Source of the DNA: Dehalococcoidia bacterium
Lineage (GTDB): Bacteria; Chloroflexota; Dehalococcoidia; DSTF01; JACRBR01
DNA: 35,096 nt
Reading direction: 5' to 3'
NCBI GenBank assembly: GCA_041494685.1
Contig: JBGQBE010000032.1
Span: forward strand, 1-35,096
Made by a program: the position numbers and the translations under genes. Position 1 is the first letter of the stretch, and each line of letters starts with the position of its first letter. Below are positions 1 through 35,096 of the stretch, piece after piece. The notes under the pieces are model-generated. The model saw only the letters and a program-made list of their open reading frames with translations, did no database searches and had not been told where the DNA came from.

Positions 1-1110
1 GATCTCGTCGCTGTTGGTGCGGGCCGAGATCGCCATGACGGCGAAGAACGCGCCCAGGTTCGTGAAGGCGTACGTCGCGAGGAAGAAGACGACGCCGCTC
101 GCGCCGAACTGCGTGCCGAGGCCGGTCGCGGAGATCGCCGCGAAACCGACCAGGAAGTTGCCGGCCTGCGCGATCGAGCTGTAGCCGAGCAGGCGGCGGA
201 TGTTCGACTGGCGCAGCGCCATCACATTGCCGACGGTCATCGTCACGGCCGCGAGGACCGCGAACAGGTGCTTCCAGTCGCCGCCCACGAAGGTGTGCGC
301 GCCGAAGCCTTCGAAGAAGATGCGCATCACGACCGCGAACGCGGCCGCCTTGCTGCCCACGGAGAGGAACGCCGCGACCGGCGCGGACGCGCCCTGGTAG
401 ACGTCCGGCACCCACATCTGGAACGGGACGATGGCCATCTTGAAGCCGAAGCCAGCCGCCAGGAACACCATGCTCACGATCAGCGCCGAGCGGATGCCGC
501 CGTTGCCGCCGGCGATCGTCTGCCCGATGCTGGGGCCGCCGTCCGTGCTGATCAGGTGCGTCGTGCCGGAGATGCCGTAGAGGAACGCCATGCCGTACAG
601 GATCACGGCCGACGACACCGCGCCGAGCAGCAGGTACTTCAGCGCCGCCTCCGCGCCCTTGTCGTCGCGCATGAAGCCGGCGAGGATGAACTGCGTGATC
701 GACGTCAGCTCGAGCGCCACGAAGATGGCCACGAGGTCGCGCGCGCCCGAGAGCAGCATCATGCCGGACGTGGCGATCAGGATCAGCGCGTAGAACTCGC
801 CCTGGCGCGGGCCGAAGCGCTCGGCGCCATCCATCGACGCCAGGATCACGGCGCCCGACACGCCGATGAACATGAACGTGAAGAAGACGCTGAAGTTGTC
901 CAGCGCCATGCTGTCGCTGAAGTACGACGCCTGCCGATCGCGCAGGATCAGCACGACCAACCACGCCGCCGCGGCCGCCAGCCCGGCGATCGCCACACCC
1001 GCGAGCAGCTTCTTCCGGCCGCGGGGCAGCGCCAGGTCCAGCATCAGGATCAGCGACGCCGTCACGATGACCGCGACGACCGGGCCCAGCCTGTTCAGAT
1101 CAGCCAGCAT
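1..1110 (-). CDS. nuoN: NADH-quinone oxidoreductase subunit N (3' end runs off the window)
   Basis: Hand translation from ATG 1110, which overlaps the nuoM stop as TGATG: MLADLNRLGPVVAV...FVALELTS...EAALKYLLLGAVSS...GFGFKMAIVPFQMWVPDVYQGA...NIRRLLGYSSIAQAG. Absent from the ORF track because it is truncated. Confidence 0.95.
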   Translation of the reverse strand, partial: MLADLNRLGPVVAVIVTASLILMLDLALPRGRKKLLAGVAIAGLAAAAAWLVVLILRDRQASYFSDSMALDNFSVFFTFMFIGVSGAVILASMDGAERFGPRQGEFYALILIATSGMMLLSGARDLVAIFVALELTSITQFILAGFMRDDKGAEAALKYLLLGAVSSAVILYGMAFLYGISGTTHLISTDGGPSIGQTIAGGNGGIRSALIVSMVFLAAGFGFKMAIVPFQMWVPDVYQGASAPVAAFLSVGSKAAAFAVVMRIFFEGFGAHTFVGGDWKHLFAVLAAVTMTVGNVMALRQSNIRRLLGYSSIAQAGNFLVGFAAISATGLGTQFGASGVVFFLATYAFTNLGAFFAVMAISARTNSDEI

Positions 1111-2612
1111 CAGCCCAGCACCTTCACGATGTTGATGATCCCAGAGTCAAGCACATCCACGATCAGCGAGGGCCGCACGCCCACGCCGATGATCACGATG
1201 ACGAGCGCCGCCATCGGCACGCGCTCCCACCAGTGGTCCACGTCCGGCAGGCTCGCCCAGCGCTCGTCGCGCGGGCCGTAGAACACGCGCTGGATCATCC
1301 ACGTGATGTAGCCGGCCGAGAGGACGATGCCGAACACGGCGAAGATCGTCGGCACGGTGTACTTGTCGAAGCTGCCGAGGAACACCAGCAGCTCCGCCAC
1401 GAAGCCGGACATCGCCGGCAGTCCCAGAGCCGCCAGCCCCGCTATCACCATCACCGTCGCGGCTATCGGCATCGTGTGCGCCAGCCCGGAGAGCTCGTCG
1501 ATGTTCCGCGTGTGCGCGCGGTCGTAGATGATGCCGACCATCAAGAAGAGCAGGCCCGTGATCGTGCCGTGCGTGAACATCTGCAGCGCCGCGCCGTTGA
1601 GGCTGACGTGCCCCAGCGCAGCGATGCCGAGCAGCACGTAGCCCATGTGGCTGACGCTGGAGTAGGCGACGAGCCGCTTCAGGTCTTTCTGCCGTAACGT
1701 CAGCACCGCACCGTAGATGATGCTGATCGCCGCCATCGTCGCCAGCCAGACGCCGTAGTCGTGCGCCTGCTTCGGCATCAGCGTGATGCAGATGCGGATG
1801 ATGCCGTAGCCGCCCATCTTCAGCAGCACGCCGGCGAGGATCACCGAGACGGCGGTCGGCGCGTCGGTGTGCGCGTCCGGCAGCCAGGTGTGGAACGGGA
1901 ACATCGGCAGCTTCACCGCGAAGCCGATGAAGATCAGGCCGAAGATCAGCCACACCGGGATCAGCGCGTCGCCGATCGTGCTCTGCTGCAGGCGCACCAT
2001 GTCGAACGTGTGCACGGGTCCGGCGCTGAAGCCGAGCGCAAGGATACCGGCCAGCATCAGCGCCGAGCCGGCGACCGTGTACAGCAGGAACTTCATCGCC
2101 GAGTACTCTTTGCGCCCGCTCCCCCAGACGGAGATGAGCATGAACATCGGCAGCAACTCGACTTCCCAGAACAGGAAGAACATGATCAGGTCCAGCGAGG
2201 TGAAGACGCCCAGCACGCCCGTCTCCAGCGCCAGCAGCCAGATAAAATACTCCTTCGTCCGCAGCTTCACGCCAAACGAGATCATCGTCGCGACCACGAA
2301 GAGGAGCGTCGTCAGCAGCACCATCACGATGCCGAGGCCGTCGACGCCCATGTGGAACTGCACGTCGAAGCCGGCGGTACCCGCATCGATCCACGTCGAC
2401 TGCGACGCGAACTGGAAGAGCTGCGGCGCGGCCTCGCCCGGGCTGCGGTCGAAGCGCAGGATCAGGATGAGCGACGTCATCAGCACGGTGAGCGTCGTGA
2501 AGAGCGCCAGCCACTTCGCCTCTCCGGCCTTGCTGTCGCGCGGCACGATGAGCGCGATGACGGCTGCCGCGACGGCCGGGAAGAAGACGGTGAAGACGAG
2601 CAGTCCGTTCAG
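1110..2612 (-). CDS. nuoM: NADH-quinone oxidoreductase subunit M (probable CTG start at 2612)
   Basis: Motifs GVDGL, FFLFWE, VKLPMFPFHTWLPDAHTDAP, LLKMGGYG, DLKRLVAYSSVSHMG. The frame extends past GTG 2546 through a hydrophobic helix (LNGLLVFTVFFPAVAAAVIALI) to CTG 2612, which follows GGAGAGG. Confidence 0.93.
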   Translation of the reverse strand: MNGLLVFTVFFPAVAAAVIALIVPRDSKAGEAKWLALFTTLTVLMTSLILILRFDRSPGEAAPQLFQFASQSTWIDAGTAGFDVQFHMGVDGLGIVMVLLTTLLFVVATMISFGVKLRTKEYFIWLLALETGVLGVFTSLDLIMFFLFWEVELLPMFMLISVWGSGRKEYSAMKFLLYTVAGSALMLAGILALGFSAGPVHTFDMVRLQQSTIGDALIPVWLIFGLIFIGFAVKLPMFPFHTWLPDAHTDAPTAVSVILAGVLLKMGGYGIIRICITLMPKQAHDYGVWLATMAAISIIYGAVLTLRQKDLKRLVAYSSVSHMGYVLLGIAALGHVSLNGAALQMFTHGTITGLLFLMVGIIYDRAHTRNIDELSGLAHTMPIAATVMVIAGLAALGLPAMSGFVAELLVFLGSFDKYTVPTIFAVFGIVLSAGYITWMIQRVFYGPRDERWASLPDVDHWWERVPMAALVIVIIGVGVRPSLIVDVLDSGIINIVKVLG

Positions 2613-2618
2613 GTGCGT

Positions 2619-4592
2619 CTACCTCTCCAGCAATACCAGCATCAGGAACGCCGTCAGTACCAGCCCGCCGAAGCCGACCGTGCCGTACGCCTGCACGGAG
2701 CCCGACTGCACCCAGCGCAGGCCGTCGCTCACGCGCCGCGCGACGGCGCCAGCGCCATTCACCGTGCCATCGATGATGTTCGTGTCGAACCACTGGCCGA
2801 CGCGCGTCAGGAAGTTGTAGAGCCCCTCGCGCACGATCAGCCCCTCGTAGAGCTCGTCCATGTAGTACTTGCGCGCGACCAGCGTGTGCAGCGGCCCGAA
2901 CGCCTTCTGCAACGACGGCGCCGAGATCGCCTTCGCCTGGTAGATCGCCCACGCCAGCGCGATGCCGCCCAGCGCCAGCGCCGACGACAGCAGCGCGATG
3001 GTGGGGTTGAAGCCCTCGCGGTGCAGCGCCTCCGCCGCGGAGTCCGGCAGCGCGCCCTCGAGCAGGTGCGCCAGACCCTCGGTGCTGTGCATCGGGAAGT
3101 TCACGAAGCCGGCCAGCATCGCCGGCACGGCGAGCAGCAGCAGCGGCAGCGTCATCACCAGCGGCGACTCGTGCGGCGTGCCGCCGTGCGCGTCGTGCGC
3201 ACCGTGCTCCGGCGGCTCGCCGCCCTTCCACTCGCCGTGGAAGGTCAGGAAGATCGCGCGGAAGGTGTAGAAGGCCGTCATGAAGACGACCGCCATCGCC
3301 ACGGCAAACAGCAGCTTGTTGTCGGCCCAGGCCGCGCCCAGCAGCTCGTCCTTCGACCAGAAACCCGCGAACGGCGGGACGCCGGCCAGGCTCAGCGACC
3401 CGATCATGAACGTCGCGTAGGTGATCGGCATGTACGTCCGCAGGCCGCCCATCTTGCGCATGTCGAAGGTGCCGGACGCATGGTTCACGGAGCCGGAGCC
3501 GAGGAAGAGCAGCGCCTTGAAGAACGCGTGCGTGAACAGGTGGAAGATCGCCGCGACGTAGCCGCCGACGCCCAGCGCCAGCATCATGTAGCCGAGCTGG
3601 CTGATCGTCGAGTACGCCAGGACGCGCTTGATATCGGTCGCTACGATGCCCATCGACGCGGCGAAGATCGCCGTGAATCCGCCGACGTAGGCGACCGTCG
3701 TCCGCGCCTCGTCCGACACCTGGAACACGGGGTACATCCGCGCCACGAGGTAGACGCCGGCCGCGACCATTGTGGCGGCGTGGATCAGCGCCGAGACCGG
3801 CGTCGGGCCCTCCATCGCGTCCGGGAGCCACACGTGCAGCGGGAACTGCGCCGACTTGCCCACGGCGCCCGCGAAGATGCCGAGCGCGAAGAGCGTCAGC
3901 ACACCGTCGGTGATCTGGTGTTGCTGCGCCATCGTCTGGAGCAGCGGGATGTTAAAGGTGTTGGTCTTGGTCCAGATCAGCAGGATCGCGAGCAGGAAGC
4001 CGACGTCGCCGAGGCGCGTCGTCAGGAACGCCTTCTTCGCGGCGTCGCCCGCGGACTTCTTCTGGAACCAGAAGCCGATCAGCAGGTACGAGCCGAGGCC
4101 GACAAGCTCCCAGAACACGTAGACGATGAGGATGCTGTCGACCATCAGCAGGCCCAGCATCGCCGCGGTGAACAGCGACATCCACATGTAGTAGCGGGCG
4201 TAGCCGGTGTCGCCTTCCATGTACCCCTGCGAGTACACCTGCACCAGCAGCGACACCGACGTCACGACGACCAGCATGATCGCGCTGAGGCCGTCGATGC
4301 GGAGGCCCAGCTCGATGCTGAGGTTCGGCCCGCCGAGCTGCTGCAGCACCGGGTTGTTCGTGCTGATCGTCAGCCACTCGTGCGAGTGGAACGCCAGCGC
4401 GTGCCCGTCGGCGGCGATAACGCTGTCGAGCGTCCAGAGCGCGAGCAAGAACGCGGTGCCGATCGCGGCGATCGTCACGTAGCCGGAAAGGCGCGGATAC
4501 GGCTTCGTGAGGAAGCCGATCGTCAGCAGCGATGCTACCGGCAGCAGCAGGATCGCCCAGACAACACCCTCGGGGACCGTCGGCAGGAACAT
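2619..4592 (-). CDS. nuoL: NADH-quinone oxidoreductase subunit L
   Basis: 657 aa; GKSAQFPLHVWLPDAMEGPTPVSALIHAATMV, DIKRVLAYSTISQLG, HAFFKALLFL, C-terminal QSG. Confidence 0.97.
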   Translation of the reverse strand: MFLPTVPEGVVWAILLLPVASLLTIGFLTKPYPRLSGYVTIAAIGTAFLLALWTLDSVIAADGHALAFHSHEWLTISTNNPVLQQLGGPNLSIELGLRIDGLSAIMLVVVTSVSLLVQVYSQGYMEGDTGYARYYMWMSLFTAAMLGLLMVDSILIVYVFWELVGLGSYLLIGFWFQKKSAGDAAKKAFLTTRLGDVGFLLAILLIWTKTNTFNIPLLQTMAQQHQITDGVLTLFALGIFAGAVGKSAQFPLHVWLPDAMEGPTPVSALIHAATMVAAGVYLVARMYPVFQVSDEARTTVAYVGGFTAIFAASMGIVATDIKRVLAYSTISQLGYMMLALGVGGYVAAIFHLFTHAFFKALLFLGSGSVNHASGTFDMRKMGGLRTYMPITYATFMIGSLSLAGVPPFAGFWSKDELLGAAWADNKLLFAVAMAVVFMTAFYTFRAIFLTFHGEWKGGEPPEHGAHDAHGGTPHESPLVMTLPLLLLAVPAMLAGFVNFPMHSTEGLAHLLEGALPDSAAEALHREGFNPTIALLSSALALGGIALAWAIYQAKAISAPSLQKAFGPLHTLVARKYYMDELYEGLIVREGLYNFLTRVGQWFDTNIIDGTVNGAGAVARRVSDGLRWVQSGSVQAYGTVGFGGLVLTAFLMLVLLER

Positions 4593-4694
4593 CTAGTCTC
4601 CTGGAAGCTGGATGTCAGAGGCGGGACATGCGCGGACCATCGCGCTTTGTCCCTTTCCTGCATCCGCCATCCAACCCTCCGGCCTCTCGGCCAT
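4593..4694 (-). other. Intercistronic imperfect long hairpin that is also a 33-codon open frame
   Basis: Arms 4603-4614/4668-4680, 4623-4628/4648-4653 and 4630-4634/4641-4645. ATG 4694 overlaps the upstream TAA, and TAG 4595-4593 abuts the nuoL ATG. Confidence 0.4.
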
Positions 4695-4885
4695 TAAATC
4701 TTCCGCAAGATCTCCAGCGCCACGTGCGTCTTGCTGTCGGGCACCCAGATCTCACGCGGCTGCGACATCGGCGCGTCGCCGGTCAGCGGCGGCACGACGC
4801 GGTTTGATACGCCCTCGGCGTCGAAGAGTTCCTTCCACACCTCGGCGGCGTACCCGTTCTTCACATCCAGCAGTTTCGACCACAT
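4694..4885 (-). CDS. Small DUF2007-like protein inside the nuo operon
   Basis: 63 aa. The pattern W..L....N...AE.WKELFDAEGV...V......EIWVP......A.EIL resembles DUF2007 putative signal-transducing proteins. Co-oriented between nuoK and nuoL. Confidence 0.75.
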   Translation of the reverse strand: MWSKLLDVKNGYAAEVWKELFDAEGVSNRVVPPLTGDAPMSQPREIWVPDSKTHVALEILRKI

Positions 4886-4928
4886 GGTTCGGTTTCGGAC
4901 CCCTACCCTTCAACTTCCCGTATCGAGA

Positions 4929-5261
4929 TCACCACCGAAGCAGATCGATCTCGTCGATGTTCAGCGTCTCGCGGTGCTTGTACACCGACACCGCCAGCGC
5001 CAGCGCCACGGCCGCCTCAGCCGCCGCGACGGTGATCACGAATACGGCGAACACCTGGCCGTCGAGCGGCCGCGGCGACACGACATAGCGCGAGAACGCG
5101 AGCAGCGTCACGTTCACGGCGTTCAGCATCAGCTCCACGCCCATGAGGATGCCGATCGCGTTCCGCTTCGAGAGCGCGACGAACAACCCGATCGCGAAGA
5201 GCATGCCGCCCAGCAGCAGGACGTGCTCCAGCGGCACGTGGGCGAGCACGATGCTAGGCAT
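4929..5261 (-). CDS. nuoK: NADH-quinone oxidoreductase subunit K
   Basis: ILMGVELMLNAVN, GQVFAVFVITVAAAEAAVALAL. Confidence 0.96.
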   Translation of the reverse strand: MPSIVLAHVPLEHVLLLGGMLFAIGLFVALSKRNAIGILMGVELMLNAVNVTLLAFSRYVVSPRPLDGQVFAVFVITVAAAEAAVALALAVSVYKHRETLNIDEIDLLRW

Positions 5262-5763
5262 CCTCGCCCTCCTCTTCCTTCGTCAGCACGATCGCGCCCA
5301 CCATCGCCGTCATCAGCAGCACCGACGCCACTTCGAACGGCACGACGTACGGCTTCAGCAGCGCTTGTCCGAGCGACGCCGCGGTCGCGGTGAACTCGGG
5401 CCGGTAGGCGATCTTCCAGGTCGTGTCGTACGACACGAAGACGATGATCACCAGCACGAGGCCGGCCAGCACCGCCGCCGGCGCCCAGAACGCGGTCTCG
5501 GAGTTCTTGCGGTCGGCCGCCGGCGTCAGCATGACGGCGAACGTCATCAGCACGGCGACCGCGCCGGCGTAGATCAGCACCTGCACCACCGCCACGAAGT
5601 CGGCTGAGAGCACGATGTAGATCCCGGCGACGCCAACGAACGCCAGCGCCAGGAACAACACGGCCTGCACCAGCTCGCGCACGAAGGCGACCATCAGCGC
5701 GCAGCCGACCGTGGTAGCCGCCAGGATGTAGAAGGCAACGACGATGCCGGTGTCGTTGATCAC
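5254..5763 (-). CDS. nuoJ: NADH-quinone oxidoreductase subunit J
   Basis: ADFVAVVQVLIYAGAVAVL, YVVPFEVASVLL..AMVGAIVL. GTG start after GGGGAG. Confidence 0.94.
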   Translation of the reverse strand: MINDTGIVVAFYILAATTVGCALMVAFVRELVQAVLFLALAFVGVAGIYIVLSADFVAVVQVLIYAGAVAVLMTFAVMLTPAADRKNSETAFWAPAAVLAGLVLVIIVFVSYDTTWKIAYRPEFTATAASLGQALLKPYVVPFEVASVLLMTAMVGAIVLTKEEEGEDA

Positions 5764-5785
5764 GCCGCGATCTCCCCCGCGATGC

Positions 5786-7078
5786 TCATACCGTCTGCGC
5801 CCCCGCGTGCGGCGCGTCGGCGGCCTTCGCCGGCAGCGACGGCACGTCGATCGTCGAGTAGAAGCGCAGCGTCGTAGGGAAGCGCTCGAACTTCGGCGCC
5901 AGCAGGCGCATGAAGGCGAAGATCGTGACGCCGGCCAGCGCGCCGTTGATGACGATGTAGGCTGGGATCAGGACGCCGGCGCTCCAACCGGACTCCTCCC
6001 AGAACAGCACCTCGGCCGCCACCAGTACCAGGTTCAGGATCGCCATCGGCGTCATCCACTTCCACGCGAACGCCAGCAGTTGGTCGATGCGGAACCGCGG
6101 CAACGTACCGCGCGTCCAGACGAAGAGGAAGTACACGCCGTAGATCTTGCCGATGTAGATCATCCATCCCGGCACGAGCTCGTCGAGCTTATACGCCCAC
6201 CAGCCGCCCAGGAAGAGCGTCGAGATGATCGCCGACACGACAACGGCGTTGATCAGCTCGGCGGCGTAGAACAAGCCGAACTTCATGCCCGAGTACTCGG
6301 TGTGGTAGCCGCCCACGATCTCCGACTCCGCCTCGGCGATGTCGGCGGGCGTGCGATTCAGTTCGGCCGAGACGGAGATGAAGTAGATGAAGAACGCCAG
6401 CGGCTGCAGCAGCACCATGAACGCCCAGTACTTCTCCTGGAAGAGCACGATGCCCTGCAGGTCCATCGTGCCGGCGAACAGCACCACGCCGAGCAGCGAG
6501 ATGACGATCGGGATCTCGTAGCTCACGAGCATGGCGATGACGCGCATCGAGCCGAAGAGGGCGTACTTGTTGTCGCTGCTATAGCCGGCCATGAACACGG
6601 CCAGCGCCCCCAGCGACGACGCGGCCAGCAGGAACAGCACGCCCACGTCCAGCGTCGCCAGCGTCATGTTGCGCCCCCACGGCAGCACCGCCATCAGCAG
6701 GATGCCCGGGACGGTAAACATGATCGGCGCCGCGGTGAAGATCAGCCCGGACGCCGTGCGCGGCATCAGCACTTCCTTCTGCATCAGTTTGATCGCGTCG
6801 GCGATGGGCTGCAGCAGGCCGAACGGGCCGAGCCGGTTCGGCCCCAGCCGCGACTGCATGCGCCCCACGACGCGCCGCTCGACCCAGATGTTGATGACCG
6901 CGACACCACCGACAAACGACACGATGCCGATGGCGCCCAGCAGGCCGGAGACGACGTAGATCAGCCACGCCGGCCCGTTCGCATCGCCGATCAGCTTCTC
7001 GATCTCGTGGCTGAGGTTCGAGAGGTCGCGGATGTCCCACCAGTTGTCGGTGATGATCGTCAGCAGCGCCGCCATCAT
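5786..7078 (-). CDS. nuoH: NADH-quinone oxidoreductase subunit H with N- and C-terminal extensions
   Basis: ERRVVGRMQSRLGPNR, QPIADAIKL..KE, AELNRTPADIAEAESEIVGGYHTEYSG, RGTLPRFRIDQL; 430 aa. Confidence 0.96.
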   Translation of the reverse strand: MMAALLTIITDNWWDIRDLSNLSHEIEKLIGDANGPAWLIYVVSGLLGAIGIVSFVGGVAVINIWVERRVVGRMQSRLGPNRLGPFGLLQPIADAIKLMQKEVLMPRTASGLIFTAAPIMFTVPGILLMAVLPWGRNMTLATLDVGVLFLLAASSLGALAVFMAGYSSDNKYALFGSMRVIAMLVSYEIPIVISLLGVVLFAGTMDLQGIVLFQEKYWAFMVLLQPLAFFIYFISVSAELNRTPADIAEAESEIVGGYHTEYSGMKFGLFYAAELINAVVVSAIISTLFLGGWWAYKLDELVPGWMIYIGKIYGVYFLFVWTRGTLPRFRIDQLLAFAWKWMTPMAILNLVLVAAEVLFWEESGWSAGVLIPAYIVINGALAGVTIFAFMRLLAPKFERFPTTLRFYSTIDVPSLPAKAADAPHAGAQTV

Positions 7079-8181
7079 CGGTCCAACTCCCCGACGTTGA
7101 TGTCGATGCTGCCCAGCGTCACGATCGCGTCGGCGATCGTCTGGCCCACGGTCATCTCCTTGAGTACGCTCAGGTTGATCAGCGAGGGCGCGCGCACGTG
7201 CCAGCGGTACGGCGCGGGGCCGCCGTCGCTGACGACGTAGAACCCGAGCTCGCCCTTCGGCGACTCGACGCGCGAGTACGCCTCGCCGGCGGGCGGGCGG
7301 ATGGCCAGCGGCACGTCGGTCTTGTGCGGGCCGTCCGGCAGCTGGTGCACCGCCTGGCGGATGATCCGCAGGCTCTGCTTCATCTCCTCGATGCGGATCA
7401 GCATGCGGTCGTAGGCATCGCCGTTGTAGCCGACGGGGATGTCAAACGTCATGCGGTCGTACACGCAGTACGGGTCCGCCTTCCGCGTGTCCCACGCGAT
7501 GCCCGCGCTGCGCAGCATCGGTCCGGTGAGCGAGGCGTTGATCGCCATCTCCGGCGTCACGACGCCCACGTCGCGGGCGCGCATCATGATGATCTCGTTG
7601 CCGACCAGGAGCTCCCCGTACTCCTCGAAGCGTTGCGGCAGGTCGTCGTTGATCAGGCGGTCCAACGCCGGCAGGAACTCGTCCGGGATGTCGAAGGCGA
7701 CGCCGCCGATGCGCATGTAGTTCGTCGTCAAGCGCGCGCCGCAGGTCATCTCGAAGAGATCCAGCACCTTCTCGCGGTCGCGGAAGCAGTACATGACGGG
7801 CGTCTGCCAGGCGCCGCAGTCGTTGATGAAGGCACCCGTGGCCATGCAGTGGCTCGCGATGCGCTGCAGCTCGGAGAAGATCACCCGCAGGTACTGGGCG
7901 CGCTCCGGCACCTCGATGCTCGCCAGCTTCTCGACGGAGAGGCAGTAGCCGAGATTGCCCGTCATTGCCGCGAGGTAGTCCATGCGGTCCGTGAACGGGA
8001 TGTTCTGGGTGAACGTACGCTCCTCCGCCAGCTTCTCCATGCTGCGGTGCAGGTAGCCCACCACCATCTTCACGTCGACGATGCGCTCGCCGTCGATCCG
8101 CGCGACCATGCGGAACACGCCGTGCGTGCTCGGATGCTGCGGTCCGATATTGACTTCGACGGGCTCCGACTTGATCGGCAC
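7075..8181 (-). CDS. nuoD: NADH-quinone oxidoreductase subunit D
   Basis: NIGPQHPSTHGVFR, GYLHRSMEK, DRMDY, ESPKGELG, C-terminal GELDR. No NiFe-binding CxxC pairs. Confidence 0.96.
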   Translation of the reverse strand: MPIKSEPVEVNIGPQHPSTHGVFRMVARIDGERIVDVKMVVGYLHRSMEKLAEERTFTQNIPFTDRMDYLAAMTGNLGYCLSVEKLASIEVPERAQYLRVIFSELQRIASHCMATGAFINDCGAWQTPVMYCFRDREKVLDLFEMTCGARLTTNYMRIGGVAFDIPDEFLPALDRLINDDLPQRFEEYGELLVGNEIIMMRARDVGVVTPEMAINASLTGPMLRSAGIAWDTRKADPYCVYDRMTFDIPVGYNGDAYDRMLIRIEEMKQSLRIIRQAVHQLPDGPHKTDVPLAIRPPAGEAYSRVESPKGELGFYVVSDGGPAPYRWHVRAPSLINLSVLKEMTVGQTIADAIVTLGSIDINVGELDR

Positions 8182-8202
8182 GGTCGTCTTCCTACGCGCT
8201 GC

Positions 8203-8754
8203 TTACTGACCGCTGCCCGGGTTGAGCGGGCGGAACTCCTGTCCCGTCTGGCCGGGCACCTGCTTGGGAAACTGGCTGAGGCCGGTCTTCTGCCCGCCCG
8301 GCAACGACATGAAGTCCTTGCGCAGCGGATGACCCGGGAACGCGTCCCACAGGAAGAGCCGCGTCAGCGCCGGGTGGCCCTCGAAGACTACGCCCATCAG
8401 GTCGTACACCTCGCGCTCCTGCAGCCAGGCGCCGACCCAGAGCGGCGAGATCGACGGCACGACCGGCTGTTCGTGGTCGGCCGGCACCTTGACCTCGAAG
8501 ATGTGGTTCTGCGCCAGCGACGAGAAGTGGTACACCACGTCGATGCGCGTGATCTGGTCGACGCTGCACATCTGCACCAGGAACTTCCCGTCCAGCGCCT
8601 CGTCGTCGCGGATGAACGCCATCGCGTCGAGCGCCGAGGCCGGCTCCAGCACGACGTAGCCGGGCTGCACGTCGCGGACGGCGTGCGGCAGCTTCGTCCG
8701 GATGCGGTCGGCGACCTGCTGGCCGGGCAGCGTGAGCGTGGCGGCGTGCGGCAC
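8203..8754 (-). CDS. nuoC: NADH-quinone oxidoreductase subunit C
   Basis: EREVYDLMGVVFEGHP...GHPLRKDF. GTG 8754 overlaps the nuoA TAG (TAGTG) and follows GGAG. Confidence 0.92.
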   Translation of the reverse strand: MPHAATLTLPGQQVADRIRTKLPHAVRDVQPGYVVLEPASALDAMAFIRDDEALDGKFLVQMCSVDQITRIDVVYHFSSLAQNHIFEVKVPADHEQPVVPSISPLWVGAWLQEREVYDLMGVVFEGHPALTRLFLWDAFPGHPLRKDFMSLPGGQKTGLSQFPKQVPGQTGQEFRPLNPGSGQ

Positions 8755-9125
8755 TAGATCCACTCCATGGCGCGCTTGCGCCACGCGTAGGCGTAGCCGA
8801 CGCCGAGCGTCGCCATGAAGATCAGCGCCTCGGCGAAGGCGTAGAAGCCCAGGCCGCGGTAGGCGACGGCCCACGGGTAGAGGAAGACCGCCTCCACGTC
8901 GAAGACGACGAAGAGCAGCGCGAACAGGTAGTAGCGGACGTTATAGCGGACCTGCGCGGTGCCGATGGGCACCATGCCGCACTCGTAGACCGACTGCTTG
9001 ATCGGGTCGGGGTTCGACGGGCGGATCTTGAAGACGCCCAGCGCGACCGACGCGATGACGGGGACCAGCGGGAAGGCGATCGCGAAGATCAGCAGGAATC
9101 CAGCCCGGCCAAACTGCTCGATCAC
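8754..9125 (-). CDS. nuoA: NADH-quinone oxidoreductase subunit A
   Basis: K..VYECG, YYLFALLFVVFDVEAVFLYPWA, C-terminal MEW. SD GGGGG. Confidence 0.96.
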   Translation of the reverse strand: MIEQFGRAGFLLIFAIAFPLVPVIASVALGVFKIRPSNPDPIKQSVYECGMVPIGTAQVRYNVRYYLFALLFVVFDVEAVFLYPWAVAYRGLGFYAFAEALIFMATLGVGYAYAWRKRAMEWI

Positions 9126-9151
9126 GGCTGCGTTCCCCCGTTCCGAGGACT

Positions 9152-9169
9152 TTGTGAATTTCTACGCTA
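9152..9169. promoter_or_regulatory. Candidate Rex operator in the nuo leader
   Basis: TTGTGAA-TTTC-TACGCTA compared with the Rex consensus TTGTGAA-N4-TTCACAA: one perfect half-site, the other 4/7. Confidence 0.45.
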
Positions 9170-9180
9170 TCAGCGGCCGA

Positions 9181-9189
9181 ATCCTATCA
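9181..9189 (-). promoter_or_regulatory. Extended -10 promoter of the nuo operon
   Basis: TG-A-TAGGAT on the minus strand, about 55 nt upstream of nuoA. Confidence 0.55.
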
Positions 9190-9298
9190 CAGGCACCCCC
9201 CACGGACAACAGACGCGAGGCCGCCGCCGAAGCGGCCGCGGAGCGCCGTGCGAGGCGGGCGGGGTGTCGAGGTTAGAGAGGACAGGCGTCAGTAGCTA

Positions 9299-9727
9299 CT
9301 AACGCGCCAGCAGGTGTGGCAGGACATAGCTGAAGAAGAACCCGACGGCGGCACCGCCCACGGTGAATACGCCGCGATCGAGCCACATCCGCCGCTGGAA
9401 CTCGCGCCGATCGTGCCTAGAACGGGCGTAGTCCGCGAACGACAGATCAGCGTCTGGCTCGTACCACGTGCAGTGTCGGCGCTCGTTGAGTACGGCGACG
9501 AGGTCCGCGCCCTCCATGCCGTACATGTTGAGGACGCCCTTCTCGCAGTTCAATCCGCCGTTTCGTCGATTCAGATCGCCGCTTGCCCGCAGCGCGGTGG
9601 GCAATTCTATGAGCCCCCAGCGTTGGAATTCCATTCCATTCTCGGTTGCGTTGCCTTTGGTGTCCAGCATCCATCGCCGCCCCAGGAACCCGCAGTCGAT
9701 GCAGCGCGCGGTGCGTCGGCTAAACAT
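9299..9727 (-). CDS. Hypothetical protein with four Cys and a C-terminal TM anchor
   Basis: 142 aa; CIDC...C...C and C-terminal GVFTVGGAAVGFFFSYVLPHLL. Lies 6 nt downstream of 9734-10081. Confidence 0.65.
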   Translation of the reverse strand: MFSRRTARCIDCGFLGRRWMLDTKGNATENGMEFQRWGLIELPTALRASGDLNRRNGGLNCEKGVLNMYGMEGADLVAVLNERRHCTWYEPDADLSFADYARSRHDRREFQRRMWLDRGVFTVGGAAVGFFFSYVLPHLLAR

Positions 9728-9733
9728 GCGGCG

Positions 9734-10081
9734 CTATGGCTCCGGCCACGGATCGCCCACGTTGACGACCGTCTCCGGAGGTGCTTGGAATGTGTACGTC
9801 GTCCCTGCGCTGGTGCGTACTGTAAGTTCAAGGCGCGTGTTGAGAGCGCCAACGACTATATCGCCACCGCCCTTCGCCATCTGATCACATATCGGACCAT
9901 TGACATCGACCGACGTATCGTTTGGTCCCGTTGGCAGCGTGCACTTCTTCAGGATGCCGACGACGGTGTCGGGCGTCTTGACCTCGCCCCGACCGTGATC
10001 CCACGTCAGCGCGACAACTCCGCCGCCGATGACGCCTCCGACGATGGCGGCTCCGAGCAAAAGACCTGCTGTCCGCAACAT
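9734..10081 (-). CDS. Hypothetical membrane-anchored or exported protein
   Basis: 115 aa with an N-terminal hydrophobic segment and two Cys. TATGAT lies 6 nt before the ATG. Confidence 0.7.
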   Translation of the reverse strand: MLRTAGLLLGAAIVGGVIGGGVVALTWDHGRGEVKTPDTVVGILKKCTLPTGPNDTSVDVNGPICDQMAKGGGDIVVGALNTRLELTVRTSAGTTYTFQAPPETVVNVGDPWPEP

Positions 10082-10186
10082 GGCTCAATCATACACCGCG
10101 AGGTAGCAGCATGACGCGCAAGAAAGCTCCCGATGCTTCCTGCACCGCCACGACGAAGGCGGGCGCTCCGCTGCGCCCGGCGACGC

Positions 10187-10570
10187 TCACCGCCCGATGC
10201 CGGAGAGGACGTCGCCGGCCGGGGCGCGCGGATACGCGGGCAGCACGGCGATCTCGTGCGGCTCGGTGTGGCGGTAGCAGACCCAGCACGACGTCCCGCG
10301 CGAGCCGCTGACGCCCTTCGCTGGACGGGCGCGGAGCTGCATCGGCTCGTTGCAGTGCCCCCACCCCCGGCTCTGCAGCTGCGGACAGAGCGGCGGGCGC
10401 TCGGCGCGCGAGGTCTCGGACACGTCCTCGGCGACCAGCTCCGGCGCGCGGCCAATCAGCCACGTCACCAGCGGGTTGCCGAGCGTGTAGGCGCCGAGAT
10501 AGCTGCTGCCGGCGTCGCGCGGCGCGTCGAGGTCGAACAGCGGGCTGCCCGGCGGGCCGGCGTCGCTCAT
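10187..10570 (-). CDS. Hypothetical protein, possible Zn-ribbon
   Basis: 127 aa; CP...HCNEPM...CWVCYRH. TACACT lies 6 nt before the ATG. Confidence 0.6.
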   Translation of the reverse strand: MSDAGPPGSPLFDLDAPRDAGSSYLGAYTLGNPLVTWLIGRAPELVAEDVSETSRAERPPLCPQLQSRGWGHCNEPMQLRARPAKGVSGSRGTSCWVCYRHTEPHEIAVLPAYPRAPAGDVLSGIGR

Positions 10571-10727
10571 GGCGCGAGTGTACTACGCCGCAGCTTGCGA
10601 ACCATATCGTTATGTCCACTAATATCGCCTCGATCAGGGGTTGCCTTCATGGATCGCACCCTGCCCCGCGCCGATACTTCTCTGCCCTACCGCCCGCACA
10701 CGGCGGAGGAGCAGGGAGCGTTCGCCC

Positions 10728-11318
10728 GTGCAGACCCGCGCCGCCCGCACCGCCGTCACCTGGAGCGCGCTCGCCGCGCTCGGCCTCATCGCGGCGCAGT
10801 TCGGCGCGATCCGGCTCGCGCCGAGCGAGATCATCGTGCGCGTCGTGCTGCCGGCGACGATCGCGGCCGTGCCTGCGGCGCTCTGGCCGCTGCGCCGCCG
10901 CGCCGGCGTCTGGATCATGTTCGTGGGACTCGCCGCCAACCTGGCGGCGATTCTGGCGAACGGCGGCCTCATGCCGATCGAGCAGCGCACGGTGGTCGAA
11001 GCGGTCGGCGAAGCGCGCGCGGCGCCGTACGCGCCCGGCGCGTGGATCAGGGGGTCCAAGGACGTGCTCGTGGCGCCGGGCGGCGGCCGCCTGGTGTGGC
11101 TGGGGGACCAGATCGTCGTCGGGACGGTGCACGGCGGCTTCGTCGCCAGTCCGGGCGACATCGTCGTCTGGGCCGGCATGCTCGTGCTGGCCGGCGAGGT
11201 CTCGTGGACGTGGCAACGGCGTCGGGCGCACGTTCCGGACGCGCACGACGCCGCTCACGAAGCCACACCTGCCGCCTCGTCAGAAGGGGCGGAGGGTGGC
11301 GCACTCACCTCGCAGTGA
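10728..11318 (+). CDS. DUF5317-like membrane protein (start uncertain; TTG 10641 is an alternative)
   Basis: GLAANLAAILANGGLMP...WLGDQI...SPGDIVVWAG signature. GTG 10728 follows AGGGAG. Confidence 0.8.
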   Translation: MQTRAARTAVTWSALAALGLIAAQFGAIRLAPSEIIVRVVLPATIAAVPAALWPLRRRAGVWIMFVGLAANLAAILANGGLMPIEQRTVVEAVGEARAAPYAPGAWIRGSKDVLVAPGGGRLVWLGDQIVVGTVHGGFVASPGDIVVWAGMLVLAGEVSWTWQRRRAHVPDAHDAAHEATPAASSEGAEGGALTSQ

Positions 11319-11473
11319 CGCGCCACCCCGCCACCGATGTGAGTTCCCGCGGCAGCGAGGGCAATGTCCACCGCGAGCGCTCGACCCAGCCATCGTAGGC
11401 CGGTGCTCTGACCAGACACTGACCGGATCCGACCGTCAGAGGCGGCGGAAACGCCGTCAGATCCCGCATATGT

Positions 11474-11504
11474 CAAGAGCCCGGACGGGATGCCCGGGCT
11501 CTTG
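11474..11504. terminator. Hairpin between convergent genes
   Basis: CAAGAGCCCGG-N9-CCGGGCTCTTG, a perfect 11-bp stem with no long U-tract. Confidence 0.65.
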
Positions 11505-11529
11505 CGTCGCTTGATCGGGCTGAGCGGGA

Positions 11530-11814
11530 CTACGGGGCGATCGCGTCCACCTTGGCGCGCGCATCGGCCTTGTCCTTGTACCACACGGCGTTGATCTCGG
11601 TGTACGCCTTGAGGTTGTCCGGCACGTCGTCTTCCGCAAAGATCGCGTTCACCGGGCAGGCCGGCTCGCACGCGCCGCAGTCGATGCACTCGTCGGGGTC
11701 GACGTACAGCATCTTGTCCGCGTCGCCCTCATCGTGGATGCAGTCAACGGGGCAAACGTCCACGCACGACCTGTCCTTCGTGCCGATACAGGCTTCGGTA
11801 ATCACATACGCCAT
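11530..11814 (-). CDS. fdxA: Dicluster ferredoxin, 7Fe (FdxA-like)
   Basis: C-x7-C-x3-CP..C and CxxCxxCxxxCP motifs; SD GAGGAG. Confidence 0.92.
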   Translation of the reverse strand: MAYVITEACIGTKDRSCVDVCPVDCIHDEGDADKMLYVDPDECIDCGACEPACPVNAIFAEDDVPDNLKAYTEINAVWYKDKADARAKVDAIAP

Positions 11815-11855
11815 TCGGGTACTCCTCTGAATCTGCGCGTCTTGATCCGTCGGGC

Positions 11856-11884
11856 ATTGTAGGTGGCGATCACGTCAAAGTGAA
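11856..11884 (-). promoter_or_regulatory. Ferredoxin promoter
   Basis: TTCACT-N17-TACAAT on the minus strand. Confidence 0.5.
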
Positions 11885-11888
11885 GGGT

Positions 11889-11912
11889 TTTAGCAACAGT
11901 TTGCTTGTTTTA
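11889..11912. promoter_or_regulatory. AT-rich imperfect palindrome, SufR-box-like
   Basis: TTTAGCAAC-AGTTTG-CTTGTTTTA compared with CAAC-N6-GTTG (one mismatch). Confidence 0.4.
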
Positions 11913-12032
11913 TTCTGGAAATTCCTGGCTGGCCCGTACGGGCAGACCGGCGGGCGGCGAACCATCGCCGCCCGCGCCTCGTACACTATCCGAGGGCGCG
12001 CCTGTTGCGCCGCAAACGGACAGGAGACGGAG

Positions 12033-12485
12033 ATGCTCAGCGTTGGACAGCAGGCGCCCGACTTCGACCTGCAAGACGAGAACGGCAACCGCGTACGGCT
12101 CGCGGACTTCCGCGGCAAGTCAGCCGTCGTGCTGATGTTTTACCCCGCCGACAGCACGCCGGGCTGCACCAGGCAGCTCTGCGCCGCCCGCGACGACTAC
12201 GACCGGTACGTCGCGGCCGGCGTCGCCGTCTTCGGCGTGAACCCGGGCAGCGTCGCCGCGCACAAGAAGTTCGTCGCGCAGCACGGCCTGAAGACGCCGC
12301 TGCTGCTCGACAACGGCGGCCGTGTGTCGCGCGCCTACGACGCGCTGATGCCGATCCCGATCATCACGCTGGTGAACCGCACCGTCGCCGGCATCGACAA
12401 GGACGGCGTCGTCCGCTTCTACGAGCGCGGCATGCCGGGCACCGACAAGATCCTCGGCGCACTGCAGGCGGCCACCGTCGCGTAG
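12033..12485 (+). CDS. bcp: Peroxiredoxin, BCP/PrxQ family
   Basis: APDFDL, FYPADSTPGCTRQLC (CxxxxC); SD AGGAG before ATG 12033. Confidence 0.9.
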   Translation: MLSVGQQAPDFDLQDENGNRVRLADFRGKSAVVLMFYPADSTPGCTRQLCAARDDYDRYVAAGVAVFGVNPGSVAAHKKFVAQHGLKTPLLLDNGGRVSRAYDALMPIPIITLVNRTVAGIDKDGVVRFYERGMPGTDKILGALQAATVA

Positions 12486-12513
12486 CGCCGGCGCAGCGGA
12501 TCGTCCGACGTGA

Positions 12514-12540
12514 AGAGACCGCCGGCAACCGGCGATCTCT
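12514..12540. terminator. Hairpin between convergent bcp and cimA
   Basis: AGAGA-C-CGCCGG-CAA-CCGGCG-A-TCTCT. Confidence 0.55.
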
Positions 12541-12565
12541 GTTCTATCTCCACCTGAGGCGTCGT

Positions 12566-14155
<1,590 letters not shown>

Positions 14156-14393
14156 GCCGGATTCACGCTCCTGAACGACCGCCGCCAGTATAGGGGCAGC
14201 GGATCGGCCTGCCTATCGTGGAAACGACGGGCAGCCAATGACGCCCCGCGGTGATGAACCGCGGGCTGTGCGCACCTCAAGAGCAACGAGCAGTCTCATA
14301 ACGGCTCCAGCGTAACACAAACGTCATTCGCCCTGCCGTCTTGCCAGACACGCCGCGCTTTACCTGTATCGGGGGCGGCGCTACGATGCGCAC

Positions 14394-14507
14394 GTGCAAC
14401 ACCGTGATCACAAGACCGCTACCGCAGCGGTAGCGGCCGGCCCAAACAGGGCCCTCCGACACCGCCGCGACCGACGCAACGCCCCCTTCCCGCGGGGAGG
14501 CGGCTGA
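14394..14507 (+). promoter_or_regulatory. Candidate leaderless 37-codon leader ORF with structured RNA upstream of kimA
   Basis: TACGAT (14382-14387) + 6 nt + GTG. The frame is open to a TGA that overlaps the transporter ATG (TGATG). Hairpins at 14416-14436, 14439-14453 and 14485-14500; the last covers the SD. Confidence 0.45.
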
Positions 14508-16621
14508 TGTCCGGACAGCACAACCCCCCTCACGACGACGAGCAGCACGAGGATCACCGCTCCTTCCGCGTCCCGCGCAAGCGCGACGTGCCGGACGTAG
14601 AGCAGACCGAGATCCTGCGGGGCGCCAAGCCCGGCTCGCGCTACGCCCGCCGCGTCCGCGAGGGCGAGCGCCGCTTCGCGCCCGTCGGTTCCGAGGGCGC
14701 GGCGTTCCGCGCGACCGACCGCGCCACCGCGCCCCGCACCGGTTCCGAGCGCTTCATGCGCCGCGTCCGCAAGGTGCTGGTCGGCGCGCCGATCGCGTCG
14801 GAGGAGGCCGAGGAGCAGCGGCTCTCGAAGACAAAGGCCTTGGCCGTCTTCTCGTCGGACGCGCTCTCGTCCAGCGCCTACGCCACGGACGAGATCCTGC
14901 TCGTGCTCATCGCCGCTGGCGCCGGGGCGCTCACCCGTTCGATCGAGATCGCGCTGGCAATCGGCGTGCTGCTCACCATCGTCACGTTCTCGTACCGACA
15001 GACGATCAAGGCGTACCCCAGCGGCGGCGGAGCGTACATCGTGGCGCGGGAGAACCTAGGCGATGTCGCGGGGTTGACGGCCGCGGCAGCGCTCTCGGTG
15101 GACTACATCCTCACCGTCGCGGTGTCGATCGCCGCGGGCGTGTTCGCCATCACGTCGGCGTTCCCGGGGCTGCATCCGCTCAGCGTCGAGATCTCCGTCA
15201 CGCTCGTGGCGATCATCACACTGTTGAACCTGCGCGGCATCCGTGAGTCCGGCACGATCTTCGCCATTCCGACGTACGTCTTCATCCTTGCCTTCATCAT
15301 CCTGATCGGGGGTGGATTCCTCCGGCTGGCGCTGGACCCGTCGCTGACGGCGAAGATCCCGGAGTCAGTCGTGCATCCGCCGGACGTACCGAAGAACCTG
15401 ACGCTGTTCCTGATGCTGCGCGCGTTCGCCTCCGGTTGCGCCGCGCTGACGGGCGTCGAGGCGATCTCCAACGGCATCCCCGCCTTCAAGAAGCCTGAAT
15501 CACGCAACGCGTCCGTCACGCTCGTCTGGATGGCCGTCATCCTCGGCGTGTTCTTCATCGGGCTGACGATCCTGGCGCACGAGCTGGGGGTGCAGCACGC
15601 CGACAAGGTGTCGGTGCCGGCGCAGGTGGCCGCCGCCGTGTTCACGGGCTACCTCCGGCCGGTCTTCTTCTTCGTCCAGGTGTCCACCGCGCTGATCCTC
15701 ATTCTCGCGGCCAACACCAGCTACGCCGACTTCCCGCGCCTCGGCTCGATCCTGGCGCGCGACCGCTTCCTCCCTCACCAGTTCACGTTCCGGGGCGACC
15801 GGCTGGCGTTCTCCAACGGCATCATCGTGCTGGGCACCGCGGCGGCGCTCCTGCTCGTGGCGTTCGAGGCGGATGTCGACCGCCTGATCCCGCTCTACGC
15901 GTTCGGCGTGTTCGTCTCGTTCACGCTCTCGCAGAGCGGCATGGTGATCCACTGGCTCCGGCTCAAGGAGAGCGGCTGGCAGCGCAGCATGGTCGTCAAC
16001 TTCATCGGTGCGGTGGCGACGGCGGTCGTGGCGATCATCGTCGGCGGCACGAAGTTCAGTGAAGGTGCCTGGATCAGCATGATCGCGATGTTCGTGCTGG
16101 CGATCGCGTTCTTCTCGATCTACAAGCACTACATGGGCGTGGAGCGCAAGCTGCTGGTACCGCGGGGCGCCATCCTCGACGCCGGCAAGCGCCGCAAGCA
16201 GACGGTACTGATTCCCGTAGACGAGATGAACCGCGCGATCCTGCGCACGGTGGACTACGCGCGTTCCATCTCGGCCAACGTGACAGCCCTGCACATCACT
16301 GACGACCTGGAGCACGCCCAGGCGCTCCGCCGGGAGTGGGAGAGCATGGTGCTGGATGTGCCGCTGGTGATGATCGACTCGCCGTTCCGCTCGTTCGTCG
16401 CGCCGGTGCTGTCGTACATCGACGCGCTGGACCGCTCAGACCCCGGTCATTTCGTGACCGTGGTGCTGCCGGAGTTCCGCACGGCCTGGCCATGGCAGCG
16501 CTTCCTGCACAACCAGTCGGCGCGCCGGCTGAAGAACGTGCTGCTGGACCGGCCCAACACCGTCGTCACCGAGGTGCCGTATTTCCTGTCGGGCGACGAG
16601 CCCGGCGAAGCGAGCGCCTGA
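14507..16621 (+). CDS. kimA: KimA/YdaO-type APC-superfamily potassium transporter
   Basis: FSSDALSSSAYATDEIL, SYRQTIKAYPSGGGAY, GVEAISNG, DFPRL and a C-terminal cytosolic domain (SPFRS...VTVVLPEF...LHNQ). SD GGGAGG. Confidence 0.88.
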   Translation: MSGQHNPPHDDEQHEDHRSFRVPRKRDVPDVEQTEILRGAKPGSRYARRVREGERRFAPVGSEGAAFRATDRATAPRTGSERFMRRVRKVLVGAPIASEEAEEQRLSKTKALAVFSSDALSSSAYATDEILLVLIAAGAGALTRSIEIALAIGVLLTIVTFSYRQTIKAYPSGGGAYIVARENLGDVAGLTAAAALSVDYILTVAVSIAAGVFAITSAFPGLHPLSVEISVTLVAIITLLNLRGIRESGTIFAIPTYVFILAFIILIGGGFLRLALDPSLTAKIPESVVHPPDVPKNLTLFLMLRAFASGCAALTGVEAISNGIPAFKKPESRNASVTLVWMAVILGVFFIGLTILAHELGVQHADKVSVPAQVAAAVFTGYLRPVFFFVQVSTALILILAANTSYADFPRLGSILARDRFLPHQFTFRGDRLAFSNGIIVLGTAAALLLVAFEADVDRLIPLYAFGVFVSFTLSQSGMVIHWLRLKESGWQRSMVVNFIGAVATAVVAIIVGGTKFSEGAWISMIAMFVLAIAFFSIYKHYMGVERKLLVPRGAILDAGKRRKQTVLIPVDEMNRAILRTVDYARSISANVTALHITDDLEHAQALRREWESMVLDVPLVMIDSPFRSFVAPVLSYIDALDRSDPGHFVTVVLPEFRTAWPWQRFLHNQSARRLKNVLLDRPNTVVTEVPYFLSGDEPGEASA

Positions 16622-16748
16622 GCCACGTCACCGCTCCGGGCCCGAACGCGCACACCGCCGGACGTGAAGAGACCGGGGCGCTCCGCTGCTTTACCCTATA
16701 TCTTCCCCGCTGCGCGACCGGCGCGCCGGGCTGATATAGTTGCCCACG

Positions 16749-17387
16749 ATGGAATCTGAGAGCCGGCCGCCGACAGCCCGCCGCGCCTTCCTCGAGCGGC
16801 TCAGCCTGCGGCTTCCCTGGGGCGTCGTCGCGCCCATCGTCCTGCTGGCGGCCGCCCTGGCGACGGTCGCCTGGTTGGATCTGTCCAGCGGCGGCGACGC
16901 GAAGCCGAAGCCGCTCCTGGGCGTTAGCGGGACGCCCGTGCGCAGCGCCTACCTGGCGCCGACGGCGACGCCCTTCGGCCCGCAGCCCACCGCGAAGGCG
17001 AAGCCCACGTCCGCACCGGGCCCAAACCTTCTGAAGGGCACATCCGCCGAACGGGATGCAACGCGCCGCGCGGATCTGCTGCTGCTGCTGGCCGCGGCGC
17101 AGAAGTACAAGGCCGAGAGTAACGGCTACCCGGACACCCACAACTACGTCCAGACCGTCTGCGTCTACAAGGATCTCGACCTCGGCTGCAAGCTCCGGGG
17201 CGCCTTCGGCGGCGACCTGCCGGAAGACCCCCGTGGCAACCAGAACGGCTACTGGATCCAGTCTGACGGCCAGACCATCAAGATCTACGCGTCGTTGGAG
17301 GGCGGCATCGACGACGCTGCCAAGTGCCCCACGACGGACGCCGAACTGCAGAAGCACGGCAACCTCATCTGTGTGACCGGCGGCTAA
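16749..17387 (+). CDS. Membrane-anchored protein with a Pro/Thr linker and a pseudopilin (GspG-like) domain
   Basis: TM segment, PTATP linker, RDATRRADL......QKYK...NGYP...LPEDP, four Cys. Extended -10 TGATATAGT lies 8 nt before the ATG. Confidence 0.7.
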   Translation: MESESRPPTARRAFLERLSLRLPWGVVAPIVLLAAALATVAWLDLSSGGDAKPKPLLGVSGTPVRSAYLAPTATPFGPQPTAKAKPTSAPGPNLLKGTSAERDATRRADLLLLLAAAQKYKAESNGYPDTHNYVQTVCVYKDLDLGCKLRGAFGGDLPEDPRGNQNGYWIQSDGQTIKIYASLEGGIDDAAKCPTTDAELQKHGNLICVTGG

Positions 17388-17471
17388 CCCCGCGCCACCA
17401 GCTCACAGGATTGCGCACAATCGCCCTGCCTGCGCCGTGATATCCTGCGCGCAACGAAAGGGGACGCCCGC

Positions 17472-18077
17472 ATGGCACTGGACCTCTTCAACCGCCGCTC
17501 CAACCAGGAGCGCGAGCGCCCCAGCGACCGTCTGCCGCCCGGCCAGAAGCTCACCGACGGCTGGCCTGTGCTGCACTACGGCGGCGTCCCGCAGGTCGAC
17601 CTCGCCACCTGGAAGTTCTCCGTCGTCGGCCTGGTCGAAGAGGAGCGGCACTTCACCTGGGACGAGTTCCTGGCGCTGCCGCAGACGACGATCCGCACGG
17701 ACATCCACTGCGTCACCCACTGGAGCAAGTACGACAACGACTGGACCGGCGTGAAGTTCACTGACCTGATGCAGCTCGTAAAGCCAAAGCCCGAGGCGAA
17801 GCACGTGATGGTGCACAGCTTCGGCGGCTACACGACCAACGTCTCGCTCGCCGAACTCATGGACGACGACGTGATCCTGGCGCACCAGCACAACGGCGAG
17901 CCGCTGACGCGAGAGCACGGGTGGCCGATGCGGCTCGTCGTGCCGAAGCTCTATTTCTGGAAGAGCGCGAAATGGGTGCGCGGACTGGTCTTCATGGACG
18001 ACGAGAAGCCCGGCTTCTGGGAGATGTACGGTTATCACATCCACGGCGACCCGTGGACCGAGGAACGCTACTCGTAG
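17472..18077 (+). CDS. Sulfite oxidase-family molybdopterin oxidoreductase (YuiH-like)
   Basis: RLPPGQ, DIHCVTHWS, HGWPMRLVVPKLYFWKSAKW, GFWE..GYH..GDPW.EERY. Confidence 0.9.
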   Translation: MALDLFNRRSNQERERPSDRLPPGQKLTDGWPVLHYGGVPQVDLATWKFSVVGLVEEERHFTWDEFLALPQTTIRTDIHCVTHWSKYDNDWTGVKFTDLMQLVKPKPEAKHVMVHSFGGYTTNVSLAELMDDDVILAHQHNGEPLTREHGWPMRLVVPKLYFWKSAKWVRGLVFMDDEKPGFWEMYGYHIHGDPWTEERYS

Positions 18078-18124
18078 ATCGGAGACATCGCGGGCGAGGG
18101 CCTGGCCCTTCATCCGGCGCGCGC

Positions 18125-19129
18125 ATGACAGACCTCGACCTCACCGACCGCCAGATCCTCAACGCTCTCCAGGGCTCGTTCGAACTGACGCCGCGGCCAT
18201 TCGCCGCCGTCGCGGCGGCGCTGGGGCTGTCCGAAGACGACGTGCTACGGCGCACGCGGGCGCTCCGCGACGGCGGCGTGCTGCGGCACCTTAGCCCGAT
18301 CTTCGATGTCTTCCGGATCGGCTACAAGAGCGCGCTGATCGCCTTCGTCATCGATCCGGCGCGCCTTGATGAGGCCGCCGCCGTGATCACCGCGCACCCG
18401 GGCGTCAGCCACAACTATGCGCGCGAACACCGCTTCAACCTCTGGGCCGTCCTGGCGATCCCGCGCGAGCGCGACTTCGACGCGACCGTCGCCGGCCTCG
18501 CCCGCGACGCCGGCGCCATCACCTACAACGTCCTGCCGGCGCTCAAGCTGTTCAAGATCGCCGTGGAATACGACATGGTCGGCAAGAAGACCGACTCCAA
18601 ACCCGCCGCGCCGAAGCCGCGCCCGACCCGCCGCGATCTCACCGCCGACGAGAAGGAGATCATCCGCGTCTGCCAGCGCGATCTGCCGATCGAGAGTCGC
18701 CCGTGGGCCGCGGCCGCAGCCGAACTCGGCATGAGCGAGGACGCCGTCCTCGACCGGCTGCGGGTGATGCTCGACGAGGGCATCCTGCGCCGCTTCGCCG
18801 CGGTGCTCCGCCACCAGGAGGCCGGCTTCAGCGCCAACGGCATGGCGTGCTGGCGCGTGCCGGAGGACCGCATCGAGGAGGTCGGCGCGAAGCTTGCCGC
18901 CGACACGCGGGTCAGCCACTGCTACTGGCGCCCCACCTTCCCGGACTGGCCCTACCCCGTCTTCTCGATGATCCACTGCGAGTCGCGCGACGAGGTCGCC
19001 GCGATCGCGGCCGACCTCTCGCGCACGGTGGGTGTGACCGACTACGAGATCCTCTGGAGCGCGCGCGAGTTCAAGAAAGAGCGTGTGCAGTACTTCGTGG
19101 ACGACGCCAGACCGGCGACCGCCCGGTAG
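18125..19129 (+). CDS. ahbAB: Siroheme decarboxylase, fused AhbA-AhbB (NirDL/GH-like)
   Basis: Two Lrp/AsnC-like halves carrying HPGVSHNYAREH..NLW and VSHCYWRP..PDWPY..FSMIH. Confidence 0.88.
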   Translation: MTDLDLTDRQILNALQGSFELTPRPFAAVAAALGLSEDDVLRRTRALRDGGVLRHLSPIFDVFRIGYKSALIAFVIDPARLDEAAAVITAHPGVSHNYAREHRFNLWAVLAIPRERDFDATVAGLARDAGAITYNVLPALKLFKIAVEYDMVGKKTDSKPAAPKPRPTRRDLTADEKEIIRVCQRDLPIESRPWAAAAAELGMSEDAVLDRLRVMLDEGILRRFAAVLRHQEAGFSANGMACWRVPEDRIEEVGAKLAADTRVSHCYWRPTFPDWPYPVFSMIHCESRDEVAAIAADLSRTVGVTDYEILWSAREFKKERVQYFVDDARPATAR

Positions 19130-19210
19130 ACACGGCACGGCCGCCTTGCCCGGCCCCCCGATCACGCTATAGTCAGGCAACGGAACCCGCACCGTAGCAC
19201 CGGGGGCAGA

Positions 19211-19804
19211 TTGCCGTCCTTCACACTCGTCCCGCACGCGATCTCGTCCCGGATCACCGACCCGATCGTCTCGCCCCTCGCCGCCATCGGCGTCACCCCG
19301 AACATGATCTCCGCGGCGGGGTTCGCGGGGAACGTCGGGGCCGGCTGCCTGGCCGCCGGCGGGCACTTCCTCCTCGCGGGCATCGTCATGCTCGTCTTCA
19401 GCGCGCTCGACCTGCTGGATGGCGCGCTCGCGCGCAAGACCGGTACCGTGACGAAGTTCGGCGCCGTGTTCGATTCGGTGCTGGATCGCGTCTCCGAGGC
19501 CGCGGTGCTGGGCGGCATCCTGTTCCACTACACGCAGACCGGCGGCAGCGACACCGCCATCGTCCTCTGTTACGCCGCTGTCGTCGGCTCGATCATGGTG
19601 AGCTACGCCCGCGCCCGCGCCGAGGGCATCGGCCTGCAGCTGCGCGAGGGTCTGTTCACGCGCGCCGAGCGGGTGATCCTGCTTGGCATCGCGCTGATCG
19701 TCGCCCATGGCCTCGTGGTGTGGGCACTCTGGGCGCTGGCGATCCTCTCGCACACCACGGCGGTGCAGCGCGTCTTCACCGTCTGGCAGAAGCTCCGCCC
19801 ATGA
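19211..19804 (+). CDS. CDP-alcohol phosphatidyltransferase (PIP/AIP-synthase-like)
   Basis: TPNMIS, DLLDGALAR...FGAVFDSVLDR, SYARARAEG, RAER. TTG start after GGGGG. Confidence 0.9.
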   Translation: MPSFTLVPHAISSRITDPIVSPLAAIGVTPNMISAAGFAGNVGAGCLAAGGHFLLAGIVMLVFSALDLLDGALARKTGTVTKFGAVFDSVLDRVSEAAVLGGILFHYTQTGGSDTAIVLCYAAVVGSIMVSYARARAEGIGLQLREGLFTRAERVILLGIALIVAHGLVVWALWALAILSHTTAVQRVFTVWQKLRP

Positions 19805-21336
19805 CGACGACCGCGCTCCCCGAAGAACGGCAGCAATCGCCGGCCTGGCTCTCCCGCGCCGGCCCCGAGCGCGCGTTTAGCCTCGACCTCTCCCGCCCCT
19901 GGGCGTTCGCGGTGCTCGCGCTCGCCTTCGTGGCGAGCCGCGTCCCGTGGATCGACAACGGCTATGGCACCAAGCCGGACGCCTGGCGCATCGCCCTGAG
20001 CGGGTACTGGCTGTGGGACCAGCACGAGTTCTATCCCTCGCGCCTGCCCGGCTATCCCATACCCGAGCTATCGTACGCGGCGGTCATCAAGGGTGGCTGG
20101 CTTGCGACGAACTCGCTGACGATCGCCATCTCGCTGCTGGGGCTCTGGTTCTTCGCGAACATCGTGCGCGAGGCACGCCTGCCGGCGCCGGCGCTGATCG
20201 TCGTCGGGTTTGCCTTCCAGCCGCTGCTGTGGATCAACAGCATGAACACGATGGACTACGCCTGGGCGCTGACGTTCATCCTGGGCGCGTACTATTTCCT
20301 GCTGCGCAGCAACGTCTTCGTAGCGGGACTGATGCTGGGGCTGGCGGTGAGTTCGCGCATCCCCTCGGCCGCGTTCCTGCTGCCGTACTGCATCTACATC
20401 TGGCGCTCCGGGCGGCGCCACGAGATCCGCGGCTTCGTCGTCTCCGTCGTGGCCGTCGCGATCATCGCGTTCTCGCCGATCATGTGGAAGTACGGCCCCA
20501 GCTTTCTGAACTACTACGACGCCAAAGTCGGCTATCGCGACGTCATCCGCCTCGTGGCAAAGGATGCGTTCGGCCTCGCCGGCACGCTGGCGCTGGGCAT
20601 CGGCATCCTCGTCTCGCTTCCACGGTTGCTGAAGCTGCCGCGGGACGTGATCCGCGACAAGGACGTGATGGTGTGGGCGATGGCGGCCGTGCTCATCGTC
20701 CTCGTCTTCCTGCGCCTGCCGCACGAGGCGGCGTACCTGATCCCGCTCTTCCCGTTCGGCTTCCTGCTCATCGGCAAGTACTTCCGCACGGGCGTCCTGG
20801 CGTGCGTGATACCGGTGATGCTCATCGCCGGCTTCGTAGACTTGACCACCTCGAACCACCAGGTGGGACTCAGCTCGTTCGGGCACCTGCGCGTCGGCCA
20901 GGGCATGCTGCTGTCCAACCGCGACACGATGCGCGCCCAGCTTGCGTACACGCACCGGATCGAGCGGATGGACGTGCCGAACCAGGGCACCGTCATCATC
21001 GGCTTCTCCTATCCGCAGTTCGCGGTGCTGAACCGCGACCGTCTGCAGCTGGGGCTCCTGCGCAAGGACAAGTCTTCTATCAGCCAGCTCACCGACACCG
21101 GCAAAGCGGTCGACACGGGGCGCCAGATCACCTACGTCTGGCTGCTTGACTACGCCGACTTCACCAAGGCGCTGCCGAAGGGTCCCATCTACTACACGCT
21201 CGACGCGGGCCGCAGCACGCTGGCGCTGTACGACTTCCGCCCCGGCCTGATGGGAGGGAACGTGCACCTGATCGATTTCGGAGTCGGCCCCTCGGGTGAG
21301 CAAGACCAGGCCGGCGGCGGCCGTCAGCAGCGATAG
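19801..21336 (+). CDS. Polytopic membrane protein, GT-C glycosyltransferase-like
   Basis: About 10 hydrophobic segments, first-loop Asp (PDAW), SRLPGYP, YLIP. ATGA overlap with the upstream gene. Confidence 0.65.
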   Translation: MTTTALPEERQQSPAWLSRAGPERAFSLDLSRPWAFAVLALAFVASRVPWIDNGYGTKPDAWRIALSGYWLWDQHEFYPSRLPGYPIPELSYAAVIKGGWLATNSLTIAISLLGLWFFANIVREARLPAPALIVVGFAFQPLLWINSMNTMDYAWALTFILGAYYFLLRSNVFVAGLMLGLAVSSRIPSAAFLLPYCIYIWRSGRRHEIRGFVVSVVAVAIIAFSPIMWKYGPSFLNYYDAKVGYRDVIRLVAKDAFGLAGTLALGIGILVSLPRLLKLPRDVIRDKDVMVWAMAAVLIVLVFLRLPHEAAYLIPLFPFGFLLIGKYFRTGVLACVIPVMLIAGFVDLTTSNHQVGLSSFGHLRVGQGMLLSNRDTMRAQLAYTHRIERMDVPNQGTVIIGFSYPQFAVLNRDRLQLGLLRKDKSSISQLTDTGKAVDTGRQITYVWLLDYADFTKALPKGPIYYTLDAGRSTLALYDFRPGLMGGNVHLIDFGVGPSGEQDQAGGGRQQR

Positions 21337-21338
21337 AC

Positions 21339-22151
21339 GTGCCAGGCGACCAGCCGTACGTCGACGAGCAGTACAGCGACGCCGCGCGCTTCAACGCCCG
21401 CGTCGAGGCGCACGCGCTGTACAGCGAGCAGCCCGGCAACTTCCGCGACTGGCTGCTCCCGCAGGTGGAGCCGGACCCGGGGCTGTCACTGCTCGACGCC
21501 GGCTGCGGACCCGGCACGTACCACGCCGCGCTGGCCCGCGCCGGACTCCGCATCACCGCGTGCGATCTCTCGGCTGGCATGTTGCGCGACGTCGCGGCGC
21601 AGGCTCACTCGATCAGCGCGGACGTCGCGCCCGTGCGCGCCGACGCGGAGGCGCTGCCGTTCCGCGACGGCGCGTTCGACCGGGTGATGGCGAACCACAT
21701 GCTGTACCACGTTGCGGACCAGCCCCGCGCGCTAGAGGAGATGCGACGCGTGCTACGCCGAGGCGGTCGCGTCGTCCTGGCGACGAACGCCACCGACAAC
21801 AACGCGCGGCTCTTCGATCTGCACTTGCGGGCGGCCGCCCACGCGGGATACGCGGTCTCCGAGCCCGGCGCGAACGTGCGGTTCACGCTCGACCACCTGC
21901 CGGTCGTGCGCGCGGCGTTCCCCTCGGCTCGCGTGCTGCGACGCGAGGACGCATTCGTCTTCCCGGACGCTGAGTCCGCGCTGCGTTACTACGCGAGCTT
22001 CATGGTCGACATGATCAACGCGCGGCCGGCCCGCGATACGCATCGCGCCGTGCTCGTCGAGGGGATGCGCCGCGAGATCGACACGATCATTGGGCGCGAG
22101 GGCGTCTTCCGCGTGCCGAAGGCGGCCGGCTGCTTCGTCGCGGACGTCTGA
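21339..22151 (+). CDS. Class I SAM-dependent methyltransferase
   Basis: LLDAGCGPG, DLSAGML, DAEALPF...FD, HMLYHV. Confidence 0.9.
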   Translation: MPGDQPYVDEQYSDAARFNARVEAHALYSEQPGNFRDWLLPQVEPDPGLSLLDAGCGPGTYHAALARAGLRITACDLSAGMLRDVAAQAHSISADVAPVRADAEALPFRDGAFDRVMANHMLYHVADQPRALEEMRRVLRRGGRVVLATNATDNNARLFDLHLRAAAHAGYAVSEPGANVRFTLDHLPVVRAAFPSARVLRREDAFVFPDAESALRYYASFMVDMINARPARDTHRAVLVEGMRREIDTIIGREGVFRVPKAAGCFVADV

Positions 22152-22153
22152 CG

Positions 22154-23458
22154 CTACGCCCGCCGCCGGATCACGACGATCGCGCCTGCCGCTGCCACCA
22201 ATACGAGTACGGCCAGTGCCACGATCACGGCGATGGCGGTGGTGTTCGTGCCGCCGCCGGAGGACGCGCCCTGTGACGCAGACGCCGTCGTCGCCGACGC
22301 CGCGGCGGTCTGCGCTGCTGTCTGTGACGCGCGCGGCGTGGCGGTCGGGCTGGCGGTCCGCTCGCTGAGGCCGACCGACTTCCGCCAGGCGTTCTCCAGT
22401 CCGAAGCCGTCGAACCCGTACACCGCCTGGAACGCCTTGTCGGCCGTCGAGCCGTCCTTGAACGTCTTGAGCACCGCGGCAAACTTGTCCGCCCCGTACG
22501 TGTCCACCAGGAACTTCACGATCGACCCCGCCTGGCCGTAGTACAGGCCCACGGTGGACGCCACCGACCCGGTCGCCGACGACGTCAGCTCCTTCATCGT
22601 CAGCACGTGGTCGCTGTCGATGGCCGCCTGCAGCGCGTCGGCGTGGCCCGAGAGCGGGTGTGCCTGCGAGTACACCGAGATGCCTTCGTTCAGCCAGCCG
22701 GGGATGTCGAACGGCCCCTTCGTTGCCTGGCGGGTGACGATGTGCGCGACCTCGTGGCGGGTGATGTCCAGCGTCTGCACGTCCGCCGACACCATCGCCG
22801 TGTCAGAGTAGACGACTTCGCCCAGCACCGTCACGCCGCGACCGGGACCACCCGGCGCGATCGCGGGCTGCATCTCCTCCGCCGTTGTGTACAGGAACAC
22901 CTTCACGGGGAACGTCACCTGCGTGTTTTCCAGCGCACCCAACTTCTCGATAGTGTCCGCCGCCGCGTTCAACACCGACTGCGCCGCCGTGTCGCTGCCG
23001 GCGTGGTAGTAGAGCGTAATGTTCCCGCTCTGCAGCGTCTTGAACGTGAAGCGCGTGTCCTGGTGCACGTACTTGCGCTCTCGCGTCGAGAACGTGCCGC
23101 CCGATTCGTCGGTGACGTCCCAGTGATAGGTGATCTCAGCGCCGGGGATGATGGAGATGCCGCGGCCGCTGGTCAGCGTGAACGTGCAGCTCGTCGTCGC
23201 GGCCGTCGTGCAGGTCGCCACGGCCGTCGCGCCCGTGCCGTCCGGCGCCAGCTCGTAGCGCAGCCGCACTTCCTTCACCGCTGCGGACGTCGTGAACGAG
23301 ATCGCGAACGTCACGCCCGACGGAAATTCGTTGCGCGGCTCCTCCGAGACGACGTTGACGGCGGGCGGCTGCTGCGCCGCCGCGCGTTGCGCGGGCACGG
23401 CGCCGCGCGCCGAGATTGCCAGGATGACGCCGAACGCGAGGAGCAGCAGCTTACGCAA
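22154..23458 (-). CDS. Exported MA-clan (gluzincin) metallopeptidase with a C-terminal membrane anchor
   Basis: Signal peptide, HEVAH, WLNEG, Ala/Thr linker, then TM and RRR. Overlaps the prfB stop. Confidence 0.85.
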   Translation of the reverse strand: MRKLLLLAFGVILAISARGAVPAQRAAAQQPPAVNVVSEEPRNEFPSGVTFAISFTTSAAVKEVRLRYELAPDGTGATAVATCTTAATTSCTFTLTSGRGISIIPGAEITYHWDVTDESGGTFSTRERKYVHQDTRFTFKTLQSGNITLYYHAGSDTAAQSVLNAAADTIEKLGALENTQVTFPVKVFLYTTAEEMQPAIAPGGPGRGVTVLGEVVYSDTAMVSADVQTLDITRHEVAHIVTRQATKGPFDIPGWLNEGISVYSQAHPLSGHADALQAAIDSDHVLTMKELTSSATGSVASTVGLYYGQAGSIVKFLVDTYGADKFAAVLKTFKDGSTADKAFQAVYGFDGFGLENAWRKSVGLSERTASPTATPRASQTAAQTAAASATTASASQGASSGGGTNTTAIAVIVALAVLVLVAAAGAIVVIRRRA

Positions 23459-24558
23459 TGTTCTCTCCTACTGTCGTCTTCAGGTACGCCTTGATCAGCG
23501 GGTCCAGGTCGCCCTCCAGCACGCCGGCGGCGTCGCTGGTCTCGTACGCAGTGCGGTGGTCCTTCACCATCTTGTACGGGTGCAGCACGTAGCTGCGGAT
23601 CTGGTTCGCCCAGCCCGCGCTCACGTGCTCGCCCTTGATCTTCGCCTGCAGCTCCGCCTGCTTCTGCAGCTCGATCTCGATCAGCCGCGCTTCCAGCACG
23701 CGCATCGCCGACTCGCGGTTGCGCCCCTGCGAGCGCTCGTTCTGGCACGTCACGACGATGCCCGACGGCAGGTGGGTGATGCGGATCGCCGTCGAGTTCT
23801 TCTGTACGTTCTGGCCGCCGTGGCCGCTCGCACGGTAGACGTCGACGCGCAGGTCGTCCGGGTTGATCTTCACCTCCGCCGCGTCGCTCGCCTCCGGCAG
23901 CACCTCGACGAGCGCGAACGACGTGTGGCGCTTGTTCTCTGAGTCGAACGGCGACAGACGCACGAGGCGGTGCACGCCCCGCTCGCTCTTCAGGTAGCCG
24001 TACGCGTACTCGCCCGTGATCTCGACCGTGGCGCTCTTGATGCCCGCCTCTTCGCCCGGCATCAGGTCGATCACCTCCGCCGGGAAGCGGCGTTGCTCGC
24101 ACCAGCGCAGGTACATGCGCAGGAGCATCTGCGCCCAGTCCTGCGACTCCGTGCCGCCGGCGCCCGCGTGAATCGCCAGGATGGCGTTGCGGTCGTCGTA
24201 CGGCCCGGAGAAGGTCAGCTCGAACTCGAGGTCGTCGAGCTGCTGTTCCAGCGCCGCCGTGTCGCGGGCGATGTCCGCCGCGGTCGCCTCGTCGCCCTCC
24301 GCTTCGGCGAGATCCACCAGCTCCAGCAGCTCGCCGATCTTCGCTTCGAAACCGCGCCACGTGGCGGCGCGCGCGCGGATCGACGAGAGCCGCTTCATCA
24401 CGTCCTGCGCTGATTGGGGGTCGTTCCAGAAGTCGGGCGCGGATGAGCGCTCCTCGAGCGACGCGGCCTCCGCTTCGATCCTGGCTACGTCAAAGACGCA
24501 CCATGACATGGGCGACGCGCTCCCGCAGTGCCTTGAGCCGTTCGCGTAGTTCCTGCAT
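23451..24558 (-). CDS. prfB: Peptide chain release factor 2, about 368 aa via +1 frameshift
   Basis: SPF and GGQ motifs. The 22-codon first frame MQELRERLKALRERVAHVMVRL ends at CTT TGA C and continues in +1 as DVARIE. Confidence 0.97.
24489..24504 (-). other. prfB programmed +1 frameshift site
   Basis: ATG GTG CGT CTT TGA C, with SD-like GGTG 3 nt before the shift codon. Confidence 0.93.
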
Positions 24559-24648
24559 GTCCTGGTGTTCGTCCTTCCGTCGCCGTGCGCCGGGCGGCGC
24601 CATATCCATGGTAGCGCATCCGATCGGCGGCACCAGCGCGACGGGCCG

Positions 24649-25779
24649 TCACAGCGGCGGTCGCGGCGGCGGACCGTGGCCCTCGCGGCAAGCGCGGATC
24701 AGCGCGATCGCCGCGTCCTCGCCGCCCCAGCGCGTGATCGGCTTGCGCCGCGCGGCGTACCAGCCCCAGATCTCACGCCGCGCCCGGTCCAGCCGCTTTG
24801 CGGCGGGCAGCCGCCCGTCCGCCGGCACCGCCAGCAGCTTGTGGTCGCCGTCGCCACGCTCCAGCACGTCCACCGCCCGCACGGCCAGGTGCTCCGCCCG
24901 CTCGCGCGACGCGTCGTCCAGCAGCATCACGTCCAGCAGCTCTCCGTCCGCCGGGTTGATGATCTCCGTCGAGCAGCCGTAGTGCATCGGCATCGGCTCC
25001 AGGTCGTGGCGGAACACCACCTCGCGCGCATCGTGCTCCCACTCCCAGCGGCCGCGCTCGCCCGCGCGCTGCTCCACCACCATCTCGATCGTGGCGTCCA
25101 GCATCCGCCGCTTCGCCTCGCCCGCAAGGCGATCCGCCAGCCGAGTCGGCTCCGGCAGGCGGTACTTCGCCGCGCACGCCAACACCCAGCGCTCAGCCGC
25201 CGCCAGCCCGATCCTGTGCCCTACCGACACGTACACCGGCCGCACACCGTCGCGCGTCCGCAGCAGCGAGCCGATGACCTCGCCTGCGTCCACCAGGTCG
25301 GCGCGCGATCCGCGCGGCGCGGCGACCGCGCCGGCCTCGCCGACGAGCCGCGACTTGGCGACGCCGATCGTTGGAAGATCCAGCAGCAACCCCAGGTGGC
25401 ACGCGAAGCCGAAGCGCCGCGGGTGCGCGTAACCGTGTCCGTCCACCATCAGCAGGTCCGGCGTGCTCCGCAGCCGCTGGAACGCCTCGATCAGCACCGG
25501 CGCTTCGCGGAACGAGAGCAACCCCGGCACGTACGGGAACGTCACGGGCGCCTCCACCGCCACCTGCTCCACCACCTCCAGCGACGGGTATGCCAGCACG
25601 ACCACGGCGCCGACGGCCCGCCCGTTCGGCTTGTCGAACGCCGCGTCGGAGCCTGCGATCAGCCACACGTCGCGCCGCGCCGGGGCGCCGCGTCGGACGA
25701 CGCGCGCCGCCAGTTCGCGCTGCAGCGCCATCGCCTCGCGCGGACTCAGATCCCAGGGGTGCAGGCTGCGGACACGCAT
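24649..25779 (-). CDS. nfi: Endonuclease V fused to a C-terminal family I pyrophosphatase-like domain (376 aa)
   Basis: Endo[52 protein letters not shown]-terminal domain: VVE...RWE...PMHYG...DGELLD...[14 protein letters not shown] lies 5 nt before ATG 25779. Confidence 0.88.
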
Positions 25780-25843
25780 GCCCGATTGTACGCCGCGGGC
25801 ACCCGCTTGTCCGCGCTCTCCGCGCCGTCTACGATGCATCGAC

Positions 25844-26254
25844 GTGAGACACCCCCTCCTCCCGCTGCTGGCCGCCGCGTCGATGCTGTTCACGGCATGC
25901 GGCGTCAAGTTCTCCGACCCGCCGGCACACAATGAGTTCTTCCAGTCGCTGGTCGTGACCGGCGACACACGCGTGGGCACGCCGCTGACGGCGGCGGTCT
26001 CGTACCAGACGACGTACACGGTGCCGGTGCAGGTCATCTGCGAACTGCGGCAGGGGACGACCACTGTCAGCGTCATCGGCCGCGACGAAATACCGGCGTA
26101 CCCCGGCGGCGGCCCGGAGGCCACGCCCGTGCCCGGCAACTTCTCCTACGACTTCGTCGTCGACGATCCCGGCAGCTACAAGATCCAGTGCTACACCGCG
26201 CGCGACGAGGATAACTTCATCAAGCGGGCATTCACGGTCAGGCAGAAGCAGTAG
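25844..26254 (+). CDS. Putative lipoprotein
   Basis: GTG 25844, hydrophobic leader ending LFTA-C, beta-rich body with two further Cys. Confidence 0.75.
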
Positions 26255-26276
26255 CCGCACAACGACGGAGGCCAGT

Positions 26277-27207
26277 ATGAGCAAGCACAAGTTCCGGTTC
26301 GGCGTCCAGACCACCACGGTCAGCTCGGCCGAGGCGTGGCGCGAGAAGGCCCGCAAGATCGAGGACCTCGGCTACTCCACGCTGCTGATCCCGGACCACT
26401 TCAACGACCAGCTTGCGCCGCTGCCCGCCATGATGGCCGCGGCCGCCGCCACGACGACACTCCGCGTCGGCGGGCTCGTGCTCGACAACGACTACAAGCA
26501 CCCCGTCGTGCTGGCGAAGGAGCTGGCGACGCTCGACGTGCTGTAGGCGGCCGGCTGGAGCTGGGCATCGGCGCCGGCTGGATGGAGAGCGACTACCGCC
26601 AGGCAGGCATGACGTATGACCCGCCGGGCGTCCGCATCTCGCGCTTGCAGGAAGGCCTCAAGGTCATCAAGGGCTGTTCGCCGACGAGAAGCTGGACTTC
26701 GATGGCCAGTTCTACGACGTCCACCTGAACGGCACGCCGAAGCCGGTGCAGAAGCCGCACCCGCCGATCCTGATCGGCGGCGGCGGCAAGCGCGTGCTGA
26801 AGTACGCCGCCCGCGAGGCGGACATCGTCGGCGTGAACTTCATCCTCACGGAGGGCGTCGTCAACGAAGCCGTGATGGCCAACGGCACGCCCGAGGCGAC
26901 GCACGAGAAGATCCGGTGGATCCGCGAGGGCGCGGGTACCCGCTTCGACGACCTGGAGCTGAACATCACGATCTTCGCCGCCATCGTCACGAACGACAGC
27001 ACCGGCCTGGCCGAGCGCCTGGCGCCGCGCTTCGCGTCGACGCCGAAAGATCTGCCGCGCGCGCCGCACGTACTGCTCGGCAGCGCGGACGAGATCGTCG
27101 ATGAGTTGCAGCGGCGGCGAGATGAGTTCGGCTTCTCGTATTTCGCCATCTCCGGTGATGGTTTCGAAGCGTTCGCGCCGGTGGTGAAGAAGCTCGCCGG
27201 GACGTAG
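26277..27207 (+). pseudogene. LLM-class (probably F420-dependent) oxidoreductase broken by two single-base deletions (or assembly errors)
   Basis: Three consecutive frames join into one LLM protein: PDH...HPVVLAKELATLDVL / GGRLELGIGAGW / PHPPILIGGGG. Breaks at about 26544 and 26673. Confidence 0.85.
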
Positions 27208-27221
27208 GGGCTAAAGCCGCT

Positions 27222-28172
27222 CTAACCCGCGCCCTTACGAATCGTCGTGCCCGCTATCGGCTGCGCGCCGCTCCACCACGGCCACGACGCCGCCGTCGCC
27301 GCGTAGTCGCCGCGATGCCCGCGCACGATCGCGTCGGCGATGCGCGCCGCCGCCACGTTGCCGCAGACGTCGTGCACACGCACGATGTCCGCGCCGTAGG
27401 CGATGTTCAGTGCCGTCACCGCCGCCGTCGCCGCGTCGCGGTCGTCGGGCGACAGCCCCGTCACGCTGCCGATGAAGTGCTTGCGCGACGCCGCGATCAG
27501 CAGCGGCCGCCCCAGCGCCAGGAACTCAACGAGGTGCCGCAGCACGTCCAGGTCCTCGTCGTGCGACTTCCCGAACGCGATGCCGGGGTCCACGATGATC
27601 GATTCCTGCGCGACGCCGGCGTTGCCCGCCATAGCCATCCGTCCGCGCAGGAACGACATATGCGCCGCCAGCAGATCCTCGTACGCCGGGGGCGCCGCCG
27701 GCCGGATCTTGGGGCGCTCGTACGTGTAGTTGATCACCAGTCCCGCGCCGTACTCCGCCGCGACTTCGGCCGTCGCCGTGTCGTACATGAAGCCGCCGAT
27801 GTCATTGATGATGTGGGCTCCCGCCTGCATCGCCGCGACGGCTACCGGCCGTTTGTACGTGTCGGCGGAGATCACGCTGCCGACCTCGCACGCGATGCGA
27901 CTGATCGCCTCGCCTATGAACTGCGCTTCCTCGTCGGCGTCCCGCACCGGCACGTCCGCACGCGCGCTCTCCGCGCCCACGTCGATGATGTCCGCACCAT
28001 CCGCGGCGGCCTGCGCGGCGCGCCGCACGGCCGCGTCCAGGTCGGCGCCGGTGCCGTCGCCGGAGAACGAGTTGTCGGTGAGGTTCAGGATCGCCATGAC
28101 GTAGGTGCGCGAACCCAGCGGCAGCAGGCAATCGCGGGCGCGCAGCGGCGGGCGGGACTGCGACGTGTCCAC
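27222..28172 (-). CDS. folP: Dihydropteroate synthase (divergent loops)
   Basis: ILNLT.NSFS, IIDVGAES.R, ISADT, INDI, DPGIAFGK, SRK.FIG, VRVHDV. Confidence 0.88.
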   Translation of the reverse strand: MDTSQSRPPLRARDCLLPLGSRTYVMAILNLTDNSFSGDGTGADLDAAVRRAAQAAADGADIIDVGAESARADVPVRDADEEAQFIGEAISRIACEVGSVISADTYKRPVAVAAMQAGAHIINDIGGFMYDTATAEVAAEYGAGLVINYTYERPKIRPAAPPAYEDLLAAHMSFLRGRMAMAGNAGVAQESIIVDPGIAFGKSHDEDLDVLRHLVEFLALGRPLLIAASRKHFIGSVTGLSPDDRDAATAAVTALNIAYGADIVRVHDVCGNVAAARIADAIVRGHRGDYAATAASWPWWSGAQPIAGTTIRKGAG

Positions 28173-28177
28173 CAGCG

Positions 28178-29026
28178 TCAGTCCCAGAAATCCAGCGTCG
28201 TGCGCATCGTCCGCTCGAAGTCCTCGTCCGGGAGTTGCTTCAGCAGCCCGCCCAGCATCTCCGCGTCCGCGCCGACGAGGTAGCGGCGCTTCGGCTGCTC
28301 CGCGTGCGCCGCGTCGGCGATCACGCCCGCGACGACGCGCGCGTCCTGCCGGCCGCCGTTCAGGCCGGCGACGGGGATGCGATCGAGCGCCTCCGCAAAG
28401 CGCGCGTCGAGCGACGCGTACGGCGAGTCCGCGCCGGAGCGGCGCTGGTGCAGCACGTTGCCGCTGAACTCCGTCTCGAACGCGCCGGGCTCGACGAGCA
28501 CCACGCGCACGCCGAACGGGTGCAGCTCGTAGTGCAGCGCGTCGCTCAGGGCCTCGACGGCGTGCTTGCTAGCGGCGTAGATGCCGCCGAACGGAGGCGA
28601 CAGCTTGCCCGCGAGCGAGCCGACGTTCACGACGGTGCCGCCGCCCTGCACCCGCATCTGCGGCAGTACGGCGCGCGTCACGCGGATCAGCCCGAAGACG
28701 TTCGTCTCGAAGATCCGCGCCACCTCGTCGTCGTCGGCGTCCTCGACCGCGCCGTGGATGCCCGCGCCGGCGTTGTTCACCAGCACGTCGATGCGCCCGG
28801 CGCGGCGGATCACGTCCGCCACCGCCGCATCGACCGACGCGCGGTCTGTCACGTCCAGCGCGACGACCTCGACCGCGACGCCAGCCGTCTTCGCGTCGTC
28901 CAGCAACGAGCCGGCCTTCGCCAGGTCGCGCATCGACGCGAACACGGTGTCGCCCCGCCGCGCGAGTTCGATCGCCGCGAGCTTGCCGAAGCCGCTGCTA
29001 CAGCCGGTGATCAGTACGACGGACAT
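28178..29026 (-). CDS. Short-chain dehydrogenase/reductase
   Basis: TGCSSGFG, NNAG, YAASK; SD AGGAG before ATG 29026. Confidence 0.92.
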   Translation of the reverse strand: MSVVLITGCSSGFGKLAAIELARRGDTVFASMRDLAKAGSLLDDAKTAGVAVEVVALDVTDRASVDAAVADVIRRAGRIDVLVNNAGAGIHGAVEDADDDEVARIFETNVFGLIRVTRAVLPQMRVQGGGTVVNVGSLAGKLSPPFGGIYAASKHAVEALSDALHYELHPFGVRVVLVEPGAFETEFSGNVLHQRRSGADSPYASLDARFAEALDRIPVAGLNGGRQDARVVAGVIADAAHAEQPKRRYLVGADAEMLGGLLKQLPDEDFERTMRTTLDFWD

Positions 29027-29058
29027 GTGTGCTCCTGTCGGGCCGCGCGCGGCAGCCG

Positions 29059-29733
29059 CTACGCCTGCGGGTGATGCTCGCGGAGCTGCTTCAGCGCGTC
29101 GTCGGAGATGTGGACGCGCACGATGTCGGCGACGACCTCGGCGACGAAGCGCAGCGGCAGCTCGACGTCCTTCGTGAAGACGTGGCCGCGCCGCACGACG
29201 ATCGCCTGCACTTTGCCGGTACCCTCTTCCACGACCAGCCCGTCCACCTCGCCGATCTTCTGGTGCGGGTTCATCCGCCACACGGGCGAGTCCTTCTTGA
29301 TGTCCACTTCGTCGGGCGATTTCGCCATCGTCTGGAGCATGAAGTACGGGCCAGGCTCGCCGGGGATCGACGCGGCGAGGCGGCGCAGGTCCGAAGGGTC
29401 GGGCCAGCCCTTCTTCTCGTCGGGAATCGGCTCGAAGTACTCCTGGATGTAGTCGACCGACAGGTCGCGGAACTCCTCGGCGGTCATCGTGAGCGTCACG
29501 GCGTCCGGCGAGACGTCGTCGACGACGCCCAGCGGCACCACGCGGTCGTGAGAGAGCGCCCAGCCGCCGCCGAGCAGCGACTCGCCGCTGCGCAGCAGCC
29601 CGGTGTCCACGACGACATGGGTCAGCGTCGTCAGGTCCTTCGTCAGTACGAAGCGGCTCAATCTGCCGAGCTTGTGACCGTCCCGGCTGCTCACGCTGGC
29701 GCCGGGGCGGAGATCTTCGAGCTTCATGGGCAT
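29059..29733 (-). CDS. Tandem PRC-barrel domain protein (start could be 29778)
   Basis: GASVSSRDGHKLG...LTHVVVDTG and KIGEVDGLVVE...IVVRRG repeats. Confidence 0.75.
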   Translation of the reverse strand: MPMKLEDLRPGASVSSRDGHKLGRLSRFVLTKDLTTLTHVVVDTGLLRSGESLLGGGWALSHDRVVPLGVVDDVSPDAVTLTMTAEEFRDLSVDYIQEYFEPIPDEKKGWPDPSDLRRLAASIPGEPGPYFMLQTMAKSPDEVDIKKDSPVWRMNPHQKIGEVDGLVVEEGTGKVQAIVVRRGHVFTKDVELPLRFVAEVVADIVRVHISDDALKQLREHHPQA

Positions 29734-29920
29734 CTGCTTTCCGGGATGGCGAACCTGCGGGGCGCCACGCTGGCGCATCTCCATGCTACCGGATTGGCCC
29801 CGCCGGGCCAGCGCGGCCGACCGTCCGTATTGTGCGCGAATCTTAATACTGCTCGCGGACACGGCGCGAAGGCGCCGTTGTATACTCGGCATGGCCCGAT
29901 CCAGCAAGGAGGCTTGCGAT

Positions 29921-30136
29921 ATGGACCGACTCGCCGAGCTCTCGGCCGAACTCAGCACCGTCCTGGCACTGCTGCGGGAAGAGGCCGTCGCACGCGACCT
30001 CACGCGACTCGCCGCGCCGCTCGCCTGGCTGGACGAGGCGAACGGCTGGCTCCGGTACGAGATGGAGCACGCCTGCAGCGCCGTCCCCCGAGACGGCGTG
30101 CCGTTCACCTACATCCCGGTGGATCTCCGGAAGTAG
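29921..30136 (+). CDS. Small hypothetical protein (71 aa)
   Basis: SD AAGGAGG, TATACT at 29881, helical MDRLAELSAEL... sequence. Confidence 0.7.
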   Translation: MDRLAELSAELSTVLALLREEAVARDLTRLAAPLAWLDEANGWLRYEMEHACSAVPRDGVPFTYIPVDLRK

Positions 30137-30249
30137 TCGCGGCGCACACCCGTAGGCGAATCCCTGATCCCTGCGCGAGCGATCGCCCGTGCGCGCCCAC
30201 GACTCTCTCTCGCCGCGGCCGGGCTGCCGATACCTAGGCGAGGTTACAC

Positions 30250-31872
30250 GTGCAGCTCCCGGACCGGATCTCTCGCCCAGCGGGCAAGCCGCAGCTTCAG
30301 GTCGTGCCGCCGTCCGCACCGGAGCCGGCGTCCGACCTCTCGCCGCTCGCCCACGCCACGCTGCTCGCGGGCGTCCTGGCGATCGCGTCTCTGATCCGGC
30401 TGGGGTTCATGCTTTCCGGCGACTTCCCGCTGAACGACGGCGGCATGTTCTTCCAGATGGTGCGCGACCTGCAGGCCCACCATTACGCGCTTCCCCAGAC
30501 CACCACCTACAACGCGGCGGGCATCCCGTTCTCGTATCCGCCGCTGGGCTTCTACGCGACGGCTCTGGTGAATGACACCCTGCCCGTGAGCCTCCTTACA
30601 GCGTTCCGCGTCGTCCCGTTCGCCGCCACGATGCTCGTGCTCTGCGCCTTCATGCTCTTCGCCCGGTCATGGTGCGCGACACGTCTTGAGGCGCTAGTCG
30701 CCATGTTCGCGTTCGCGCTGCTCCCGAGGACGTACCTGTGGCTGCTGATGGGCGGCGGCATCACCCGCGCCTTCGGGTTGTTCTTCGCGATCCTCGCCCT
30801 GTATTTCATCCGGCTGCTGTACCTCCGGCAGCGGCTCATCTTCGCAGCGCCGGCCGGCGTCTTCGCCGCACTGACGGTCCTCAGCCACCTGGAGATGGCC
30901 TGGTGCGTGGTATTTACCGCGGCGCTGTTCTTCGCGGCGTTCGGCAGACACCGGGCCGGCCTGGTCGGTTCCGTGCTGATCGCGGTCGCCACGGTCGTGC
31001 TTACCGCGCCGTGGTGGGGGACGGTCCTCGCCTACCACGGCCCGGCGCCGCTGCTCAACGCGGGCCACGCGAGCGGACCGCTGGTGCTCGATCGCGTCGT
31101 CGCCCTGCTCTACCTGAAGTTCACCGGCGAAGCGCTGTTCCCGGTCCTCGCGTCGCTGGCGCTCCTCGGATGCGTCGCGTCCATCGCGCGGCGGCAGTAC
31201 CTGTTGCCGGTCTGGCTCGCTCTCACGCTCACATTGGACCTGCGCGCACTCGGCACGTTCTCGACGCTGCCGTTCGCGCTGCTCATCTCGCACGCCGTCG
31301 TCGGTACGCTCGTGCCGGCCGTCAGGGGCGTCGCCCGGGCGCCGCGCGCTCTCGTCCCCGCCGTTAGCATCATCGTGGGTTGTTATGCGTTCATCGCCGC
31401 GATGGTCGCCGCGCCTCACCTGCTGCGCGCCATGACACCCGCCGAGCAGTCCGCGATGGCGTGGGTCGCCGGCAACACCGCACCGCAGAGCCGGGTACTG
31501 GTCGTGGCCAACGAGGCGTGGGCGGCCGACAAGACCTCCGAATGGCTGCCGGCCCTGACGCAACGGGTCAGCGTCGCCACGCCGCAGGGCGCGGAGTGGC
31601 TGCCCGGCAACGTGTTTACGGATCGCGTGGAGGCCTACCGCGCGCTGCAGAAGTGCGCGAACGGGACCGGCGACTGCCTGGAGACGTGGGAGCGCAAGTT
31701 CTCCCTGCCCTTCGACTACGTCTACATTCCGAAAACCAGCTCAAGCCTCGACGCGATGCCCGTAGACGAGCACGAGTGCTGCGCCGGTCTGCGCGCGGCC
31801 CTGCGCTCCGACCCGCGCTATCAGGTCGTGTTCGATGGTGACGGCGCGACGATCTACCGCCGCGCCTCGTAG
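30250..31872 (+). CDS. ArnT/PMT-like GT-C membrane glycosyltransferase
   Basis: FPLNDGGMF, YPPLGF, many TM segments, C-terminal soluble domain (AMAWV..NT...EWLPALT.R...QGAEW). Confidence 0.75.
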   Translation: MQLPDRISRPAGKPQLQVVPPSAPEPASDLSPLAHATLLAGVLAIASLIRLGFMLSGDFPLNDGGMFFQMVRDLQAHHYALPQTTTYNAAGIPFSYPPLGFYATALVNDTLPVSLLTAFRVVPFAATMLVLCAFMLFARSWCATRLEALVAMFAFALLPRTYLWLLMGGGITRAFGLFFAILALYFIRLLYLRQRLIFAAPAGVFAALTVLSHLEMAWCVVFTAALFFAAFGRHRAGLVGSVLIAVATVVLTAPWWGTVLAYHGPAPLLNAGHASGPLVLDRVVALLYLKFTGEALFPVLASLALLGCVASIARRQYLLPVWLALTLTLDLRALGTFSTLPFALLISHAVVGTLVPAVRGVARAPRALVPAVSIIVGCYAFIAAMVAAPHLLRAMTPAEQSAMAWVAGNTAPQSRVLVVANEAWAADKTSEWLPALTQRVSVATPQGAEWLPGNVFTDRVEAYRALQKCANGTGDCLETWERKFSLPFDYVYIPKTSSSLDAMPVDEHECCAGLRAALRSDPRYQVVFDGDGATIYRRAS

Positions 31873-31875
31873 CCG

Positions 31876-33207
31876 CTACAGGCCGCAGTCCGACAGTCGC
31901 GCGCCGTCCTGCCGTGCCCCGCGCACGTCCCACGCGTCGAACCGCCCCTTCGGGTCGTGATAGATGATGCGCGCGCGACCCTGCGACTGGAACTCGCGCA
32001 GCCGCACGTCTTCGTTCTGGTTGAACTTCAGCGGGTAGTCCTTCTCCAGCAGCACCACGTCGATGCGCTTGACGCCGAGGAAGCAGGCGTACTGCTGCGG
32101 GGAGTTCCACCAGCGCCGGAACTGGCTCTGGTCGAAGAACTCCTGGCCCAGCACCGCACCGCCGCGCATGAACTGGTACGCGCCGTCCTCGCGGTCGTTC
32201 GGTTCCAGAACGCGGTACACGAGCGCGCGGTCGAACGCGGGCGACTTCAGGTACGTCGCGTAGAAGGTGTGCGTGTTGCGGTCGATGCCGAACGTGTTGA
32301 CTTTCTTCGCTTCGACGCGCGTGGCGAAGGTCAGCGCCATCGCGACGAACACGGGGAGGTACATCGCCCGTAGCGCCGGCGCGAACGCCGAAACGAGCAG
32401 CGGCATGACGACCACCAGGCCGCGGTAGCGCGCCATGAAGCGCAGCGTGCCCCAGAGATCGTGCCGCTGCGTCTCCGCCACCGACGGCGCCGTGCGGATG
32501 TACAGCGCGAACGGCAGCACCACCAGCGCCGTCACGGCCATGGCCGCGGCCAGCGGGACGATATCGCGCGGGCGCCGCACCAGCGCGTACAGCGCGTAGG
32601 CGGCCACCGCCGGGGCGCCGGCGAACGGGTGCGTCGTGATCGCCAGCACGGCCAGCGCGGCGGCGAGCGGCCAGCGCTGATTATCAACCGCTTCGATGAA
32701 CAGGAAGAAGAACACACACGCCCAGAAGAACGCCATCTGGAACGAGACCAGGCCCTCGATCAGGTAGGTGTTGATGTAGATGAGCGACAGCAGGCGCGGA
32801 TCGCGCAGCGCCGGCCGGGCGCGGGTCGCGGCATAGCCGTAGGACGCGACCGACGCGACCATCATGAACGTCACCGCCCGGTCGCCGACGATCGCAAACG
32901 GGATCGCCGTCACGAGCCACGGCGCGATGGCGTATGGAAACGTCAGCGCGCGCCCCGCTTCGAGCCCGGTCACGTGCAGTGGCAGCCGTGCGTGGTGGAA
33001 GATCTGGTCGGAGATGTACCAGACGTGGGCGTAGTCGTTCGCCGAGTCGGAGCCGAGGAAGAACGTCTTCGAGAGCATGACGGCGCAGAGCACCGCCACG
33101 CCCGCCAGCGACAGCGCTGCGACGGCGTACTGTAGCCGGACGTGCCACTTCGCAACGGCCTGCCCGATGTCTTCGGCGCTCCGCGGGATGGTCAGCTCGC
33201 CAAGCAT
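31876..33207 (-). CDS. Polytopic membrane protein, GT-C-like
   Basis: First loop GSDSANDY, FPY..APW, multiple TM segments, soluble C-terminus. Confidence 0.65.
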   Translation of the reverse strand: MLGELTIPRSAEDIGQAVAKWHVRLQYAVAALSLAGVAVLCAVMLSKTFFLGSDSANDYAHVWYISDQIFHHARLPLHVTGLEAGRALTFPYAIAPWLVTAIPFAIVGDRAVTFMMVASVASYGYAATRARPALRDPRLLSLIYINTYLIEGLVSFQMAFFWACVFFFLFIEAVDNQRWPLAAALAVLAITTHPFAGAPAVAAYALYALVRRPRDIVPLAAAMAVTALVVLPFALYIRTAPSVAETQRHDLWGTLRFMARYRGLVVVMPLLVSAFAPALRAMYLPVFVAMALTFATRVEAKKVNTFGIDRNTHTFYATYLKSPAFDRALVYRVLEPNDREDGAYQFMRGGAVLGQEFFDQSQFRRWWNSPQQYACFLGVKRIDVVLLEKDYPLKFNQNEDVRLREFQSQGRARIIYHDPKGRFDAWDVRGARQDGARLSDCGL

Positions 33208-33953
33208 GAACCCGCCCCGGTCTCGCCTTGCCGCTCCGGCAGCCCCGTCAGCTCCGGCACCGTCACCAACTCGTATCCCTGCTGCCGCAACGCCTCGATG
33301 ATGCGCGGGAGCGCCTGCACCGTCGCGTGGCGGTCGGGGTTGCCGCCGCCGAGTCCGCCGGCGTGCATCAGCACGATCGCGCCGGGGTGCGCACGCTTCA
33401 GCACGTTCGCCACGATGGCATCCGGCGTCGCATCGCTGCGCCAGTCACCGGAATCGACGTCCCACCCGATCGAGACGTAGCCGGCGTGCCGCAGCGCCCG
33501 CAACATCGTGCGGCTCGTGTGCCCGTACGGCGCGCGGTACAACGCCGGGCGGAAGCCGAGGAGCGGCGTCAGCACATCCTCCGCGCGTCGCAGGTCCGCG
33601 GCGAAACGGGCACGCGGCATCGTCGGCAGGCTCTTGCTGTGGCTGAACGAATGCGACCCCACGGCCATGCCGCCCGCGATCTCCCGCCGCACGTCGACCG
33701 GGTCCGCCGCGGCCGCCTCGCCTTCGTCGAAGAACGTCGCGCGCGCGCCGCCCGCGCTCAGCGCGTCGAGCAGTTGCGGCGTGTACGGCGGGTTGGGGCC
33801 ATCATCAAACGTCAGCGCGATGCGGCGTGCGTGGCGGCAGCCGGCGCTGACGTGCTGCGCCTGCGCGCCGGAGGCGCCGCACGCGCTCGCCCCGGCCAGG
33901 GCTACTGCGAGCAGCAGGAGTGGAAGCAGCCGGCGGCGGTCAGTCATCCCCAT
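33192..33953 (-). CDS. Polysaccharide deacetylase (CE4/NodB), possible lipoprotein
   Basis: TFDDGP, HSFSH, RAPYG, DSGDW, LMH; leader ending ASA-C. Confidence 0.92.
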   Translation of the reverse strand: MGMTDRRRLLPLLLLAVALAGASACGASGAQAQHVSAGCRHARRIALTFDDGPNPPYTPQLLDALSAGGARATFFDEGEAAAADPVDVRREIAGGMAVGSHSFSHSKSLPTMPRARFAADLRRAEDVLTPLLGFRPALYRAPYGHTSRTMLRALRHAGYVSIGWDVDSGDWRSDATPDAIVANVLKRAHPGAIVLMHAGGLGGGNPDRHATVQALPRIIEALRQQGYELVTVPELTGLPERQGETGAGSCLAS

Positions 33954-33998
33954 AGTGCGGCCGCAGTATCGCGGAGCCGGGAAGCTGGTTCAATCAGT

Positions 33999-34847
33999 TC
34001 AGGCAGCCTGCGTCGAAGAATTCTTGACGTCGAGCGTGGCCGCCAGATGCCGGCGTTCGGAGCGCGAGCCCATCAGGTACACCACCGAGGCCGCCCCGAT
34101 CAGCAGCGCCTCGGCTGCGCTCAACGCCCCCAGCACGATCGTCATGTCGCGCCAGAACCCCTGGGGGAACATCTGCACGAGGTGGTCGCGCGCGGGATCC
34201 AGCTGCCAGAAATCGTTCGTGAACAACACCTCATGGAAGCGATTGAACGCGGCCTCGAAGCCGAATGCCGCGAAGATCGCCACGCCGCCGACAAACAGGG
34301 TCCCGAGGCCCAACCCCGCCAGGCACTGCGCCGCGAGCTGTCGCACGTTCCCGTCGCGCGCCCAGATGAAGAACGCCACGACGTACAGCAGCACGTAGAC
34401 GACGCTGATCTCCTGCGCCCGGTCCACCTGCACGAACAACCGCTTCACGTCCTCCATGTGGCGGGTTTCGCGCGCGTTGAACACGGGGACCTGCAGCCCA
34501 CCGTCGGTGACCGGGTGGAAGAGCGTCTTCTCGTCGTTGTTGAAGTAGGCGCGCAGCGCGCTCGCCGTACTGTCGAGGTCGGCGCGCGAGAGGCCCGTCA
34601 CGTCCTCGGCGTTGTACCGGTCGAACGAGTAGCTGTAGACGAACGGGGCGTTCGCCAGCAGGCGGATGTTCGTGGTGACAAGGGCGATGGGGAGCGCGAG
34701 GACGAACACGATCGTGGCGAGCATGCGGGCGAAGCCCATGTGGGTCTCCCTCTGCCGCCCCGCCGCCGCGACATCGCTATTCTCTGCGCCTTGCTGCGCG
34801 TTGTCAAGCAGCGCCGCGTCGCGGGCCGCCGATGCCTCGCCGTCCAT
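33999..34847 (-). CDS. TIGR01906/DUF1461-like membrane protein
   Basis: FNARETRHMEDVKRL, F..FHEVLFTNDFWQLDP..D.LVQMFPQGFW. TACCCT lies 7 nt before ATG 34847. Confidence 0.82.
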   Translation of the reverse strand: MDGEASAARDAALLDNAQQGAENSDVAAAGRQRETHMGFARMLATIVFVLALPIALVTTNIRLLANAPFVYSYSFDRYNAEDVTGLSRADLDSTASALRAYFNNDEKTLFHPVTDGGLQVPVFNARETRHMEDVKRLFVQVDRAQEISVVYVLLYVVAFFIWARDGNVRQLAAQCLAGLGLGTLFVGGVAIFAAFGFEAAFNRFHEVLFTNDFWQLDPARDHLVQMFPQGFWRDMTIVLGALSAAEALLIGAASVVYLMGSRSERRHLAATLDVKNSSTQAA

Positions 34848-34944
34848 GCCCGCAAGGGTACCGCCGACGCGCCCCTCGCCGCACCCGCGCCGTCAAGATC
34901 GGCCCGCGCTTCCGCCGCCGCCGGGCGATGGCGATAATGCCCGC

Positions 34945-35096
34945 GTGGCCGCTACTCGTTCGCTCACGATCGTCGGGCTTGGCCCGGGCGACGCCGCGCT
35001 GCTCACCGTCCAGGCGCGCGACGTGCTGGCGGCCGCCCCCGAGGTCTGGCTCCGCACGGCGCGCCACCCCACCGTCGCCGGCCTGCCCGCCGGCCC
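34945..35096 (+). CDS. mazG: 5' part of a YabN-type tetrapyrrole-methylase/MazG protein (truncated by the window)
   Basis: Hand translation: MAATRSLTIVGLGPGDAALLTVQARDVLAAAPEVWLRTARHPTV. GATAAT lies 6 nt before the GTG. Confidence 0.72.
   Translation, partial: MAATRSLTIVGLGPGDAALLTVQARDVLAAAPEVWLRTARHPTVAGLPAG

Follow-up and report, generated by a model that had tools for sequence, protein, structure and literature searches.

What enzyme is encoded by a complex I-like operon that has no gene for an Fe-S subunit? The window, which is the whole stretch of 35,096 nucleotides analysed here from a Dehalococcoidia genome, carries such an operon on its minus strand. NCBIfam profiles identify its genes as NuoA, C, D, H, J, K, L, M, and N, and the gene order is A-C-D-H-J-K-x-L-M-N. 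According to the available sections of Spero 2015 (PMC4453560), nuo genes are co-localised in 86% of genomes. The features are as follows.

9152..9169, no strand assigned: predicted Rex operator, 27 nt upstream of nuoA, with 3 mismatches to TTGTGAA-N4-TTCACAA
8754..9125, minus strand: nuoA (NCBIfam), 123 aa
8203..8754, minus strand: nuoC (NCBIfam), 183 aa from a GTG overlapping the nuoA stop; nuoB is missing here
7075..8181, minus strand: nuoD (NCBIfam), 368 aa, with quinone-site His20/Tyr69
5786..7078, minus strand: nuoH (NCBIfam), 430 aa; nuoI is missing after it
5254..5763, minus strand: nuoJ (NCBIfam)
4929..5261, minus strand: nuoK (NCBIfam)
4694..4885, minus strand: gene x, 63 aa, a DUF2007-like small alpha/beta protein, below the Pfam DUF2007 cut-off
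2619..4592, minus strand: nuoL (NCBIfam), 657 aa
1110..2612, minus strand: nuoM (NCBIfam), with a probable CTG start (2612-2610)
1..1110, minus strand: 5′ part of nuoN (NCBIfam), the remainder being on contig C53

As the initial annotation had it, nuoB and nuoI find no place in this order. The nuoA stop TAG overlaps the nuoC GTG (TAGTG at 8754), only 22 nt separate the nuoH stop from the nuoJ GTG, and a motif scan of the six frames of 1-9300 found neither CxxCxxCxxxC nor NuoB-type CC motifs, which rules out a nuoB or nuoI hidden in another frame of the operon. The quinone-site His and Tyr that had been read in NuoD are also there, in the motifs GPQHPSTH (His20) and DRMDY (Tyr69), and their 49-residue spacing matches that of His38 and Tyr87 in Thermus Nqo4. 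NiFe CxxC pairs are absent from the NuoD sequence. Among relatives, nuoM starts with ATG, CTG, TTG, or GTG. The nuoN gene leaves the contig end and resumes on C53 with an overlap of 111 nt.

Misassembly can be rejected, as contigs of other runs bridge both junctions (H-J by X2, 5677-6344, and X3, 5636-6166, with 0 differences; A-C by X4, 8699-8967, with 5 differences) and relatives share the order; a further contig, X1, may be the source of the DNA itself. It is found in 20/20 order-level loci, with A-C and H-J adjacency visible in 19 each, and in 20 of the 60 class-level Dehalococcoidia loci, the other 40 having B and I in place. A B or I match is absent at 63/80 loci from genome contigs. In most of the family's genera, NuoD is 87-95% identical. 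Relatives in the class whose operon is intact show the 11-gene order, and in the tree the NuoD of the window branches among them.

The operon lacks Fe-S subunit genes because these are found elsewhere in the genome, at three loci: a nuoB alone, a nuoI-nuoG-like pair, and a nuoE/F-like pair. The suggestion that B and I are encoded elsewhere is thus borne out. The lone nuoB (contig C12, 47350-47997) encodes a protein that passes the NCBIfam cut-offs and has all four N2 cysteines (C52, C53, C118, and C148). The lone nuoI (contig C4, 63992-64528) has both CxxCxxCxxxCP motifs, and its eight cluster ligands are invariant across 22 aligned rows; it scores 95 bits against a TIGR01971 cut-off of 113.

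These genes co-occur with the operon. A NuoD of the operon type is present in 37/41 order-level genomes, and these 37 carriers include 35 with lone B, 35 with lone I (one partial), 35 with G, and 37 with F. The 4 non-carriers (92-97% complete) have none of the four genes, and the two that were fetched have a canonical A-B-C-D-E-F-G-H-I-J-K-L-M-N operon instead; all 4 belong to one genus and therefore count as one event. In the class-level split genomes, lone B is found in 20/20, lone I in 19/20, and F in 20/20. The G-like gene lies directly behind nuoI in 16/17 regions, which may point to a dedicated input module, and B, I, and G are contiguous in G059 and G153. Deeper lineages have a B-I-G cassette, often beside iscS/suf, and the best match to F is followed closely downstream by the best match to G in 8 of the 10 genomes with an intact operon that were checked. 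The earlier statement that the system lacks EFG is thus probably wrong, since E/F-like and G-like genes co-occur with the operon and G follows the displaced nuoI.

The phylogenetic trees, which are quick searches with support by SH-aLRT only, place 35/36 lone B rows in one clade (support 97) and all 25 lone I rows in another (97). Both clades lie within the diversity of B and I from intact operons of this type and are separate from the pair of a second, intact operon, which has 11 genes including its own B and I and lies on contig C1 of the same genome. Hence, that operon is rejected as the origin of the lone genes; a hybrid assembly with its B and I is possible. The nearest intact-operon rows for lone B are G141/G061/G088, which are also sister to the 17 I-linked rows of the G tree (100), and those in the I tree are weakly resolved and different from the ones in the B tree. 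In the trees of B and D, which omit near-identical rows of 18 same-family genomes, G056 lies outside the main split clade.

Rex-type boxes with 2-4 mismatches to the consensus (TTGTGAA-N4-TTCACAA, PMC6391272) precede A, B, I, and E, and sites of such quality precede only 76/2,282 ORFs. In relatives, boxes with at most 4 mismatches are found before A (16/18), B (23/30), I (16/20), and E (17/19), against a background of 2-5% of shuffles (4.7% for nuoA promoters) and 2/94 control windows. A rex gene product is present above cut-off in the profile search of the genome. Other top Rex-type sites precede atpB, hemB, rex, and ctaA; the matrix ranking of sites was trained on orthologous promoter sites and is hence partly circular. 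A sigma-70 promoter scan returned no site. The 2012 Rex paper of Ravcheev may already list Chloroflexi targets. In the tested Rex regulon of Streptomyces avermitilis, nuoA, atp, hem, and rex are likewise preceded by this box (excerpts of PMC5355995), whereas here the predicted box repeats at four dispersed nuo loci.

The separate, iron-responsive control once proposed does not fit these promoters. Because all four loci share a conserved Rex-type box, the sequences favor shared regulation by NADH/NAD+ over a separate response to iron. In 13/24 class-level loci, iscS/suf lies at most 1.5 kb upstream of the lone nuoB, and a link to iron of some kind is possible. This adjacency is found in only 2/30 order-level loci and is absent in this genome; its loss in this family speaks against iron control as the main cause of the split.

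Because the Fe-S genes are encoded elsewhere behind predicted Rex sites, a complete NADH-driven proton pump is likely, not a stripped-down one. Probably, the four loci encode a complete NADH-oxidising, proton-pumping complex I, of which the operon provides the Fe-S-free part, under predicted Rex co-repression. This model is drawn from gene content, cysteine ligands, orthology, co-occurrence, gene linkage, and conserved boxes; physical assembly of the subunits, NADH as donor, and binding by Rex are what we infer from them. From NADH, electrons would enter at FMN and cluster N3/B1 of F, run along the Fe-S clusters of the G-like subunit to the pair of clusters in NuoI, and reach N2 on NuoB and finally quinone at the NuoD/NuoB/NuoH site. 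Quinone reduction would drive pumping by L, M, N, and H/J/K/A.

The input module of this complex is likely to be unusually derived. E, F, and G fall below the NCBIfam equivalog cut-offs, as does the lone I, and F and G are closer to Bfu and formate-dehydrogenase subunits than to NuoF/NuoG; E-F could therefore serve another partner. E (Pfam PF01257) has the C1 [2Fe-2S] ligands C82, C87, C123, and C127. G is FdsA-like and resembles formate dehydrogenase, and the metal-ligating Cys/Sec (DxCxRxCH region) is absent in the 16 I-linked G rows that align there, G140 being frameshifted. The C21 cluster (EF-fused plus formate dehydrogenase) is an unlikely partner, as it keeps the Cys motif and is present in only some relatives. 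Input of the Fpo type (F420H2) through FpoF is rejected, as the FpoF/FrhB family PF04432 was not found in G000 (97.6% complete).

F has the BfuB architecture (about 630 aa), and its best solved relatives are BfuB subunits (9n5u, 9bov, and 7t2r). Its FMN-loop is divergent in this family (GHSGSFF instead of GRGGAxF). The B1 ligands are found in 25/25 rows and one C-terminal 4Fe-4S set in 23/25; the B2 His/Cys ligands occur in 19-22/25 rows, and G000 has them as well. One might hence suppose that the complete complex still confurcates NADH and reduced ferredoxin, as predicted for Nuo-Bfu. However, Bfu enzymes retain five clusters in BfuB (excerpts of PMC9304861), whereas here part of the bifurcation clusters is lost: 4 of the 8 B3/B4 cysteines are absent in all 25 rows, so that one of B3/B4 is gone, and the B5 cysteines are kept in only 12-16/25 rows, G000 having none. 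This makes confurcation improbable. An arrangement like that of Campylobacter is very improbable; in it, the complex would have 12 subunits, B, I, and G included, ferredoxin or flavodoxin would deliver electrons by docking on G, and E-F would act elsewhere. In its favor, what is linked to I is G, not E-F, nuoA is preceded at 2.4 kb by a 7Fe ferredoxin gene, as it is in 11/58 related loci, and both C. jejuni and H. pylori have a NuoG-like protein as twelfth subunit (sections of PMC3144371). Yet E-F is present in 37/37 carriers and 0/4 non-carriers, has a predicted Rex-type box, and lies beside G in outgroups, and the ferredoxin adjacency was seen only in close relatives. The novel reduced pump, or an antiporter without an Fe-S wire, can hardly be right: the operon itself has no Fe-S gene and this absence is conserved, but orthologous B and I with intact ligands are found in nearly every carrier, are gone where the operon is gone, and share its promoter box.

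The proposed four-locus enzyme can be compared with known systems. The genome encodes all 14 subunit types of the 14-subunit complex I (E. coli Nuo, Thermus Nqo), and the ligands of N2, N6a/b, and N3 have been retained, as have His and Tyr of the quinone site. Unlike in that enzyme, the genes occupy four loci with each Fe-S gene outside the main operon, F is BfuB-like, G is FdsA-like, and there is an extra small gene x. The Dehalococcoides 11-subunit enzyme, as described in parts of PMC6005880 and PMC3144371, has no designated input module, whereas here B and I are relocated, the G-like gene is tied to I, and E/F co-occur. As in Nuo-Bfu, in the available sections of Schut 2022 (PMC9304861), a BfuABC-type module replaces canonical NuoEFG, with B1, B2, and C1 ligands present, but here one of B3/B4 is gone, B5 is eroded, and the module genes lie outside the nuo operon; these sections assign Nuo-Bfu to other phyla. 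No description of this split arrangement was found in the literature searched. The terms "complex I", "nuo", and "NADH" find no match in the main text of the Tepidiforma paper (PMC10284905), and the supplements of that paper may annotate the genes.

Gene x is kept between nuoK and nuoL class-wide, in split and intact operons alike, and is a candidate accessory subunit or assembly factor. Pfam DUF2007 is matched by 23/65 of its homologues; residues W2, A14, H54, and E58 are invariant. Its structure model (pLDDT 96.7) resembles 2hfv in Foldseek (TM 0.72), with no match at E<=0.001, and its sequence has no match among those of solved structures. There are 145 matches in a representative library, without names or context, and the DUF2007 search listing gives no apparent tie to complex I.

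The ancestor of the class may have had an A-B-C-D-H-I-J-K-x-L-M-N operon and a separate E-F-G operon of the Bfu/formate-dehydrogenase type. One large clade would then have moved B and I out of the operon, and G would have been added to them to form a B-I-G cassette, in many cases next to iscS/suf, from which B would later have detached in several families, including that of the window. A bolder scenario, which we regard as tentative and rather unlikely, is that the NADH input module of complex I arose anew in Dehalococcoidia when an 11-subunit enzyme recruited a Bfu-type formate dehydrogenase (E-F-G) that lost the Mo site and some bifurcation wiring and kept B2 and one ferredoxin-type cluster. 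Such an enzyme would stand, as a living intermediate, between the bifurcating and the canonical forms, still taking electrons from both NADH and ferredoxin, with x as a class-specific subunit.

In conclusion, a false "new pump" is removed, and there is a warning for operon-based annotation, by which a large clade of Dehalococcoidia counts as having no working complex I. The interest left lies in four dispersed loci, each with the same predicted redox-sensing operator, and in an input module that lies halfway from the bifurcating Bfu enzymes to canonical NuoEFG and has a bearing on the origin of the NADH module of complex I.

The operon runs along the minus strand in the order nuoA, C, D, H, J, K, x, L, M, N, where x is a small gene between nuoK and nuoL; the remainder of nuoN was found on another contig of the genome (C53).

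9152-9169: predicted Rex operator before nuoA, an 18-bp palindrome with three mismatches to the Rex consensus
8754-9125, minus strand: nuoA (profile match)
8203-8754, minus strand: nuoC (profile match)
7075-8181, minus strand: nuoD (profile match)
5786-7078, minus strand: nuoH (profile match)
4694-4885, minus strand: gene x, 63 codons

The nuoA/nuoC overlap (TAGTG) and the 22-nt nuoH-nuoJ spacing described in the initial annotation are both as stated, and contigs from other sediment runs span H-J (X2, X3) and A-C (X4). A six-frame scan of window 1-9300 revealed no Fe-S motif. The start codon of nuoM is apparently CTG (2610-2612, minus strand); the 16 relatives shown have ATG (9), CTG (4), TTG (1), and GTG (1), with one unaligned. 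The product of gene x is a DUF2007-like protein of 63 residues with a confident structure model (pLDDT 96.7) and invariant W2, A14, H54, and E58. Given its fixed position between nuoK and nuoL, it may act in assembly or be a subunit itself. Upstream of the operon, an FdxA-type 7Fe ferredoxin gene (11530-11814, minus strand) has counterparts near the operon in 11 of the 58 related loci compared, each from a close relative, and three short ORFs (9299-10570) without usable Pfam/NCBIfam match have no counterpart in these 58 loci. Further away (26277-27207, plus strand), a luciferase-like monooxygenase gene is possibly frameshifted, being in two ORF pieces of 89 and 153 aa, with a Pfam match for the first only.

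The missing subunits are encoded elsewhere in the genome, which had been proposed as one of the possibilities. NuoB-family matches number three: in a hydrogenase-4-like cluster, in a second, complete operon (A-B-C-D-H-I-J-K-L-M-N, contig C1), and alone on C12. Contig C4 carries a NuoI-like gene overlapping an 863-aa NuoG/FdhF-like gene, C42 an E-F pair, and C21 a cluster with an EF-fused and a formate dehydrogenase gene. No FpoF member was found in this genome, which is 97.6% complete. The lone NuoB keeps all four N2 cysteines and the lone NuoI all eight cluster cysteines.

Co-occurrence, and for B and I also phylogeny, indicates that lone B and lone I belong to the window's operon, and probably G and the C42-type F as well. 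The window-type NuoD is present in 37/41 order-level genomes, and these carry lone B (35), lone I (35, one partial), G (35), and C42-type F (37); carriers missing lone B, I, or G are 51-84% complete. None of the four genes occurs in the order-level noncarriers, the four genomes of genus g21, an absence that is one event rather than four. All four retain the second operon, and both of the two fetched have a canonical 14-gene operon. (The counts include a single row from G021, unpublished, on which none of the conclusions rests.) At class level, NuoD matches at E ≤ 1e-128 occur in 110/131 genomes. Synteny was surveyed in 60 of these loci, picked across families: 20, from ten families, lack B and I, and 40 have both, most of the latter also with x. 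The 20 split genomes have lone B (20/20), F (20/20), and lone I (19/20). In quick trees, 35/36 lone B rows form one clade and 25 lone I rows another (SH-aLRT 97 for each), both nested among the B and I subunits that intact window-type operons encode, and the second operon's subunits group in clades of their own. In the B and D trees, the genome G056 is placed apart, possibly reflecting a separate split. In family f22 (L379; G153, G105, G122), the second operon likewise lacks nuoI, which sits at a distant locus.

Of ten intact-operon genomes checked, eight have their best G match just 3′ of the best F match. Of 17 regions from split genomes, 16 have G following I; B, I, and G adjoin one another in G059 and G153, a Ni-SOD pair is among the genes separating B from I in G140 and G124, and the linkage is broken in the window genome's family. 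The closest relatives of the I-linked G (17 rows, SH-aLRT 100) are in the E-F-G operons of G141, G061, and G088, which are also the nearest genomes in the B tree. Upstream of B, iscS or suf genes occur at a distance of up to 1.5 kb in 13/24 class-level and 2/30 order-level loci. A stand-alone Lon N-terminal-domain gene occurs shortly 3′ of nuoG in the studied genome and several distant lineages (L015 10204-10851; L333, L334, L337). Some intact Dehalococcoidia operons have a ~570-aa gene between nuoC and nuoD (L162 8286-10001, L165 8284-10011; similar-sized gaps in L167, L169, L205, L240), by its motif presumably a B12-binding radical SAM protein. NuoI of L164 (12290-14071) bears a ~460-aa insert, presumably GltD/NfnB-like, in which a flavin-binding motif (GAGPAG) occurs; gaps of similar size are seen in L168, L206, L215, and L239. 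In some lineages NuoI would thus contain an input module of its own.

Among solved structures, F matches BfuB of the bifurcating Bfu enzymes (E 1e-138 to 1e-115) more strongly than NuoF (1e-87). In split-clade rows it shares the B1 (25/25) and B2 (19-22/25) ligands but differs from Bfu in keeping one of two C-terminal clusters and in its eroded N-terminal cluster. As Bfu members are defined by five clusters (PMC9304861), F is not one of them. G is closest to FdsA (6tg9), though without the metal-ligating Cys and with an additional cysteine-rich insert that is conserved; two outgroup E-F-G operons retain the DHCARL motif. The input module would thus derive from an NAD-linked formate dehydrogenase, now feeding NuoI.

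Boxes were searched with the Rex consensus of PMC6391272. Besides that of nuoA, predicted boxes precede lone nuoB, nuoE, and nuoI (2, 3, and 4 mismatches). The genome has 29 Rex-type sites at ≤3 mismatches, and with 3 or 4 mismatches allowed, sites are present at 20 and 76, respectively, of its 2,282 ORFs. In relatives the half-sites are conserved and the spacer is variable. At ≤4 mismatches, boxes precede A, B, I, and E in 16/18, 23/30, 16/20, and 17/19 order-level and 13/20, 12/24, 14/25, and 15/29 class-level cases, against 1-5% of shuffles and 2/94 control windows. A matrix built on 52 sites in other families, whose ranking is partly circular, places B 1st, A 9th, I 17th-18th, and E 36th-37th among 150, and also lists atpB, hemB, rex, and ctaA. 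Further Rex-type boxes (C16:14243, C7:42254, C23:3867) precede genes presumably resembling clade II nosZ, cytochrome b, and ferredoxin. Binding of Rex was shown in S. avermitilis for the promoters of nuoA, atp, cyd, and rex-hem (PMC5355995), whereas the Dehalococcoidia boxes are sequence predictions. Since weaker matches also precede operons of the intact (14/36) and the second type (8/19), the predicted circuit is likely older than the B/I split.

The papers searched gave no sign of a Rex box at each of the four loci, of a B-I-G cassette, or of a half-degenerate Bfu module; nuo genes are reported not to be colocalized in ~14% of genomes with complex I (PMC4453560). The named relatives of the operon are Dehalococcoidia/Chloroflexota MAGs. 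The suggestion of a novel reduced pump is not supported, as lone B and I with all cluster cysteines co-occur with the operon and group with those of intact operons. In conclusion, the operon lacking B and I is real, old, and clade-wide, and it most likely contributes to a complete complex I.
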